Part shown: piece after piece, positions 1-64,000 of the stretch
How positions within the stretch are numbered: position 1 is the stretch's first letter
Layout: each line of letters begins with the position of its first letter
Origin: Candidatus Magasanikiibacteriota bacterium
GTDB lineage: Bacteria > Patescibacteriota > Patescibacteriia > Magasanikbacterales > UBA922
Direction of reading: 5' to 3'
NCBI GenBank assembly: GCA_041665025.1
Contig: JBAYJP010000002.1
Span: forward strand, 64,691 to 128,690
DNA: 64,000 nt
Notes under the pieces: model-generated
Database searches by the model: none
What the model was told of the DNA's origin: nothing
The model's input: only the letters and a program-made list of their open reading frames with translations
Program-made: the position numbers and the translations under genes

Positions 1-39
1 GTGAATTTAAAAAGACTGGGACAAATGGTTAATAGAAAA

Positions 40-70
40 AACCAAACCCGCCTAAAGCGGGTTTTTTGAT
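40..70 (+). terminator. rho-independent terminator hairpin
   Basis: 'AAACCCGCctaaaGCGGGTTTTTT' stem-loop plus T-tract at the window start, before the first ACGTG-repeat array. Confidence 0.5.
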
Positions 71-77
71 ACTCCAA

Positions 78-171
78 AACGTGATACAATACACCACATA
101 ACATGACACACGTATCACGTAACAATTGATAAATGATACGTGTTATGTGATATGTGTTACGTGCTACGTGA
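78..171. repeat. ACGTG-family heptamer palindrome array (R1)
   Basis: Left arm 'cacgtatcacgtaaca' and right arm 'gatacgtgttatgtgatatgtgttacgtgctacgtg' are imperfect inverted copies built from G[ATC]TA[CT]GT heptamers around 'aattgataaatg'. Confidence 0.8.
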
Positions 172-173
172 TT

Positions 174-965
174 ATGAAATACACCCAACTCTTCAAAACA
201 TTCCTTCAACGCCATCTCGCATATAGAGCCAGAGTAACTATCTGGGCTTTTGTTGATTTGATAAATTTCCTTATTTTTCCCTTTTTGTGGTTGTCTATTT
301 ACGGAGACCGAATGAGTATTGCCGGTTATTCACGCGCTGATATTGTTACCTACTATATTGTTATCATGTTTATTAGTCTCGGATTTAGTTCGCATATTTT
401 AAAACAAATAAGAACCGACATTTTGAATGGCGAAATCAATGGCTTGTTACTAAAGCCAATATCCTATCTATATTATCGTTTTATTCACGAGTTAAGTTAT
501 AAATGCATTGTATTATTAGTCGCAGTACTCTTTTTTATAGGTGCGGATATCCTGGCACCTTCATATATTGAATTCCCGCATTCGTGGCTTTATATTTTAT
601 CATTTTTTCTATCCCTTGCATGTTCATACGTACTTTCACACGCCACACAAATGATTGTGGGTCTATCCTCGTTTTGGCTTGGCGAGAATTTTGGACCTGA
701 TCGATTGCGTCATATTTTGGAAAAAATTTTTTCTGGCGAGCTGGCTCCGTTGATATTTCTTCCCGGAATCCTTCAGACTGTCGCCGTATATTTACCATTC
801 AAATATCTTTCCTATTTCCCCTCACAACTATATTTGGAACAAATAACACTCCCTGATGCCCTCAACAATTTTTTCGTGCTTGGAATTTGGATAATAGTGA
901 GTTGGTCTATTGTATGGATTATGTGGAAACGAGGGCTAAAGAGGTATGAAGGAGTAGGAATATGA
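174..965 (+). CDS. ABC-2 family transporter permease, type A (module 1)
   Basis: ~263 aa polytopic membrane protein. Paralogous to 1828..2619 and 3475..4266 (all end in K[RK]G[LV][KR]..EG[VI]G). Start moved to MKYTQLF because ORF-track residues MINDTCYVICVTCYVI are translation of the repeat. 4-nt overlap with next gene. Confidence 0.7.
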   Translation: MKYTQLFKTFLQRHLAYRARVTIWAFVDLINFLIFPFLWLSIYGDRMSIAGYSRADIVTYYIVIMFISLGFSSHILKQIRTDILNGEINGLLLKPISYLYYRFIHELSYKCIVLLVAVLFFIGADILAPSYIEFPHSWLYILSFFLSLACSYVLSHATQMIVGLSSFWLGENFGPDRLRHILEKIFSGELAPLIFLPGILQTVAVYLPFKYLSYFPSQLYLEQITLPDALNNFFVLGIWIIVSWSIVWIMWKRGLKRYEGVGI

Positions 966-1750
966 AAAAATATTTCCGCATCTACAAAGTATTTGTTGAA
1001 AACGGCATTTCGTTTCTGGTCCAGTACCGCCACGATACGCTATTCAACCTATTCATGCATCTCGTATGGATGGGTATGATGTTTTTGATTGTCGAAATTT
1101 TATTTGGTCAGACAAACGCTATAGCAGGATGGTCAAAACAAGAAGTGTATATGCTCACGCTCATATGGACTTTGATAGGAGAAACATATATTACTTTTTT
1201 TGGAGGCAATTTACCTGAAATCCCCGATACAATCACCGATGGAAAACTGGATAATCTCATAACCAAGCCCGTGAATACATTATTTTTGGTAAGCACAAAA
1301 TTTTTTCTTGTACGAGCAACATATCGCGTATGCACAGAATTAATATTAATTGGCTGGTTGGTATGGCAATTTGATTTTGCTCATTCTCTCTCCGCTATTC
1401 TATCTTGTATTCTTCTTACTCTGTGCGGAGTTATGATATATTATGCGTCATTTTTGATAGCAAATACATTCAGTTTCTGGCTATTACGTATAGACAATAT
1501 CAATGACGCGGTAGATACAATAAGCACATTTGGCCGCTACCCCGTAAGTGTATTTCCTCTTACTATCCGAGCGTCCATATTCGTCTTTGCTCCGATCGTC
1601 TTTGCATCCTATGCTCCGGTTGCTGTTCTCACAGGCAAATGGCCATTGTACACGTCGTTGTTTATTATTGCCTTTACGATTATACTATGCGTTATTGCCG
1701 TTAAATTCTGGAATTTCGCGATTAAGAGGTATACGAGTGCGTCCAGCTAG
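962..1750 (+). CDS. ABC-2 family transporter permease, type B (module 1)
   Basis: 262 aa membrane protein. Paralogous to 2621..3412 and 4268..5056 (all end in [KR].Y[TS]SASS). Translationally coupled to the type-A gene. Confidence 0.7.
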   Translation: MKKYFRIYKVFVENGISFLVQYRHDTLFNLFMHLVWMGMMFLIVEILFGQTNAIAGWSKQEVYMLTLIWTLIGETYITFFGGNLPEIPDTITDGKLDNLITKPVNTLFLVSTKFFLVRATYRVCTELILIGWLVWQFDFAHSLSAILSCILLTLCGVMIYYASFLIANTFSFWLLRIDNINDAVDTISTFGRYPVSVFPLTIRASIFVFAPIVFASYAPVAVLTGKWPLYTSLFIIAFTIILCVIAVKFWNFAIKRYTSASS

Positions 1751-1823
1751 ACACGTAACAGGTATCACATAGCACCTAACAAATAAACTTCTTGTTATGT
1801 GTTACGTGTTATTTGATACGTGA
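1751..1823. repeat. ACGTG-family heptamer palindrome (R2)
   Basis: 'acacgtaacaggtatcacatagcacc...gttatgtgttacgtgttatttgatacgtg' with inverted arms, between permease modules 1 and 2. Confidence 0.8.
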
Positions 1824-1827
1824 ATAT

Positions 1828-2619
1828 ATGGGTAAATACCTTGCTGAATTCAAGTTCAATATACAAGCATCATTCGCTTATCGCGGTGTAATAATATTAT
1901 GGATCATAGTAACGTTTCTTCAGGTTGCGGTGCTTCCATTTGTCTGGCTTTCCGTATATGGAACTCAAGATAGTATCGTAGGTTTTAGCAAAAGCATGAT
2001 GATAACCTACTTTGTCCTCATACCATGTATAGACGTGCTCGTGCAAAGTTGGGCTGACTTTGAGATAAAAGATGATATAAAAGAAGGCAGATTGAATACC
2101 TTCCTTATTAAACCTATCAATTACTTGCTTCGCGTGTTCTGGGTGGAAAATGGATGGAAAGTCTCACGCCCATTTATTGTCATATTGATTGTGCTGCTTC
2201 TATATCCCTTTATACACACGTATTTTCAACTCTCATTGCACGCACGCCTCGTGTGGATCTTACCGGCAATCATTGCGTCGAGATTCCTCAATTTTCTTAT
2301 TTCAAGCATTATTGGCATGGCAGCTTTCTGGACAGTACGAAGCAATTGGGCTTTACAAATCTGGTGGGCACTGCAAACATTAGCTGCAGGATATGTCGCC
2401 CCGCTTAGTTTTTATCCGCCAAATATCCAAAAAATTATTTCATATACTCCCTTCCCCATGTTGCTTCAAACGCCTATCAATATTATTCTTGATAACATTT
2501 CAACAGAACAAATTGTGAGACAACTATTATTAGCTTCTCTATGGATTATCATACTATTAATAATATCAAATTTTCTATGGAAAAAAGGGGTAAGAAAAAC
2601 AGAAGGTATAGGTATGTAA
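1828..2619 (+). CDS. ABC-2 family transporter permease, type A (module 2)
   Basis: Paralog of 174..965. Start set at MGKYLAEFK (parallels MGKYSTTFK of module 3). ORF-track prefix MLCVTCYLIREY derives from the repeat. Confidence 0.7.
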   Translation: MGKYLAEFKFNIQASFAYRGVIILWIIVTFLQVAVLPFVWLSVYGTQDSIVGFSKSMMITYFVLIPCIDVLVQSWADFEIKDDIKEGRLNTFLIKPINYLLRVFWVENGWKVSRPFIVILIVLLLYPFIHTYFQLSLHARLVWILPAIIASRFLNFLISSIIGMAAFWTVRSNWALQIWWALQTLAAGYVAPLSFYPPNIQKIISYTPFPMLLQTPINIILDNISTEQIVRQLLLASLWIIILLIISNFLWKKGVRKTEGIGM

Positions 2620-2620
2620 T

Positions 2621-3412
2621 ATGAAAAACAAATACCTCAAAATTCTCTCACGCACGTTCTCAAACAGTATTTCAGAATTTTTTATGTATCGCGCGGATTT
2701 TTTCTTTCGAATCTTTATGGGATTGCTGTGGAGTACCACGAGCCTTGTCATTGTTGAACTTATTTTCTACCATACCCCGAGCCTGGACGGTTGGTCTCAA
2801 TCAGATATTTTACTTCTGTATATAACGCTCAATCTTGCATTTGTAGTACAGGATGTATTGACAAACTCAATATTTGAACTGAGTAGCCATATTGCCGAAG
2901 GAAGGTTTGATTTTATCATTATTAAACCAATAGATTCACAGTTCTTTGCAATGTTCAATAGGCCAGATCCCGGAGCGTTACTCTTTTTTTTCACATACAA
3001 TATTCCACTCATATATGGACTCTACCTACACTCTGACTCACCCATACATTGGTTATATTTTCCTTTATATATACTGCTGATTTTGGCTTCAAATATATTG
3101 TGGATGCTCATGCGTACTATTATCATGACATTAAATTTCTGGTGGCAGAGGCTTGATAATATTGGCCAAATTTTAAATTCCATGCAAGAAATAGGCAGAT
3201 ATCCCATATCAATTTACCCTCGACCGCTAAAAATTATTTTCTACACCATATTCCCTATCGCCTTCTCAGGTGTTGTACCCGCGGAGGTCTTGCGTGGAAA
3301 TATATCATGGGTCTCTCTAATTGGAATGTTTATTGTGCTCTGTATCCTATCTCTATTTTCCCGTTTTCTTTGGAAAAAAGCTATTAGAAATTATACGAGT
3401 GCGTCCAGCTAG
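2621..3412 (+). CDS. ABC-2 family transporter permease, type B (module 2)
   Basis: 263 aa. Shares QxLxxxxxIGRYPxSIYP and C-terminal NYTSASS with the other type-B paralogs. Confidence 0.7.
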   Translation: MKNKYLKILSRTFSNSISEFFMYRADFFFRIFMGLLWSTTSLVIVELIFYHTPSLDGWSQSDILLLYITLNLAFVVQDVLTNSIFELSSHIAEGRFDFIIIKPIDSQFFAMFNRPDPGALLFFFTYNIPLIYGLYLHSDSPIHWLYFPLYILLILASNILWMLMRTIIMTLNFWWQRLDNIGQILNSMQEIGRYPISIYPRPLKIIFYTIFPIAFSGVVPAEVLRGNISWVSLIGMFIVLCILSLFSRFLWKKAIRNYTSASS

Positions 3413-3470
3413 ACACGTAACACATAACAAACGAACTTTTTGTTATGTGTTACGTGTTATTTGATACGTG
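3413..3470. repeat. ACGTG-family heptamer palindrome (R3)
   Basis: Near-perfect 19-bp hairpin 'acacgtaacacataacaaa / tttgttatgtgttacgtgt', followed by 'tatttgatacgtg'. Confidence 0.8.
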
Positions 3471-3474
3471 ATGT

Positions 3475-4266
3475 ATGGGTAAATATTCCACCACATTCAA
3501 AAATTCCCTATCCGTCTTTATACAGTACCGGTTGAATTTGGGTTTAATTTTAGTGAGTCAATTAGTAAGTCTCAGCGGCTTAGTTTTTTTGTGGCTCTCC
3601 ATATATTCATCGGGTCAACAGATGGGAAACTATGGACTGCAAGAGATTATTACCTACTATGTACTCGTCACGCTCATCGCAACGATTATTGGGGATGGCA
3701 TTGGGATGGCATTTGATGTTGTGGAAGATATAAACCGGGGAGAAATAATACACTACCTGCTTAAACCTTTTTCTTATGTAAAATATCGATTTTTAACGCT
3801 CGTCGGAGCTATTACTATCAATCTTATGTTTATGGCGCCTCTTATAATTATAGGTGGGTACCTCATGCGGCAGTCTTTTTCCTTTCCCAGTGCAAGCGGT
3901 TGGGTATATTTTTGTATTACCCTGTCTTTTGCAATATTATTTGAATTTCTCATTTTTATGCTAGCTTCACTATCTTCTTTTTGGGTAGTCCGAGGAAGCA
4001 GTTTTATATATGCCACGATACTAATCACTGGATTATTTGATGGATCCCTCATTCCACTCGACTTATTTCCTTACTGGGCATATCACATTACAAGCTATCT
4101 GCCATTTCAATTCATAATTTTTACACCCATCCAAGCTTTTCTGGAAAATATCTATAGCCCAGCAAAATTATTTTCTGTAGCAATGGTATGGATTATTATT
4201 CTGCTTTTACTATTACTATGGGTATGGAAAAGAGGCGTAAAAAAATTAGAAGGGGTAGGAAGATAA
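3475..4266 (+). CDS. ABC-2 family transporter permease, type A (module 3)
   Basis: 263 aa paralog. C-terminal KRGVKKLEGVGR. Confidence 0.7.
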   Translation: MGKYSTTFKNSLSVFIQYRLNLGLILVSQLVSLSGLVFLWLSIYSSGQQMGNYGLQEIITYYVLVTLIATIIGDGIGMAFDVVEDINRGEIIHYLLKPFSYVKYRFLTLVGAITINLMFMAPLIIIGGYLMRQSFSFPSASGWVYFCITLSFAILFEFLIFMLASLSSFWVVRGSSFIYATILITGLFDGSLIPLDLFPYWAYHITSYLPFQFIIFTPIQAFLENIYSPAKLFSVAMVWIIILLLLLLWVWKRGVKKLEGVGR

Positions 4267-4267
4267 T

Positions 4268-5056
4268 ATGTTAAAATATTTTCGATTATACAAAATATTT
4301 TTCAAAATCAATTTCATGAAAGACATGACATACCGGGGCAACTTCTTTTTTGGCTGTACCCTCACTATTTTTGAGTCTGTCATATCATTTTTAATAATAA
4401 CGATTATCTACAGCCACATACGGAGCATCTCTGGCTGGAGTTATGAGGATACACTAGTACTTACGGGTATAAACATGCTTTCAATTAGCTTTGGATGGCT
4501 TTTCTACAGAGGAGGTTTGAGTGACCTAGACAGAGTAGTCAATCGGGGTGACTTTGATTGGATGCTTGTAAAGCCAATAGATACACAATTTTTATCTACC
4601 GTTAATAGAATAGACATCGAGGATGGATCCCGTTCGTTAGTAGGATTTGCGATCATTGTTTATGGCATGACAGGAACAAAATTGTTCGATGTCTGGTATC
4701 TATTTCCTTTATGTATTATTACATTTTTATGTGGGCAAGTAGTGTTATACGCAGTTTTTTTAATTTTTAAAACCGTAACATTCAAATCTATACAAGGCTG
4801 GGCGACAAATGGCATTGCACATCGATTTCAACAACTCGCACAATACCCTACTGATATTTACAAAGGAATAGTGCGCGTCATATATACATACATGTTGCCT
4901 TTGATCTTTGTCGCAACAGTTCCTGCAAAAATACTTACCGGAAAATTTACGTGGCAACTATGTGCAGGTTCTCTCATTGCAGCAATACTCAGCTTTATCA
5001 TCTCACGAACAATCTGGAAATTTGCAGTGAAAAAATATAGTAGTGCATCATCTTAG
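4268..5056 (+). CDS. ABC-2 family transporter permease, type B (module 3)
   Basis: 262 aa paralog. C-terminal KKYSSASS. Confidence 0.7.
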   Translation: MLKYFRLYKIFFKINFMKDMTYRGNFFFGCTLTIFESVISFLIITIIYSHIRSISGWSYEDTLVLTGINMLSISFGWLFYRGGLSDLDRVVNRGDFDWMLVKPIDTQFLSTVNRIDIEDGSRSLVGFAIIVYGMTGTKLFDVWYLFPLCIITFLCGQVVLYAVFLIFKTVTFKSIQGWATNGIAHRFQQLAQYPTDIYKGIVRVIYTYMLPLIFVATVPAKILTGKFTWQLCAGSLIAAILSFIISRTIWKFAVKKYSSASS

Positions 5057-5136
5057 CACGTAGCACGTACCACATACCAAAACCGATTGATATGTGATAC
5101 GTGTTATGTGATACGTGTTATGTGCTATGTGTTATG
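5055..5136. repeat. ACGTG-family heptamer palindrome (R4)
   Basis: 'agcacgtagcacgtaccacatacc ... atatgtgatacgtgttatgtgatacgtgttatgtgctatgtgttatgg'. Confidence 0.8.
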
Positions 5137-5187
5137 GAAAATTTACTAAAAAACGCTAAAATGCTATAATTCACCTCGTCATAACTA

Positions 5188-6183
5188 ATGTATATGCCTA
5201 TTATCAGCGTAAACAACCTCTCCAAAACCTACGAGTACTACAAAAAGCAGGCGGGTTTATGGAATTCAGTGAAAAGTTTGTTTCATCGTGAAAAGCTCTT
5301 TACAGAAGCGGTGAAACAAGTTAACGTCACTATAGAGGAGGGAGAATTGGTTGGGTTCTTAGGCCCCAATGGTGCAGGAAAGACAACAACGCTCAAAATG
5401 CTCTCTGGCATTCTTTATCCAACATCAGGAGAAGCAACCGTGCTTGGATATACACCGTGGAAACGCCAAAAAGAATTTCAAAAGCAATTTGCCCTTGTCA
5501 TGGGACAAAAAAATCAGTTATGGTGGGATTTGCCAGCCATGGAAAGTTTTATTTTGAACAAAGAAATATACGAGGTGCCCGATGCTGAGTTCAAAGAAAC
5601 GCTCGATGAATTAACTGAACTGCTTGATATCAAAGACATCTTGGATGTCCAGGTACGCAAACTTTCACTGGGCCAACGGATGAAATGCGAACTGGTCACC
5701 GCGCTCCTCCACTCCCCAAAAGTATTATTTTTGGATGAGCCTACAATTGGACTCGATGTCGTTTCTCAAAACAATATCCGACAATTTTTGAAAAAATATA
5801 ACACGACCAAAAAAACAACGATTATCCTCACTTCCCACTACATGGAAGATGTGGAAGCACTGTGCAAGAGAGTTGTTATTATCAATCATGGACAGGTCAT
5901 GTATGATGGCGATCTACATGAATTGATTAATACCTATGTTGACCACAAAGTGCTCGAGGTAACATTTACTGAAGACGTGACGCGAAAGACATTTGAAAAA
6001 ATGGGGCGCATAAAAGAATACACGGAAAGGCGTATTGTCCTTGAAGTGCCAAAAGCTGAAGCAAAAAAAGTCGCGACCAAAATGCTTTCCAAATTGCCTA
6101 TTGATGATATACTTATCAATGAACCTAATATCGACGACGTGATACGCACCATCTTCCAACGCGAAAAACCACACAGCACATAG
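5188..6183 (+). CDS. ABC transporter ATP-binding protein (partner of the ABC-2 permeases)
   Basis: Walker A GPNGAGKTT, ABC signature LSLGQRMK, Walker B LFLDEPT, H-loop TSHYMED. Start could be the MPIIS ATG at 5194. Confidence 0.85.
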   Translation: MYMPIISVNNLSKTYEYYKKQAGLWNSVKSLFHREKLFTEAVKQVNVTIEEGELVGFLGPNGAGKTTTLKMLSGILYPTSGEATVLGYTPWKRQKEFQKQFALVMGQKNQLWWDLPAMESFILNKEIYEVPDAEFKETLDELTELLDIKDILDVQVRKLSLGQRMKCELVTALLHSPKVLFLDEPTIGLDVVSQNNIRQFLKKYNTTKKTTIILTSHYMEDVEALCKRVVIINHGQVMYDGDLHELINTYVDHKVLEVTFTEDVTRKTFEKMGRIKEYTERRIVLEVPKAEAKKVATKMLSKLPIDDILINEPNIDDVIRTIFQREKPHST

Positions 6184-6272
6184 CACATATCACGTAACAC
6201 ATAGCATATATCACATAACAAAACACCATGGTCCAATTGTCTGATGTGTGATATGTGTTACATGTTACGTGA
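6173..6272. repeat. ACGTG-family heptamer palindrome (R5)
   Basis: 'cacagcacatagcacatatcacgtaacacatagcatatatcacataaca ... gatgtgtgatatgtgttacatgttacgtg', closing the transporter block. Confidence 0.8.
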
Positions 6273-6336
6273 AAAAAAATAGACAAACCTCAATCATATT
6301 ATTATCTTACGCGTTACTCAATTAACCAACAACGCT

Positions 6337-7401
6337 ATGCCCCAAGAAACATCCATAAGCTTTACCAGGATGAAATCCATCTTCTTTTTTACGCTTATTA
6401 TCATACTCTCAATTACCATGCTGTATATTTTTCGTCCTTTTATATATCCCCTTTTTTGGGCGGCTGTTGTTGCAATAATGTTTTATCCTGCCTACTTAAA
6501 ATTAGTAAAACTTTTAAAACGTGAGGGTCTTGCTTCTATACTCACCGTTTTAACAGTTCTTCTCACTATTTTTATACCTCTCATCCTTATATTAATTTTA
6601 CTATTCAATGAATCACTCAAACTGTACAATGCGGTGACAGAAACCGGCATATTTACCGAGCCGGAAAAAGTTTCAACCTGGCTATCACAAACATTTTTGG
6701 CTCCTTATGTCGAATATATACGCAACCAATGGACGGAGTACGCTGCTTCTTTCGCACGGACGCTGAGTAATTTCCTATTTTTAGGTCTCAAAAGTCTTGC
6801 ATCAAATTCTTTTAGGTTTATCTTCATGTCGTTCATCATGTTTTACACATTATTCTATTTTCTCAAAGATGGAAAACGAATGCTTAGACGCCTTATGCAT
6901 CTTTCACCCCTTGGCGACACGTACGAAAATATGCTCTATGAAAAATTTACATCAACTGCTCGCGCAACATTAAAAAGCACACTCATTGTTGGAGGCATAC
7001 AAGGCACACTTGGTGGTTTAGTTTTTTGGATAACAGGGGTCGAAGGTGCATTTGTCTGGGGAGTCATAATGGTCGCTCTTTCTCTTATTCCAGCGATCGG
7101 TCCTTCAATAATCTGGCTTCCCACAGGAATTATTATGCTGGCTATTGGAAACATTTGGCAGGGGCTGACCATTCTTCTTTTTGGTATCTTGGTAATAAGT
7201 ACTATAGACAATTTCTTACGTCCTAAACTTGTTGGTAGAGACACACAGATGCACCCCCTCATCGTACTCCTTTCGACTTTGGGCGGCCTTGTACTGTTTG
7301 GTATTTCAGGATTTGTAATCGGACCTGTCATTGCTGCGCTCTACTTGTCGGTCATATCAATATATGACCACTATTACAGCAGCCAACTACAAAAAAATTA
7401 A
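6337..7401 (+). CDS. AI-2E family transporter (PerM/UPF0118-like permease)
   Basis: 354 aa, about 8 TM. Motif region 'GGIQGTLGGLVFWITGVEGAFVWGVIMVALSLIPAIGPSIIWLPTG...IDNFLRPKLVG' is typical of the AI-2E/UPF0118 family. Confidence 0.7.
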   Translation: MPQETSISFTRMKSIFFFTLIIILSITMLYIFRPFIYPLFWAAVVAIMFYPAYLKLVKLLKREGLASILTVLTVLLTIFIPLILILILLFNESLKLYNAVTETGIFTEPEKVSTWLSQTFLAPYVEYIRNQWTEYAASFARTLSNFLFLGLKSLASNSFRFIFMSFIMFYTLFYFLKDGKRMLRRLMHLSPLGDTYENMLYEKFTSTARATLKSTLIVGGIQGTLGGLVFWITGVEGAFVWGVIMVALSLIPAIGPSIIWLPTGIIMLAIGNIWQGLTILLFGILVISTIDNFLRPKLVGRDTQMHPLIVLLSTLGGLVLFGISGFVIGPVIAALYLSVISIYDHYYSSQLQKN

Positions 7402-7412
7402 GTACGTGCACA

Positions 7413-7450
7413 AAAAACCCTGTACCATTTGTGCAGGGTTTTTGTTTTTT
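7413..7450. terminator. bidirectional intrinsic terminator
   Basis: 'AAAAAACCCTGtaccatttgtgCAGGGTTTTTGTTTTTT' between convergent 6337..7401(+) and rpsA(-). Near-identical module to the terminator at 12821. Confidence 0.6.
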
Positions 7451-7464
7451 CAATTTTACACTAT

Positions 7465-8675
7465 CTAATTATTTTTCTCATCTTCTGGTTCTGTTTTTTC
7501 TTGCTGAGCTTCTGCCACGACTTCATCTTTCTTACTGTCTTCTTTTTTTTCGTCTTTTTTCTCTTCTTTCTTTTTTCCCGTTCCTTCGAGTCGCAGTCCA
7601 AGACGATGTTCAGCTGGTTCCATAGAAATTATTTCAAAATTTCTATTTTCACCGACTTTAAACTGGGACAAAACGATCTTTGGATCAGTTGTACGCTTGT
7701 CAGAAAGATCAGAAATGTGAGCCAAACCATGAATCTCGTCATCAAGCTTTACCATAAGTCCAAATGGCTCTACTTTGTGGATTTCACCTCCAATTATCTG
7801 GCCTACTTTGTATTTTTCTTTCACCTTTTTCCATGGATCATCGACAAGACGTTTGAGAGACAAATAAATTTTGGACTTATTGAGATCAATAATCTGAGCT
7901 TTTACTTTGTCTCCAACTTTCAAAATGTCTTTTGGATGTCCAATGCGTTGCCATACAATTTCTGAGATATGTACCAAGCCTTCTAAACCTTCTCCAAACT
8001 TGATAAACGCCCCAAATGGAGTAAGCGCACTCACCTGTCCTTCAATTACATCGCCTATTTTGTATGAATCAAGGATATTTTTTTGTTCTTCTTCCCACAC
8101 TTCTTTTTCAGAAAAAATAAGTTTTTCATCATCCATGTTTGCATCAAGCACTTTGACGCGGATGTTTTTCCCGACAAATTTGCGGAGGTGTTCCAAAATT
8201 CTATTTTTGTCTCCACCCTGAACACGAGGATAATTGTCTGGGTTGAGCTGAGACACCGGCATAAAACCCATAAGGGCATCTGCCGCAATCATAAGTCCAC
8301 CTTTGTTTGCCTGAACCACTTTTGCGGTGATTACGACACCGTCTTTGACATATTTTGCCATGCGATCCCAGACCAAACGATGGCCTGCAACGCGGAACGA
8401 AAGTTCCATTTCTCCATTTTCATTCTCGTCTTCGACAACAGTCGACTCGACCTCATCGCCGATTTTGATATCTGAAAATTCTTTTGATTCAGCATATAAT
8501 TCTGAACCACGGACAACACCGACGATAATCCCGCCAATGTCGACGCGTACTTCTCCTTTATCTATAGAAATGATTTTACCTTTGACCAAGTCGCCAACTT
8601 TTGGAATATTGGCAAAATAGTCTTTGAGCAAATCACCAAAATTTTGGTTTGCTGTCATAGTATATGCGTACATTT
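7465..8675 (-). CDS. rpsA: 30S ribosomal protein S1
   Basis: Multiple tandem S1 RNA-binding repeats plus a Lys/Glu-rich C-terminal tail. Start trimmed to MYAYTMTANQ; the longer ORF-track N-terminus has no S1 homology. Confidence 0.85.
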
Positions 8676-8976
8676 TTGTACGCCCTATGTTAACCCGAAA
8701 CATATTCGAGTCCCTTGGCATAAGCCGAGGAGTAATTAAAAAAGCCCGATAACTATACCAGCTGATTTCAAAAAAGTCAAGCATCGTGTACAAAATCGTA
8801 ATAAAAACAAAATTTTGCTTATTTAAGCGTTTTTTAAAACTATTTTTACTTAACTTTAGACACAACCTTCTGTTGCGAATTATATGTGAATCAGGTATAA
8901 TAATCACGTTCATAGTTCAAAAATCGTAAGCCAGGATTGTTTTGACTTTTGATTTTTGATTTTTAACTTTCAATAT

Positions 8977-9591
8977 ATGCATATTTCTTGGCTCGGCTCC
9001 ACTGCCATACGTATCCAGACGAAACCATTTGATAAGGATATTGTGATTGTTATTGATCCCTATCGCCCTGAACATGGCACATTCCCTCGCAGTCTTACTC
9101 CCGACATTGCGTTGTTTACGCATGGAGAAAAAGACAGTATTACACTGTCTGGCGAACCCTTTGTACTCTCTATGCCAGGGGAAGTAGACACCAAAGGCGT
9201 GCTCATTACCGCCGTAGAAGGGCATGAGCCCGGGCAGACGATGTTGCGCATAGATTCAGAGCAACTGTGTGTGGGGCATATCGGACTTATCAATAAGCCC
9301 CTAACCTCACGCCAACTTGAACTCTTTTCAAATATTGATATTTTATGTGTCCCAGTCGGGCAAGGAGAAGGATTTGATGCCGAAGCCGCAGTAAAGCTTA
9401 TCAATGAAATCGAACCGCGCATTGTCATCCCTATGGCTTTCAAATCTGACAATGACCCTCAAGCAAAACCAGTCGAACTGTTCCTCAAAGAAATAGGCGC
9501 ACAGCAAGTAACGCCTGAAACAAAAGCTATTGTTAAAAAGAAGGATTTGCCGGAAGAAGAAACCAAAGTCATAGTACTACAGAAAGAGTAA
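8977..9591 (+). CDS. MBL-fold (UPF0173-like) metal-dependent hydrolase homolog, degenerate
   Basis: N-terminus 'MHISWLGSTAIRIQ' resembles UPF0173/MBL proteins ('MKITWLGHS.FLIE'), but the canonical HxHxDH is replaced by 'FTHGEKDS'. ORF-track start is a TTG; first ATG at 8977. Confidence 0.4.
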   Translation: MHISWLGSTAIRIQTKPFDKDIVIVIDPYRPEHGTFPRSLTPDIALFTHGEKDSITLSGEPFVLSMPGEVDTKGVLITAVEGHEPGQTMLRIDSEQLCVGHIGLINKPLTSRQLELFSNIDILCVPVGQGEGFDAEAAVKLINEIEPRIVIPMAFKSDNDPQAKPVELFLKEIGAQQVTPETKAIVKKKDLPEEETKVIVLQKE

Positions 9592-9632
9592 TCATTAATA
9601 ATTTTATCAGATACAAAAGATCCAAATTAGTA

Positions 9633-9720
9633 TAACTCAAAAGTCAAAAATTAAATCTCAAAACTAGAACTTAAAACTAAAATCTTATTTTGACTTTTGA
9701 ACTTTGAGTTTTCAATTTTA
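9633..9720. repeat. 'TTTGAGTTTTGA' palindromic intergenic element (family 2)
   Basis: 'actcaaaagtcaaaaattaaatctcaaaactag...ttttgacttttgaactttgagttttcaatttt', inverted arms of CAAAACT/TTTGAGT-type heptamers. A partial copy lies at 8925..8962. Confidence 0.7.
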
Positions 9721-9725
9721 AACGT

Positions 9726-10301
9726 ATGCCTGTCAGCAAACTAAAAAAATCCACAACTAAGCGTGGACCGAAGAAAAAAAATCAAAAAACAAAGGCTATT
9801 GAAGAAGCAGTAAAAAATATTCCAAGCATGATCATGAACGAAACATACAACCGCAGTAAAGCCGAGGCTACTACGGTGATTTATCCTGATACAGCCCAAG
9901 AAACCCGCCGCATCCCAAATCCAACAGAGAAACGTGCTGTTGCGCCAATATACGAACCTCCCAAAGGAAGCCACGCGTGGCTATGGACAGGAGTGGTCGT
10001 ATTTGTCGCCGTTATACTCACGATGTGGATATTAAACATGGGAACATTATTTTATCAATCAAAACAAGATCAAGACCCTGCTGAAAGAATTATTGAGACA
10101 AGCAGACAGGATTTACGATCAATCATGGAAACACTGGGGCAAAAAGAAAAAAATAATATACCCGTAACAACTACTACTTCTGAAATAAATCTCGATGAAA
10201 TAGAAAAAATGTTAGAAAAAACAGTTAATGAACTGCCACGCGCAACAACATCCACGTCATCAACTGAATACGGAAGAAATTCGGTACATAGAGAATTATA
10301 A
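9726..10301 (+). CDS. hypothetical protein (basic N-terminus, single TM)
   Basis: 191 aa. Lys-rich N-terminus, one hydrophobic helix (WLWTGVVVFVAVILTMWIL), no recognisable domain. Confidence 0.4.
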   Translation: MPVSKLKKSTTKRGPKKKNQKTKAIEEAVKNIPSMIMNETYNRSKAEATTVIYPDTAQETRRIPNPTEKRAVAPIYEPPKGSHAWLWTGVVVFVAVILTMWILNMGTLFYQSKQDQDPAERIIETSRQDLRSIMETLGQKEKNNIPVTTTTSEINLDEIEKMLEKTVNELPRATTSTSSTEYGRNSVHREL

Positions 10302-10315
10302 TATAATGTAAGCTT

Positions 10316-12805
10316 ATGAAAATTGTTTCAAAAAAAGAAGAAGGGGAAGAAACAAAATTTGAAGGAAGGGTAGAGCCTGTCAATCTCGTAGACGAAATGC
10401 AAACGTCATATCTTGACTACGCCATGAGTGTCATTGTTTCACGTGCTTTGCCAGATGTGCGCGATGGCTTGAAGCCTGTGCACCGCAGAATTCTCTATGC
10501 GATGTGGGATATTGGCCTCAAACATACTTCAAAATTTAGAAAGTCTGCTCACGTGGTCGGTGAAGTGATGGCCAAATACCACCCTCATGGAGACAGTGCT
10601 ATTTATGATTCTCTCGTACGCATGGCCCAAGATTTCAACATGCGCCACATGCTTGTGCACGGTCAAGGTAACTTTGGTTCTATGGATGGAGATAGCGCGG
10701 CTGCCATGCGTTATACCGAAGCAAAACTACATGCGATAGCCGAAGAAATGCTTTTAGATATAGAAAAGAAAACTGTAGACTTTTCACCCACATACGATGG
10801 CTCACACCGTGAACCGCGTGTATTGCCAAGCAAGCTCCCCAATCTTTTACTCAACGGCAGTATGGGTATTGCAGTTGGTATGGCAACCAATATTCCTCCT
10901 CATAATTTGGGAGAATTATGCGACGGTGTCACCCACCTCATAGACAATCCAAAAGCAACCGTTGAAGACCTCATGACATATATCAAAGGGCCTGACTTCC
11001 CCACCGGTGGTATTATTTATAATGCAAAAGATATTGAGGTTGCCTATGCCACAGGACGAGGCGGCATCCTTATGCGCGCGCGCACTGACATACAAGAGGA
11101 TAAGACTGGCTATTTCAAAATAATCGTGAGCGAGGTTCCCTATCAAGTAAACAAAGCAGTGTTGATTGAAAAAATTGCCACATTAGTTCAAGAAAAAAAA
11201 TTAGAAGATATTAGAGATCTGCGCGACGAGTCAAATAAAGACGGCGTGCGTATTGTTATTGAACTCAAAAAAGACGCCTATCCCAAAAAAGTTTTGAACC
11301 GTTTGTTCAAACTCACCGAACTCCAGACAACATTCCATGTCAATTTGCTCGCACTTGTCGATGGGCTCCAGCCTCGTGTCTTGAACATCAAAACAGTACT
11401 CGAGGAACATATCAAACATCGTCAAGAAATTATCCGCCGGCGCACTGAATTTGATTTGGATAAGGCAAAAGAACGCGCACATATTTTGGAAGGTTTGAAA
11501 AAAGCGTTAGACAAAATTGATTTAGTTATTGCAACCATTCGCAAATCAAAAGACAAAGAAGAGGCAAAACTAAACCTCATGAAAAAATTTGATTTTACCG
11601 AACGCCAGACCGTCGCTATTCTTGAGATGAGATTGCAACAACTTGCCAACCTTGAACGCCAGAAGATTGAAGATGAGCTAAAAAAGATGAAAGAGCTCAT
11701 AAAGGAATACGAAGCAATTCTTGCAAGTCCTAAAAAAATACTCGGTCTTATCAAAGACGAAATACAAGATATCAAATCAAAATTTGCCGATGAAAGACGC
11801 ACCCAAATTGTCGCTCATGGTGTTAAAGAATTTAGTATAGAAGACCTCGTGCCAAATGAACCGACACTTGTCATTACTACGCGTGACGGCTACATCAAAC
11901 GCTTGCCTCCTGATACATTCAAAACTCAAAGCCGTGGAGGCAAAGGTGTTATGGGATTGACTACCAAAGAAGAAGACGTGGTAGATGAGATTATTTCGAC
12001 CAACACGCATGACAATATTTTGTTCTTTACCACTCGTGGACGCGTATTCCAACTCCGTGCATATGACATGCCCGTTGCGTCACGCACATCCAAAGGACAG
12101 GCTTTGGTAAATTTCTTGCAACTCGCTCCAAACGAAAAAGTGAGTGCTATGCTCTCTGTAAGCGACATGAGTAAATATAAATACCTTATCATGCTCACGA
12201 CCAAAGGCACTATAAAAAAGACCGCTCTTGAGGATTTCTCCAATGTGCGCCGCTCAGGACTTATTGCACTCAAGCTCAAAGAAGACGACATGCTCGAATG
12301 GGTACGCCCTACAAGCGGCAGTAATGACATTATGGTCATAACAGCCCAAGGACAGTCCATCCGCTTCAAGGAAGCCAATGTACGGCCTATGGGACGTACG
12401 GCAAGTGGAGTGCGTGGCATGAGACTCAAGTCAAATGACCACGTCGTAGGCATGGATGCAGTCTCATCTGACTTGGTAAAACGAAAAGTCCTTGAACTCC
12501 TGGTCATTTCTGAACATGGGCTTGGCAAACGCACCAATCTAAATGAATACAAAATTCAAGGTCGTGGCGGTAGTGGTGTAAAAACAATGGCAGTAACCCA
12601 AAAAACAGGAAAAATTATTAGCGCGCACATTATCAATAATACTGAAAATAATGACCTCATGATTATTTCAGTAAATGGCCAGGTCGTACGCACACCGCTC
12701 AAATCAATTTCAGTGCTCGGTCGTGCAACCCAAGGCGTACGGGTGATGCGATTTAAAGAAGAGAATGATAAAGTTGCCAGTATTGCAGTGCTTCTGGGAG
12801 AATAA
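10316..12805 (+). CDS. gyrA: DNA gyrase subunit A
   Basis: 829 aa. N-terminal breakage-reunion domain (AAMRYTEAKL, active-site Tyr region) and C-terminal beta-pinwheel repeats (QGRGGKGV, RTASGVRGM, QGRGGSGV). Confidence 0.95.
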   Translation: MKIVSKKEEGEETKFEGRVEPVNLVDEMQTSYLDYAMSVIVSRALPDVRDGLKPVHRRILYAMWDIGLKHTSKFRKSAHVVGEVMAKYHPHGDSAIYDSLVRMAQDFNMRHMLVHGQGNFGSMDGDSAAAMRYTEAKLHAIAEEMLLDIEKKTVDFSPTYDGSHREPRVLPSKLPNLLLNGSMGIAVGMATNIPPHNLGELCDGVTHLIDNPKATVEDLMTYIKGPDFPTGGIIYNAKDIEVAYATGRGGILMRARTDIQEDKTGYFKIIVSEVPYQVNKAVLIEKIATLVQEKKLEDIRDLRDESNKDGVRIVIELKKDAYPKKVLNRLFKLTELQTTFHVNLLALVDGLQPRVLNIKTVLEEHIKHRQEIIRRRTEFDLDKAKERAHILEGLKKALDKIDLVIATIRKSKDKEEAKLNLMKKFDFTERQTVAILEMRLQQLANLERQKIEDELKKMKELIKEYEAILASPKKILGLIKDEIQDIKSKFADERRTQIVAHGVKEFSIEDLVPNEPTLVITTRDGYIKRLPPDTFKTQSRGGKGVMGLTTKEEDVVDEIISTNTHDNILFFTTRGRVFQLRAYDMPVASRTSKGQALVNFLQLAPNEKVSAMLSVSDMSKYKYLIMLTTKGTIKKTALEDFSNVRRSGLIALKLKEDDMLEWVRPTSGSNDIMVITAQGQSIRFKEANVRPMGRTASGVRGMRLKSNDHVVGMDAVSSDLVKRKVLELLVISEHGLGKRTNLNEYKIQGRGGSGVKTMAVTQKTGKIISAHIINNTENNDLMIISVNGQVVRTPLKSISVLGRATQGVRVMRFKEENDKVASIAVLLGE

Positions 12806-12820
12806 GAATAATGAAAAAAT

Positions 12821-12860
12821 AAAAAACCCTGTGCCAGAACGGTACAGGGTTTTTGTTTTA
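12821..12860. terminator. bidirectional intrinsic terminator
   Basis: 'AAAAAACCCTGTgccagaacggtACAGGGTTTTTGTTTT' between convergent gyrA(+) and ruvA(-). Confidence 0.65.
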
Positions 12861-12937
12861 AAAAAATTTCAAATCAGGCGGAGATACCGTTTGCTTCAAC
12901 AGTACGGATTTCAAGAAGTTCTCCCATATATGTATTA

Positions 12938-13513
12938 TTACTTTGATAATAATTTCAAACTTTCTCTAAGCAAAACTCCCGCATCTTTTCCTTCAGAATC
13001 TAAATTATTTACCACTCTACGAGCTTCTTCTCTACTATAACCCATATTCACTAATGCCTCAACTACTTCACCCAAAACGCCACTCGCCTGTTCCCTGTTC
13101 CCTGTTCCCTGTTCCCTGATCTTTGATTTCAAATCCACAACTATCCTCTCTGCTGTCTTTTTTCCAATTCCACTCACACCCGTCAAATAAGCCACATCTC
13201 CCCTGCCAATCGCAGATTGAATATGTTCAAGACTTCCGAGACCCATGATATTCATGGCAGTACGCGGCCCAACACCATTGACTGAAATGAGAAGTTCAAA
13301 AAATTCTTTTTCTTCTAACGTCTTAAACCCAAATAATTCCATGGCATTTTCTGAAACTTTTAAATATGTATAGACTGTTACTTCTTGCCCATTTTTTAAT
13401 TCAACAAAAAAAGGCGCGGATACATGTACTTCATATCCAACGCCTGATTGTGTAAACAAAACAATGATATTATTTCTTTGAAAAATTATTGTACCAAAAA
13501 GTGCAGAGATCAT
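12938..13513 (-). CDS. ruvA: Holliday junction DNA helicase subunit RuvA
   Basis: 191 aa. OB-fold N-domain, twin helix-hairpin-helix (ELLISVNGVGPRTAMNIM / LTGVSGIGKKTAERIV) and C-terminal RuvB-interaction domain. Contains an in-frame (ccctgtt)x4 microsatellite in the domain II-III linker (13081-13110, encoding GTGNREQ). Confidence 0.9.
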   Translation of the reverse strand: MISALFGTIIFQRNNIIVLFTQSGVGYEVHVSAPFFVELKNGQEVTVYTYLKVSENAMELFGFKTLEEKEFFELLISVNGVGPRTAMNIMGLGSLEHIQSAIGRGDVAYLTGVSGIGKKTAERIVVDLKSKIREQGTGNREQASGVLGEVVEALVNMGYSREEARRVVNNLDSEGKDAGVLLRESLKLLSK

Positions 13514-13539
13514 GTTACTACGATTAAAAAACCGGAATA

Positions 13540-14349
13540 CTACATTCTTGCCTCTCGACGATTTTGTGACGACTGCAAATCTCCAGCCCTCCTACGCAGA
13601 TCTTCGACCTTAGATAGCAGGGCCCCACCATCCGCCAGACGGACTTTGCTCGAACCCATGTTAGCTCTTAGACCATTTGCAACAACATTTAGTCGTTCAG
13701 TTTGAACTTGAGCCAAGTCATTGAACGACCCATCAATTCCCTGTGCTTCAATTGCACTTCTATCTGTATCCTGTAAAATATCTATTTCTTTCCCAATAGC
13801 CCGAAGTTCTTTAAAAATCAATTCATAGTCAGGACCTTTCGCTTGTGCTTCTATATCTTCAATCTGTTCTACTACTCGCTCTAAATCACGCTGTGTTGGC
13901 ACCATTTCTAAATTAACAGAATTTGAATCTCCCATCGCATACCCTTGGTTGAAAAGTTCTTTTGCATTTGCAAATCTCTCGCGATACAAAGTAAGGATAT
14001 TTTCGAGTGCTGGTTTAACCCTTCGCACCACCATAGAGACATACAATGGCAAATTTGGGGAGTTTAACAATTCTTGAACTGACCCAACATAGTCTCTCAC
14101 AGCATGAACATTTTCTGTACTTGAGAACTCGTTGCTTTCCTTTGCTATATGCTGAAGTTCTTCCAAACCAGAATTTACAATGTTGTAAAAGCGAACATCC
14201 ATTTCTTGGTCAAGCTCATCACCAGTAAGAGTCTCGCTTCTATCCCGTCTCTGTAATTCTTTCCTCTTTTTTTCATCCAGCTTAGCTCGCTCTGCATGTC
14301 CTGATTGAAAGTTAGATGCTGCTTCATAACGCTCAGAAATTTCAGACAT
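13540..14349 (-). CDS. hypothetical coiled-coil protein
   Basis: 269 aa, charged and heptad-rich, no recognisable motif. Confidence 0.4.
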   Translation of the reverse strand: MSEISERYEAASNFQSGHAERAKLDEKKRKELQRRDRSETLTGDELDQEMDVRFYNIVNSGLEELQHIAKESNEFSSTENVHAVRDYVGSVQELLNSPNLPLYVSMVVRRVKPALENILTLYRERFANAKELFNQGYAMGDSNSVNLEMVPTQRDLERVVEQIEDIEAQAKGPDYELIFKELRAIGKEIDILQDTDRSAIEAQGIDGSFNDLAQVQTERLNVVANGLRANMGSSKVRLADGGALLSKVEDLRRRAGDLQSSQNRREARM

Positions 14350-14489
14350 ATTTTTTGAAGATTAAATCTTTAAATCCACATGAGGGTAAAAAATACATGA
14401 ACTTCATATCCAACGCCACAAAGGGTTAATAGAGAAATTTTATTATTATTTTTTGAGACAATTGTACCTTTCAGAAAGGGGAACATACG

Positions 14490-14882
14490 TTATGCAGCCA
14501 TTTTTTTCTTAGATGCAACTGCTCTATTCAAATCGTCTTTAAATCGAACAAGTGTCTCTCTCCTTACTCCTGCACCAGGGATATCTCTGCTTTCTTGCAA
14601 CACTTCCCTAATACGCTGTGCTTCCAAAACCAATTTTTGTACCATTTTGGGATCTGCTCCTTCTAATGCTTGTCCCAATCCTTCTATCAGTCCATTCCAA
14701 TATATTAAACTACCTGACTCTCTATCGTTTCCTGGCAACAGGTACTCCTGACCTGCTCGTATAAAACTCAAATCTTCTTGTGCTTGATGAGCTAAAAAAT
14801 TTAAATCAGCGCCTATGGATTGTCTTGATTCAATACGCGATGTCATAATAATATAGTTAAAAATAACAAACAAATATACCAC
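14490..14882 (-). CDS. hypothetical protein
   Basis: 130 aa ORF co-oriented with neighbours; no recognisable domain. Confidence 0.35.
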   Translation of the reverse strand: MVYLFVIFNYIIMTSRIESRQSIGADLNFLAHQAQEDLSFIRAGQEYLLPGNDRESGSLIYWNGLIEGLGQALEGADPKMVQKLVLEAQRIREVLQESRDIPGAGVRRETLVRFKDDLNRAVASKKKMAA

Positions 14883-14906
14883 AAATTACCCTTTTTGTCA
14901 ATGTAT

Positions 14907-15335
14907 TCACCTACGTGAACTTGATGTATATTTTTCGTGTAAGCTATGTGCTTCTTGTCTAACTTGTTCCAAGCGACTAGTGGGTATACCATAACGTACG
15001 AACAAACTATGGGGGTTACTCTTCTGGTCGTTTAGGATATCAACTTCATAGTCCATCAAAAGCGAAGTAATAAGTATATCTATCTTCATCAAAACTTCTT
15101 CTATACCCCACTTACTACCTATCTCGGTTGCTTTTTTATAATATCTTTTCAGAAACTCAATGCTATCGCACACTTGAGCTAAAACTCTTACTCGTTCGGA
15201 TTTACGAATATCAAATTCTCTAAGATCAATATTCATCTGGAGAGATTCAATGCGCTCTTTGGTCATGAGAAAAAATTCTTGTATTTTATTTTCTTGAGCA
15301 TCTCTTAGTGCTTCATCCGAAAGTCTTTCGCCCAT
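14907..15335 (-). CDS. hypothetical protein
   Basis: 142 aa ORF, 5-nt gap to the U32 peptidase gene; no recognisable domain. Confidence 0.35.
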   Translation of the reverse strand: MGERLSDEALRDAQENKIQEFFLMTKERIESLQMNIDLREFDIRKSERVRVLAQVCDSIEFLKRYYKKATEIGSKWGIEEVLMKIDILITSLLMDYEVDILNDQKSNPHSLFVRYGIPTSRLEQVRQEAHSLHEKYTSSSRR

Positions 15336-15340
15336 ATTAT

Positions 15341-16654
15341 TTATTTCTTCTTAAACAAAATACTAAATGGCTTAACTTCTTTTTTTAATTCAAATATATA
15401 CGTTCCATTAGCTCCACCATGGCAACTGTCTACTGTTTGTCCATGTACAGTATATATGTTTTGTATGGTAATCTGCAAGTCTTTTGCGTCTGGCTGAAGA
15501 ATATGGATCTTATCACCAACTACAACCGTATTGTGGGGTTTAAAAGTAATTTTAAATATCTTTTTTTCTTTTTCACATGCTAGCACTTGACCCACAAATT
15601 GCTCCTCTCCACCTACATGGCTATTTTCTGTATTTTGTTCAACTGTGTCTCGGCCAAACAAAAATCCAGCGGTATACCCGCGGTGAATGAGGTTTTCTAA
15701 ATATTGTTTTTTAATTAATTTTAATTTCTTCTTATCTGAAATTCCATCCACTGCTTGTCGATATGCCTTAATAACGCTTGAGAGATACGCCACACTTTTT
15801 GCCCTGCCTTCAATTTTGAAACTTGTTATGCCAGCATCAATTAATTCAGGTATATGTTCAATAAGACACAGATCTTTTGAATTGAAGATGTATGTCCCAT
15901 GCATATCTTCTTCCACAGGTATTTTCATACCCGGACGATTTGGCTCTTCAACTTCAACCGCTAAAACATCTCCGAAGCCCACTCGTTTGCTCCCCCTCAT
16001 AGGGGGAGCTGTCTCCGCAGAGACAGAGGGGGTATCTATGTTGTATTTCCAACGACACGGCTGTGCACAATCACCTAAATTTGCACTTCGTCCGGTAAGC
16101 CATGCCGAGAGCATACACCTCCCAGAATAACTCATACACATGGCTCCGTGCACAAAATACTCAAGTTCACATTTTGGAACTCGCTTATGAATTTCTTTTA
16201 TTTCTTTTAGCGTTACTTCCCTGCCTAAGATAACGCGAGAAACGCCTTGCTCATACCAAAATTTTACCGCCTGCCAATTCGTCGCATTTGCTTGAGTAGA
16301 AAGATGAATTGAAATATTTGGTGCGTATTGTTTGACCATTTGTATTACACCTGGGTCAGACACGATAAGTCCATCGGGTTTCCACTGATTTAGTTTTTTC
16401 AAATATGCAGGCAATTGTTTAATATGTTCATTATGCGCGTAAATATTTGCCGTTACATATATTTTTTTTTCCATTGCATGTGCGTATTCGATTGCTTCGC
16501 GCACTTGGTCCAACGTAAATGAATTGATACGTACACGCAAACTAAAATCGGGGATGCCTAAATACACGGCATCAGCTCCATAGGCAAACGCGTATTTCAT
16601 TTTTTCAAAATCACCCGCTGGAGCGAGTAATTCTTTACTTTGCTTTTTAAGCAT
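15341..16654 (-). CDS. peptidase U32 family protein
   Basis: Canonical U32 signature 'ELEYFVHGAMCMSYSGRCMLSAW...GDCAQPCRW' plus N-terminal TIM-barrel 'LLAPAGDFEKMKYAFAYGADAVYLG'. Confidence 0.85.
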   Translation of the reverse strand: MLKKQSKELLAPAGDFEKMKYAFAYGADAVYLGIPDFSLRVRINSFTLDQVREAIEYAHAMEKKIYVTANIYAHNEHIKQLPAYLKKLNQWKPDGLIVSDPGVIQMVKQYAPNISIHLSTQANATNWQAVKFWYEQGVSRVILGREVTLKEIKEIHKRVPKCELEYFVHGAMCMSYSGRCMLSAWLTGRSANLGDCAQPCRWKYNIDTPSVSAETAPPMRGSKRVGFGDVLAVEVEEPNRPGMKIPVEEDMHGTYIFNSKDLCLIEHIPELIDAGITSFKIEGRAKSVAYLSSVIKAYRQAVDGISDKKKLKLIKKQYLENLIHRGYTAGFLFGRDTVEQNTENSHVGGEEQFVGQVLACEKEKKIFKITFKPHNTVVVGDKIHILQPDAKDLQITIQNIYTVHGQTVDSCHGGANGTYIFELKKEVKPFSILFKKK

Positions 16655-16663
16655 ACCTATGTG

Positions 16664-18184
16664 CTACTTATGTTTCAAAAAATATTCCACAATAGTTTGT
16701 ACCCCAAATCCATTTGCTCCAGCGCGAATCCATGGTTTTCCTTTTCCGTCATAAATAGCACCAGCCAAGTCAATATGCGCCCATGGGTAGAAAGGATTTT
16801 CGTCTTTATCTTGTGTAAAAAACTCCAAAAATGCAGCACCGATGCTTGCCTGTCCATACTTATCAGCACCATTTCCTGCCGCGTTTCTGATATCTGCGAT
16901 TTCACTTTTGTTTACTTCTTTGAACTCTTCACCGAGTGGTAATCTCCATAGTTGTTCACCACATTCCTGCGAAGATGAAAGGAGGCGCTCAACTATTTTC
17001 TCTTCTTGACTAAAAAGCCCAGAACGTTCGAGGCCAACCGCAACCATACAACCACCCGTAAGTGTAGCTAAATCAATAACCTCTTTCGGATTATATTTAT
17101 TTGCATAGCAAAGGGCATCTGCCAAAATCAATCTGCCCTCGGCATCAGTATTTTTTATTTCAACGCTTTTTCCATTATACGCAGTCAAAATATCATCTGG
17201 TCTAAATGCTGAACCGCCTGGCATATTCTCGGCTGCAGGGATAAGGGCGACGATATTTTTCTTGATCTTTAATGACGCAGACACATACATAATACCCAAT
17301 ACTGCTGCGGCGCCCAGCATATCATATTTCATATCTACCAAATAATCCCGCGGCTTAAGGCTCAAACCCCCTGAATCATAGGTCACGCCTTTTCCAACTA
17401 GCACAGTAGGTTTCTCTGTTGCTTTTGAAGCTCCCTTATATTCCACCACAATAAATTTTGGTTCTTCCTGCGAGCCTTTTGCAACACCGAGCAATAAACC
17501 CATTCCCATTTTTTCTAAATTTTTTTTTGAAAAAATCGTGACATTGAGAGAGCCAAACTTCTTGGTATGCGACTGGGCTTCCTTGGCCAAATAACTTGGC
17601 GTCATAATTGTAGGAGGATGATTTCCCAAATGGCGCGCCAAATTGACGCCTTCACCAATAACACGACCGAGCTCAATACCTGCTTCAAACAATTTTTGTT
17701 CAGACGATTTTACATCCAAAATACATTCAATATGTGTCACGAGGGAGACTCGGCTTTCTTTGTCGGTCTTGTGTTCATCATACGCATACGAAGCAATCTC
17801 TACAGCCACAGCAGTTTCCTTGCCTACACGTTTTTTATCCCATTTTTTCGTGATTTCCACAGGCACAACCACTGCAATGTTCTGATTTTTCTTATTCTGT
17901 GCATATACTATGGCAGCGCCAATCACTTCCTTATATCGCTTTATGGTTATGTCTCTTTCTCTGCCCATACCAACAAATAAAACTTTTTTCACCATACTAT
18001 GAGAACCATAAACAAGCGTCATTTCTAATTTTTTGCCCGTTAGATCACCCTCAATCAAATTCTCAACTGCTCTATCAAGCGTCACTCCATAAAATTGAAC
18101 GCCTTTATTTTTTTTATCCTCAAATAAAGGAACGACGAGGATGCTTGACCTTCGAGGCTCAGACAAATAACTATATGAAATCAT
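16664..18184 (-). CDS. pepA: leucyl aminopeptidase (M17 family)
   Basis: M17 signature 'NTDAEGRLILADAL' and metal-binding residues in 'VGKGVTYDSGG'. Confidence 0.9.
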   Translation of the reverse strand: MISYSYLSEPRRSSILVVPLFEDKKNKGVQFYGVTLDRAVENLIEGDLTGKKLEMTLVYGSHSMVKKVLFVGMGRERDITIKRYKEVIGAAIVYAQNKKNQNIAVVVPVEITKKWDKKRVGKETAVAVEIASYAYDEHKTDKESRVSLVTHIECILDVKSSEQKLFEAGIELGRVIGEGVNLARHLGNHPPTIMTPSYLAKEAQSHTKKFGSLNVTIFSKKNLEKMGMGLLLGVAKGSQEEPKFIVVEYKGASKATEKPTVLVGKGVTYDSGGLSLKPRDYLVDMKYDMLGAAAVLGIMYVSASLKIKKNIVALIPAAENMPGGSAFRPDDILTAYNGKSVEIKNTDAEGRLILADALCYANKYNPKEVIDLATLTGGCMVAVGLERSGLFSQEEKIVERLLSSSQECGEQLWRLPLGEEFKEVNKSEIADIRNAAGNGADKYGQASIGAAFLEFFTQDKDENPFYPWAHIDLAGAIYDGKGKPWIRAGANGFGVQTIVEYFLKHK

Positions 18185-18289
18185 ATAAAAAACATTAATG
18201 TGTAAGTTTTTTGATTGTAACGTGTTTTATTCTCAAAGTCAATAAAACCCACCGTCGGTGGATTTTATTGTACATAACTTTTATAAATA

Positions 18290-19219
18290 TTAAATCCTTT
18301 CAATTTTTTTGCCCGTAAAATCTGTAAACTCGCTCCTATCCACTTTCCAAAAATTCAAAGCAACCGGCACTTTGCCAGATCCTCCGGGCGTGTCTATAAC
18401 ATACATAGGACATGCAAGCCCACTAAGACGTGAACGCAATTCTGTCATCATCTGCACTTCTTTATCAAAATCTACAATAAAATGCTCTGCGCCACGAACT
18501 AAATCGCATCTATAAAAATAATATGGTTTTACGCCTATTTCGACGAGACCGCTAAATAAATCATACAACACTCCAACTGAGTCATTTACGCCTGCCAAAG
18601 ATACAGTCTGGGACAAAAGCATGGTAGAAACTTTTTGTAATTTCTTTATTGCTTTCAGTGTCTGTGGTGTTATCTCGGCTGGATGTTCAAAATGAACCAT
18701 GAGATATAATGGCTGTGTTTTTACTACTTTAAGCGCATCAATTACCTTCTGATTTACCATTGAGGGATTAGAGGCGTGAAGCCGGGTGCCCACGCGAATA
18801 ATTTTAATCTGTGGCAAGGCAGAAAATTTTTCTAGTGCTTTCTTCAGCAAACCTGGGACAGTCAAGGGGTCGCCACCGGAAAAAACAAGTTCTCGTATTT
18901 CTGGATGTTTTTTCACATAGGTAACCATCTTATTTAGATCTCTTCCATTGATGACACCTTTTTGGATATCTGATACCTTTCTTCTGCGTGTACAAAAACG
19001 GCAATACGCTGCACAGTTCATGGTTAATAAAACCAGCGCTCGATTTCCATACTTATGGACAAGCCCACGCGTTACTGTGTGTTCTTCTTCCATCAATGGA
19101 TCTACCATGGTTAATTCTTCGTCCTTTTCCTCTTTATCTGAAGGGACGAATTGATTGTATATCGCGGGACAAACCTTGGTGAGTTTTTTTAGATATGGTG
19201 ATAATCGAGTTGCGAGCAT
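18290..19219 (-). CDS. KamA-family radical SAM protein (lysine 2,3-aminomutase / EpmB-like), short form
   Basis: 'CAAYCRFCTRRRK' matches the KamA/EpmB CxxxCRFCxRR radical-SAM motif. 309 aa, shorter than canonical KamA. Confidence 0.65.
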   Translation of the reverse strand: MLATRLSPYLKKLTKVCPAIYNQFVPSDKEEKDEELTMVDPLMEEEHTVTRGLVHKYGNRALVLLTMNCAAYCRFCTRRRKVSDIQKGVINGRDLNKMVTYVKKHPEIRELVFSGGDPLTVPGLLKKALEKFSALPQIKIIRVGTRLHASNPSMVNQKVIDALKVVKTQPLYLMVHFEHPAEITPQTLKAIKKLQKVSTMLLSQTVSLAGVNDSVGVLYDLFSGLVEIGVKPYYFYRCDLVRGAEHFIVDFDKEVQMMTELRSRLSGLACPMYVIDTPGGSGKVPVALNFWKVDRSEFTDFTGKKIERI

Positions 19220-19234
19220 ATTAAAAATAATTAA

Positions 19235-19825
19235 TCAATTTAATTTTAAAATATCCAATATAATTTTTTTATGCTTATCTTTATTTTCGATACAATCTTT
19301 TTTAATTTTGGAAAAATAATTCTGTATTGTTTTATTATCCTCTTCAACTAATTTCAGTGCTTCCCAAACTGATATACCCGACTGACCCATAAGACAGTCC
19401 GCTTCTTCGCCAGGCTCATATACTACTTCCCCTTTCTCATCAACCCAAAAAGGATATATCTTACAAACTAACGGCCTATTATCTCTTAATGTACAGCCGT
19501 GCCCATCGCTAAGAAAAATACAGTCGCCATTTTTATTTTTCTTTATATTAGTTTTAAAAAAATTCTTACCAATTTTAATTAAGCTATTTTTCCACCACGC
19601 TTCATCATCATGCATGCTTTCAAGCTTATATTCGCCAGCAATCACAAAATCTTGAATTTGATATCCGAGGGAAGTTATTGTATTAATATCTTCAATCATC
19701 AGCGGAAATTTCAGCCATCCTTCACAACATGAAACTTTATTTATTTTTTTACATTCAAGACATTTGTTAAATGTGATAGTATCTGCCATACATACCTGCT
19801 TAAAATTATCGACCTGGATATTCAA
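19235..19825 (-). CDS. Cys-rich protein, YkgJ/UPF0153-like putative Zn/Fe-S binding
   Basis: 'FNKCLECKKINKVSCCEGW' clustered cysteines plus further Cys/His downstream. Overlaps the next gene by 20 nt (operon). Confidence 0.3.
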   Translation of the reverse strand: MNIQVDNFKQVCMADTITFNKCLECKKINKVSCCEGWLKFPLMIEDINTITSLGYQIQDFVIAGEYKLESMHDDEAWWKNSLIKIGKNFFKTNIKKNKNGDCIFLSDGHGCTLRDNRPLVCKIYPFWVDEKGEVVYEPGEEADCLMGQSGISVWEALKLVEEDNKTIQNYFSKIKKDCIENKDKHKKIILDILKLN

Positions 19826-20837
19826 TATTATAACGTTTACATGAGGATTTTAAAATTTCCTCAATCATTTGTTCGTAGCTCATTCCTGAACTTTTCGCAG
19901 CCCTCACAAAACGTGAATTCCCTTCAATATGAGGCGTTATTCCTGGCGGACAATTCACTTCAATAAAATATGGTTCTCCATCCACATCTAGTCGGATATC
20001 AAATCGTGCCCAATCTAGCATTTGTAACTTCTCAAAGGCCATAAAACATAGATCACCTATTTTCTTCTCTAACTCTACATCGATGTTTGCAGGACAAACC
20101 AACGGATCTTTTCCTTTGGCTGGATCATCGTACACCCATTTTGATTCGTAATGTTCAAACTTAGGCATATTTTCTGGCAGGTCATCAAATGTGATTTCAA
20201 CAATAGACAATATTTTTGGCGGATTTCCTAACATCCCCACCGTGAATTCCCTCCCCGGTAAATATTCCTCCACAATAACTGGCTGTCTAAATTCTTCTAG
20301 TAATTTCCTTACAACTTTTTTTAAAGAAAAAGAGTCATTAACAAGGTTGCTACTTTTAATACCCTTGCTTGAGCCCTCGCCTAAGGGTTTTGCAAGAGCA
20401 GGATAAAAATCAACGCCCCCATTTTCAATTTCTCCTAAATTTCTAAATACTTTCCACCTAGGAGTCTTGATACCATAAAATCCCAAGATCTCTTTAGCAA
20501 CTGATTTATTTAAACCAACTGCATAACTCAAAGGTTTAGGGCCCGTATACGGGATGCCAAGCATTTCAAGCATCGCAGGAATTTGCGCTTCCCGATCTGC
20601 TCCATGTATACCTTCAGCAATATTAAATACAATATCTATGGTTCCTTTCAAATCTTTCAATTTCAAATATGCATTTTCGTCTGCCTCCACATGAAAGACC
20701 TTATGACCCAACGCCTCAAGTGCCTTAGTAATTCCTTCAATGGTGATTGGCTCATCAAATTCAGCTTCTTTTATATACTGAGGGTCATTGATGTCGGGTT
20801 TAACATGGCGAATATTGTAAGTTAATCCGATGTTCAT
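19806..20837 (-). CDS. ATP-grasp ligase, D-alanine--D-alanine ligase family (paralog 1)
   Basis: Ddl-like N-domain ('EAEFDEPITIEGITKALEALGHKV...FNIAEGIHGADREAQIPAMLEMLGIPYTGP') and ATP-grasp core. Confidence 0.75.
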   Translation of the reverse strand: MNIGLTYNIRHVKPDINDPQYIKEAEFDEPITIEGITKALEALGHKVFHVEADENAYLKLKDLKGTIDIVFNIAEGIHGADREAQIPAMLEMLGIPYTGPKPLSYAVGLNKSVAKEILGFYGIKTPRWKVFRNLGEIENGGVDFYPALAKPLGEGSSKGIKSSNLVNDSFSLKKVVRKLLEEFRQPVIVEEYLPGREFTVGMLGNPPKILSIVEITFDDLPENMPKFEHYESKWVYDDPAKGKDPLVCPANIDVELEKKIGDLCFMAFEKLQMLDWARFDIRLDVDGEPYFIEVNCPPGITPHIEGNSRFVRAAKSSGMSYEQMIEEILKSSCKRYNIEYPGR

Positions 20838-20847
20838 AATTAATATC

Positions 20848-21657
20848 TTATACCGTATCTATGTTATTACTAATCGAAAAGTCATTATCTTCTGTTCTTT
20901 GTTCATCTCTTTGATTGAAAGAATCGTCGAGTTTTTTCCAATCCAAAACCCATACTGTATCTTCTTTTTCTGAATCTTCATCATAATTAATCTGCCCTAC
21001 TCTCACAAAACCACATCTTTCCAACACGCGCTCGGAGTCCACATTCTCTGGGTCAGTGTAAGCTGTTATGGTTAAGTTGGGCTTTAATTCAGGTACTATA
21101 CCTTCGCCCCCACGAGATGGATCAAAACTTCTGCCTAACGTCTGACAAATTTGTCTAACGCCGCTAGATACAAGTCCTCGCTCCTCTTTTTTATCATATC
21201 TCCTCGTGTCGTGTAGACGGGCGTAACTTAATTCCATAACTAGATTTTGTTCGGGTATTTTTACCATTTCTTTTGTGGTCATCTCTTCGATTCTTCTCCC
21301 ATCTTCAGGAAGCATTTGCACCCAGCCCTCTATTTCGCCTTCACTTTCACGGCCACTTACACCATACAGCAATCTATCATTTCCATGTCCTTCAATAAGA
21401 TCTTTTATTTCATCGTCGGTCATTGGATCACCTATCATAAATTCTAAAGCTTTTGGGTTAACATCAGTTTCATGATACCTGTCTATATCTTCTTGTCTCA
21501 TTGCATTTAGAGGACGAATCCTTGCTCTTTCACCTTCGCCAAATGTCCATACACCTGTATCCTCAATTGTTTTCCCAGGTTCAGCGTCGATGTGGTTCCT
21601 TCCTCCTTCTGGGGCGTGCCATTGTCCTAACTCCTTTAGTCCTCTTTCATTTTCCAT
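20848..21657 (-). CDS. GNAT family N-acetyltransferase (RimJ/RimL-like)
   Basis: 'LLYGVSGRESEGEIEGWVQML...ELSYARL' and 'ITAYTDPENVDSERVLERCGFVRVG' match the GNAT A/B motifs; acidic tails. Confidence 0.55.
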   Translation of the reverse strand: MENERGLKELGQWHAPEGGRNHIDAEPGKTIEDTGVWTFGEGERARIRPLNAMRQEDIDRYHETDVNPKALEFMIGDPMTDDEIKDLIEGHGNDRLLYGVSGRESEGEIEGWVQMLPEDGRRIEEMTTKEMVKIPEQNLVMELSYARLHDTRRYDKKEERGLVSSGVRQICQTLGRSFDPSRGGEGIVPELKPNLTITAYTDPENVDSERVLERCGFVRVGQINYDEDSEKEDTVWVLDWKKLDDSFNQRDEQRTEDNDFSISNNIDTV

Positions 21658-21678
21658 ATCATTAATTTAAAACTTTTG

Positions 21679-22680
21679 TTACATGCGTTCACACGCAGAA
21701 TCAATGATCTTCCGTATAAGTTCTTCGTAAGAAATCCCAACTGCTGTACATGCCATAGGTAAATCTGAATGTGTAGGATTCAACCCTGCGAGCGGATTTA
21801 TTTCAAGAAATTGTAACCTTCCATCTCTATCCATTTTTATATCCACTCTCCCGGCGTCCCGACACTCCAAGGCTTGATAGGCTTTTACCGCAATATCAAA
21901 GGCATCCTTGACGATTTCTTGGTCAGTGACAAGTTCATATTTTACTAGTTCTTCACACAATTCTTTGTTTACAAACGAGTAGACATCCTTTTCAGCGTTC
22001 TCAAGCAATTTTATTTCTAGCACTGAGATAGCTCGCGCTTTTTCTCCTGTTCCCCATACGCCGACTGTAAATTCCCTTCCAGGTAAAAATTCTTCTACTA
22101 AGACGGGCTGTTTGTATGTAGATAACAACTCTTGTGTCACTTTCGTCAACTCATCCTGATTATGTACAATGGAATGAGGGTTTACACCCTTACCCGTGCC
22201 CTCACTATTTGGCTTTACAAAGAGAGGAAAAAGTAATAAAAGTGTGTCGAGTTTCTGTAGATCTTCATACGACTTTATCGTATAAAAACCTGGCGTTTTT
22301 ATTCCCGCATCTCGTATTATTCTTTTGGCAACAGATTTATCTAAACTTACAGCCAACGTAAGAGGATCACTAAATGTGTAAGGAATATGGTAGGCTTCCA
22401 ACACAGCAGGAATTTGAGCTTCTCTATTTCTTCCATTCTCACCTTCGGCTATGTTAAACACAAGATCCCAACATCTACCATCGACAAGTTTTTTTTGAAG
22501 TTCAAAAAAATTCCCAATCCGCTCAACGGTATGACCAAGTTTTTCTATAGTATTAAACAAAGCGTCTATAGTAGCCGGGCTATCAAATTCAGCCTCTTCA
22601 AGAGAGCTGATATCTTTTTGATCTTCTTCCACAACAGAGGAACGTAAATTAAATGTCAAACCAATATGCATATAAGACAT
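21679..22680 (-). CDS. ATP-grasp ligase, D-alanine--D-alanine ligase family (paralog 2)
   Basis: 'EAEFDSPATIDALFNTIEKLGHTV...FNIAEGENGRNREAQIPAVLEAYHIPYTFS'; same architecture as paralog 1. Confidence 0.75.
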   Translation of the reverse strand: MSYMHIGLTFNLRSSVVEEDQKDISSLEEAEFDSPATIDALFNTIEKLGHTVERIGNFFELQKKLVDGRCWDLVFNIAEGENGRNREAQIPAVLEAYHIPYTFSDPLTLAVSLDKSVAKRIIRDAGIKTPGFYTIKSYEDLQKLDTLLLLFPLFVKPNSEGTGKGVNPHSIVHNQDELTKVTQELLSTYKQPVLVEEFLPGREFTVGVWGTGEKARAISVLEIKLLENAEKDVYSFVNKELCEELVKYELVTDQEIVKDAFDIAVKAYQALECRDAGRVDIKMDRDGRLQFLEINPLAGLNPTHSDLPMACTAVGISYEELIRKIIDSACERM

Positions 22681-23729
22681 TATGTGACCCTTGTCTTTAA
22701 TCTATATGATAAGTTATTCAGTATGGTCTTTAATGTATCTTCAAAAGATATACCATACAAATTCAAAACATTACTAATAGCACAGTTACACTCAAGAGAT
22801 CCAAAAGCAGGGTTTGCATTAGAATCTATAATATAATATTTTCCGTTTCTCACATCCTCGCGAATATCAAACTTGGCATAGTCATTCATCTTCAACACAC
22901 AAAAAGCTTTCTGAATTTCCATTTCAAACTGGGTCCCTTTGATGTCTTCTCTTTTTTTATATTCAAATATGTCTTCATCCCCCCACTTGCCAATATGCGT
23001 ATCAATAACATACTTGCCCTGGCGTGTAAATTTTTTTTCTGTCACGTACACATGCATCTTATCTTCGGAGGCATTGTCCTCCAATACCATAGCAGTCAGT
23101 TCTTTTCCTTCAATATATTCTTCCACTATAACCGACTGGTGATATATAGACATCAATTTTTTCACCCTCTTCTGTAAATGCACCACGTCTTCGCTAATCG
23201 CTGACTCATCTATTTCTATGCTGCCATGAATCCCATTAAGTTTCGAAATCAATGGAAAATTCAACGTGTCGTGCAAAACAAAATCCTCTTTTTCAACAAG
23301 CTGATACGGGGGGATAGATATGTCATATTTTTCTAAAATAATATGCGATAGAAACCTATTACGATCATATATTAATCCCTCTGTTCCTGTACCTAAATAA
23401 GGTATACCCAATATGTCTAATACCGCCGGAAGACCAGGCCCAAAATCCTCTCTTCCATGGATAGTATCAGCCAAATTCAAGACGAATAGTGGATTATTTT
23501 TTGTGAGATAATCTATCATCTTATCGTCAGCGGGGACCGTGTCGACTGCAAATCCCAAATTCTCAAAATATGGAACTATTTTCCGAGCGTCATCACGCAA
23601 ATATGATTCTGCTACGTATTCAGCTTCGGTATTAAAGTATTCTCTTTTTGCCTCAGTATAAAGAATTACTACTTTTTTAGGTAAAAAAAAATTGTTTCCT
23701 TCTCTAATCATATTTTTGTCCTTTGACAC
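22680..23729 (-). CDS. ATP-grasp ligase, Ddl-like (divergent paralog 3)
   Basis: 'LNLADTIHGREDFGPGLPAVLDILGIPYLGTGTEGL' plus C-terminal ATP-grasp fold. 1-nt overlap with paralog 2. Confidence 0.65.
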   Translation of the reverse strand: MSKDKNMIREGNNFFLPKKVVILYTEAKREYFNTEAEYVAESYLRDDARKIVPYFENLGFAVDTVPADDKMIDYLTKNNPLFVLNLADTIHGREDFGPGLPAVLDILGIPYLGTGTEGLIYDRNRFLSHIILEKYDISIPPYQLVEKEDFVLHDTLNFPLISKLNGIHGSIEIDESAISEDVVHLQKRVKKLMSIYHQSVIVEEYIEGKELTAMVLEDNASEDKMHVYVTEKKFTRQGKYVIDTHIGKWGDEDIFEYKKREDIKGTQFEMEIQKAFCVLKMNDYAKFDIREDVRNGKYYIIDSNANPAFGSLECNCAISNVLNLYGISFEDTLKTILNNLSYRLKTRVT

Positions 23730-23960
23730 AGAAAATTATTTTGCCAACTAAAAAACCCAGACGGCTTTTGTCGTTTGGGTTATGTCAAATAAATAATTGT
23801 TTATCTTAGGAAAAGGATCCAAATCTTGTGACCTTTCAAGGTCCATAAATACATATAATGGCTCTCGCCAATTTACCACACTGCGTGGAGCAGGCAGTAG
23901 AAGAACGGTTTCGTTCTCTCAAATTGTACCACCACCATACGTGGTGTCAATAGATTTTTG

Positions 23961-26927
23961 CTACTTTTCCACAGAAAGGCTAAGAGACATTCCATCCAGC
24001 TTGACTTCAATTCCGCCAGCATGTTTTTTCAAATCTGTCGCAAGCGTTCCTTTTTTTATTTCATCGCCATATTCCTTAAACACTGTGTTTAGAAGTTCAT
24101 CAGACGTCTCATAGCCTACCACAACCGAGTCTTGAATAGTTAACTTTTGTTCTTTGCGCATTTGATTGATGGTGCGGACAATTTCTCGGACAAGGCCTTC
24201 TTTTTTAAGCTCACCATTAATCTCTGTATTCAACGCAACCTTTAAACTACCGTCTTCTTTCATTATCCAATTTTTTTCTAAATCTACAGCTTCACTTATT
24301 TCCTTTATATTTAATTCTTCAGAAATAATAACCTTCAATTCGTTTGAAAATTGAAAATTAAAAATTGAAAATTGTGAAAGTGGCTGTCGTACTTTTATAC
24401 CTGCTTCAGCACGTAACGCAAGACCCATCTCAACAACCTTCCTCACCTGTGCCATATCAATTATAACTTGATCATCTATCATTTTTTCATCAACCTCTGG
24501 CCACTTTTCTAAATGCACACTTTCACAATCAGTTCCTTGTTCGTTGTTCCTTGTTCCTTGGTACACTTTTTCTGCAATAAAAGGTGTAAATGGAGCCATT
24601 ACTTTGGACAAAGTTAGAAGCACTTCGCGCAAAACTGATGTCGCAACTTCCACGTCTTCGGAATTGTCGCCTTTGAAACGATCACGTGAGCGACGAACAT
24701 ACCAAGTTGACAGTTCATTAATAAATTCAAGAATTGGTCTACTTGCTGCAGTCATATTATAACCTTCCATGGCAACTGTCACATCTTTAACTAGTATCTG
24801 CAATTTGGCGAGAATCCATTTGTCCAATACACTCAAAGATTTCGAATTTCGAATCCTTAGACCCGGACTTAGGGTTTCGAATTTCGAATTTTTCGATCCG
24901 TACATCTCATAAAAAGCTACAACATTCCATAAGGTGTTATTCAATTTGTTAAAAATGTCTTTAACCTCGCGATCATTAAAATATAAATTATCTGCCTGCA
25001 TCACTACACTACTCATAAGATAATAACGCAAAGCATCTACGCCATATTCTTCAATTATTTTCCATGGATCAGTATAATTCATTTTTGACTTAGACAATTT
25101 TTCTCCTTTTTCATTCAAGATAGTACCCGTACATACCACATTTTCAAAACTAACATTATCAAACAATAAAACGGCCATGACATGCATGTAATAAAACCAC
25201 GCGCGCGTTTGAGCGATGTATTCTGCGATATACTGGCCTGGGAATCTTTTTTTGAAGGTCTCAACATTTTCAAATGGATAATGAAATTCAGCAAAAGGCA
25301 TAGACGCTGATTCTACCCAACAATCTATGACTTCTGGAATGCGTGTCATTTCTCCTCCACATTTCTCGCATTTCAGCTTGATTTTGTCCACGTTGTGCTT
25401 GTGCAAATCTAATTCTTCGACTTTGTCTGTTTTATAGACTTCATCAAAATTAATTGCTTTTTCTTTTAGCTCTTGTACACTCCCAATACATACCGTTCCG
25501 TCACATTCTTTATTATTACATTTCCAAAATGGCAAGGGGGTTGCCCAAAAACGATTACGGGAAATATTCCAGTCTGGCGCGGTTTCCAAAATATTCAAAA
25601 ACCGTCCGTGCTTAAGATTGTCTGGGAACCAATTAACTTTTTCGTTAAATTCAATAATTCTTTTTTTCTTGTCTTGGATATTTATAAACCATGCAGAAAT
25701 AGCGTTGTAAAAAAGTTGTGTATCACAACGCCAGCAATGTGGGTATGAGTGTGTATGACTCTGTCGTGCAAACAACAATCCGCGATTTTCCAAATCATCT
25801 TTAATCGCTTTCTCTGCTTTTTTGAAATATTGACCTCGTATAAACTCCGGAGATAATTCATTGAAATGTCCTTTGTCATCAAGCAAGGGAACCACCGGCA
25901 AACCAATTTTCAACCCTAAGTTATAATCGTCCTCACCATATACAACAGCGGTATGTACCACGCCAGTTCCTTCTTCAGTCGTCACAAAATCCGCGCTAGT
26001 CACATACCACGCTTTTTTGCCCGTTTCGTGAATAGCGGGAATATCAAATAATGGTTCGTATTCCAAACCTACTAAATTTCCACCCAATACCTGCTGTACT
26101 ACTTCAAACTCCTTTCCTTCAACATAATTCATCAATCTATCCTTGGCAATAATATAGTGATCTTCTCCCAATTTTACGAGGCTATATTCAATTTTTTCTC
26201 CTACTGCCAATGCCACATTTCCCGGCAATGTCCACGGCGTAGTCGTCCATGCTAGAATATATGTATTTTCCGGCAACTCAATCTTTTGATCTTTTGATCT
26301 TTTGATCTTAAATTTCGCGGTTACCGTCTCTTCTTTAATATCCTTATAACTATCGTCCATCGCAATTTCTGCTTTTGAAACCGGCGTTTCACAGTGCGGA
26401 CAATACATAAGTACTTTTCTGCCTTCGTAAATCAAACCTTTATCCCAAATTGTTTTGAGAGACCACCATACGGATTCCATGTACACAGGATCCATGGTCT
26501 TGTACGCATTATCAAACTCAACCCAGCGGCCAATTCTATTGACCATTTTTTTCCACTCCTTTGTGTACATGAGAACTTTTGATTGACATGCTTCATTAAA
26601 TTTATCCACACCCAAATTTTCTTCAATCTGTTTTTTTCCTGAAACTTTCAATTCTTTTTCGACCAAATTTTCAATTGGTAACCCATGACAATCCCACCCC
26701 CAACGCCTTCGCACACGATAACCTTTCATAGTCCAGTAGCGAGGGACTACATCTTTAATTACTGAACTCAAGATATGCCCGTAATGAGGCAAGCCTGTCG
26801 CAAACGGAGGTCCATCATAAAATACATACGGATTATTTTCCGGACGTTCACTCACTGATTTTTCAAAACACTGGTGCTCGTCCCAGTACTTCAAAATTTC
26901 TTGTTCGTTTTGGTTGGCATTGTACAT
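23961..26927 (-). CDS. ileS: isoleucine--tRNA ligase (type 2, archaeal/eukaryote-like)
   Basis: HIGH region 'YDGPPFATGLPHYGHIL', KMSKS 'LSKSKMNY', 988 aa. Contains several in-frame heptamer microsatellites (24346-24372, 24536-24556, 24838-24895, 26282-26312). Confidence 0.9.
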   Translation of the reverse strand: MYNANQNEQEILKYWDEHQCFEKSVSERPENNPYVFYDGPPFATGLPHYGHILSSVIKDVVPRYWTMKGYRVRRRWGWDCHGLPIENLVEKELKVSGKKQIEENLGVDKFNEACQSKVLMYTKEWKKMVNRIGRWVEFDNAYKTMDPVYMESVWWSLKTIWDKGLIYEGRKVLMYCPHCETPVSKAEIAMDDSYKDIKEETVTAKFKIKRSKDQKIELPENTYILAWTTTPWTLPGNVALAVGEKIEYSLVKLGEDHYIIAKDRLMNYVEGKEFEVVQQVLGGNLVGLEYEPLFDIPAIHETGKKAWYVTSADFVTTEEGTGVVHTAVVYGEDDYNLGLKIGLPVVPLLDDKGHFNELSPEFIRGQYFKKAEKAIKDDLENRGLLFARQSHTHSYPHCWRCDTQLFYNAISAWFINIQDKKKRIIEFNEKVNWFPDNLKHGRFLNILETAPDWNISRNRFWATPLPFWKCNNKECDGTVCIGSVQELKEKAINFDEVYKTDKVEELDLHKHNVDKIKLKCEKCGGEMTRIPEVIDCWVESASMPFAEFHYPFENVETFKKRFPGQYIAEYIAQTRAWFYYMHVMAVLLFDNVSFENVVCTGTILNEKGEKLSKSKMNYTDPWKIIEEYGVDALRYYLMSSVVMQADNLYFNDREVKDIFNKLNNTLWNVVAFYEMYGSKNSKFETLSPGLRIRNSKSLSVLDKWILAKLQILVKDVTVAMEGYNMTAASRPILEFINELSTWYVRRSRDRFKGDNSEDVEVATSVLREVLLTLSKVMAPFTPFIAEKVYQGTRNNEQGTDCESVHLEKWPEVDEKMIDDQVIIDMAQVRKVVEMGLALRAEAGIKVRQPLSQFSIFNFQFSNELKVIISEELNIKEISEAVDLEKNWIMKEDGSLKVALNTEINGELKKEGLVREIVRTINQMRKEQKLTIQDSVVVGYETSDELLNTVFKEYGDEIKKGTLATDLKKHAGGIEVKLDGMSLSLSVEK

Positions 26928-26951
26928 ATTTAAAAAATTATAAGATAATAG

Positions 26952-27027
26952 ATGTACGAAATACGAAAACTGCGAAAGGTGCGAAAAATATATTTCGAAT
27001 ATTTCGTAGTTTTCGTATTTCGTACAT
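26952..27027. repeat. 76-nt near-perfect hairpin (TTCGAAT/GTACGAAATACG heptamer arms)
   Basis: 'atgtacgaaatacgaaaactgcgaaa ... tttcgtagttttcgtatttcgtacat' with one mismatch, about 25 nt upstream of the ileS ATG. Confidence 0.8.
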
Positions 27028-27029
27028 AA

Positions 27030-27200
27030 ATAAAAAACACGCTTTCACACGTGCCAAGAGTCGCGTGGTCCAAAGGACTTTACGCGACGGTACCATCTTG
27101 AGCTTTAACTTGATTACAGCTTTTACGGGCTTACCCGTGGAGTTCTACTCATCTTTCAGACTTTCTTCTCCAGGCTTGCCGCTGATAACGGCTTAACGCT
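27030..27200 (-). promoter_or_regulatory. structured ileS leader with intrinsic terminator (possible T-box-like attenuator)
   Basis: Locally GC-rich. Minus-strand RNA reads '..GAUGGUACCGUCGCGUAAAGUCCUUUGGACCACGCGAC..' (T-box-like 'GGUACCG..CGCG') then 'GCACGUGUGAAAGCGUGUUUUUUAUUU' (hairpin + U-tract) before the CDS. An AUC-containing loop 'GCCGUUAUCAGCGGC' lies further 5'. Confidence 0.35.
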
Positions 27201-27217
27201 TTTGTGATTATATTGAA

Positions 27218-27245
27218 ATTATACTAAATAATAACAAAAAGTCAA
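27218..27245 (-). promoter_or_regulatory. sigma70-like promoter for ileS leader
   Basis: Minus strand TTGACT-16nt-TATAAT. Confidence 0.5.
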
Positions 27246-27248
27246 CAG

Positions 27249-27277
27249 TTGAGCCAAACAAAACATCATGATACAAT
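27249..27277 (+). promoter_or_regulatory. sigma70-like promoter for rpiB
   Basis: TTGAGC-17nt-TACAAT, about 30 nt upstream of the rpiB ATG; divergent from the ileS promoter. Confidence 0.45.
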
Positions 27278-27306
27278 ACTCACGTCATACACTCTAAGCC
27301 AACCAT

Positions 27307-27759
27307 ATGTACACCAACCCCCTTTTCATCGCCTCTGATCACGGCGGTTATCAACTCAAAAAACGAGTTATACGTTATATTGAAAATGAACTCAAAGGTA
27401 AGGTCGAAGATCTTGGACCACATGAACATGTTGAAACTGATGACTATCCAGACTACGTCATACCGCTTGCGCATAAAGTCGTTGAAACACAAGGACGCGG
27501 TATTGTAATATGTCGCAATGGAGTTGGGGTTTGTATTGCCGTAAATAAAGTGAAAGGAATAAAATGTGGTATTGGGTATAATATTGCTGCAGCAGAAAGT
27601 ATGATGAAGGATGATAACACAAATATTATTTCCCTTGCTGCGGATCATCTGTCCGAAGATCACGCCATGGCAGTGGTAAAAAAATGGTTAGAGACTGAGT
27701 TTAGTGGAGAAGAAAGACACGTCCGGAGATTGAAAAAGGTTGAAGAAATAGAGAAATAA
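27307..27759 (+). CDS. rpiB: ribose-5-phosphate isomerase B
   Basis: 150 aa RpiB/LacAB family: 'FIASDHGGYQLK', 'GIVICRNGVGVCIAVNKVKGI'. Confidence 0.85.
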   Translation: MYTNPLFIASDHGGYQLKKRVIRYIENELKGKVEDLGPHEHVETDDYPDYVIPLAHKVVETQGRGIVICRNGVGVCIAVNKVKGIKCGIGYNIAAAESMMKDDNTNIISLAADHLSEDHAMAVVKKWLETEFSGEERHVRRLKKVEEIEK

Positions 27760-27761
27760 AA

Positions 27762-27866
27762 ATTCAAAACGCAAAACTCAAAAATCAAAATTTGCAACTA
27801 AAAACTAATAAACTTTAAGTTTTAAGTTTACATTTTGAGTTCTGAGTTTTGAACTTTGAGTTATTT
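27762..27866. repeat. 'TTTGAGTTTTGA' palindromic intergenic element (family 2)
   Basis: 'aattcaaaacgcaaaactcaaaaatcaaaatttgcaactaaaaacta...ttttgagttctgagttttgaactttgagtta', near-identical to the copy at 28548. Confidence 0.8.
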
Positions 27867-27867
27867 T

Positions 27868-28515
27868 ATGCAAATCATCCCCTCAATCCTCGTTCAATCT
27901 AAAGAAGAATTTCTTCGTGAAATAAAGTCTGTCCAAAAATCAGTAGATATGGTTCAGCTTGATATCGCTGATGGAATTTTTGTACCACACACAACGTGGA
28001 TGGATCCAGATATAGTAAAAAAGAATGCAAAAATTGATGTGGAACTTCATCTCATGGTTAGTGAACCTCTGAAAGAATTAAAAAAATGGGCCACAGTCGA
28101 ACAAGTACAGCGCATTTACGTACATTTTGAATCCGAAGAAAACTTGAAAAATATTATGCCCACACTCCATGCGTATGGATGGGATATTGGTATCGCATTA
28201 AATCCAGACACACCAACAAGTGTACTTGATCCATATATAAAAGAAATCAAAGCAGTGATGTTTATGGGAGTAACTCCGGGAAAACAGGGACAAAAACTGA
28301 TTCCTGAAGTGCTAGAGAAGATGGTTGATTTTATTTCCAAAAATCCAAACATATTTACCGCAATCGACGGAGCTGTAAATGAAGAAACGCTGACAGATAT
28401 TGTAAAAACGGGTGTTAAAGCTATTTGCCCAGGGAGTGCAATATTTAAAAATGAGAGAGAACCGAGGGAGAACGTAAAAAGAATGGGGGAAATAATTAAC
28501 AGGTTGACAGTTTAA
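27868..28515 (+). CDS. rpe: ribulose-phosphate 3-epimerase
   Basis: RPE family ('QLDIADGIFVPH', 'HLMVSEP', 'MGVTPGKQGQ'). ORF-track TTG start lies inside the repeat; first ATG (MQIIPS) used. Confidence 0.8.
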   Translation: MQIIPSILVQSKEEFLREIKSVQKSVDMVQLDIADGIFVPHTTWMDPDIVKKNAKIDVELHLMVSEPLKELKKWATVEQVQRIYVHFESEENLKNIMPTLHAYGWDIGIALNPDTPTSVLDPYIKEIKAVMFMGVTPGKQGQKLIPEVLEKMVDFISKNPNIFTAIDGAVNEETLTDIVKTGVKAICPGSAIFKNEREPRENVKRMGEIINRLTV

Positions 28516-28547
28516 TTAGCTCGGGATACAATTTCTGCACTCTGTGA

Positions 28548-28656
28548 AAATTCAAAACGCAAACCTCAAAAGTCAAAACTATAGCTAAAAACTAACAAGC
28601 TTTACGTTTTGATTTTACATTTTGATCTTTGAGTTTTGAATTTTGAGTTATCTAAT
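28548..28656. repeat. 'TTTGAGTTTTGA' palindromic intergenic element (family 2)
   Basis: 'aattcaaaacgcaaacctcaaaagtcaaaactatagctaaaaacta...ttttgatctttgagttttgaattttgagtta'. Confidence 0.8.
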
Positions 28657-29631
28657 ATGAAAAATAACGACATTCTCGACCTGGTCATCATTGGTGCCGC
28701 CGCTGCTGGTTCAGCAGCTGCTGTCTATGCTGCACGCAGAAATCTTAATTTTGTTGTGGTTACGAAAGATATTGGGGGTGAAGTGGCACTATCTGGCGAA
28801 GTAGAAAATTGGCCTGGTACCGTGCATACGACTGGCTTTAAACTCGCACAAGATTTTCATGAGCACATGAAATCATACAATGTACCCATAGAAGAAGGAT
28901 ACGAGGTTGTAAGTATACAAGCAGTAAAAAATTACCATATAGTAACAACGAAAAATAGCCTGGGCGAAAAAAAAACATATACCGCAAAAGCAGTTATTAT
29001 CTCAAGTGGAATCCATCCGCGCCTTTTGAATATTCCTGGCGAAAAAGAATACTACGGCAGAGGTGTAACATATTGTACCGTATGCGATGGTCCCCTATAT
29101 AGAGGAAAAGTGACTGCAACAGTGGGCGGTGGAAATTCTGCTCTCGAGTCAGCACTCATGATGGCTGGTATTGCCACAAAAGTATATTTGATAACCAAAT
29201 ATCCAAATACCAAAGAAAATAACTGGGGATTCCCAAAAGGGGAAAATATTTTGATTGAAAAAATAAAAGAACATGCAAATATAGAAGTGATATACAACGC
29301 AAATACAAAAGAAATAGTAAACGATGGAAGTTTTGTGAGTGGGCTGATATATGAAGATACCGATTCAAAAGAAGAAAAGAGAATTGATATCCAGGGAGTG
29401 ATGGTACACGTCGGACAAATCCCTAATTCAAATTTTGTATTATGCGGATCAAAAAATACGATCGGTGAGATAGAAGTAGATACCAAGTGCAAGACAAATT
29501 GCCCGGGTATTTTTGCTGCCGGAGATGTTACCAATGTTCCATTTAAACAAATTGCCATTGCCGCAGGACATGGAGTAACGGCAGCCTTGAGTGCAATAGA
29601 GTATATAAATAAGTGGAAAGAAGAAGTGTAA
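28657..29631 (+). CDS. trxB: thioredoxin-disulfide reductase-like FAD-dependent oxidoreductase
   Basis: FAD motif 'DLVIIGAAAAGSAAAVYAARR', redox CxxC 'CTVCDG', NAD(P) motif 'TVGGGNSALE'. Start set at MKNNDILD; the upstream ATG lies in the repeat. Confidence 0.75.
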   Translation: MKNNDILDLVIIGAAAAGSAAAVYAARRNLNFVVVTKDIGGEVALSGEVENWPGTVHTTGFKLAQDFHEHMKSYNVPIEEGYEVVSIQAVKNYHIVTTKNSLGEKKTYTAKAVIISSGIHPRLLNIPGEKEYYGRGVTYCTVCDGPLYRGKVTATVGGGNSALESALMMAGIATKVYLITKYPNTKENNWGFPKGENILIEKIKEHANIEVIYNANTKEIVNDGSFVSGLIYEDTDSKEEKRIDIQGVMVHVGQIPNSNFVLCGSKNTIGEIEVDTKCKTNCPGIFAAGDVTNVPFKQIAIAAGHGVTAALSAIEYINKWKEEV

Positions 29632-29702
29632 ATAAAGATTACCCGCCCAAGGCGGGTCCGCCAGGGGGCGGAAAAGATTGTAAAATTACAAGATTACGAA
29701 TA

Positions 29703-29730
29703 AAAACGAGCAAGACTCGTTTTTATTATA
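29703..29730 (+). terminator. intrinsic terminator after trxB
   Basis: 'AAAAACGAGcaagaCTCGTTTTTATTAT', preceded by GC hairpins 'CCCGCCcaagGCGGG' and 'CCGCCagggGGCGG'. Confidence 0.55.
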
Positions 29731-29832
29731 TCAATTTACATAATCTTTCAATCTTAGGCTCGCAGGGCCATAATCTTCAGTCTTTTGTGTTATTTTGCTA
29801 TAATCAGCTTATATTATTGCTGACTTCGCATA

Positions 29833-31466
29833 TGAAAATAAACAAAACTACAGCTTACCACCTCTCGTTTATCATGCTTGTCTTTCTAGCGCAATTCTTA
29901 TTTATAAATCCTATTGGCGAATTTGCTTTGAATGATGACTGGGTTCATACAGAAATAGCCAAACACCTGGTCGATACCGGAGAATTTCGTATGTCTCCAT
30001 ACGCGGGGCCCACGTTTTATATACCTATTCTGTATGGTGCAGCCCTTATCAAAATCTTTGGCTTTTCTTTTTCAATGCTTCGAATTTCAACACTCATTTT
30101 AAGTCTGTTCTCAATATTAATCTTTTACTTTTTACTGAACAAAACAAACAACAAACCACATATTAACCTGCTCATTACTCTTGCACTCTGGCTCAACCCA
30201 ATTTTTTACAATCTGTCATTCACCTTCATGACTGATATTCCTGCATTATTTTTATTCATTGCAAGTATATTTTTATATTACATCGGATTTGAAAAAAAGA
30301 ACGCGTGGTATTTATTTTTTGGTTCACTCGTCTCAGTTGTCGGGTTTTATACGCGGCAAACAAACATATTGCCTATGGTTGCTGCTGGACTCTATGTCAT
30401 CCTGAATCCCGATGTAATCTGGATGAAAAATCTTTCTTACCACAAAATTCCTTTGACACATCTTGTATTATCTTTCGGCGTTCCATCTCTACTATGGCTC
30501 TCCATGTATATCTTCTTGCAAAAAAATAACCTGCTTCCTCAAGGCGCTTCCCTTCACTATGTATACAAACTAAATGAACTTTTAACACACACGTTGTGGT
30601 GGTTGTGGTATAGCCTCGTATATCTCGGTTTATTTGCCTTGCCATTTGCTGCCGGATACGTACTCAAACATCCTTTCAAGCGAATCAAAAATACCAAACT
30701 GCTCATTCTTACAAGTATTCCGGTTATTGTTGCTCTTGTCATTTTCAAAATTAAACATGTCCGTCTGCCATATGTCATGAATATAATTACTGAATACGGA
30801 CTTGGGCCTATGTACAATGTTATCAACGGTCAATTCAAACCTATGTTTCATGGTTGGGTATGGCTTTTGGTTACCTGTGCTGCGACTGGAGCTGGCGGAT
30901 GGCTCATTTACATATTTTTACGAGCAAAAAAATTTCATGAATCACCTTTTGGGTATATATACACGACAGGTATAGTATTTTTAATCCCTATTTTATTATT
31001 TCATAGTTTTGACCGATATTACTTAGCGCTATTTGTCATTGTAGGAATCATTATTGCAAAGCAACTTACATTTAAAAATTTCTACGCGCCAGCTACATTA
31101 CTTGTGTTAACCATATATGCAGTGTTTAGCATAAGCCAAACGCAATTTTATTTAAACTGGAATAAGGCACGATGGGAAATGGCATCCCACGCTCTCGCGG
31201 TTTCCCAACTCCAACCGCATACTATTGACGGCGGATATGAATGGAATGGCTGGCACGCGTATTGGTCTGCATGGTCTGCTCGATATGAACAAGGAACTCT
31301 CCAGGGACCATGGACAGCTCCGTGGTGGATCAAATATCTTTTTGTAAATAATACCGAAGACTATATTGTCAGCTTTTCTCCTCTGAAGCCATATTCAGTA
31401 ATTCAGACAAAACAAATTCCCGGGTGGAATCCCAATAACACCTTATATCTCCTTAAAAAACCGTAG
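29833..31466 (+). CDS. ArnT/PMT-like (GT39/GT83) membrane glycosyltransferase
   Basis: Polytopic protein whose N-terminal region ('GEFALNDDWVHTEIAKHLVDTGEF...YAGPTFYIPILYGA...FMTDIPALFLFIASIFLYY') is typical of ArnT/dolichyl-phosphate-mannose transferases. Start placed at MKINKTT after the trxB terminator and a TATAAT box; the ORF-track 5' extension overlaps trxB. Confidence 0.55.
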
Positions 31467-31519
31467 ACTGGAACGACGTAGAGTGGTATAATCGGTATAT
31501 AATTTAGCTACTTAAACAT

Positions 31520-31828
31520 ATGCTTCTCCAAAATCTCATTCCCTATGTACCCTCGTCTCTCACCGTGACAATCATATATGTAGTCGCCATGCTTGGACTC
31601 ATCTTAATTATATATGGCATTTTTCTCGAACGAGAACGACGCCAGGACATTGTCATCATGCTTGGCGCGCTTTGTTTGCTTGATTACGCAATATATATCA
31701 AAAATACGATATTTATTATTGCTATGGCTGGCATTGCCGTAGCGTCACTTATAGAGCTTATTGAGATACTTGCAGGGATACACAAACATTCACAAACTGA
31801 TCTGAAAGAATATAAAAACTTAAAATAG
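31520..31828 (+). CDS. small membrane protein, hypothetical
   Basis: 102 aa with three hydrophobic helices. Confidence 0.4.
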   Translation: MLLQNLIPYVPSSLTVTIIYVVAMLGLILIIYGIFLERERRQDIVIMLGALCLLDYAIYIKNTIFIIAMAGIAVASLIELIEILAGIHKHSQTDLKEYKNLK

Positions 31829-31831
31829 ACT

Positions 31832-32800
31832 ATGTTTGATCTTATCACCATTGGTGACGCCACCATGGACACATTTCTTGCTATAGATGATGCAACACTC
31901 AGTTGCGACCTCAATCGCGAACACTGCAAACTATGCATCAACTACGCAGACAAACTTCCTATTACCCATACAGGACAATCGGTGGGTGGTAATGCAGCCA
32001 ATGTGGCAGTAGCGTGCCAAAAACTCGGATTTAATACTGCGCTCGTAACTGAACTTGGCGATGATATCAATGGCCTCATTATAAAAGAAGAACTCGAAAA
32101 TAGCGGCGTACACACTAAATTAGTAAAAGTACACAAAGGAAAAGAAACCCGTTATTCTGTGGTATTACATTACAAAAGTGAACGAACTATTTTGTCGTAT
32201 CATGTAAAACGCGCATATTCTTTGCCAAAACTACCACAAACAAAATGGATATACTATTCCTCCTTGGGTTCTTCATTTGAAAAACTTCAGGAAAAACTGG
32301 TTGCGTATGTGAAAAGACATCCGGAAACTAAACTTGCCACAAATCCAGGCTCATACCAGATAAAATTTGGCCTGCAAACATACAAAAAAATACTTCCTTT
32401 GACAGAATTGCTATTTGTAAACAAAGAAGAAGCAACAAAACTCGTAGGTCAGCGCGATTCAATACAAAAAACCATGCACGCGTTACATCTACTTGGACCA
32501 CGGATAGTAGCACTCACAGATGGAACCAAAGGCTCATATGCATCTGACACAAAGACGCTCTATTTCATGGAGCCGTTCCCTGCTAAAGCAATAGCACGTA
32601 CGGGTGCGGGCGATGCATATGCAAGTGGATTTTTGTCTGCAATTTTATCTGAAGAAACAATAAAAACTGCCATACAATGGGGCAGTGCAAATGCGGGTGG
32701 TGTTATTCAAAAGTTCGGTGCACAAAAAGGATTACTCACCAAAAATCAAATCAAACAATATATAAAAAAACATTCGCGTGTTGTACCGCGAGTTATATAA
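31832..32800 (+). CDS. PfkB-family carbohydrate kinase (ribokinase-like)
   Basis: 'LITIGDATMDTFL' N-terminal fold and PfkB signature 2 'GAGDAYASGFL'. Confidence 0.75.
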   Translation: MFDLITIGDATMDTFLAIDDATLSCDLNREHCKLCINYADKLPITHTGQSVGGNAANVAVACQKLGFNTALVTELGDDINGLIIKEELENSGVHTKLVKVHKGKETRYSVVLHYKSERTILSYHVKRAYSLPKLPQTKWIYYSSLGSSFEKLQEKLVAYVKRHPETKLATNPGSYQIKFGLQTYKKILPLTELLFVNKEEATKLVGQRDSIQKTMHALHLLGPRIVALTDGTKGSYASDTKTLYFMEPFPAKAIARTGAGDAYASGFLSAILSEETIKTAIQWGSANAGGVIQKFGAQKGLLTKNQIKQYIKKHSRVVPRVI

Positions 32801-32835
32801 AAATGTATAAACTAAAACGGCCCATAATGGCCGTT

Positions 32836-33204
32836 TTAAAATTCTTTAGTTAACATGTCCAAATCCCTTTCTAGACCACTCTTTTCGATATCCAATTTCC
32901 TTTCTAATTCTTCCGATGGCAATTTTGCACGTTTTCTAGCACCAATTTCATCTTCTTCTTCATCAGTATCATGTGAGTATTTCCCCTGAGGACGTAAATC
33001 ATTAAATTTCATCAATCCAAAATTCCTCTCCTGCGCACGCAATGCATTGAGCTGATCGTGCATCGTGCGTATCACCTCTGCCTCGTCGACTTTCCCTTGT
33101 ACAAAAAGTTCTCCTCCATACTTAACCAATATATCCCGACGTATTACTATCCTTCGCTCCCTGTCTACCTCTAAAAACTTTTGACTTTTTTCTTCCGTAC
33201 TCAT
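32836..33204 (-). CDS. hypothetical protein
   Basis: 122 aa charged protein; 4-nt overlap with the upstream gene. Confidence 0.35.
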   Translation of the reverse strand: MSTEEKSQKFLEVDRERRIVIRRDILVKYGGELFVQGKVDEAEVIRTMHDQLNALRAQERNFGLMKFNDLRPQGKYSHDTDEEEDEIGARKRAKLPSEELERKLDIEKSGLERDLDMLTKEF

Positions 33205-33893
33205 AGTATTTTCTTTTCATCTTTCTTCCCCTGATAATAACCTTTCAAATTTTTCACTTCATTGATATCCACTCTCGGACCAAGCAAGGAAAAACCATGA
33301 TCAAATGAATTGACATGACTATATATATCTTGTTTTAGGTTATCATGCCCTATTTCATCGGCAAATTTCTTCACATCTTCAACAACAGTATTTATCTCTT
33401 CTATCATCTTGCCATACTTATCTATTGCCGCCTCATACATAGGACGGTCATGAGACAACGCGGCTTGTGTGGCATGACGTCTAATATCATGTTTTAGATC
33501 AATGAGTAGCCCTACGAGCTCCTGACGTTCCCCAACGCCTAAAAAATCGCTTCCAGAGCCCCTATATACATCCTGGTATGTCCCACCCATTTCTTTAAAA
33601 ATCTGAAGTTTCCTTTTCAAACCTGTAGAAGCACGCTGATGCAATAATTCCTGGCCAAGCTTATCAGTATAATGCTTGTGAACATCTTCAAACGCGCGCA
33701 TATAGGGCCAAATCTTTTTGCCAACCTCAGCCATTATCTGTTCAACTTCTTCCAATGCAATATCATGCTGGTTGCGTACACCCTCCAGACGTTTTTCAAA
33801 CAACTCAAGAATTTCACTCGGTATCAGAGGTGGCAAATGATCATGCATGCGTTCAAAAATATAGAGTGTGTGTTGTACGGCGGGGATGTGCAT
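33201..33893 (-). CDS. hypothetical protein
   Basis: 230 aa, His-rich segments, no confident domain. Confidence 0.35.
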   Translation of the reverse strand: MHIPAVQHTLYIFERMHDHLPPLIPSEILELFEKRLEGVRNQHDIALEEVEQIMAEVGKKIWPYMRAFEDVHKHYTDKLGQELLHQRASTGLKRKLQIFKEMGGTYQDVYRGSGSDFLGVGERQELVGLLIDLKHDIRRHATQAALSHDRPMYEAAIDKYGKMIEEINTVVEDVKKFADEIGHDNLKQDIYSHVNSFDHGFSLLGPRVDINEVKNLKGYYQGKKDEKKIL

Positions 33894-33904
33894 ACAGACA
33901 AAGA

Positions 33905-33950
33905 TTAAAAGATTGTAAGATTAGAAGATTATATCGATTTGTTATCACTC
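33905..33950. repeat. 'AAGATTAAAAGATT' heptamer repeat arm (family 4, left arm)
   Basis: 'aagattaaaagattgtaagattagaagatt', inverted partner at 34300..34352. Confidence 0.75.
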
Positions 33951-34303
33951 TTCAGACTGTTAATAAATAAATTCAAGTCTTTTGCCAAATCACAGTATTT
34001 TGTATTTAAATCCACAAAAATATCTTCTGCTATATATTTACGTCCAGATGCAACGGCTAAATGACTCCTTGTTTCTGTAATTTCTGCCCGTGCAATATAT
34101 AGAGTACGAATTTTATCTGCATAATAATATCTTCCATGTGCCTCGGCTATGTTGGCAACTATGGAATTAGCGGATCGACGAATTTGAGAAGTCAGTGCAT
34201 ACAATTCAGTTGGCGGAAATTCATCAGTTGCATCATATATCTTCATCAGTAAAGTATACCCGTTTTTCCAAATATCCAATTGATAAAAATCTTTATATCC
34301 CAT
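33929..34303 (-). CDS. four-helix-bundle protein (23S rRNA intervening-sequence protein family, TIGR02436-like)
   Basis: 'GYKDFYQLDIWKNGYTLLMKIYDATDEFPPTELYALTSQIRRSANSIVANIAEAHGR' matches the family consensus. Confidence 0.75.
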   Translation of the reverse strand: MGYKDFYQLDIWKNGYTLLMKIYDATDEFPPTELYALTSQIRRSANSIVANIAEAHGRYYYADKIRTLYIARAEITETRSHLAVASGRKYIAEDIFVDLNTKYCDLAKDLNLFINSLKSDNKSI

Positions 34304-34352
34304 AATCTTTTCGCCAAAATCTTCTAATCTTACAATCTTTTAATCTTCACAC
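34300..34352. repeat. 'AATCTTTTAATCTT' heptamer repeat arm (family 4, right arm)
   Basis: 'aatcttttcgccaaaatcttctaatcttacaatcttttaatcttc', reverse complement of the left arm; together they bracket the four-helix-bundle gene. Confidence 0.75.
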
Positions 34353-34393
34353 GAAGATAGTATACCAAACCCTTCACACTACTCCAAACTTTT

Positions 34394-35092
34394 CTAACGG
34401 TCTTTAAACGCCATATACTCTTTCCACCTCAGATACAACTCCCTCGTTGCATGCAAATCACCTGCACAATACTGCGCAATTTCTTTGTATTTTCCCTGTT
34501 CAAACATGGGCTTTACATCATGACCAGTGACACCGTGAGATTTGGGAGATTCTATGCCAAATGCTTTGCAATAAAAATCAAGATTAAACTTGCGCGTGCT
34601 GCTGTAATACGTGAGATGTTCAAGCAAATCTACATGTACATCCGAACTATACCGATAGGGCATGAGATTTTTACTTGGTTTAACCTTATGTATGGCAGAA
34701 CGCATCATAAGCACGGGGCAATCAAATCCACGCCCGTTAAACGTAACAAACTTATTGGCATACGAAATCGCTTTCCAAAATTTTTCTAGAATTTCTCTTT
34801 CTGTCCCTGGGACATACTTTATATTTCCATCTTCCCATTCAACGACTTCCTGTTCACGTGATTGGAAATAAACCGCTCCTTTCTGCGTTTCAACAGACAG
34901 CATGCCTATTGCCACGATTTCATTCGTCGGCGCCCACAGTGCCATTTGATCCTTTATCTTTTCTCTTTCTTCCTCATCTTCAGCAAACTTCAAAAGATAC
35001 TGCTGCTGGGCTTCATCAAGGGAATCAAAAACTTTCGGAATTGTCTCGATGTCGAAGATGATGGTGTTCATAAAATTAAACTCAAAATTCAA
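34394..35092 (-). CDS. RNase H-like 3'-5' exonuclease (DnaQ/PolB-exo superfamily)
   Basis: Exo motifs I 'IFDIETIP', II 'FNGRGFDCPVL', III 'YCAGDLHATRELY'. Confidence 0.6.
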   Translation of the reverse strand: MNFEFNFMNTIIFDIETIPKVFDSLDEAQQQYLLKFAEDEEEREKIKDQMALWAPTNEIVAIGMLSVETQKGAVYFQSREQEVVEWEDGNIKYVPGTEREILEKFWKAISYANKFVTFNGRGFDCPVLMMRSAIHKVKPSKNLMPYRYSSDVHVDLLEHLTYYSSTRKFNLDFYCKAFGIESPKSHGVTGHDVKPMFEQGKYKEIAQYCAGDLHATRELYLRWKEYMAFKDR

Positions 35093-35184
35093 AGTTCAAA
35101 ACTCAAAACTACATTTTAAAACTTTAAAATTTGTGAATAGTTTTGGGTTAAAAATTTGATTTTTGACCTTTGAGTTTTGAGCTT
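35078..35184. repeat. 'TTTGAGTTTTGA' palindromic intergenic element (family 2)
   Basis: 'aactcaaaattcaaagttcaaaactcaaaac...ttttgacctttgagttttgagctt'. The right arm encodes the last ~11 codons of the SpoU methyltransferase. Confidence 0.75.
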
Positions 35185-35642
35185 ATGAGATACATCGCAA
35201 TCCCCGCGGCAACACTCACATTCAAACTCTCTTTCTTTCCATACATCGGTATATGCACGACTTTATCGCATAGTTTCAAAATATTTTCAGCGATTCCATC
35301 AACTTCATTACCCACCACTAGGGCGATATCACTGTCAATCTTCCAATCTTTTAGTCTTTCAATCTTCTCGCTCGTTTCATTCTTCTCCAACCCCACAATC
35401 ATAACTCCTTTCTTTTTTAAAGAAATAATCAATCGTTTTAAATCTTTCCTTTGTTCCCACGGCATCCATGTCTCTGCACCGAGCGAAACCTTGTCTATCT
35501 GTGGTCGAGGAGGACAAGGAGTATACCCAACTAAAAAAATCTTTGTAACCCCACATGCGTCGGCAGTTCGAAACATGGCCCCCACATTATGGCACGAGCG
35601 GATATCGGGTAAAATGAGATAAAATTGTCTTTGTTTATTCAT
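35148..35642 (-). CDS. SpoU/TrmH-family (SPOUT) RNA 2'-O-methyltransferase
   Basis: 'LILPDIRSCHNVGAMFRTADACGV' and 'VGNEVDGIAENI' motifs of TrmH/TrmL class. Confidence 0.75.
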   Translation of the reverse strand: MNKQRQFYLILPDIRSCHNVGAMFRTADACGVTKIFLVGYTPCPPRPQIDKVSLGAETWMPWEQRKDLKRLIISLKKKGVMIVGLEKNETSEKIERLKDWKIDSDIALVVGNEVDGIAENILKLCDKVVHIPMYGKKESLNVSVAAGIAMYLISSKLKGQKSNF

Positions 35643-35749
35643 AATCTCTCTCAGTGTAATCCTTATGAATCTGCGTAATCAGTGTTTAAAATCAGTGGTA
35701 TTATAACAAAACAGCCCGGCTTTTGGAACGGACTGTTCAATGTAATGAT

Positions 35750-36745
35750 TTACTGGGTATCAACAGCATTCTGAGTAGTTTCGACCCGTTGTTTTACCGT
35801 GTCTCTCAGTTCTCGCACCTTTTCAAGCGCTCTAGTTTCTGGTTGAGTTTTACGTTCTTCAATCTTTTGTATTATTTTGCGTGTAGAAGTATTTGAATCC
35901 GCTTTTTCTTTAAAATCACTCCTTACTTCTTCCATCTTTTGTTTTCTTTCTTGCCACAACTGGTCTAATTTTTCCTTTGCCTGCTCATCACCATTTTTGG
36001 CTGCATCCAAAAGTTCTTTCTTTTGTTCTTGAAATTGTTTAACCCCCTGTGTATGCTCTTCGACACGATTTTGCACCTGTTGTAAATGTTCGCGAACCTG
36101 CTCAGGTATTTTTTCATTATTAATAGCATTCAAAAAACGCTGCCCATCCTTGAGGCCCTTTTCACGAAGCTCGCGCAATTTGTTCATTTGTTCGTCAGTC
36201 AATTTCCCCTCAAATTTCTCTTCTAGTGTATCCATTACCTGCTCACGGCTGATTTGGTGGATTCCAATATTCTTCATCAATCGCTGAACTCGTTCATCAG
36301 GATTTTGTAAAAATTTGTCTTTATGTTCTTCAACTCGGCTCATGAGATCCTGAGAGCGTTCAACCATTTTTTGCGCTTTTGCCTGAACCTCTTGTTTGTC
36401 TGATTTTTGAGCTATAAGTTCGGCCAACTTCATGCGTTCTTCGGCGTATTTTAGACGAAGCTCATCTTTTTTAACCGGGTCAAATGTAGTAACAATTTTT
36501 ACACGTTCTTTTATCCCGCGCCACCACAAACCAAAAGTGGTAGGCAATTGAGTAGGCATGTCTATGTTCACTCCTTCCAGACTTTCAAGCGAATCTGGCT
36601 GACTCGCAGAAGCTGTAAGTAGTGGTTGACTTGTTTGTATCGAACTTAAATCACCTAAACTCTCTTCCAACGCGAAGACAGGGGTTAAAAAACAAAGTGA
36701 TAAAACGCAGGCTAGACCCATGCGCATGACAACCTTTTTTTTCAT
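35750..36745 (-). CDS. secreted coiled-coil protein with LTxxQ-like motif (possible Spy/CpxP-like)
   Basis: Signal peptide 'MKKKVVMRMGLACVLSLCFLTPVFA', long charged helices, 'LTDEQMNKLRELREKG'. Confidence 0.3.
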   Translation of the reverse strand: MKKKVVMRMGLACVLSLCFLTPVFALEESLGDLSSIQTSQPLLTASASQPDSLESLEGVNIDMPTQLPTTFGLWWRGIKERVKIVTTFDPVKKDELRLKYAEERMKLAELIAQKSDKQEVQAKAQKMVERSQDLMSRVEEHKDKFLQNPDERVQRLMKNIGIHQISREQVMDTLEEKFEGKLTDEQMNKLRELREKGLKDGQRFLNAINNEKIPEQVREHLQQVQNRVEEHTQGVKQFQEQKKELLDAAKNGDEQAKEKLDQLWQERKQKMEEVRSDFKEKADSNTSTRKIIQKIEERKTQPETRALEKVRELRDTVKQRVETTQNAVDTQ

Positions 36746-37032
36746 ATCTTGTATAGATTACTAATTTATCCTATTGAAACCTTTGGCACAAATAAAAAAA
36801 CAGCTACTGCAATGGCAATACCTGCTACTAAATAAAGATAGACCCACGAAAAATCCGCCTGCTGTACGCCGAAATCCCCTTGTTTGTGTTGCATATGTGT
36901 TTTTTAATATTAACTCTACTGACCGTGATCAATTAGGCCAATAAAATCAATATTATGTATACAGTATAGCAGAAAAAAGTACGTTTGTCAATAGATTTTT
37001 TATTGATTTTTAATAAAAAGTGTCGTACAATA

Positions 37033-37107
37033 TACACGTACCACGTATCACATAACACATATCAAATATTTAAATTGATACGTGATACGTGCTATGTGAT
37101 ACGTGAA
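37033..37107. repeat. ACGTG-family heptamer palindrome (R6)
   Basis: 'acacgtaccacgtatcacataacacatatcaaatatttaaattgatacgtgatacgtgctatgtgatacgtg', ending 3 nt before the recombinase ATG. Confidence 0.8.
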
Positions 37108-37110
37108 CAT

Positions 37111-38136
37111 ATGGCGACAACTCTCAAACAATATCTCACCGAATTTCTTGAACACCTGGAAATCGAAAAAAACCGCAGCCCAAAAACACTGCAGAATTAT
37201 GATTTTTATTTAAGACGTTTTATAGAATGGTTTGGAGACAAACATCCTGAAAAAATAACTGGCGAGGATGTACGTCAATACCGACTTTGGCTCAATAGGC
37301 TCTGCGATGTACACGGAGAACCACTGAAAAAAAATACCCAAAACTACCATCTCATTGCTTTGCGTTCATTTCTGAAATACTTGGCCAAACGCGATGTAAA
37401 GACACTGCCCCCTGAAAAAATAGAACTAATGAAAATGCCTGATCGTGAGGTTAGTTTTCTTGAAGGTGGGGATTTGAATCGTATTCTAGAAGCGCCGTTC
37501 AAACACTTGAGCACGAAAGCACTTGCCTGCCCGCCAAATGGGAGGGAGCACGAAAGCACAAAGACAAAAATACCGCCCACACTCCTCATAGCCCATCGCG
37601 ACAAAGCGATTTTGGAGTTGTTATTCTCGACGGGTTTGCGCGTGTCTGAGCTCGCCAAGTTAAAAAAGGAAGATGTAAATTTAAACCGAGACGAATTTAC
37701 CGTAACGGGAAAAGGACGAAAAACTCGTGTTGTATTTTTATCAGAACAAGCGCGATATGCTATAAAAAAATATATAGAAATCCGCGGAGATCTAAATCCG
37801 TATTTATTTATTTCTCACGACAAACGCACGGGACCTAACAAAAAAATAAAAAATGGTAAGATGGCTGATGACGACCAACCATTGACACCTCGTTCTATTG
37901 AACGGACGGTGCAAAAATATGCCCGAGAAGCAGGGATTACCAAGCATGTCTCGCCACATACCCTGCGACACTCTTTTGCTACAGATTTACTCCAAAATGG
38001 AGCCGACATCCGCAGTGTACAAGCAATGCTTGGACACTCGTCTATTACGACAACTCAAATTTATACGCATATAACAGACAAAGAACTTAGAAATATCCAT
38101 AAGAAATTCCATGGCAAACACAGAGCTGATGATTGA
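37111..38136 (+). CDS. site-specific tyrosine recombinase (XerC/XerD / phage-integrase family)
   Basis: N-terminal SAM-like domain ('LEHLEIEKNRSPKTLQNYDFYLRRF') and catalytic 'HTLRHSFATDLLQNGADIRSVQAMLGHSSITTTQIYTHI' (R..H..R..Y). Start at MATTLKQ; the ORF-track prefix is repeat read-through. Confidence 0.8.
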   Translation: MATTLKQYLTEFLEHLEIEKNRSPKTLQNYDFYLRRFIEWFGDKHPEKITGEDVRQYRLWLNRLCDVHGEPLKKNTQNYHLIALRSFLKYLAKRDVKTLPPEKIELMKMPDREVSFLEGGDLNRILEAPFKHLSTKALACPPNGREHESTKTKIPPTLLIAHRDKAILELLFSTGLRVSELAKLKKEDVNLNRDEFTVTGKGRKTRVVFLSEQARYAIKKYIEIRGDLNPYLFISHDKRTGPNKKIKNGKMADDDQPLTPRSIERTVQKYAREAGITKHVSPHTLRHSFATDLLQNGADIRSVQAMLGHSSITTTQIYTHITDKELRNIHKKFHGKHRADD

Positions 38137-38161
38137 CAATTGGGCTAAAAAGCGATAAAAT
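38133..38161 (+). promoter_or_regulatory. sigma70-like promoter for tRNA-Arg
   Basis: TTGACA-17nt-TAAAAT; the -35 lies inside the last codons of the recombinase gene. Confidence 0.5.
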
Positions 38162-38181
38162 TTGCATATTAATTATGCCTT

Positions 38182-38253
38182 GCGCTCGTAGTTCAATGGA
38201 TAGAATAGAAGCCTTCTAAGCTTTAGATCAAGGTTCGATTCCTTGCGGGCGCA
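38182..38253 (+). tRNA. tRNA-Arg (anticodon TCT)
   Basis: Cloverleaf: acceptor GCGCTCG/CGGGCGC, D-arm GTTC..GAAT, anticodon stem GAAGC/GCTTT with loop CTTCTAA, T-arm CAAGG-TTCGATT-CCTTG. No encoded CCA. Confidence 0.8.
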
Positions 38254-38340
38254 CTATAATATGGTATGATAGAATAGTTGTTTCCTAATTAAGTAATAAT
38301 TTTATAAAAAATAGCAACCTTTATTCTTAACCTTTCACAT

Positions 38341-39078
38341 ATGTGGGGAACACTCTTGGGAATTGTAGTCGTTGTGCTTCTCATTAGCATACGACAAGTC
38401 AACCAATACCAACGTGGCGTCAAATTTCAACTGGGTAAATTTACCAAAATGGTACAACCTGGATGGCGTTTAGTCTTGCCCATTATCCAAAGCATGACAA
38501 AAGTAGACATTCGTACCAAAGCAGTAGATATGCCTTTGCAAGAAGCACTTACCAAGGATAATGTATCTGCAAAAATTAACGCGGTCATTTACTACAAAAT
38601 TGTAGATGTTGCAAAAGCAATTTTGGAAGTAGAAAATTTCTGGTTTGCCGTTAGTCAGCTCGCCCAGACAACCATGAGAAATGTGGTCGGTGAACTTGAG
38701 CTCGATGAACTCTTGGCAAATCGTGATGCGGCCGCACGACGCATCCAACAAATTCTTGAGAAGACAACACAATCGTGGGGTATACAGGTAGAAAGCGTGG
38801 AACTCAAAGATATTGTATTGCCTGACAACATGCAACGCGTCATTGCCAAACAAGCTGAGGCAGAACGTGAAAAACGTGCAGTTATTATCAAAGCAAGTGG
38901 TGAATATATCGCAGCGGAAAATATTGCAAAGGCTGCTCAAGTACTTTCTGGCACTCCTGGAGCCCTTCATTTGCGCACGCTAAGCACTATAAACGATTTG
39001 AGCTCTGACCAGTCAAATACCGTGATATTTGCAATTCCTCTTGAGGTTTTGCGCGCGTTTGAACGGATGGGAAAATAA
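38341..39078 (+). CDS. SPFH/Band-7 domain protein (stomatin/prohibitin-like)
   Basis: N-terminal TM then SPFH core ('VDIRTKAVDMPLQEALTKDNVSAKINAVIYYKIVD...VVGELELDELLANRDAAARRIQ'). Confidence 0.8.
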   Translation: MWGTLLGIVVVVLLISIRQVNQYQRGVKFQLGKFTKMVQPGWRLVLPIIQSMTKVDIRTKAVDMPLQEALTKDNVSAKINAVIYYKIVDVAKAILEVENFWFAVSQLAQTTMRNVVGELELDELLANRDAAARRIQQILEKTTQSWGIQVESVELKDIVLPDNMQRVIAKQAEAEREKRAVIIKASGEYIAAENIAKAAQVLSGTPGALHLRTLSTINDLSSDQSNTVIFAIPLEVLRAFERMGK

Positions 39079-39132
39079 ACACAGAATACACGCCTGCCTG
39101 CCGGCAGACAGGAATTAAAATGAATTAGACTG

Positions 39133-39162
39133 AAATCCGCCTACTGCAAAGGCGGATTTTTA
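39133..39162 (+). terminator. intrinsic terminator
   Basis: 'AAATCCGCCtactgcaaaGGCGGATTTTT' after the SPFH gene, preceded by palindrome 'cctgcctgccggcagacagg'. Confidence 0.6.
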
Positions 39163-39196
39163 CTTGTGAAATCTTTTAAAATCAGTGTAATCAATG

Positions 39197-39225
39197 TTGA
39201 CAAATGTGAAATATCCCAGTATACT
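39197..39225 (+). promoter_or_regulatory. sigma70 promoter for tRNA-His
   Basis: Consensus TTGACA-17nt-TATACT about 45 nt upstream of the tRNA. Confidence 0.6.
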
Positions 39226-39270
39226 TTCTCCGTTAAAAGTCAGACTCAAGGTAAATTTTAAAAAAAGAGG

Positions 39271-39343
39271 TTCTCTCAGGGGTGGCTATGGTATAACGGT
39301 TATTACTTCGGTTTGTGGTACCGACAATACGGGTTCAATTCCC
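39271..39343 (+). tRNA. tRNA-His (anticodon GTG) with extra 5' G(-1)
   Basis: Anticodon stem TCGGT/ACCGA with loop TTGTGGT, T-arm ACGGG-TTCAATT-CCCGT, acceptor GTGGCTA/TAGCCAC, discriminator C. D-arm parse is ambiguous by 1 nt. Confidence 0.7.
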
Positions 39344-39491
39344 GTTAGCCACCCCCAAGGGAATCTCCCGACAAAAAGCCTACAATAGGCTTTTTTATTT
39401 ACCTGTTTAAAAGTGATATAATGAGGGTACCAATCATTTTTGCATAGGGAATTCACTCTGTTTATTGCTCCCCTATGCCAAAATTTAATAT

Positions 39492-40607
39492 ATGAAAACG
39501 ACAAAACTTCTTATTATTTCTTTATCAGCAGGCTCTGGACATGTACAAGCGGCCAAAGCAATAAAAGAAACAGCAGATACCTACCCACAGGTAGTCTGTG
39601 AACATATCGACATGGCCGGCTATATCACAAGAGTATTCAAGGCATCGGCTATCTCCTCATACCACGTTATTATTGAACATTTTCCAAAACTTTGGAAATC
39701 ATTTTTTGATATTACAGACAATGAAAATTTTCTCAATGCATATTACACCATTACAAAATATTTAAAACTTATTAATTCTTTCCCTCTATACAAAAAAATA
39801 CAACAATTTAATCCTGACTATATCTTGTGCTCTCATTTCCTGGCCGCTGATGTACTACTCAACACAACATCGAGCAACAGACCCCGTGTACCTGTATCTG
39901 TTCTCGTGACAGATTATGGACTCCACCCCTTGTGGGCAGTATCGGGCGTGTCGCATTATTTTGTAGCAACCTCGTCAATCGAACAAACCCTAAAAAAAAA
40001 CCACCACGTACCAAAATCTCATATCACCGTAAGTGGTATTCCTGTCTACCGCTCATTTTATGAAAATTCCAAAAAAGAAGATCTACGGACCAGATATCAT
40101 TTACCATTAAAAAACCAGACCATACTCCTACTGTCCGGAGGGCAAGGGTTGATGGAAACTGATACATTGGCAAAAAAAATATTTTCATATTCAAAACCTG
40201 TTACCCTTATTGCCATCGCAGGAAAAAATGAAGAACTGCGGCAAAATCTGCTTAGACTTTCTGCACCTCCCCATATCAATTACCGTGTCATTGGATGGAC
40301 ACATGATATGGCGTCATACATAAAGTTGTCTGATGTCGTGATAAGCAAACCCGGCGGATTGACCACAACCGAATGCATGATCTCGGGAGTACCACTTATC
40401 GCAGTTAATCCTATTCCTGGGCAAGAAGAATTTAATGTCGAATTTATACAACAAAAAAACCTTGGCGCGCTTGCCAAGGATAGTGAAAGCCTCTTGAAAT
40501 TATTGCATCATTTTCTTGAAAAGAAAGAGCCTCTCGAGTCCGAAAAAATCCAGCCTGCTTCAGATATAATACTCAAAAAAATTATTACCGCACCCACGGC
40601 GCATTGA
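39492..40607 (+). CDS. GT28-family glycosyltransferase (MGDG synthase / UgtP-like diacylglycerol glycosyltransferase)
   Basis: N-terminal 'LLIISLSAGSGHVQAAKAIKE' and 'VLVTDYGLHPLWAVSGVSHYFVAT', hallmarks of the MGDG-synthase/UgtP family. Confidence 0.6.
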   Translation: MKTTKLLIISLSAGSGHVQAAKAIKETADTYPQVVCEHIDMAGYITRVFKASAISSYHVIIEHFPKLWKSFFDITDNENFLNAYYTITKYLKLINSFPLYKKIQQFNPDYILCSHFLAADVLLNTTSSNRPRVPVSVLVTDYGLHPLWAVSGVSHYFVATSSIEQTLKKNHHVPKSHITVSGIPVYRSFYENSKKEDLRTRYHLPLKNQTILLLSGGQGLMETDTLAKKIFSYSKPVTLIAIAGKNEELRQNLLRLSAPPHINYRVIGWTHDMASYIKLSDVVISKPGGLTTTECMISGVPLIAVNPIPGQEEFNVEFIQQKNLGALAKDSESLLKLLHHFLEKKEPLESEKIQPASDIILKKIITAPTAH

Positions 40608-41145
40608 CTTCCGGAGGTGTAGTGCTCTGTTCAAGCGGATCTCGCTGATAGAATTGCTCCTGACTTGGAAGCACATCAAACTCAAAAAATGAACCATAGG
40701 GATTTTCATTTCCTTTTCCATACAAATACCACACAAACCCAGCAATACTATACGAGGTAAGCATAATAAATACGCCCAAAACTCCATAAAATATTATTTG
40801 CTTTCCCTTTTTTATTTTTTCTTCTTCTCCGCTTGAGGTCATGACCAAATATCCTCCGTATATCGTGTACACAGTGGCAAGTGTTCCTACAATACTCAAA
40901 AATATTTTGATTATCTGCGCCACAATCAGACGCGGATCGCGAGGAGAACCCAAATTTGCACCCTGCTCTCCGGCAAATGCGTCCAATTGCCTGAACATAT
41001 CTGAACCTGCGTATGGCACGGTCCCATTTTTTTGTTCATCTGTCCCTTCTGCGTATGTAAATTGGGCAATGAAAAAAATTCCTGTAATTATTCCACTCAG
41101 GAGAATTAGAGATGCTATTTTTTTTCTATGTGTTAGCTTCAACAT
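40585..41145 (-). CDS. VirB2/TrbC-like 'T4SS-pilin' family protein (paralog P1, with C-terminal extension)
   Basis: N-terminal TM, then TM-'IYGGYLVMTSSGEEEKIKKGKQII'-TM core shared by the whole array, plus an extra ~50-aa tail. Confidence 0.6.
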   Translation of the reverse strand: MLKLTHRKKIASLILLSGIITGIFFIAQFTYAEGTDEQKNGTVPYAGSDMFRQLDAFAGEQGANLGSPRDPRLIVAQIIKIFLSIVGTLATVYTIYGGYLVMTSSGEEEKIKKGKQIIFYGVLGVFIMLTSYSIAGFVWYLYGKGNENPYGSFFEFDVLPSQEQFYQRDPLEQSTTPPEVNAPWVR

Positions 41146-41151
41146 AGTATA

Positions 41152-41601
41152 TTACTCAAAAAACTGAGGTTGCGAGGCAGACGGAATAATTCCTGATGCC
41201 TGCGTTATTCTGCTCATCACAAAATTGGTAATACTGTATGCCGACAAAATCACCAAAATCCCTATGACTGCTCCCTGCATGGTTTTGCGTGCTTTGGAAA
41301 TTTTTTCTTCTTCACCATGTGAAGTAATAAACCAATATCCTGAAATAAAAAACAGAAATACAAATACAGTACCAAGCAACCCAAGTCCTATTCGAACAAA
41401 CCGCATGGCTGTCAGACGAGGATCCACCGCTCCCTCTCCATAGCCAGCTTGCAGGGTACCTGCCTGAAGCTGTCGAATTACCTCGTTTGTCGTATCTTCA
41501 TTCACCGACTGGGCAAAAACGTTTGAATACACAGAAAAAATGCCCACAAAACAGATGAGAAAGACAAAGGCCAAGATGTATAATTTTCTATAATATTTCA
41601 T
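41152..41601 (-). CDS. VirB2/TrbC-like 'T4SS-pilin' family protein (P2)
   Basis: Signal/TM N-terminus, core 'FFISGYWFITSHGEEEKISKARKTMQGAVIGILVILSAYSITNFV'. Confidence 0.65.
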   Translation of the reverse strand: MKYYRKLYILAFVFLICFVGIFSVYSNVFAQSVNEDTTNEVIRQLQAGTLQAGYGEGAVDPRLTAMRFVRIGLGLLGTVFVFLFFISGYWFITSHGEEEKISKARKTMQGAVIGILVILSAYSITNFVMSRITQASGIIPSASQPQFFE

Positions 41602-41610
41602 AGCATGCTT

Positions 41611-42021
41611 TTATTCTATACCTGCACCCGGGGCTGTCTGTGGCGTAGTGCCTGCCAATATGCGCGGTACGATAAATGCCGTGATACTATATGCGGCCAA
41701 TACAATGATAAGTCCAATTATCGCCGCTTTGATAATCTCTTTTGATTTGTCTATTTGTGCTTCTTCTCCACGGGCAACCATCCACAAATACCCTCCATAT
41801 ATCATAAGCACGGTAAACAAGACGCCCATGATTGAAAGAGCGATGCTAATAATAGTACCAATATTGGCTGCCAAGGTCGTATCATTTGTCTCAGGATTAA
41901 ACCCGGCTTCAGCTCCGGCGTTTTTTACATAACTATTTATCCCGAAATCAAGGGCAAGAGACATTGAGGGGACTGCAAGCAACACAAGGGCAAAAATAAA
42001 TGTAATTATCTTTTTGAACAT
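41611..42021 (-). CDS. VirB2/TrbC-like 'T4SS-pilin' family protein (P3)
   Basis: Core 'MIYGGYLWMVARGEEAQIDKSKEIIKAAIIGLIIVLAAYSITAFIV'. Confidence 0.7.
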   Translation of the reverse strand: MFKKIITFIFALVLLAVPSMSLALDFGINSYVKNAGAEAGFNPETNDTTLAANIGTIISIALSIMGVLFTVLMIYGGYLWMVARGEEAQIDKSKEIIKAAIIGLIIVLAAYSITAFIVPRILAGTTPQTAPGAGIE

Positions 42022-42029
42022 ACTATGCT

Positions 42030-42140
42030 TAAAGATTAAAAGATTGCAAGATTAAAAGATTGAAAGATTAAAAGATTTTGAAATACTGTAATTTGGTATC
42101 CAATCACAATCTTATAATCTTTCAATCTTTTAGTCTTTCT
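42030..42140. repeat. family-4 heptamer inverted repeat pair ('AAGATTAAAAGATT' / 'AATCTTTCAATCTT'), no gene enclosed
   Basis: 'aaagattaaaagattgcaagattaaaagattgaaagattaaaagatt...aatcacaatcttataatctttcaatcttttagtcttt'. Confidence 0.75.
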
Positions 42141-42205
42141 CTTTTGTATCTATGACCTTAAAACTAAGGACGACGTCTGGAAGATATCACCCCCCATGCA
42201 ACGCG

Positions 42206-42586
42206 CTACGTCACCCCAAACTTACTCGTCACAAATATGGTGATCGCGTAGGCACTCACCGTAATAAACAACCCAATAATGGCCGCATAAATAATATTTC
42301 GTGCGCTTTCAATTTTGCTCTCTTCACCGCGCGCAGTCATCCATAGTACGCCCGCATACACCATAAGTGCCAAAAAGATAATACCTACCAAACTCAAAAC
42401 ACCCTTTATCAATCCGCCTACCAATAATCCAATATCACTTTGTGTAGTACCTGCTTTACCAGCAACAGTGGTCAAATTTGGACCTGAACTCTTTACACCT
42501 TGCGCAACTACAGATGAAACCAATGCCGTACACATGAATACACTGAGTAAGATAACTGAAATTATTTTTTTGAACATACACTTCAA
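42206..42586 (-). CDS. VirB2/TrbC-like 'T4SS-pilin' family protein (P4)
   Basis: Core 'MVYAGVLWMTARGEESKIESARNIIYAAIIGLFITVSAYAITIFV'. Confidence 0.7.
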   Translation of the reverse strand: MKCMFKKIISVILLSVFMCTALVSSVVAQGVKSSGPNLTTVAGKAGTTQSDIGLLVGGLIKGVLSLVGIIFLALMVYAGVLWMTARGEESKIESARNIIYAAIIGLFITVSAYAITIFVTSKFGVT

Positions 42587-42609
42587 TTATTCTATAATAT
42601 TTTTTATTT

Positions 42610-43296
42610 TCAACGATTTTCCTTGCACTGTTCGGCTTCCTGTCCTTCAAAAAATTGCCATGTCCCTTCCCCCTCTGGTCCATATAGACAATCATCTATT
42701 CCTTCTCTGACAGCTTCACCAAAATACTTGCAATCCGCATATGTTGTTATGCGCCATGCCTTAGTTTCAACACCCAAAAGAAGTTCCTCGGAACACGCGC
42801 CTGACTCTCCTCCGCTCGCCTTCACCCAGTCATAACAGCATCCTGTTGGTTCATTGCCTACTTGGCTTGGGTTATCGGTAATCGAAAGACCTCCACCTGC
42901 CTGGTTATCTATAATTCTCTGCTGGACAAATGTGGTAATCGCATACGAACTTACCAAAATAATCATACCTATGGTCGAAGCAATAAGTGTTTTCCGCGCT
43001 TTGTCCACTTTGTCTTCTTCTCCACGCGCAGTCATCCACATAAGACCCGCATATACCATAAGGCCAAAAAATATAATTCCCGCTATACTCAGCGCATATT
43101 TTATTAACGTACCAATGTATGTGCCAACATCGCCCTGGTCAATGCCTGACTTTTGCACTACGGTGCTTAGTGCCGAGTCTGCGTCGCTCAAGGTTTTTTT
43201 GGCATAAATTTTTTGTTGCCCATACCCCAAAACTCCCGTCAACACCAATATTAACATTACAATAATTTTATAACGAAAAAAATACATACTCTCCAT
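42610..43296 (-). CDS. VirB2/TrbC-like 'T4SS-pilin' family protein with Cys-rich C-terminal ectodomain (P5)
   Basis: Core 'MVYAGLMWMTARGEEDKVDKARKTLIASTIGMIILVSSYAITTFV' followed by a ~90-aa Cys-rich tail (CCYDW..C..C..C..C). Confidence 0.65.
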   Translation of the reverse strand: MESMYFFRYKIIVMLILVLTGVLGYGQQKIYAKKTLSDADSALSTVVQKSGIDQGDVGTYIGTLIKYALSIAGIIFFGLMVYAGLMWMTARGEEDKVDKARKTLIASTIGMIILVSSYAITTFVQQRIIDNQAGGGLSITDNPSQVGNEPTGCCYDWVKASGGESGACSEELLLGVETKAWRITTYADCKYFGEAVREGIDDCLYGPEGEGTWQFFEGQEAEQCKENR

Positions 43297-43299
43297 AAT

Positions 43300-44142
43300 T
43301 TAGTTACACTGATCTGTAGCGCCACAAATATCAGTGCCGTCTAGCATACAGGTAGTCCATACTACAATTTCTCCAGGTAGATCACATTCAGGTGGTTTGT
43401 CTGTTACACAATTTGAACCGGCACATGCTATTCTTATTTCTTCTTCGGTTCCTCCAGTAGTAGCCCCTCCTACACAAGCACAATAAGTTGTTCCCTCAGA
43501 TGCAGTACAGAAATCTGGAGCTGTACAAGGAGGAGGAGTACTACCACTTGGTGTACAACATTTATCATCTCCGGGGCATCCTCCTGCCGTAGTCTCAGAA
43601 TAAGCGTCCCATGCCTTACATTTTGTTGCATCGCCCCAATTAGTCGCACCTGCTGCTGTCTGAGATTGGCAAGTAAACGTGACCCAACCTGGTGGTTGAG
43701 TAAACACTGCTTTTAATCCTTCTGTTTTTCCACACAAACTTGCGGTTGGGGTTGTCCCTCCACCACCACCATCGCCCGTACCGCCTACACTCTTAAACAC
43801 AAAATTCGTAATGGCGTATGCTGACATGACGATAATAATACCAATAATCGCGGCAAACACGGTATTCAAAGCTTTTTTTGCTTGTTCTTCATTTCCTCTG
43901 TCTGTCATCCACAATATCCCGCCGTAAATCATGAGTACAAAAAAGACAACCGAGACCATGGATAATGCCGTGCCTATCACATTACCTATAATTTCTGGAA
44001 GATTGCCCTTTTTCAAATTTGCAGCACCTGCGGCAGTGTCTAGGCCATAATTACTATCTTGGGCAAAAACACCAACAGCGGACATAATTCCTACTGAGAT
44101 AATAATTCCCAAAAACAGATAGAGGAATTTTTTGGACAACAT
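43300..44142 (-). CDS. VirB2/TrbC-like 'T4SS-pilin' family protein with Gly linker and Cys-rich tail (P6)
   Basis: Core 'MIYGGILWMTDRGNEEQAKKALNTVFAAIIGIIIVMSAYAITNFV', linker 'GGTGDGGGGGTTPT', 16-Cys C-terminal domain. Confidence 0.65.
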   Translation of the reverse strand: MLSKKFLYLFLGIIISVGIMSAVGVFAQDSNYGLDTAAGAANLKKGNLPEIIGNVIGTALSMVSVVFFVLMIYGGILWMTDRGNEEQAKKALNTVFAAIIGIIIVMSAYAITNFVFKSVGGTGDGGGGGTTPTASLCGKTEGLKAVFTQPPGWVTFTCQSQTAAGATNWGDATKCKAWDAYSETTAGGCPGDDKCCTPSGSTPPPCTAPDFCTASEGTTYCACVGGATTGGTEEEIRIACAGSNCVTDKPPECDLPGEIVVWTTCMLDGTDICGATDQCN

Positions 44143-44149
44143 ATAGTAA

Positions 44150-44200
44150 AATTATTCTAATTGTTCTAATTATACTAATTATTCTAAATAAAACTTAATA
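44150..44200. repeat. 'TAATTAGAATAATT' heptamer repeat arm (family 3)
   Basis: 'aattattctaattgttctaattatactaattattctaaa', inverted partner at 44598..44655; together they bracket the four-helix-bundle gene. Confidence 0.75.
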
Positions 44201-44202
44201 AA

Positions 44203-44592
44203 CTAACTATTTTTATTTTTAACCTTGTGATAAATTGCATTAAATATCAGATGCAATTGGCGAGCTTCATCCCACAAAACTCTAGCTTCATTTTTTAGAT
44301 CTTCATCTCCAAAGCTCACAGCAAGCATTCTCAAAAAATGTTTTACCTCTCGAGTTTCTTTTTTACAAATACCTATTTTATGCACGAAATCTTTAGATGA
44401 TTCTGCATCGTCTGCCTCGCAATAATTCGCCCCTATACTCGTACCTGCCGCAACAAATTGTGGTATCAGCCGCTCTGTCACTTTATTTACTAAAATTTTC
44501 TTAGCAAATTTGACAACATGTTCTCCAAACTTCGCTGTTCTCTCTTCGAGGTCATATTTTCTTAATGTTGTGCCTGTTTCCTCCTTATTCAT
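44203..44592 (-). CDS. four-helix-bundle protein (23S rRNA intervening-sequence protein family)
   Basis: 129 aa. 'LIPQFVAAGTSIGANYCEADDAESSKDFVHKIGICKKETREVKHFLRML' matches the family's conserved 'S.GANI.EA......DF.....IA.KE..E..YWL'-type core. Second copy of the type at 33929. Confidence 0.6.
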   Translation of the reverse strand: MNKEETGTTLRKYDLEERTAKFGEHVVKFAKKILVNKVTERLIPQFVAAGTSIGANYCEADDAESSKDFVHKIGICKKETREVKHFLRMLAVSFGDEDLKNEARVLWDEARQLHLIFNAIYHKVKNKNS

Positions 44593-44597
44593 TCCTT

Positions 44598-44655
44598 AGG
44601 TTAATTAGAACAATTAGTATAATTAGAATAATTTACGTAATTAGGTGAATTCAAA
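44598..44655. repeat. 'TTAGAATAATTAG' heptamer repeat arm (family 3, inverted)
   Basis: 'ttaggttaattagaacaattagtataattagaataatttacgtaattaggtgaattc'. Confidence 0.75.
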
Positions 44656-44662
44656 ATATTTT

Positions 44663-45082
44663 CTACGAACTCCACCCGCTTTGTAACTCTGTTGCATCCA
44701 TGAGATTCTCTAAGACAAAATTTGAAATTGCAAAAGCCATAAGTATAATGACTATACCAATAACGGCCGCAAAAATAATTTTGCGGGCTTCTCCAGCCTT
44801 TTCTTCATTTCCGCCGGCAGTCATCCAGAGGAAACCTGCATAAATAATAAGGACAGTAGCAATAATACCCAATAATCCAAGCGACGCATTGATAATTTTG
44901 GCAGTCAGAATGCGCGGATCGCGAGCACTAAGTCCTGTATCTGCAACACAACCAAGTCCCAATGGATCGGTAGGATCATCACACTCGTCTACCATCTGGG
45001 CAGAAACCAAAAGTGGGCTTTGCAAAAAACCTACAGCTAAAACAAAACAAAGGATAATGAAAGACAATACCTTTTTGGACAT
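44663..45082 (-). CDS. VirB2/TrbC-like 'T4SS-pilin' family protein (P7)
   Basis: Core 'IIYAGFLWMTAGGNEEKAGEARKIIFAAVIGIVIILMAFAISNFV'. Start trimmed to MSKKVLSF because the ORF-track N-terminus is translation of the family-3 repeat. Confidence 0.65.
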   Translation of the reverse strand: MSKKVLSFIILCFVLAVGFLQSPLLVSAQMVDECDDPTDPLGLGCVADTGLSARDPRILTAKIINASLGLLGIIATVLIIYAGFLWMTAGGNEEKAGEARKIIFAAVIGIVIILMAFAISNFVLENLMDATELQSGWSS

Positions 45083-45094
45083 ATGAAAATGAAT

Positions 45095-45200
45095 TATTCT
45101 AATTAACCTAATTGTTCTAATTATTCTAAACAATTTCTAATATGGTTTTTAATTTAGGGGTTTGTTTAGAATAATTAGTATAATTAGAATAATTTTTGTA
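45095..45200. repeat. family-3 heptamer inverted repeat pair
   Basis: 'aattattctaattaacctaattgttctaattattctaaa' ... 'tttagaataattagtataattagaataatt', a ~40-bp-arm hairpin with a 25-nt loop. Confidence 0.8.
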
Positions 45201-45259
45201 TGGATATTCAAAATCTGAGGGCAAGGAGCATTTTTTCCCCTTGCCCTCTATAATCCAGA

Positions 45260-45703
45260 TTATAAAGTATATGTTGTGTCACTAGTCGTACCCGTAGCTC
45301 TACCAAGCTGTATCAAAGCAAACCGAGCAATTGCCCATGCTGCCAAGATTACTGCCATACCAATAATTCCCGAGAAGATCCATTTGCGAGCTTCTCCCAC
45401 TTTTTCTTCATTTCCGCCAGCAGTCATCCATTTGAATCCGCCGATAAGGACAATAACAACTGCGATAATACCGAGCATGCTCAAAGCAATGTTGATAATT
45501 TTGGTCGCAGTAACACGTAAATCTGCCTTTCCTAAGGCAATCCCGGTGCTATCTGCATCTCCGTCTTGAATTACATCAATTCCAAATGGATCGTCTCCAC
45601 TAGCTGCTCCAACAAAAGATGGTGAAAGCACTAAACCAAACACTGCGATTGCAAGTATGGTTAAAACTGTTCTGTATTTTGTCAATTTGTACAATAAGTT
45701 CAT
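45260..45703 (-). CDS. VirB2/TrbC-like 'T4SS-pilin' family protein (P8)
   Basis: Core 'LIGGFKWMTAGGNEEKVGEARKWIFSGIIGMAVILAAWAIARF'. Start set at MNLLYKL, preceded by GGAGGTGA (one of the few SD-like sites). Confidence 0.65.
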   Translation of the reverse strand: MNLLYKLTKYRTVLTILAIAVFGLVLSPSFVGAASGDDPFGIDVIQDGDADSTGIALGKADLRVTATKIINIALSMLGIIAVVIVLIGGFKWMTAGGNEEKVGEARKWIFSGIIGMAVILAAWAIARFALIQLGRATGTTSDTTYTL

Positions 45704-45762
45704 GTGTCTCACCTCCCTTCTAAAAGAAGGATTATTTTTTATTAATCCAATAAATTTATAGT

Positions 45763-46728
45763 TTATTGACTCACAGCAGCGCCTCTTACTGTCTTTTCTG
45801 TTGTCCATTCACAAGTGTCAAATTCAGGAAATCCAGCCCGTGATTGTTCACATTCACCTTGCGTATTAAATTCAACACGCACTTCCCAATTTCCCCTCGA
45901 TTCATTTTGAAAACCACAATAACAATTTTTTATTTGTTCAACGCATTCTTCTCGTATTTCATATTCTGTTCCTGTACAAGGACCCCCACCACCTGGGATA
46001 CATTGATTGTCTATCAAACAAAACGTAGTTTGTTGGACAGGGGCTGTATACCCCACGCCAAGCCCTTTTAAAATTAAATCAATTATAGCATAACTGCTAA
46101 AAATAACAACAATTCCCAACACTGCCCAGGTGATTGCCATGGTGCCTTTTTTTATTTGTTCTGCATTGCCAGCAGAAGTAAGCCACATGAAACCTCCATA
46201 CACGACAACAAGCAGAGTGACAGCCCCCAAAATTCCCATTCCAACTCGTATGGCCCCGCCAAAAACTTCCAAAGCATTATTTGCGTTTACTGGATTTGTA
46301 AGAGACACACAACCAGGGGGAGTACATGGTCCGCCATATTGCTGTATAAGAGAATTTCTCAAAGATTCTGGATCAATCGGACTTCCCGCACTACCTCCAC
46401 CTCCAGCAGCAGCACCATCTCCAGCAGCAGCACCATCTCCAGCAGCAGCAGCACCATCTCCAGCAGCACCACCACCAACCTGTTCAATACAAAGTCCTTC
46501 TTTACATGCTGAACCAGCCACACATTCTATATCTCCTTCCTCTTCACCACAAGACCCGCCTTCAAAAATACATATGCTACCAGTGTCACCATCAACACAG
46601 CTAAAATTTGGTAATGTACAACTTTCATCACTAAGACAAGTCCTGTCTTCAGATCTCACAATTTCTCTATAACTAAAAATTGTTGCGACTGTCATTACTA
46701 TAATCGCTGTTTTCAAAAAAAATTTCAT
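45763..46728 (-). CDS. VirB2/TrbC-like 'T4SS-pilin' family protein with Cys-rich N-domain and Gly/Ala repeat (P9)
   Basis: Core 'VVYGGFMWLTSAGNAEQIKKGTMAITWAVLGIVVIFSSYAI'. N-terminal Cys-rich domain, 'GDGAAAAGDGAAAGDGAAAGGGGS' encoded by a 15-nt tandem DNA repeat, second Cys-rich module C-terminal. Confidence 0.65.
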   Translation of the reverse strand: MKFFLKTAIIVMTVATIFSYREIVRSEDRTCLSDESCTLPNFSCVDGDTGSICIFEGGSCGEEEGDIECVAGSACKEGLCIEQVGGGAAGDGAAAAGDGAAAGDGAAAGGGGSAGSPIDPESLRNSLIQQYGGPCTPPGCVSLTNPVNANNALEVFGGAIRVGMGILGAVTLLVVVYGGFMWLTSAGNAEQIKKGTMAITWAVLGIVVIFSSYAIIDLILKGLGVGYTAPVQQTTFCLIDNQCIPGGGGPCTGTEYEIREECVEQIKNCYCGFQNESRGNWEVRVEFNTQGECEQSRAGFPEFDTCEWTTEKTVRGAAVSQ

Positions 46729-46745
46729 AAGTTCATAAGCTATAA

Positions 46746-47963
46746 TTAAAATCTAAAATCAGATTTTACTTGCAACATCTTCAATAAGAAATCAACCAAA
46801 ATATACGCGCTAAACGTGACAACAAGACCCATAGTTGCCGACGTAAGCATGCTTTTGCCTTTTTCAACTTTTTCGCTATTGCCAAAAGACAACACCCACG
46901 TAAATCCTCCATAGACAAACATAACAAATGCAAATCCTGCAGCACCTCCCATAAATATTTTCCCCGCGTTTATCATAAGTTGAAGCAGATCATTAATATT
47001 TCTGCACTGTCCACTATATGCACAATCCGGCAAGAGTCCTGATGCGTCTTCGGGGACGGGATATTGTTGAGAAATAGATTGTTCAACTGCAACGCTGTCA
47101 ATAGGTTTGCATTCTCCTCCCTCTTTTCCAGTAACAGTGCTCCAAGCACAGGTGTCTTTTAATTTTTCACGTTCACAAATGCTTTTGGGAAATTTTGTAC
47201 ACAAACTACCATCTCTAGCAGACACACAACTTGATTCATTCCAAATACACAATACATTGGAATCACAGTCAGTTTTTTCAAAACCAGAACAAGCTAATTT
47301 GGATATGGTGATTGAAAAATCTTTCAAGCCATATTTTGCTGGTGTACCACTCGTATATGCAAGAAAAGAAAATTTTACTTCTTTTGGCAACGAAACATCA
47401 GATATACTTCCCAAATATTCAGTTGGATTAAAACTAAAAACTATATTCGCAGGATTCCCGCTTGCCTGCAAAGGTCCAGTATAACCCGATATTTTATCAC
47501 AATTGAGACACAAAAGTGTAAAATTATATGAACCACTTTTTGTAGCTTTCACCATAACATTATTTAACATCTCACCAGGCGTGACTTCAGTTGACCCTAC
47601 ATATGTTATTATGGAACTATCTGGAGCTCCACTTAAATTCATGACTGACTGGATACATCTGGGTTCCTGGGTACATCCCACTTCTCTGCCCTTCAAAGGT
47701 GTGTTACATATTCGACCTGGATTTGGAGTATTCGGATCAAGAACCTCGCAAGGTCCTGTATGCATATAATCGGCCCTACACGAACCTTCAGGTTTAGGGC
47801 TACAAGAGACTGCTGTTTCCCCTAAATATCCCGCACAACATCTGCCACTCAAGTCTGCTGCAAAAATAAAATTTGGATTTAACAAATAAATGGATAAACC
47901 CAAAGTAAGAAAAAAAAATATCACTTTTTTTATTTTTGATGCACTTACAAGTAATTTTTTCAT
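46746..47963 (-). CDS. VirB2/TrbC-like 'T4SS-pilin' family protein with large Cys-rich ectodomain (P10)
   Basis: 405 aa: signal peptide, ~330-aa Cys-rich domain, then core 'FVYGGFTWVLSFGNSEKVEKGKSMLTSATMGLVVTFSAYILVDFLLK'. Confidence 0.6.
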   Translation of the reverse strand: MKKLLVSASKIKKVIFFFLTLGLSIYLLNPNFIFAADLSGRCCAGYLGETAVSCSPKPEGSCRADYMHTGPCEVLDPNTPNPGRICNTPLKGREVGCTQEPRCIQSVMNLSGAPDSSIITYVGSTEVTPGEMLNNVMVKATKSGSYNFTLLCLNCDKISGYTGPLQASGNPANIVFSFNPTEYLGSISDVSLPKEVKFSFLAYTSGTPAKYGLKDFSITISKLACSGFEKTDCDSNVLCIWNESSCVSARDGSLCTKFPKSICEREKLKDTCAWSTVTGKEGGECKPIDSVAVEQSISQQYPVPEDASGLLPDCAYSGQCRNINDLLQLMINAGKIFMGGAAGFAFVMFVYGGFTWVLSFGNSEKVEKGKSMLTSATMGLVVTFSAYILVDFLLKMLQVKSDFRF

Positions 47964-47972
47964 ATACCTTTC

Positions 47973-49346
47973 TTACATCGTCTGCTGTACGCGTGCAGCA
48001 GTATTAATAATTAATTTTCTATCTCTGTCAATTGGTTCTTCTCTATCTCCATACGGCTTTAGAAGTTCACTTACCAAAGTCTTCATCGCATCACGCGCAG
48101 TATCTATATCACGGCCCGTATACCAATTTTCTGCATACAACGCTTGGGTCGCAAACGGTTCCATATTTTCATCTTTTTGCTGTTCAGTAATTTGAGTACG
48201 CAAAGGACTCGGCCTAAACATGGCATCGGTATATATCTTCACATTTGCAGGTGATGTAATATAACGCACAAAATCCCACGCTTCGTTTTGGTGCTTTGAC
48301 TTGAGAGCGACTGATTCAACCCAATAATTTGCAACATTGCGCGGGCTGTCTGGATTGAGCTGAAACACCGGCAATATTTTCATATTCATTTGTGGAGCGC
48401 GCGCTTTTATGCGCGGATAGTCGTATGCGTATCCAAAATAAAATACGACTTTACCCCGTACAAATGCGTCTAATGCATTTTCCATTTTTTCATTCCACGA
48501 ATAAACTTTTTTGGTAGGACGGGCAAAGTCAGTATAAAAATCCAACGCGCGAAATGTCGGATGCGTCCTATCTGAAAGGTCAACACCATCGGCAAAACGA
48601 ACATATCCACCCTGTGACATGTCTACTCCGCTTTGAAGCATAAATAATGATAGAATATCGAAACTAGCATCAATATTATTGCCTGTTCCGAGCGCTGCGC
48701 CGGACTGCACAATATCTCCACGTGAATTAAATTTGGTTGTTTTTTCTATAATTTTTACAAATTCATCCCATGTCTTGGGCGCTTCAGAAATTCCTGCGCG
48801 ATCAAGCAAATCTTGATTATAATACACACCCAAAGAATCCATGGCTATAGGCAAGCCATATATTTTGTTATCAAAAACGACATCCTGATACACGGTCTTC
48901 ACATATCCATCTTTTACTTCTTTTACGGAAGGCAGTGGTATGGTATCAATAATAACTTCTTTTTCATCAGTATATTTATTTGTGACAACTATCCGTGCCA
49001 TTTTCACTGATGCGGGCATAGGAGCCAAACGATTTTTTTGTTTCTTAAGCCACTGTACATGCATCGACACGATATCTGGCCCTACGTCATCAGCAAGAGC
49101 AGTCGTAAATAATCGATCAAATTCTTCATAACGCACTTGGCGTATATTAATTTTTACATAGGGACGAGCTTTTTCATATTCAGCAGCCATTTTTTGCAAT
49201 TGGGATACGTCATCAAAGATAGTCCAATATTCAAGCTGGACGCGTTTGAGCGCGGCCTGTTGTTCGGCATTGAGACCCTTACAACCCAAGCCAGTCGTAA
49301 GAAGCAAAATTGTGAGTATAAAAATAGATATTAGCCTCTTGTACAT
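47973..49346 (-). CDS. extracellular solute-binding lipoprotein (ABC transporter SBP, family 1, sugar-type)
   Basis: Lipobox 'LLLTTGLGCKG' and SBP_bac_1-like fold. Inserted inside the pilin array. Confidence 0.65.
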   Translation of the reverse strand: MYKRLISIFILTILLLTTGLGCKGLNAEQQAALKRVQLEYWTIFDDVSQLQKMAAEYEKARPYVKINIRQVRYEEFDRLFTTALADDVGPDIVSMHVQWLKKQKNRLAPMPASVKMARIVVTNKYTDEKEVIIDTIPLPSVKEVKDGYVKTVYQDVVFDNKIYGLPIAMDSLGVYYNQDLLDRAGISEAPKTWDEFVKIIEKTTKFNSRGDIVQSGAALGTGNNIDASFDILSLFMLQSGVDMSQGGYVRFADGVDLSDRTHPTFRALDFYTDFARPTKKVYSWNEKMENALDAFVRGKVVFYFGYAYDYPRIKARAPQMNMKILPVFQLNPDSPRNVANYWVESVALKSKHQNEAWDFVRYITSPANVKIYTDAMFRPSPLRTQITEQQKDENMEPFATQALYAENWYTGRDIDTARDAMKTLVSELLKPYGDREEPIDRDRKLIINTAARVQQTM

Positions 49347-49349
49347 AAT

Positions 49350-49470
49350 TTATTTTAAAAACAATTATTCTAATTAACCTAATTGTTCTAATTATTCTAA
49401 AAATAACTGGCTCTACTTCCCTATTAACTACCTTTTTTTAGATTCAACAATATTTTAGAATAATTAGTAC
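49350..49470. repeat. family-3 heptamer inverted repeat pair
   Basis: 'aattattctaattaacctaattgttctaattattctaaaaa ... ttttagaataattagtacaattaaaataatt'. Confidence 0.8.
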
Positions 49471-49552
49471 AATTAAAATAATTTGGGAACAACAAACTGA
49501 AAACAAATTTCATTATAAAATACACCTTAATTCTTTGCGGTTGATATCCGTA

Positions 49553-50410
49553 CTATCTAAAAGCTTCAAACACAATATCTACCACTGCATAACTTGCAAA
49601 TATAAGCACAATGCCAAGCGAGGACCAAATAAATATTTGCATTGCCTTAGCACCTTTTTCTGCGTTACCACCCGCAGTCATCCAGAGCACACCGCCATAT
49701 ACAATCATAGCTAGTGCAATAGATCCCATGATGCCCATTGCGGCTTTGATAACTCTGCCTATGAGTTCTGGCAAATAAATATCTCCTAATGTATTGAGAA
49801 CCGAGACATCGGGGATAATAAGACCAGCTTCCTCCTCACCCTGTGTAGGTGTTGTAGGTACGGCTGTCGAAGAATCATATTTATCTGCTTTAGGCATGCA
49901 TGACACAAGCAAATTTACTACGGGCGAACCGACAAAACTCTGCCTAATATTAAAATTACAATCTGACAGTACGCGCGCCTCTGAAAAAGCTGGTGGTAAA
50001 GTTATATCACTTGATATTTTTCCATTTAGTATCTGAGATAAGGTAAATTGGTAACGAACCTGAACTGAAGTCGCAGCATCTACTCTGAATCCTTCTCCAT
50101 CTACCTGTAATCGACATGCACAAGAATTATCCGAATCACTACCTATAATCGCAAGGCCATCTGAAACAGTTACCATATTAGGAGTCTGGCCAACTTTGAG
50201 ACAAATACCCTGATGACACCTTCTCCCTCCCGGACATGGAGCGCCCGGATCACACAGTGCTGTTTCACAGTTCATGTCGTCTGTGCATATTTCGTCACTG
50301 CCGCAGTCATTATCGTTTATACAATCTGCCTTGGCCTCTGCAGGAAAAAAATTAAGCACGGTCTGAAACATGATAAGAAGTACCACAAAAATATATTTCT
50401 TATACCTCAT
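49553..50410 (-). CDS. VirB2/TrbC-like 'T4SS-pilin' family protein with Cys-rich N-domain (P11)
   Basis: Signal peptide, Cys-rich N-domain (CINDNDCGSDEICTDDMNCETALC..), core 'MIVYGGVLWMTAGGNAEKGAKAMQIFIWSSLGIVLIFASYAVVDIV'. Confidence 0.65.
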   Translation of the reverse strand: MRYKKYIFVVLLIMFQTVLNFFPAEAKADCINDNDCGSDEICTDDMNCETALCDPGAPCPGGRRCHQGICLKVGQTPNMVTVSDGLAIIGSDSDNSCACRLQVDGEGFRVDAATSVQVRYQFTLSQILNGKISSDITLPPAFSEARVLSDCNFNIRQSFVGSPVVNLLVSCMPKADKYDSSTAVPTTPTQGEEEAGLIIPDVSVLNTLGDIYLPELIGRVIKAAMGIMGSIALAMIVYGGVLWMTAGGNAEKGAKAMQIFIWSSLGIVLIFASYAVVDIVFEAFR

Positions 50411-50429
50411 ATGTCCTGAAAGAAAAAAT

Positions 50430-51281
50430 TTATTTTTTTGAAAAATATAATGCTGTCTTCAACAAACTCTCGGGGGTCCCTGTATCAAAATACTTGCCCT
50501 CATATTCATACGCATACATTGTTTCATTGTGCGCCATCGCGTTCACGGCATCAGCCACCCATATCTCTCCGGCTCTACTCTTTTTTGTTTTTTCCAAATA
50601 AGACCAAATCTTTGGAGTAAAGATGTAGCGCATACCACCCACAATAAAACCTTCGGGTGAAACCTCTTCTATGGAGGGTTTTTCCTTAATGCAGTCTACT
50701 TCAAAAGCATACTTTGATAATTTTGAATTTTGAATTTTGAATTTTGAATTCTTTGTATAAACATTTCCATACTTCGTCATCGCTTGTTTATCTTTCAACC
50801 GCTGTACCCCAATAACTGGCACGCCTGTCGCTTCGAAAACCTCTTTTACTTGTTTTACCGCAGGAATTTTTGAATCGATAATGCTATCACCATCTGAAAA
50901 TGCAAATGGTCTATTGCCACAAAGTTTTTTGGCGCACAACAATGCATGGCCATTACCAAGCGGTTTGTTTTGATACGTATAAAAAAATCTTACCTTTTTT
51001 GTAAGATCAATAAGAGACTGTATGCGATCAAGCTTATTTTGTTTTTTGAGTGTGGCTTCTAATTTTTTATCACGCGTGAAATGATCTTTTATTGCTTGCT
51101 TTGTCGGACTCGTAACCAATATGATATCTCGTATACCGCTCTGCGCCATCTCTTCTACAATATACTGAATAACCGGCTTATCAAGCACAGGCAACATCTC
51201 TTTTGGTACAGCTTTTGTCGCCGGCAAAAAACGGGTTCCAAGCCCTGCGACTGTGATGACTCCCGTACGGACGCTTTGCAT
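50430..51281 (-). CDS. galU: UTP--glucose-1-phosphate uridylyltransferase-like sugar nucleotidyltransferase
   Basis: 'GVITVAGLGTRFLPATKAVPKEMLPVLDKPVIQYIVEE'. Contains an in-frame (ttttgaa)x4 microsatellite at 50712-50750. Confidence 0.75.
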   Translation of the reverse strand: MQSVRTGVITVAGLGTRFLPATKAVPKEMLPVLDKPVIQYIVEEMAQSGIRDIILVTSPTKQAIKDHFTRDKKLEATLKKQNKLDRIQSLIDLTKKVRFFYTYQNKPLGNGHALLCAKKLCGNRPFAFSDGDSIIDSKIPAVKQVKEVFEATGVPVIGVQRLKDKQAMTKYGNVYTKNSKFKIQNSKLSKYAFEVDCIKEKPSIEEVSPEGFIVGGMRYIFTPKIWSYLEKTKKSRAGEIWVADAVNAMAHNETMYAYEYEGKYFDTGTPESLLKTALYFSKK

Positions 51282-51410
51282 ATATTCTATGATTTTAATA
51301 CATCAGCAGTATAACAAATATTTTATGTTTATGCTACATTTTTGGGGCGATAGGTTAAGAAACCAGACTCCGGAAAATAATCTCCGGTTTCCTAGCCTAT
51401 CGCCCATCAC

Positions 51411-52793
51411 TCACTCAATTTCTTCCCAAGAAATTAACTCATACATCGTCCCTACGGGGAAACCAGGTGGTGGATAATATTTCAAATTGCCATCATACAC
51501 ATGATTGGTGTCGTGAAAACCAGAAATCACATTACCCCACCCGTTCACGTATTTCCATCCTCCTCCTTCATACGAAATTTGGGACCCAAAAAAAGTTAGA
51601 GAATCTTTGAGCCCATTGAGGTTTTCATCTGGATCATAGTACGGAGTATATATTGAACCAAACTGAGATAAGGCCGCGGCATTCACTTCCATTGTCCGCG
51701 AAGCCTCGTAAGGAACCACGATATCTCCCTGGGCCATGAGCCCGACAACGTCATCGCCGCCTTTTTCCGCATACGTTAAATTATTATTTATATACAATGT
51801 TTTGTATGGTTCTTGTACAGGAAACTTTCCCACGCCAATAGTGACACGCCCATTTACCGTTCCTTGAACCCATACATTATCTTCAAAAAACATGGCTCCA
51901 TTTGAGGGGATAGCCAGTCTCTCAAAAAATTGGCGATTCCCTACATCAAAACAATACGTATTTCCATCCCAATACCATCCTCCCCATCTCCTGCGCCATC
52001 TACCCTCGCCCTTATAGCAATCGCGGCTTGTCACTTTGTATAGATCAAATTGATTGCCGTCAAAAATTATTTGCCAACCCTCTGTACCAGATGATCCGCG
52101 ACGGATTCCTCCATTGTTTGATGCAGTGCGTATGTCATCGAGATCTCCAGTAACTGAATAAAAGTCAATGATAGGAACAGGAAAATCCCAAAAGGTCTTT
52201 GGTCCTCCACCACCCTGGATATCTCCATGTGCCCTCACCCACGAATCTGTTGTCCCATCAAAACGAATATTTCCATTTGAATGAACGATGCCATGAACCA
52301 CGGTCGTAAAACTAAAACTCATATCTGCATTTTCCAAAAATGCATAATCAGTCATAGCAGGAAATCCCACTCGTACCTGCAGTGTCCGTGAGGCATTGGG
52401 TTCCTGTACAGTCCAACCAGTTGAACGCACTGTGACAACAGAACTCCCGGCAAGTGGTTCATCAATATCTAAAGAAAAATATCCTACCAGATTTCCGTCT
52501 TTGTCATGATATTCATGTACATAAGGGCCAGGCTGGCCAGTGCCATCCGTATATTCATCATTATCATGCGCCAAATGCCAACGATAATAATTCACACCGG
52601 CTTCGGCAATATGCAAAGCCATATCACGCCGATAAAGTTTCGTTGATGCGCGATGTTCAAATAATGCATAGCCAGACACGCCCAAAATAATAATCGTGAA
52701 TGCGATAGAACCGAAAATCATCGCGAAGATGAGCATTGAACCACGGGCGTATTTTCTGTGTAGTTTTGCAGTAATATACTTATTTTTTTTCAT
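51411..52793 (-). CDS. type IV pilus minor-pilin/PilX-like protein (large pseudopilin)
   Basis: Basic leader then hydrophobic helix 'GSMLIFAMIFGSIAFTIIILGVSGYAL...ALHIAEAGVNY', typical of PilX N-terminus. Large beta-rich ectodomain. Start trimmed to MKKNKY. Confidence 0.45.
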   Translation of the reverse strand: MKKNKYITAKLHRKYARGSMLIFAMIFGSIAFTIIILGVSGYALFEHRASTKLYRRDMALHIAEAGVNYYRWHLAHDNDEYTDGTGQPGPYVHEYHDKDGNLVGYFSLDIDEPLAGSSVVTVRSTGWTVQEPNASRTLQVRVGFPAMTDYAFLENADMSFSFTTVVHGIVHSNGNIRFDGTTDSWVRAHGDIQGGGGPKTFWDFPVPIIDFYSVTGDLDDIRTASNNGGIRRGSSGTEGWQIIFDGNQFDLYKVTSRDCYKGEGRWRRRWGGWYWDGNTYCFDVGNRQFFERLAIPSNGAMFFEDNVWVQGTVNGRVTIGVGKFPVQEPYKTLYINNNLTYAEKGGDDVVGLMAQGDIVVPYEASRTMEVNAAALSQFGSIYTPYYDPDENLNGLKDSLTFFGSQISYEGGGWKYVNGWGNVISGFHDTNHVYDGNLKYYPPPGFPVGTMYELISWEEIE

Positions 52794-52837
52794 AACAATA
52801 TTTATTGGTATTGGGTTAGGAAACCAGAAACCTTGCG

Positions 52838-53455
52838 TCAATTTGTCTTTAGATTGCGTACCTGGACCATACTCTCCACATGCAGAGGAACTGGAGTCGC
52901 AGTTGGATCTTTTTCGAGCTCAAGCTGAACTTTGATAAGATGGACATGGGTTACATCAACCGGTTGAGGCAAAGAATTCTCAATCCCTGTGTATGATTCA
53001 TTAAAGTAGGTGAAAATAGGTATTCCTTGCACTTGATTTTTTACATTGTGAGCCAGCTCAATTACTGTCTCGACTCCAGAATATGACAATGGACTACCTG
53101 ATGGCTTTATGACTCCTTGTTTTAGAGTCGTTCCATCAAGCCAAAAGCGTACACGTTCGCGAAAACTATCTTCATCAATATTTGCATAAAAAATTAACTC
53201 ATTCGCACCAGCTATCACAATAGGATATGAACCTATACTCGATTCTTCTGCTTTGCGTGCCTCATTTACCACCTGAAACATCACTTTTCTTCCTTCACTC
53301 TGAGTAGTGAGCTGTTCCCACATGACATCATTTGATCGTAAACTGGTAATCAAAAGCCATACAGCGCCAGTCGTAATAATCGAAAAAATACCAATCACTA
53401 CAGCGAGTTCAAGCAGTGTTGTACCCTGATTATCATGTTTTACTTTAGATAACAT
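52838..53455 (-). CDS. type IV pilin-like protein (class III signal peptide)
   Basis: Prepilin motif 'NQG|TTLLELAVVIGIFSII' with Glu at +5; 4-nt overlap with the upstream gene. Confidence 0.65.
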   Translation of the reverse strand: MLSKVKHDNQGTTLLELAVVIGIFSIITTGAVWLLITSLRSNDVMWEQLTTQSEGRKVMFQVVNEARKAEESSIGSYPIVIAGANELIFYANIDEDSFRERVRFWLDGTTLKQGVIKPSGSPLSYSGVETVIELAHNVKNQVQGIPIFTYFNESYTGIENSLPQPVDVTHVHLIKVQLELEKDPTATPVPLHVESMVQVRNLKTN

Positions 53456-53456
53456 A

Positions 53457-53486
53457 CTGATACGTGATATGTGATACGTGTTATAT
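53457..53486. repeat. ACGTG-family heptamer array (R7, half site)
   Basis: 'ctgatacgtgatatgtgatacgtgttatat' between two prepilin-like genes. Confidence 0.75.
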
Positions 53487-55262
53487 CGCCACCAAATCTA
53501 CAATAACAACTTGATCTCCATCCACAGGCACAGTGGTCGTAAATGTTTGATACCCTTCGTGTGTAATTTCTACCGTATACTCTCCCTCTAGAAGATTTCC
53601 AAAATATGACTGTCCGGGAGGAGTACATTCATTTGTATATACAATAGAAACATCGGACAATGTTGGTGTCACGGTCGCATCATCTGTGTGCAAATATACT
53701 TTATAACGCACATATTGATTCCCTTCGTGTATCTCGTGAATCGTTTGGCTATCTTGCGTATAAAATGTGGATGCTGTTCCGTCTGGACCCACATACTCCC
53801 ATGTTTCAGATGTGCTCGATGCACTACTCGCTATTTGAAATCTAAGTCCATCTACACCTACTTCTGGTGTCTGACCCAATGGATTCCATTCCAATGTTAC
53901 GTAATGCGCCTGCGTACCCACATCAATGACAGAAGATTCAAGAACCCCATTACTTATATAGTTTTCTCCAATTTTTCTCAATACTACATCTCCTGCAGTT
54001 TCACTCACATCCACATTATTGTCATCTGACCAATATCTGGTATTGTCCAAAAAATCGAGCTGTCCTGCACCGCCAGACCAATCGGTTTGGGCAATGCTCC
54101 CTACTCCTGTTGATTTGGTGACATCATATACATCAAAACTCGCACGCACCTGTGCATTGGCAACAGGTAAACCATCATCATTGACCATTACCAAAAGAGA
54201 ACGCAAGGTATTTGGTGCAATGACTAGCTGAACAGGTTGAGTAACTCCGGGATTAAGTGCAAATGGAACATCGGGAATAGTGCCAACGAGATCATATCCA
54301 GACACAGAAAATCCATAACTATCCCATTGTAATGACGAAAATGAATAAGCGCCCGATCCATTTGTTGTATACGTGCCATCCACTTGATAAATATCTGGAT
54401 TTGTCCCCATGAGATGAGTCCCACGCACAGCAAATGACACAGATGATATGGGCTGACACTGAGTATTTACCGCCTCAATATCTATGTGCGATATATAATC
54501 AATAGAAAAACTAATTTCAGTGACATCTTGAGCTTGTACTGAAGCGGGAGGTTTTGTAGGGTGAGGATTGATATCCGATGGCAAGGTAGTTCCATCGATA
54601 GTAAAACCCGGTTTGGTGACGGTAATGGTATATGCATCTGTCCCTTCTGCCACATCAACAATACGCAACATTCCGTCGTTATCTGTAACATCTTCAAAAT
54701 CATATGTGGGAGTTGTAGATGTAGAAACAATATGCACAGTGGCTCCGACAACTGGCTGAGCTTGTGCGTCAAATACCTCTATGTATAATGCACCATGCGT
54801 TGGGTCGCCTTCCAACAATTTTGGCGCGACATATGTCTGTACGGTGAGCGGTTGATTTTGTCCGCATTGTGTACATACAATAGCAATATCAACTAGTTTA
54901 TAATCCGCAGGAGCCGTGTCATTTGGCGTACCGCCAATAACTCCGTCAAAGGGATCATCAATATTGCGAATAGTACGTGTTATCAAAAAATCAATACCAT
55001 TACGTGTCATCGTCACATTTCTTTGTAATAAACCGGATGGACTTCCATTTACAATACCCACATCATAAAAAGATAGGTTACGAACAAGCTCAATTTGTTC
55101 ATTAAGCACAGCTGTCTCAATAATTCTCACGCGTGACTGATATATAATTTTGAAAATAAGCTGTATGCCGCCATACACCCCCATCGCAAACATTACAAAA
55201 ATAGCAATGGCGATGACGGCCTCTAATAATGAGAAAGCTTTTTTGTTTAAACAAATGGACAT
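53481..55262 (-). CDS. large type IV pilin-like protein (prepilin N-terminus plus ~550-aa beta-rich ectodomain)
   Basis: 'KKA|FSLLEAVIAIAIFVMF' class-III signal (Glu+5), then long Thr/Val/Gly-rich Ig/carboxypeptidase-regulatory-like repeats. Start trimmed to MSICLNKK. Confidence 0.6.
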   Translation of the reverse strand: MSICLNKKAFSLLEAVIAIAIFVMFAMGVYGGIQLIFKIIYQSRVRIIETAVLNEQIELVRNLSFYDVGIVNGSPSGLLQRNVTMTRNGIDFLITRTIRNIDDPFDGVIGGTPNDTAPADYKLVDIAIVCTQCGQNQPLTVQTYVAPKLLEGDPTHGALYIEVFDAQAQPVVGATVHIVSTSTTPTYDFEDVTDNDGMLRIVDVAEGTDAYTITVTKPGFTIDGTTLPSDINPHPTKPPASVQAQDVTEISFSIDYISHIDIEAVNTQCQPISSVSFAVRGTHLMGTNPDIYQVDGTYTTNGSGAYSFSSLQWDSYGFSVSGYDLVGTIPDVPFALNPGVTQPVQLVIAPNTLRSLLVMVNDDGLPVANAQVRASFDVYDVTKSTGVGSIAQTDWSGGAGQLDFLDNTRYWSDDNNVDVSETAGDVVLRKIGENYISNGVLESSVIDVGTQAHYVTLEWNPLGQTPEVGVDGLRFQIASSASSTSETWEYVGPDGTASTFYTQDSQTIHEIHEGNQYVRYKVYLHTDDATVTPTLSDVSIVYTNECTPPGQSYFGNLLEGEYTVEITHEGYQTFTTTVPVDGDQVVIVDLVAI

Positions 55263-55297
55263 GTGACAGGCTATTTTATTGCACCTACTAATGTAAC

Positions 55298-55372
55298 TAA
55301 ATTCACCTAATAAAATTCCAAATAACAAAAATTTTAATTTGACTTTTTGATTTTTTATTAGGTGAATTCTAC
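55298..55372. repeat. 16-bp perfect inverted repeat hairpin ('aattcacctaataaaa'/'ttttattaggtgaatt')
   Basis: Arms enclose a ~40-nt loop. Shares the 'taggtgaattc' word with the family-3 element at 44640. Confidence 0.7.
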
Positions 55373-55385
55373 AATAAAAAAATTA

Positions 55386-55859
55386 TCATTCACCAAGCTC
55401 GGTAATTATTCTCTCTACCAATTCCTTAGATTTTGCTCTCAATTCTGCATCGCTCAACCCCGCTCCTCCACCTTTCCGTATTTCTTCTACCTGTGTATTA
55501 ATTAATTCTTCTTTCATTTTCAAAAGTTCATCTTTGTGTACAATAATTTTTTTCTTCAATGTTTCAATTTGTTTTTTATCTTGCTCGACCGAAGATACTG
55601 ATCCGTCTGTTTGTAGTTGGAGCTGTTGTCGAAGAGCCTGAATCGCAACCAAAACCTGTTGCATGTGCAACATAATATTTTGAACTTGCTGTTTTCCGCT
55701 TTTGACTTCTTTTACCAAAAAATCAGCTCGCTCCATGGTCGCGGCGGCCTGCGCTTCCGGATCCATTTCTTTTTCTTTTGATTCGCGAACTTCTACCGCG
55801 CGCTCCTGAGCTTCACGTGAACGGCGACGGATTTCAGATTGTTCAACTTCGAGAGACAT
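55386..55859 (-). CDS. hypothetical coiled-coil protein
   Basis: About 157 aa charged helical protein. Start trimmed to MSLEVEQ because the ORF-track prefix MLRDMCYVF is repeat read-through. Confidence 0.4.
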   Translation of the reverse strand: MSLEVEQSEIRRRSREAQERAVEVRESKEKEMDPEAQAAATMERADFLVKEVKSGKQQVQNIMLHMQQVLVAIQALRQQLQLQTDGSVSSVEQDKKQIETLKKKIIVHKDELLKMKEELINTQVEEIRKGGGAGLSDAELRAKSKELVERIITELGE

Positions 55860-55860
55860 A

Positions 55861-55912
55861 AACACGTAACACATATCACGTAACACATATCAATTGTTTT
55901 GTGTTACGTATG
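55861..55912. repeat. ACGTG-family heptamer palindrome (R8)
   Basis: 'aacacgtaacacatatcacgtaacacatatcaattgttttgtgttacgtatg'. Confidence 0.8.
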
Positions 55913-55941
55913 TTTTTTATTATGTAACAAGTATACCATTT

Positions 55942-56709
55942 TTAATCTACTACTTCTAATTTCTTCGCCCCAACCCATGACAAATAATACGCCTGCCGCA
56001 TTGCGTCGGCAATTGCCTTGCTTTCAATAAGTACAGAATTGTTTTCCACAAAATTCATAAAGACAACTTTGTTGGCATATATGTTGACCTCTATGCCAGG
56101 CCAAAATATATTTCGCGGGACCACAACAGTTTCAGATAATTCTTGTTCATCATGTGGCTTGTTTCGCGTATGCCACACTGATCCTTCGCCGGCAATTCTT
56201 TTTGCATGCATATTCAACTTCACACGATTATTTATATAGTCCTTATCGAGTCCATATTTATCAAAATCAAAATACAAATCTGTATTCCACATCAATATCT
56301 CATCTGGCTTAACTTCGAGTGTATCATCAAACGCTTTTCGTATTGCGCCTTTCCCTTCGTAAAAATATATTTTTGGTTTCGTTTCACTCGTATTGTACAT
56401 GGCTTCAAAACGGGGTAATTCTTTTTCAACCTGCGTCTTCAAATCAGTTATTATGGTCAAAAGTTTTTCTGGAGGGTCAGCGACGAATTTATTTTTCCCT
56501 TGTTCCGTGGTCTTTCCCATCACACCGCGATCAATAAGCGCATTGAGTATGAAATAAACAGTGGTTCTCGGCAATCCTGCTTCATTTGCAAGTTTACTTG
56601 CTGTTGACGGCCCTGATTCTAGAGCAGACAAATACACCTTTGCCTCATTTTTTGAAAATCCTATTTGGGTCAAAAGACGGTCTAACTGCATATTTTTAGA
56701 GTTATACAT
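55942..56709 (-). CDS. TrmB-family transcriptional regulator
   Basis: N-terminal winged-HTH 'LTQIGFSKNEAKVYLSALESGPSTASKLANEAGLPRTTVYFILNALIDRGVM' typical of TrmB, plus C-terminal effector domain. Confidence 0.6.
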   Translation of the reverse strand: MYNSKNMQLDRLLTQIGFSKNEAKVYLSALESGPSTASKLANEAGLPRTTVYFILNALIDRGVMGKTTEQGKNKFVADPPEKLLTIITDLKTQVEKELPRFEAMYNTSETKPKIYFYEGKGAIRKAFDDTLEVKPDEILMWNTDLYFDFDKYGLDKDYINNRVKLNMHAKRIAGEGSVWHTRNKPHDEQELSETVVVPRNIFWPGIEVNIYANKVVFMNFVENNSVLIESKAIADAMRQAYYLSWVGAKKLEVVD

Positions 56710-56906
56710 AAAAAGTGTCTAACACATTGTAGTCAATATATAACTTTTTTTTAGCTTAGTCAAGAGAAAAAATATGTGTTATCAAAATTTACTCGTCAAA
56801 CTGTCTAAAATCATTGACATATAAGCAATTCTATGATAATGTAGCTAGTCTCATGAACGAAGCTCGTTCTGAGAGACTGTAAGCTCATCGTCTGGGAGGT
56901 AAAGAT

Positions 56907-57179
56907 ATGGAACTACGCATGGAACTACACTGTAGAAGAAAAGCGAACAAAAAAAACGCTCGAATCACGAAAATTTCATTCCCATGCCCCAACTGCGGGC
57001 ACAACAACTGCCCTCGTAGAAACGTTCGTGAGGCGATTGAACTCTGGTTTCGAGACCGGTTGCCCCCGTGCAAGAAGTGTCACGTGCCTCTGAAAAAAGA
57101 TAATTTCCTATTTCCAGAAGAGACGACAAGGCACCTTCAGAAACTGAAGGAAAAAAGTGGCACCAAGTCAATTGAATGA
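56907..57179 (+). CDS. small zinc-ribbon protein, hypothetical
   Basis: 'CPNCGHNNCPRRN...CKKCHV' two Cys pairs. Confidence 0.4.
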   Translation: MELRMELHCRRKANKKNARITKISFPCPNCGHNNCPRRNVREAIELWFRDRLPPCKKCHVPLKKDNFLFPEETTRHLQKLKEKSGTKSIE

Positions 57180-57233
57180 CGATGAGTCTCAGGGAGGAAA
57201 GGAGGGACTCAACTCTCGTACGAGTGAGAACAA

Positions 57234-57268
57234 AAAACCACAGCATTCCGGCTGATGGTTTTTTGTTT
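57234..57268 (+). terminator. intrinsic terminator
   Basis: 'AAAAAACCACAGCattccgGCTGATGGTTTTTTGTTTT' imperfect stem plus T-tract. Confidence 0.45.
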
Positions 57269-57363
57269 TAAAAATATTTCAATACCTCAATATCAAAATA
57301 TCCCAATATCTATAATCTTTAATCTTGAATCAAAAAACACCACCCTATCCGGATGGTGTTATT

Positions 57364-57393
57364 TATTACGTGATATGTGTTTCGTGCTACGTG
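57364..57393. repeat. ACGTG-family heptamer array (R9)
   Basis: 'tattacgtgatatgtgtttcgtgctacgtg' immediately downstream of rpsR. Confidence 0.75.
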
Positions 57394-57398
57394 ACAAA

Positions 57399-57632
57399 TT
57401 ATTTTGGTACAAACGCCAATAACCCTGCGATACGAGCTTGTTTGATAGCGCGTGCAATAAGCCGCTGATGCTTTGCACACAAACCACTTCGTCTGCGTGG
57501 CTGGATCTTCATATATGAAGATGTGAACCGACGCAATGTTTCATTGTCTTTGTAATCAATTGCTTTGTCCTTGTGCACGCAGAAAAAACATTGTTTTGGT
57601 TTTCTACTTTTCACGATTTTCTGTTGTTGCAT
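57399..57632 (-). CDS. rpsR: 30S ribosomal protein S18
   Basis: 'CFFCVHKDKAIDYKDNETLRRFTSSYMKIQPRRRSGLCAKHQRLIARAIKQARIAGLL'. Confidence 0.9.
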   Translation of the reverse strand: MQQQKIVKSRKPKQCFFCVHKDKAIDYKDNETLRRFTSSYMKIQPRRRSGLCAKHQRLIARAIKQARIAGLLAFVPK

Positions 57633-57647
57633 ACATTATTCAATAAT

Positions 57648-58088
57648 TTAAAATGGTATATCCTCTACTTTGATCTCTTCATCGCTTACATGTGAAGTTG
57701 GTTGGGATGACGATCCTGATGGAGGCGGAGGCACATCACTACCTTGTGCAGAAGAAGAACGAGGAGCATCAAGCATAATAAGATTTTCTGCTATGATTTC
57801 TGTCCGGTATCTCTTCACACCGTCCTGACCAGTCCAATCGCGTGTTTCAATACGTCCTTCTACATACACACGTCGTCCTTTGCTCAAGTATTGTCCGGCA
57901 ATATCTGCCAATTTACCCCACAATACGCAATTGTGATATTCAACACGTTCTTGGCGTACGCCGGTGTTATCTGTCCAGACACGATTTGTCGCAATGCCAA
58001 TAGTTGCAACGCTTTGTCCAGAAGGAGTTGTCCGAACTTCTGGGTCTCGAGTTAAACGACCGAGAATCGTAGCGCGATTGAGATCCAT
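57648..58088 (-). CDS. ssb: single-stranded DNA-binding protein
   Basis: OB-fold 'LNRATILGRLTRDPEVRTTPSG..VATIGIATNRVW' and acidic C-terminal tail ending 'DIPF'. Confidence 0.9.
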   Translation of the reverse strand: MDLNRATILGRLTRDPEVRTTPSGQSVATIGIATNRVWTDNTGVRQERVEYHNCVLWGKLADIAGQYLSKGRRVYVEGRIETRDWTGQDGVKRYRTEIIAENLIMLDAPRSSSAQGSDVPPPPSGSSSQPTSHVSDEEIKVEDIPF

Positions 58089-58090
58089 AT

Positions 58091-58180
58091 GACGTAAGTT
58101 AACTAAGTAACTAAGTTATCTAAGTAAAAGAGTAATTGTTAATCTTTCAATCTTGAAATCTTTTAATCTTCAATCTTGGC
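58091..58180. repeat. composite heptamer repeats ('TAAGTTAACTAAG' plus family-4 'AATCTTTCAATCTT')
   Basis: 'taagttaactaagtaactaagttatctaagtaaaag...ttaatctttcaatcttgaaatcttttaatcttcaatctt' fill the rpsF-ssb spacer. Confidence 0.7.
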
Positions 58181-58254
58181 TCTTCAGACCTGTGGTTGCA
58201 AGATGTAAGGTTAATTAACTCAGATGTTCGGATTAATTATATTCGTTTACTATT

Positions 58255-58908
58255 TTACACCTTATCAATATCTTGCTGCAAGATCTCATCGAGCTTCTGG
58301 TCGATATCATCTATACTTAAGGAAACTTTTTTCTTTTCCTCTTTCTTACGCGTTCGTGTTGCTGTTTTTACTGGCTCTACTGTTTCCTCTTTCTTTTCAG
58401 GCTCGACTGGAGCAGAAACGGGAACATCTTCTTTAACCTCGACAACAGGTACTTCTTCTTTTTTGTCTGCTACTTCTACTTTTGTCTCTTCAACTCTCTC
58501 GTGTCTAACTTCTGGAACAGAGGGAGAAACAAAAGTTCCACCCAAAATAGCATTCTCTTTTGCCAAACGAGCATTGCTTGGTGCGGTTGGGTCTTGTGCC
58601 AATTTATAGGATACCACATGTGCAGGATCATACAAACGTACGACAACACGAAGCAACCCACCGAGAAGCCGTACTTTTCTCTCTATATCTTGAATATTTT
58701 CTGGTTCAAGGCCAAAACGAAAGATGTGGAAATATCCGTATCTAATGTTTTTTATTGGATATGCCAGACGGCTTTTCCCCATGTCTTCCATGGCTATGTT
58801 TTCTGCATTATTTGCCTGAAGAATTTTGTCTACCTCAGCAACGGTTGGAGCTACTTCAGCTTCAGCCAATGTGCCTGGCAAAACGCAAAACATTTCATAA
58901 TGATTCAT
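58255..58908 (-). CDS. rpsF: 30S ribosomal protein S6 with long charged C-terminal extension
   Basis: N-terminal ~100 aa 'MNHYEMFCVLPG...YGYFHIFRFGLE' is S6; 110-aa Glu/Lys/Val/Pro-rich tail. Confidence 0.85.
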   Translation of the reverse strand: MNHYEMFCVLPGTLAEAEVAPTVAEVDKILQANNAENIAMEDMGKSRLAYPIKNIRYGYFHIFRFGLEPENIQDIERKVRLLGGLLRVVVRLYDPAHVVSYKLAQDPTAPSNARLAKENAILGGTFVSPSVPEVRHERVEETKVEVADKKEEVPVVEVKEDVPVSAPVEPEKKEETVEPVKTATRTRKKEEKKKVSLSIDDIDQKLDEILQQDIDKV

Positions 58909-59099
58909 AACAATCTCCCTAAAAAAATTAATCCCATGGCATTTTGGCAGATCGACTCATGCCAACCACGGAATTTTTATAATAAATTAGCGTTTAATGT
59001 GTTTTCTGGTACACATATATTAACGCCATTAACCACCAAAGGTGCGCTTACTATAGCAATAGAATAGAAAAATGTCAAGCTAAATATGCTCCCTACCAA

Positions 59100-59561
59100 C
59101 TATAGCTCAACTGGGCTGCTACCTGTCGCTTGACCCAGAGAACGCAACAAAAAAATCACCATGCTATTTGATAGGAGTATTATAATAAGTCCGATTATTG
59201 CATTGAAGAGAACACGTCGAGCTTTTTTCGTGCGTTCTTCATCTCCTCCCGAAGTCATCCAGAGCAGACCACTATATATTATAAGTAAAACAAGCAAAAT
59301 ACCCAAAAATCCGAGAGCAATATTAATGAGGCGTATGACGATAGTACGCAAGTCAGCTGAACCCAAATTAATAAACTCATCAATACTCCTAATACCAAGC
59401 AAATCATCCAAACCATACGCATCTGACGCTTCAACGGTAGTCGTAGTAACCTGAGCCTCCGTGGTCGAAGTAGCTACGTCTGGTGGCGCCTGTGCAAGTA
59501 CAAAAGTTGCATACCCAGAGAAAAAGGATAGCGTAGTTAGAATATATGCAAAAATTTTCAT
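59100..59561 (-). CDS. VirB2/TrbC-like 'T4SS-pilin' family protein (lone paralog P12)
   Basis: Core 'IIYSGLLWMTSGGDEERTKKARRVLFNAIIGLIIILLSNSMVIFLL'. Confidence 0.65.
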   Translation of the reverse strand: MKIFAYILTTLSFFSGYATFVLAQAPPDVATSTTEAQVTTTTVEASDAYGLDDLLGIRSIDEFINLGSADLRTIVIRLINIALGFLGILLVLLIIYSGLLWMTSGGDEERTKKARRVLFNAIIGLIIILLSNSMVIFLLRSLGQATGSSPVEL

Positions 59562-59640
59562 AGTATATAATTTTAGTATTATATCATCTATAGTAGCACG
59601 TAAACAAAAATATCAACAATTTACTGTTGATATTAAAGCT

Positions 59641-59718
59641 TGGTCGGGGTGATAGGACTTGAACCTACGGCCTCATCGTCCCAAACGACGCGCTCTAGCC
59701 AACTGAGCTACACCCCGC
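59641..59718 (-). tRNA. tRNA-Pro (anticodon TGG), CCA encoded
   Basis: Minus-strand cloverleaf GCGGGGT-GT-AGCTC..GAGC-CGTCG-TTTGGGA-CGATG-AGGCC-GTAGG-TTCAAGT-CCTAT-CACCCCG-A-CCA. Confidence 0.85.
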
Positions 59719-60387
59719 TTTTAAACCATCTATAAAACCAATTATTGTATGAAATAAATCAACACGATAGACACGGACATGAACAGTTCCATTCGTTAAG
59801 TACCTCTTCTGCTTCCCTCTGCTGGCGCTACTTCTCACTATTGAAGTTGCAATAAATTGAGTAGCAGGAACACCTATTATTTTCTGCCAATATTCAAGTG
59901 CCTTTTTCCTTTGTTTTTGTGAATGTACTGCCAATTGTATTCTAAAATCTTTTTCTTTTACATGGCAAATCTCCCTAAAAAATCTCATCATCATCCGTAT
60001 CATGTCTGGATCTGAATTGGTAAAATCAACACATTTCCAAAGACTTCCTTCAGCTCCTTTTTTGTATCCTTCTCCCCAATACAAAGCAATCCCCATCATA
60101 AACAAATCCCTCTGAGAAATCTTTCCAATCTGTTTTGCAAAATATTCTCTGATTTGTTGAGCTTTTTGTTTTGCGTGTGTGGTCTGATCTTTATTCCTTC
60201 GAATAAGGGCCCGTACACTCTTTTGCCTTCCCTTTTTTTGTATTTTTTCTTGAGCAGAATGAGATAAAACAATGTCTGAGAGCCAAAAAGATAGTGTACT
60301 TTTGGGAACAGACGTCGCACGAGAAATTTCAGTATAGCTTCTGCCTCTCTTTCTGAGTTGTATTGCAATTGATTTATCTGTTCTCAT
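59695..60387 (-). CDS. HTH-domain protein with LAGLIDADG-like motifs (possible free-standing homing-endonuclease-like gene)
   Basis: N-terminal HTH 'SYTEISRATSVPKSTLSFWL'; 'LFMMGIALYWGEGYK' and C-terminal 'IIGFIDGLKAG' resemble LAGLIDADG blocks. Lies between tRNA-Phe(intron) and tRNA-Pro; the 3' end overlaps tRNA-Pro by ~24 nt, so the stop or extent is uncertain. Confidence 0.3.
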   Translation of the reverse strand: MRTDKSIAIQLRKRGRSYTEISRATSVPKSTLSFWLSDIVLSHSAQEKIQKKGRQKSVRALIRRNKDQTTHAKQKAQQIREYFAKQIGKISQRDLFMMGIALYWGEGYKKGAEGSLWKCVDFTNSDPDMIRMMMRFFREICHVKEKDFRIQLAVHSQKQRKKALEYWQKIIGVPATQFIATSIVRSSASRGKQKRYLTNGTVHVRVYRVDLFHTIIGFIDGLKAGCSSVG

Positions 60388-60436
60388 ATAATTGAACCTA
60401 CGGCACGTTGACGAAATTAGTATACCGTAGGTTCAA
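60381..60436. repeat. 14-bp perfect-stem hairpin
   Basis: 'aattgaacctacgg cacgttgacgaaattagtata ccgtaggttcaatt' between the tRNA-Phe 3' exon and the downstream ORF. Confidence 0.7.
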
Positions 60437-60448
60437 TTATACTGCAAG

Positions 60449-60744
60449 TGCCGAGGGCCAGGATTGAACTGGCGACACAAGGATTTTCCTTTTGACTTAT
60501 ATTTCTATAAGGATCGGACTATATCTTCATCCCGATTAAATCGGGAGTTGGGCGCTTATGCATGATTATTGTTGATACTCACACGCTAGTCTCTACACCT
60601 TTTCTGGGAGTCTAATCGCCAGAACTTGGCTCGGGATTGCCTTTTTAATAAGGTTTCCCCGAATTCACCCAAATTTCTCATTCTAAATTACTTTAGAAGG
60701 GACCGAAAACCAGTCCTCTGCTCTACCACTGAGCTACCTCGGCA
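60449..60744 (-). tRNA. tRNA-Phe (anticodon GAA) interrupted by a ~220-nt intron in the anticodon loop
   Basis: Exon 1 (60744->60711) GCCGAGG-TA-GCTCAGTGGTAGAGC-A-GAGGA-CTG. Exon 2 (60487->60449) AAAA-TCCTT-GTGTC-GCCAG-TTCAATC-CTGGC-CCTCGGC-A. Spliced product matches bacterial tRNA-Phe nearly base for base. Confidence 0.75.
60488..60710 (-). ncRNA. group I-like self-splicing intron in tRNA-Phe
   Basis: 5' exon end GGACU can pair with intron 'GGUCC' (P1, U.G at splice site). Internal 'AGACUA'/'GAGACUAGC' and downstream 'UAGUCC' resemble P7 strands. Intron ends in G before exon 2. No ORF inside. Confidence 0.5.
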
Positions 60745-60780
60745 TTTAACGTGGTAAAACAAATTCCTTTAGTCAAGGAA

Positions 60781-60856
60781 TGGTGGACCCGAGGAGATTC
60801 GAACTCCTGACCTCATGCGTGCAAAGCAAGCGCTCTACCAACTAAGCTACGGGCCC
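60781..60856 (-). tRNA. tRNA-Ala (anticodon TGC), CCA encoded
   Basis: GGGCCCG-TA-GCTT..AGAGC-G-CTTGC-TTTGCAC-GCATG-AGGTC-AGGAG-TTCGAAT-CTCCT-CGGGTCC-A-CCA with G3.U70. Confidence 0.85.
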
Positions 60857-60919
60857 TTGTATTTAAAAACGAAAAAAGTATACCAATCTAACTAAAAAAA
60901 GTCAAGGAGTATTATATGA

Positions 60920-60952
60920 CAAAAATCGCCTTTTCAGCGATTTTTGTTTTTC
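60920..60952. terminator. bidirectional intrinsic terminator
   Basis: 'gacAAAAATCGCcttttcaGCGATTTTTgtttt' just downstream of the CPA2 antiporter gene. Confidence 0.6.
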
Positions 60953-60957
60953 CGCTT

Positions 60958-62655
60958 TTACGAATGCCCTGTTGTATACCTCAACTTCATCTCATTTTTT
61001 TGTTCAACTCTCAAATCTTTAAACGTTTTTGAACTCCACGGTTTATGCTTGAGTACATCCACAATCCACTGCCCTCCAAGCAAATGCGGCATCATCACAT
61101 AATCTGCACCAGCTTCGTACAAGTCTTCCAAATAGGTATTGTGATATAAATTTGCAATAATAAGTGGCTTGCTACTCAAGCGACGAACATGTGTAATGAG
61201 TGTTTTCTCATCATCTGGTTCGGGAATGGTTGAGATAATAAGTTTCGCTTTATCAAGTGGCAACCCGTCTAAAAATTCCACATCTGATGCATCACCAAAA
61301 AATGCTGGAATACCTCGACGTTTAAGTTTTTCTACTGATTCTGGATTGTAGTCAACAACAGCAAACGAAATTTTTTGTTCTGCCAATGCTTCGCAGACCT
61401 TCCATCCAATACGATGATACCCAAATACCCACACGGTAAATACCTCCTCCTCGTTAGGCTCTTTTTTCTGTGTTTTATCTTTTCCAAAATAATTGAGCAA
61501 AGGAATTAATTTTTGATACAATTGCTCGTTGTACGTAATCAAATATGACGAGACTACAATCGTGATCAATGCAACAATAGTTAAGACAGCAAGCTCATGG
61601 CCGTGTAAATAACCAAGCTCAGTTCCTTTGAAAACCAAAATAAAACCAAACTCGCTTACTTGCGCCGCAGTAATCCCGGCCAAAAAGGCACTCCGGCGCG
61701 TGTATTTCAATTTGCGCATGACATGATACAAAACAAATGGATCTATAATGAGAACAAACAGTGAAAGTACAAGCCCTGGCGCAAGTGCCTGCCGTACGTC
61801 TCCAAACTGGAGTTCACTACCAAGTACCACGAAGAACAACACAATAAAAAAATCACGCAATGGCCGAATACGGCTACTTATCTCGCTTTGATATACGGTT
61901 GCACCAAGGGAAATGCCCGCGATAATAGCACCAATCTCTATACTAAAACCAACCACATACACGAGGCTTGCAACGCCAAAACACCACGCAATAGTAAAAA
62001 TAAATAATAGTTCTCCCGACCGCGCAATTTTATCCATGATAAAAGGCAAAAGATATTTTGACATAATCACCACAAGACCTACCAGTACAAACCCTTTGCC
62101 AAGCGTCAGAAGCGTGGTCACATACCACGACTCGCCATACGTCTTGCTTGTGTTCAAAAATATCATGATGCCAATTGCAATAATATCCTGAACGAGGAGT
62201 ACACCAATGACATACCGACCATACACGGTCTCCAAATCTTTCTTCTCTGCCAAAAGTTTAATGACAATAATCGTGCTTGAAAATGCTACGGAAATAGAGA
62301 TAAAAAGCGATGAAATAAAACTAAAATGAAATAGTGTCATGAGCACATATCCAAGTCCTGCGGTCACCACGAATTGCAAAAATGTACCAACAAATATCGG
62401 CCTGCCCATTTTCTTTATATGTTCAACATCCAGACTCAGACCAACAATAAACAACAAAAGTACAATACCGAACTGCGCAAACGTATCAAAAAAATTTTCT
62501 GCTCCATGCACAATATCCAAAAAAAGAGGGCCGGCGACAAGACCTGCGACAATATATGCAACTACCAGCGGCTGACGCAACAAACGCATGATACACGCGA
62601 TTGAAACCGTAATGCCGAGTATAACTGAAATTTGAAGAAAAATGTTGTCAGACAT
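60958..62655 (-). CDS. monovalent cation:proton antiporter-2 (CPA2/Kef-type) with C-terminal RCK/TrkA-N domain
   Basis: About 12 TM helices then Rossmann 'VWVFGYHRIGWKVCEALAEQKISFAVVDYNPESVEKLKRRGIPAFFGDASDVEFL'. Confidence 0.8.
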   Translation of the reverse strand: MSDNIFLQISVILGITVSIACIMRLLRQPLVVAYIVAGLVAGPLFLDIVHGAENFFDTFAQFGIVLLLFIVGLSLDVEHIKKMGRPIFVGTFLQFVVTAGLGYVLMTLFHFSFISSLFISISVAFSSTIIVIKLLAEKKDLETVYGRYVIGVLLVQDIIAIGIMIFLNTSKTYGESWYVTTLLTLGKGFVLVGLVVIMSKYLLPFIMDKIARSGELLFIFTIAWCFGVASLVYVVGFSIEIGAIIAGISLGATVYQSEISSRIRPLRDFFIVLFFVVLGSELQFGDVRQALAPGLVLSLFVLIIDPFVLYHVMRKLKYTRRSAFLAGITAAQVSEFGFILVFKGTELGYLHGHELAVLTIVALITIVVSSYLITYNEQLYQKLIPLLNYFGKDKTQKKEPNEEEVFTVWVFGYHRIGWKVCEALAEQKISFAVVDYNPESVEKLKRRGIPAFFGDASDVEFLDGLPLDKAKLIISTIPEPDDEKTLITHVRRLSSKPLIIANLYHNTYLEDLYEAGADYVMMPHLLGGQWIVDVLKHKPWSSKTFKDLRVEQKNEMKLRYTTGHS

Positions 62656-62775
62656 ACTATACGATAAATGCAGAGTGACGAAAATAGTTATAAAGTTGAA
62701 AGTTGTAAAGTTATAAAGTCAATGGAAACATTGATACGTAATGCCTGTCTGCCCAAGCCTAGCACTGACGGACAG

Positions 62776-62858
62776 ATATGTTATATGTTATATGTTATAT
62801 GTTATATGTTATATGTTATGTGATATGTGTTATGTGTTACGTGCTACGTGATACGTTA
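62776..62858. repeat. ACGTG-family heptamer array preceded by (atatgtt)x5 microsatellite (R10)
   Basis: 'atatgttatatgttatatgttatatgttatatgttatgtgatatgtgttatgtgttacgtgctacgtgatacgttatc'. Confidence 0.8.
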
Positions 62859-64000
62859 TCTTACAAAAAATAATCCGACAAAACTTACTGCAATAATAAT
62901 AAGTACTGAGACCAAAAATTTAATTGAAAATTTGCGACTGCCTTGCATGAATGAAAATCCAAACTTTGAAAGCAAATTTGTTGCATTGACTAATATAAAG
63001 GTAATAAGAGCAGTCTTGAATGTAATTACTTTCCCTGCCATGTCTGCCAGGTTGATGACAATGGCATCAATGCCGGCAAATGAAGCAATAACTGAACTGA
63101 TCATAAAACCAGAATTGCCAAAGAGCACCAGACAAACCTTTGTCACGAGCTTCACACTAATCAAAATACATGCAAATTTAATTGCCGGCTTTAACGCAAA
63201 AATCTTTCTATCTCCTTCTTTTTTATCGCGCGATGCAGAACCATTTGTCTGATTTTCTTTTTTTGACAAATAAAATGCGGAAAGTATGCCCGTCGTAATT
63301 ATAATAAGTAATAGAGTTGGGGTTATAACCGCAAGCAATTGGCCATTTAGAGGTCCTACCAACAAAAATATCTGAAAAAAGCTCGCAAGATTGGCAAGCA
63401 ACGCAGCGCCGATAAGTGAATTTACCATCGGTGATTTTTTGCTTTTTTGCGCAAGTGATTGTGTGGTAGACGTAGAAGAAATAAAACCAGCGACAAAACT
63501 GGTGAGAGTAAAACTCTTTTTATTTCCTACCACCTTGCCAAGTACATACCCAAATACATCAATGCCCGTAACCAAAGCGATGATAAGCCATAATTTTCTT
63601 GGATTAAAGATTTCTAATGTTGCAAATGTTCCTAGACTCAAATCATAGCTGTTCAACAATGTCGACAAATAAGGAATATCCGTTAATAAAAACGGCTTAT
63701 TGGGCAAAAATGGCAATATCACAAGCGTAATAATCGCGTAGCTAATAAAGGACTGCAATTCTTGTTGAGAAATGCCCACCACCACCTGACGCGTATGTGT
63801 CTTGATAGACAAGATGAGCAAAACGACAATAAGCAATGCAACGACCAGTTGCAGAGCCATTAATTCTGATGTAATAAAAAAACCAATAAGAAACGCAAAA
63901 ACAACTGAAATCTCATTTGTAAGCCCTGTTCGTTTTGAAATGAGAGAGCCCAGCACATAATACGCAACAACTAACGAGCTCAGTAGAATAGAAAGAACCA
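62856..64000 (-). CDS. polytopic membrane protein (DUF4010/MgtC-family-like), 5' end beyond window
   Basis: Continuous minus-strand ORF of mostly hydrophobic helices reaching the window edge. Family assignment is tentative. Confidence 0.4.
   Translation of the reverse strand, partial: VLSILLSSLVVAYYVLGSLISKRTGLTNEISVVFAFLIGFFITSELMALQLVVALLIVVLLILSIKTHTRQVVVGISQQELQSFISYAIITLVILPFLPNKPFLLTDIPYLSTLLNSYDLSLGTFATLEIFNPRKLWLIIALVTGIDVFGYVLGKVVGNKKSFTLTSFVAGFISSTSTTQSLAQKSKKSPMVNSLIGAALLANLASFFQIFLLVGPLNGQLLAVITPTLLLIIITTGILSAFYLSKKENQTNGSASRDKKEGDRKIFALKPAIKFACILISVKLVTKVCLVLFGNSGFMISSVIASFAGIDAIVINLADMAGKVITFKTALITFILVNATNLLSKFGFSFMQGSRKFSIKFLVSVLIIIAVSFVGLFFVR

Follow-up and report, generated by a model that had tools for sequence, protein, structure and literature searches.

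In the 64-kb stretch of a Candidatus Magasanikbacteria genome analysed here (hereafter the window), a tRNA array has the order Ala-Phe-ORF-Pro. The original prediction held that the tRNA-Phe(GAA) gene is interrupted in its anticodon loop by a group I-like intron, and that the 230-aa ORF next to it may be a degenerate homing endonuclease gene that moved out of this intron. The locus raises two questions: is the intron genuine, and what is the relationship between an intron and a gene that lies outside it? All features described below are on the minus strand.

The tRNA-Phe gene and its intron

The scan with the Rfam model RF00028 (Intron_gpI) that had been suggested for this intron gave a cmscan match at positions 60495-60723, with a score of 87.9 bits (gathering score 50, E=4.4e-21) over the full model (1-253). 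Default ARAGORN missed the tRNA-Phe gene in the window; once introns were allowed, it called a tRNA-Phe(GAA) that is interrupted at position 33/34 by 223 nt of intron. The sequence spliced in silico gives a clean cloverleaf with a GAA anticodon and the discriminator A73. The tRNA-Phe(GAA) gene is split between U33 and G34 by a group I intron devoid of an ORF. We set the exact boundaries by the rules for group I introns, namely that the 5' exon ends with U and the intron with G. The 5' exon (nt 1 to U33), which rests on the intron-aware ARAGORN call and on the P1 pairing read from the sequence, covers 60712-60743; the intron, defined by RF00028 and by covariation, covers 60489-60711; and the 3' exon (G34 to A73, CCA not encoded), defined by the sequence and ARAGORN, covers 60449-60488. 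The two exon halves proposed originally hold, save that the start at 60744 included one extra base and that the junction was shifted by one ambiguous G.

The splice-site pairings of the original prediction were also found. In P1, GGACU of the 5' exon (60716-60712) pairs with the guide GGUCC (60704-60700), with a U.G wobble at the splice site, and in P10, GAAAA of the 3' exon (60488-60484) pairs with the guide UUUUC (60709-60705). The predicted P7 strands, GACUA and UAGUC, are present in the covariance-model alignment, which is the only analysis in which this pseudoknot is seen. Based on this architecture and on the covariation described below, the pre-tRNA-Phe would self-splice by the standard two-step, guanosine-initiated pathway, in which P1 would set the cleavage site at the U.G pair, with P10 adjoining, and the terminal G would be the 3' splice-site nucleotide.

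Relatives of the intron score between 53 and 101 bits against RF00028. We compared the intron with those of 126 unique related tRNA-Phe loci, which are 199-299 nt long. All 126 have U33 before the 5' splice site, the U.G pair at the P1 cleavage site and a terminal intron G. P1 occurs in four covarying variants (GACU/GGUC, CCCU/GGGG, GCCU/GGGC and GAUU/GAUC), and P10 also covaries, with GAAGA/UCUUC in other clades in place of GAAAA/UUUUC. From a structure-blind MAFFT alignment of the 126 sequences, RNAalifold recovered P2, P3, P4, P6/6a, P8 and P9; the consensus has 58 pairs, 97.9% of them canonical, and 35 of the 58 show changes on both sides. The core helices P2, P3, P4, P6 and P8 covary. None of these introns contains an ORF; we therefore abandoned the idea that the neighbouring ORF once resided inside the intron, an arrangement that no relative shows.

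This conservation bears on whether the split tRNA-Phe gene might be dead, with pseudo-tRNA halves on either side of an intron that has decayed. Default tools annotate no tRNA-Phe at this place, as would be expected of a dead gene. However, splicing in silico yields a canonical tRNA-Phe, ARAGORN found no second tRNA-Phe gene in the window, where the intron-split copy is the only one seen, and exons, P1, P10 and intron core are maintained by compensatory changes in the 126 relatives, which makes a dead gene extremely improbable.

The intron itself is not new, and it is not notable for the lineage as had been supposed. Nakagawa et al. (2026, mSystems, PMC13011429) already tabulated a group I intron at 33/34 of tRNA-Phe(GAA) in a member of the Patescibacteria (GCA_016699995.1, Doudnabacteria). 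It shares host gene and insertion site with the intron of the window, is of similar length (about 210 vs 223 nt), and is homologous to it in the core (...GGTGTAGAGACTAG...CAACAATAATC...AGCGCCC...GATATAGTCC). It belongs to another class of bacteria, and its anticodon stem differs, with a matching guide (CGCCU/GGGCC) and with GAAGA/UCUUC as P10. The same authors reported that other tRNA introns of Patescibacteria self-spliced and assigned none of the tRNA introns of this phylum to IC. They sought endonuclease genes only inside introns >500 bp, and they considered horizontal movement unlikely because most tRNA introns of Patescibacteria are devoid of homing endonuclease genes. Neither a neighbouring ORF nor a hairpin is mentioned in that work. 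The intron matters mainly for annotation, a point already made in the literature: standard tRNA finders miss the gene, and the genome would therefore appear to have no tRNA-Phe.

The neighbouring ORF and its hairpin

The genes flanking the locus are those that had been predicted. ARAGORN and the Rfam tRNA model identify tRNA-Ala(UGC) as the upstream neighbour (60781-60856, 68.6 bits with the Rfam model) and tRNA-Pro(UGG) as the downstream one (59641-59717). A consensus scan points to a putative sigma-70-like promoter upstream of the tRNA-Ala/tRNA-Phe array (60877-60905, TTGACT-17-TATACT, with TG before the -10 element). The 230-aa ORF (59695-60387) starts 61 nt downstream of the 3' end of tRNA-Phe, and the first 23 nt of tRNA-Pro overlap its end, so that its stop codon lies inside that tRNA gene. 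We rejected a truncation of the ORF by tRNA-Pro, since the members of its family are uniformly 220-235 aa long. Nor is the gene degenerate, as had been suggested: its reading frame is intact, and the full-length family of proteins to which it belongs is conserved. This family is unannotated and widespread; we collected its loci by a genome scan that used an alignment of 16 closer sequences.

The original prediction described a helix-turn-helix and two LAGLIDADG-like blocks in the ORF, of which the helix-turn-helix and one motif stand. Profile matches place the former at the N-terminus (residues about 4-38, nt 60274-60378). In the structure model it is followed by a long 40-residue helix (residues 43-84) and by a predicted LAGLIDADG-fold domain (residues about 90-229). 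The family alignment places the motif GIALYWGEGYK at residues 99-109 (nt 60061-60093), and its glutamate E106 is invariant among 40 family members and again among 53, at 24-57% identity. In the predicted model, E106 sits at the end of the motif helix (residues 92-106), which is the position of the metal-binding acidic residue in LAGLIDADG motifs. The second block proposed at the C-terminus was rejected; it is a terminal helix whose acidic position is not conserved, and alignment and model agree on one motif-bearing domain per chain.

Searches of the protein against Pfam, NCBIfam, PHROGs and PDB sequences returned only helix-turn-helix matches at the N-terminus, and no match to a nuclease family. 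Neither the protein of the window nor any of 40 relatives matched the Pfam models LAGLIDADG_1/2/3, WhiA or Hom_end, and a Foldseek search against the PDB gave nothing significant. In the model, the protein looks like a helix-turn-helix joined to a single LAGLIDADG-fold domain. Among known proteins, it may be compared with single-motif LAGLIDADG homing endonucleases such as I-CreI, I-CeuI and I-MsoI. Unlike these intron-encoded enzymes, the protein of the window is encoded by a free-standing gene, has no detectable sequence similarity to the LAGLIDADG families of Pfam, and carries in addition the N-terminal helix-turn-helix, the 40-residue helix and, in the model, what appears to be an extra helix between the third and fourth strands.

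Between tRNA-Phe and the ORF, the hairpin originally described as having 14 bp proved to be a perfect 17-bp inverted repeat, which is conserved and encloses the putative promoter and ribosome-binding site of the ORF. A putative -35 element, TTGCAG (60442-60447), starts 2 nt past the 3' end of tRNA-Phe. The 5' arm (TATAATTGAACCTACGG, 60425-60441) coincides with the 17-nt promoter spacer, the 21-nt loop (60404-60424) holds the putative -10 element TATACT (60424-60419), and the 3' arm (CCGTAGGTTCAATTATA, 60387-60403) contains a Shine-Dalgarno-like AGGU and ends with the A of the ATG of the ORF. As RNA, the hairpin folds with -28.8 kcal/mol (z = -7.6 vs shuffles). It is kept in 55 relatives, with 95.6% canonical pairs and exchanges of C-G to U-A at three positions. 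Their loops carry a conserved TGnTATAAT. A -10-like TAnnnT is present in 55/55 (TATAAT in 28, TATACT in 10), TG at -15/-14 in 37/55, TTG 16-18 nt upstream of the -10 element in 28/55, and a Shine-Dalgarno-like motif 7-18 nt before the ATG in 42/55. The consensus promoter scan did not list the promoter of the ORF because its -35 element matches at only three of six positions.

In phage T4, as known from the literature on I-TevI and lysozyme, hairpins sequester the ribosome-binding sites of intron-borne and free-standing endonuclease genes when transcription reads through, whereas transcripts begun at an internal promoter leave these sites free. The locus of the window resembles these genes in having a hairpin over the Shine-Dalgarno motif and start codon and a putative -10 element inside the hairpin. 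Most likely, on transcripts that read through from the tRNA promoter, the hairpin would hide the ribosome-binding site and the start codon, while transcripts begun at the -10 element of the loop would lack the 5' arm and be translatable. No terminator was listed at the hairpin by a consensus terminator scan. A T-run follows the hairpin in some relatives, where it could double as a terminator of the tRNA array.

Distribution of the ORF at tRNA-Phe introns

The ORF and the intron are tightly and specifically linked. Among the 75 genome loci that could be determined, 70 (93%) have an intron-containing tRNA-Phe gene at most 250 nt from the ORF; in 56 of these 70 the tRNA gene precedes the ORF on the same strand, in 11 it lies downstream and in three it is divergent. 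The other neighbour of the ORF varies (Pro, Gly, Met, Val or Arg) and follows the lineage. We also used a metagenome sample collected blind to the ORF, in which every locus of a related intron is flanked on either side by at least 1 kb. There, the ORF is present at 14 of the 27 tRNA-Phe intron loci and absent from the other 13, and where related introns interrupt other tRNA genes it was found at none of 17 loci.

The ORF is an accessory gene with a history of repeated gain or loss. Loci devoid of it are scattered over the intron tree, which calls for at least 14 changes of state. Across tRNA-Phe plus intron, they are 79-95% identical to ORF-bearing ones; the ORF-less locus L135 and the ORF-bearing L052 represent the upper end of this range (95%). 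Two such empty sites, L145 and L090, have an Ala-Phe-Pro array as in the window. Conversely, at two loci (L076 and L082) the ORF lies beside a tRNA-Phe gene that has no intron and whose anticodon stem is divergent, and distant family members adjoin intron-less tRNA-Gln, tRNA-Met and tRNA-Arg/Val genes. The family is therefore not dependent on an intron.

Possible roles of the ORF product

We favour a free-standing homing-endonuclease cassette that works with the ORF-less intron, a reading to which we give an even chance and in which nuclease activity, target site and dimerization are inferred. The cassette would be self-contained, with its own sigma-70-type promoter, the 17-bp hairpin and the 230-aa gene. 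Two copies of its product would pair as a homodimer, and this dimer would cleave tRNA-Phe genes that have no intron, in or close to the sequence where the intron is inserted. By splitting that target site, a resident intron would protect the chromosome that carries it, and repair of the break would copy intron and endonuclease gene jointly into the cut allele. Such collaborative homing was described by Hausner et al. (2014, PMC3984707), and the locus shares with it an endonuclease-like gene linked to, and just outside, a gene that contains an ORF-less intron, and a presence/absence polymorphism, here with a sporadic distribution among close relatives. The known cases concern protein-coding genes of phages and Endo VII-like or HNH enzymes, whereas the present one concerns a tRNA gene of a cellular bacterium and a LAGLIDADG-like protein. 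That the target is the insertion site was demonstrated in the phage cases; here it would be so by analogy, and the divergent anticodon stems of the intron-less tRNA-Phe genes found beside the ORF may bear on it indirectly.

LAGLIDADG ancestry would also be compatible with a protein that no longer cuts. WhiA (DUF199), a bacterial transcription factor, descends from a LAGLIDADG endonuclease; it has two degenerate domains and a C-terminal helix-turn-helix, has lost the catalytic acids and is encoded by a core gene. By analogy, the ORF product could be a domesticated, non-catalytic DNA-binding protein that regulates either its own promoter or the array of tRNA genes and mobilizes nothing; the conserved TTGAACC/GGTTCAA inverted repeat could, for instance, be its binding site. 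We consider this unlikely. The protein differs from WhiA in having one domain, an N-terminal helix-turn-helix, an invariant Glu at the catalytic position and an accessory gene, and it matches none of the WhiA models of Pfam and NCBIfam, nor does it have the WhiA architecture. A regulator is also difficult to reconcile with a gene that about half of the tRNA-Phe intron loci dispense with after so many independent gains or losses, and it leaves the association with intron-containing alleles unexplained. Among relatives, the arms of the repeat are about 9 to 24 nt apart, so that a dimeric operator of fixed spacing fits poorly, and we dropped that interpretation of the repeat.

Among the LAGLIDADG proteins that belong to group I introns of organelles, several are maturases (PMC3984707 reviews splicing factors encoded by hosts and by introns). 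The ORF product, encoded beside the intron and not within it, could similarly bind the intron RNA and aid the splicing of an essential, single-copy tRNA-Phe. The specificity of the ORF for tRNA-Phe introns, and its position close to the tRNA on the same strand at most loci, would fit such a role. However, closely related introns occur without the ORF at 13 of the 27 well-flanked loci, the intron is small, scores well on the full RF00028 model and has a complete, covarying core, and the additional domain of the protein is a helix-turn-helix of the DNA-binding type. Since the gene also occurs beside intron-less tRNA-Phe and, for distant members, beside other intron-less tRNAs, a maturase appears improbable. 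A shade less probable still is an incidental linkage, in which the ORF would be a lineage-specific resident of tRNA arrays where the tRNA-Phe intron happens to be common. The whole family is indeed tRNA-adjacent even where there is no intron, and the neighbouring tRNAs track the lineage. Yet the ORF switches side and strand while remaining, at 70 of the 75 loci, within 250 nt of the intron-containing tRNA-Phe gene, whereas its other neighbour varies; it is missing at all 17 related introns in other tRNAs, and a tRNA-Phe intron is listed for only one of the 95 complete genomes of Patescibacteria analysed by Nakagawa et al. (PMC13011429).

The cassette matters more than the intron: an endonuclease-like gene, repeatedly gained and lost, lies just outside about half of the tRNA-Phe introns. 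If the homing-endonuclease reading is correct and the protein is an active nuclease, its activity would explain the persistence of such introns in genomes that are highly reduced. Collaborative homing, known from phages, would then extend to tRNA genes of cells, and the LAGLIDADG scaffolds would gain one that is compact, divergent in sequence and fitted with an additional helix-turn-helix domain. More tentatively, and with somewhat less than an even chance, CPR bacteria may harbour a large family of active, free-standing LAGLIDADG-type endonucleases that are dedicated to tRNA genes and not recognized by current libraries. In the literature that we searched, a partnership of this kind between endonuclease and intron would have no precedent in cellular genomes or in tRNA genes, and it would overturn the immobility of tRNA introns of Patescibacteria that was deduced from their lack of endonuclease genes.

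Selfish endonuclease genes typically decay rapidly. We looked upon ORF remnants as a possible record of such decay and discarded them: L181 and L118 either run into a contig end or are displaced, and only L057 has a mutated start codon. The ORF is intact across classes, in tRNA contexts typical of each lineage, a pattern that looks more like long vertical retention, possibly with a function for the host, than like rapid decay.

The tRNA-Phe intron

The tRNA array of the window, encoded on the minus strand downstream of a putative promoter (TTGACT-17-TATACT, 60905-60877), comprises tRNA-Ala(UGC) (60856-60781), a split tRNA-Phe(GAA) (60743-60449), a 230-aa ORF (60387-59695) and tRNA-Pro(UGG) (59717-59641). 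At default settings, ARAGORN did not report a tRNA-Phe in the window. With introns allowed, it identified a tRNA-Phe(GAA) with a 223-nt intron; once spliced together, the exons form a canonical cloverleaf, and the window contains no second tRNA-Phe. Setting the borders by group I rules (U last in the 5' exon, G last in the intron) gives a 5' exon at 60743-60712, an intron at 60711-60489 between U33 and G34 and a 3' exon at 60488-60449. The original prediction had recognised the split gene, with coordinates off by one ambiguous G and one surplus base at 60744. The check proposed with it, a scan with the Rfam group I model RF00028, further bears out the split, with a match at 60723-60495 (minus strand) that covers the entire model (87.9 bits, gathering score 50, E = 4e-21). 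The anticipated P1 pairing GGACU/GGUCC is present, with U.G at the splice site, and the P10 guide UUUUC pairs with GAAAA of the 3' exon.

We compared 126 distinct intron-containing tRNA-Phe genes, collected from genome loci via the ORF and from metagenome loci via an intron plus D-arm DNA pattern. All 126 have U before the 5' splice site and G at the intron end. P1 occurs in four versions that compensate one another (GACU/GGUC, CCCU/GGGG, GCCU/GGGC and GAUU/GAUC), and P10 alternates between GAAAA/UUUUC and GAAGA/UCUUC. From a MAFFT alignment of these sequences made blind to structure, RNAalifold recovered the tRNA arms together with P1, P2, P3, P4, P6/6a, P8 and P9, with 97.9% canonical pairs and both-sided changes in 35 of 58 pairs. 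The compensating P1 and P10 versions, invariant splice-site residues and covarying helices are strong comparative evidence for a maintained ribozyme within a gene that needs splicing, and by the same criteria the window intron is functional.

A group I intron at position 33/34 of tRNA-Phe(GAA) has been described in a complete Doudnabacteria genome, and self-splicing was demonstrated for other Patescibacteria tRNA introns (Nakagawa et al. 2026, PMC13011429). The Doudnabacteria intron sequence in the supplement of that study is plainly homologous to the window intron, which is thus a further member of an already reported kind. Introns with the AGGTGTAGAGACTA core are also found in many other tRNAs, going by ARAGORN calls at metagenome loci L088-L207: Thr(UGU) (14 loci), Asn(GUU) (6), Leu(CAA) (4), Lys(CUU) (3), Tyr (3), Arg(CCG) (2) and others. 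No member of the ORF family adjoins the introns of these non-Phe tRNAs.

The ORF protein family and its hairpin

NCBI records an identical copy of the ORF product as hypothetical, encoded in a metagenome-assembled genome of Candidatus Magasanikbacteria, and the window is accordingly from a bacterium of the candidate phyla radiation (Patescibacteria). Rather than the degenerate remnant first considered possible, the ORF is a member of a conserved family, with 105 homologues at E <= 3e-20, almost all of 220-235 aa. Relatives are encoded by 484 species-representative genomes, and those informatively named are Patescibacteria. Some third-party assemblies with a relative are labelled Gammaproteobacteria or Bdellovibrionales, probably wrongly; their tRNA context is the same.

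The N-terminal helix-turn-helix (homeodomain, resolvase or Tc3 type) is the only part recognised by sequence libraries. The protein did not fall into the sequence-defined LAGLIDADG families, and no sequence model in the libraries searched supports nuclease membership. In structural comparisons, the best match was WhiA (7.2-7.4), followed by an intein endonuclease (6.8-6.9), I-DmoI (6.7-6.9), I-Tsp061I (6.6-6.9), E-DreI (6.6-6.7), I-CeuI (6.2-6.3) and PI-PfuI (6.0); unrelated alpha/beta folds came next (5.8-6.2). An invariant LYWGEGYK motif closes a helix at residues 92-106. Glu106, at the position of the metal-binding Asp or Glu of LAGLIDADG enzymes, is invariant across 53 sequences with identity down to 24%. 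The second LAGLIDADG block originally proposed (IIGFIDGLK) is a C-terminal helix whose acidic position is not conserved. On this basis the protein is described as a helix-turn-helix followed by a single LAGLIDADG-like domain; the fold assignment has support that falls short of proof. In the family member at locus L057, intact in all other respects, ACG (~2498) takes the place of its relatives' ATG start; a sequencing error, use of a non-canonical start or the onset of decay could account for this.

The spacer between tRNA-Phe and the ORF harbours a perfect inverted repeat (60441-60425/60403-60387, 21-nt loop), 17 bp long rather than the 14 bp first noted, with a predicted RNA fold of -28.8 kcal/mol (z = -7.6). 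Canonical pairs make up 95.6% of the core stem UUGAACCUAUGG/CCAUAGGUUCAA across 55 related spacers, and three of its pairs vary among C-G, U-A and U-G. All 55 carry a -10-like hexamer on the 5' side of the loop (TATAAT in 28, TATACT in 10), preceded by TG in 37 and by TTG 16-18 nt upstream in 28. In the window, a putative -35 TTGCAG (60447-60442, minus strand) starts two bases past the tRNA-Phe 3' end, the 5' arm is exactly the 17-nt promoter spacer and the loop begins with the putative -10 TATACT. The 3' arm carries a Shine-Dalgarno-like AGGU ~8 nt ahead of the ATG, and its last base is the A of that codon. Read-through RNA from the tRNA promoter would fold the hairpin and mask translation initiation, and RNA begun inside the loop would lack the 5' arm and be translatable. 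Several endonuclease genes of phage T4 are under such hairpin/internal-promoter control. In some relatives A- and T-runs flank the stem, and the hairpin there could double as a terminator for the tRNA transcript.

The ORF borrows its stop codon from tRNA-Pro: its final 23 nt, TAG included, fall within the 5' part of that gene (59695-59717), and RNase P processing of a joint transcript would take this stop codon away. Overlaps of ~20 nt also occur at L010, L036, L039, L045, L050, L067, L209 and L211, including distant paralogues abutting tRNA-Gln and tRNA-Met. Distant members (30-37% identity, L208-L212), with the Glu motif intact, adjoin intron-less tRNA-Gln, tRNA-Met(CAU) or tRNA-Arg/Val. Thus, the wider family is tRNA-associated and only the window-type subfamily is intron-associated; the family may represent a general set of tRNA-gene-associated elements. 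Promoter-in-hairpin sequences resembling that of the window precede the L209 and L211 ORFs. Small ORFs (87-104 aa) of another nuclease-like family, with a GIY-YIG domain, adjoin the same tRNA arrays (L001-L003, 2209-2523; L209, 3337-3642; L210, 2348-2629). Elsewhere in the window, inspection of translations by eye indicated a ribosomal-protein-S6-like ORF with a long Lys/Glu-rich C-terminal tail and a neighbouring single-strand-binding-protein-like gene (58255-58908 and 57648-58088, both minus strand).

Linkage, gain and loss

Among the best 80 genome loci, 75 could be judged, and in 70 of these an intron-containing tRNA-Phe lies within 250 nt of the ORF. In 56 cases it precedes the ORF on the same strand, ~55-70 nt away as in the window; in 11 it lies 19-42 nt downstream of the ORF, and in 3 it is divergent. 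The remaining five have an intron-less tRNA-Phe with an unusual anticodon stem (two loci) or no nearby tRNA-Phe (three). The ORF's other neighbour differs by locus (Pro, Gly, Met, Val or Arg); the constant partner is tRNA-Phe. In a metagenome sample picked blind to the ORF, with related introns in Phe, Thr, Asn, Leu, Lys, Tyr, Arg and other tRNAs, and counting only loci flanked by 1 kb or more on each side, the ORF was present at 14 of 27 tRNA-Phe intron loci versus none of 17 in other tRNAs. At L006/L007 (Staskawiczbacteria, ORF beside an unusual intron-less tRNA-Phe), a large serine recombinase gene (3736-5370) after the adjacent tRNA-Gly suggests an integrated element in that array. In a Moranbacteria contig (L033, ~1100-1152), hairpin and ORF are kept, and similarity upstream of them breaks off precisely where tRNA-Phe would end; no tRNA-Phe was found, and the break reflects a rearrangement or else a join made in assembly.

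ORF-less tRNA-Phe loci are dispersed over the intron tree, with at least 14 state changes required for fourteen of them. The nearest of all retrieved loci to the window in tRNA-Phe plus intron, L090 (81% identity) and L145 (78%), are both ORF-less, the place of the 750-nt cassette being taken by unrelated spacers of 86 or 41 nt. The L145 array is Ala-Phe-Pro, as in the window; the short L090 contig has Phe-Pro only. ORF-less L135 and ORF-bearing L052 are 95% identical over tRNA-Phe and intron. Between tRNA-Phe and tRNA-Pro of L135, merely a short A-run/T-run hairpin remains (10621-10678). L135 and L052 have unrelated tRNA-Pro genes, and comparison of the loci suggests recombination at the edge of the cassette.

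Possible functions of the cassette

We give about an even chance to the ORF being a homing endonuclease gene of the free-standing type, working in concert with an intron that has no ORF. This reading draws on an apparently self-splicing, ORF-less intron in an essential gene, next to a dispensable gene with its own putative promoter; on a DNA-binding domain joined to a LAGLIDADG-like domain with a conserved acid at the catalytic position; and on strict specificity for one host gene, constant proximity with variable side and orientation, and repeated gain and loss. Collaborative (trans) homing is known in phages (Hausner et al. 2014, PMC3984707), including F-CphI (PMC6083498) and MobE (PMC2790892). 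With its single motif, the protein would work as a homodimer and recognise a pseudo-palindromic site, which the anticodon stem-loop DNA near position 33/34 would supply and the intron would split.

Against the endonuclease reading, the structural scores are modest, the top match, WhiA, is a non-catalytic relative, and sequence models do not back nuclease membership. The gene is also unusually well preserved for a selfish element, in lineage-typical contexts, and a few family members sit beside intron-less tRNAs. We therefore retain three alternatives. That the ORF encodes a domesticated WhiA-like regulator is unlikely; the conserved acid and the repeated gain and loss speak against it. A maturase role for the protein is rather improbable, with 13 of 27 tRNA-Phe intron loci lacking the ORF, and an incidental linkage, which the intron-less neighbours would fit, is marginally less probable again, given the one-host-gene specificity.

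The original prediction thus held for the split tRNA and only in part for its interpretation. The cassette beside the tRNA-Phe intron appears undescribed in the literature searched, and it qualifies the published conclusion that Patescibacteria tRNA introns are probably immobile.
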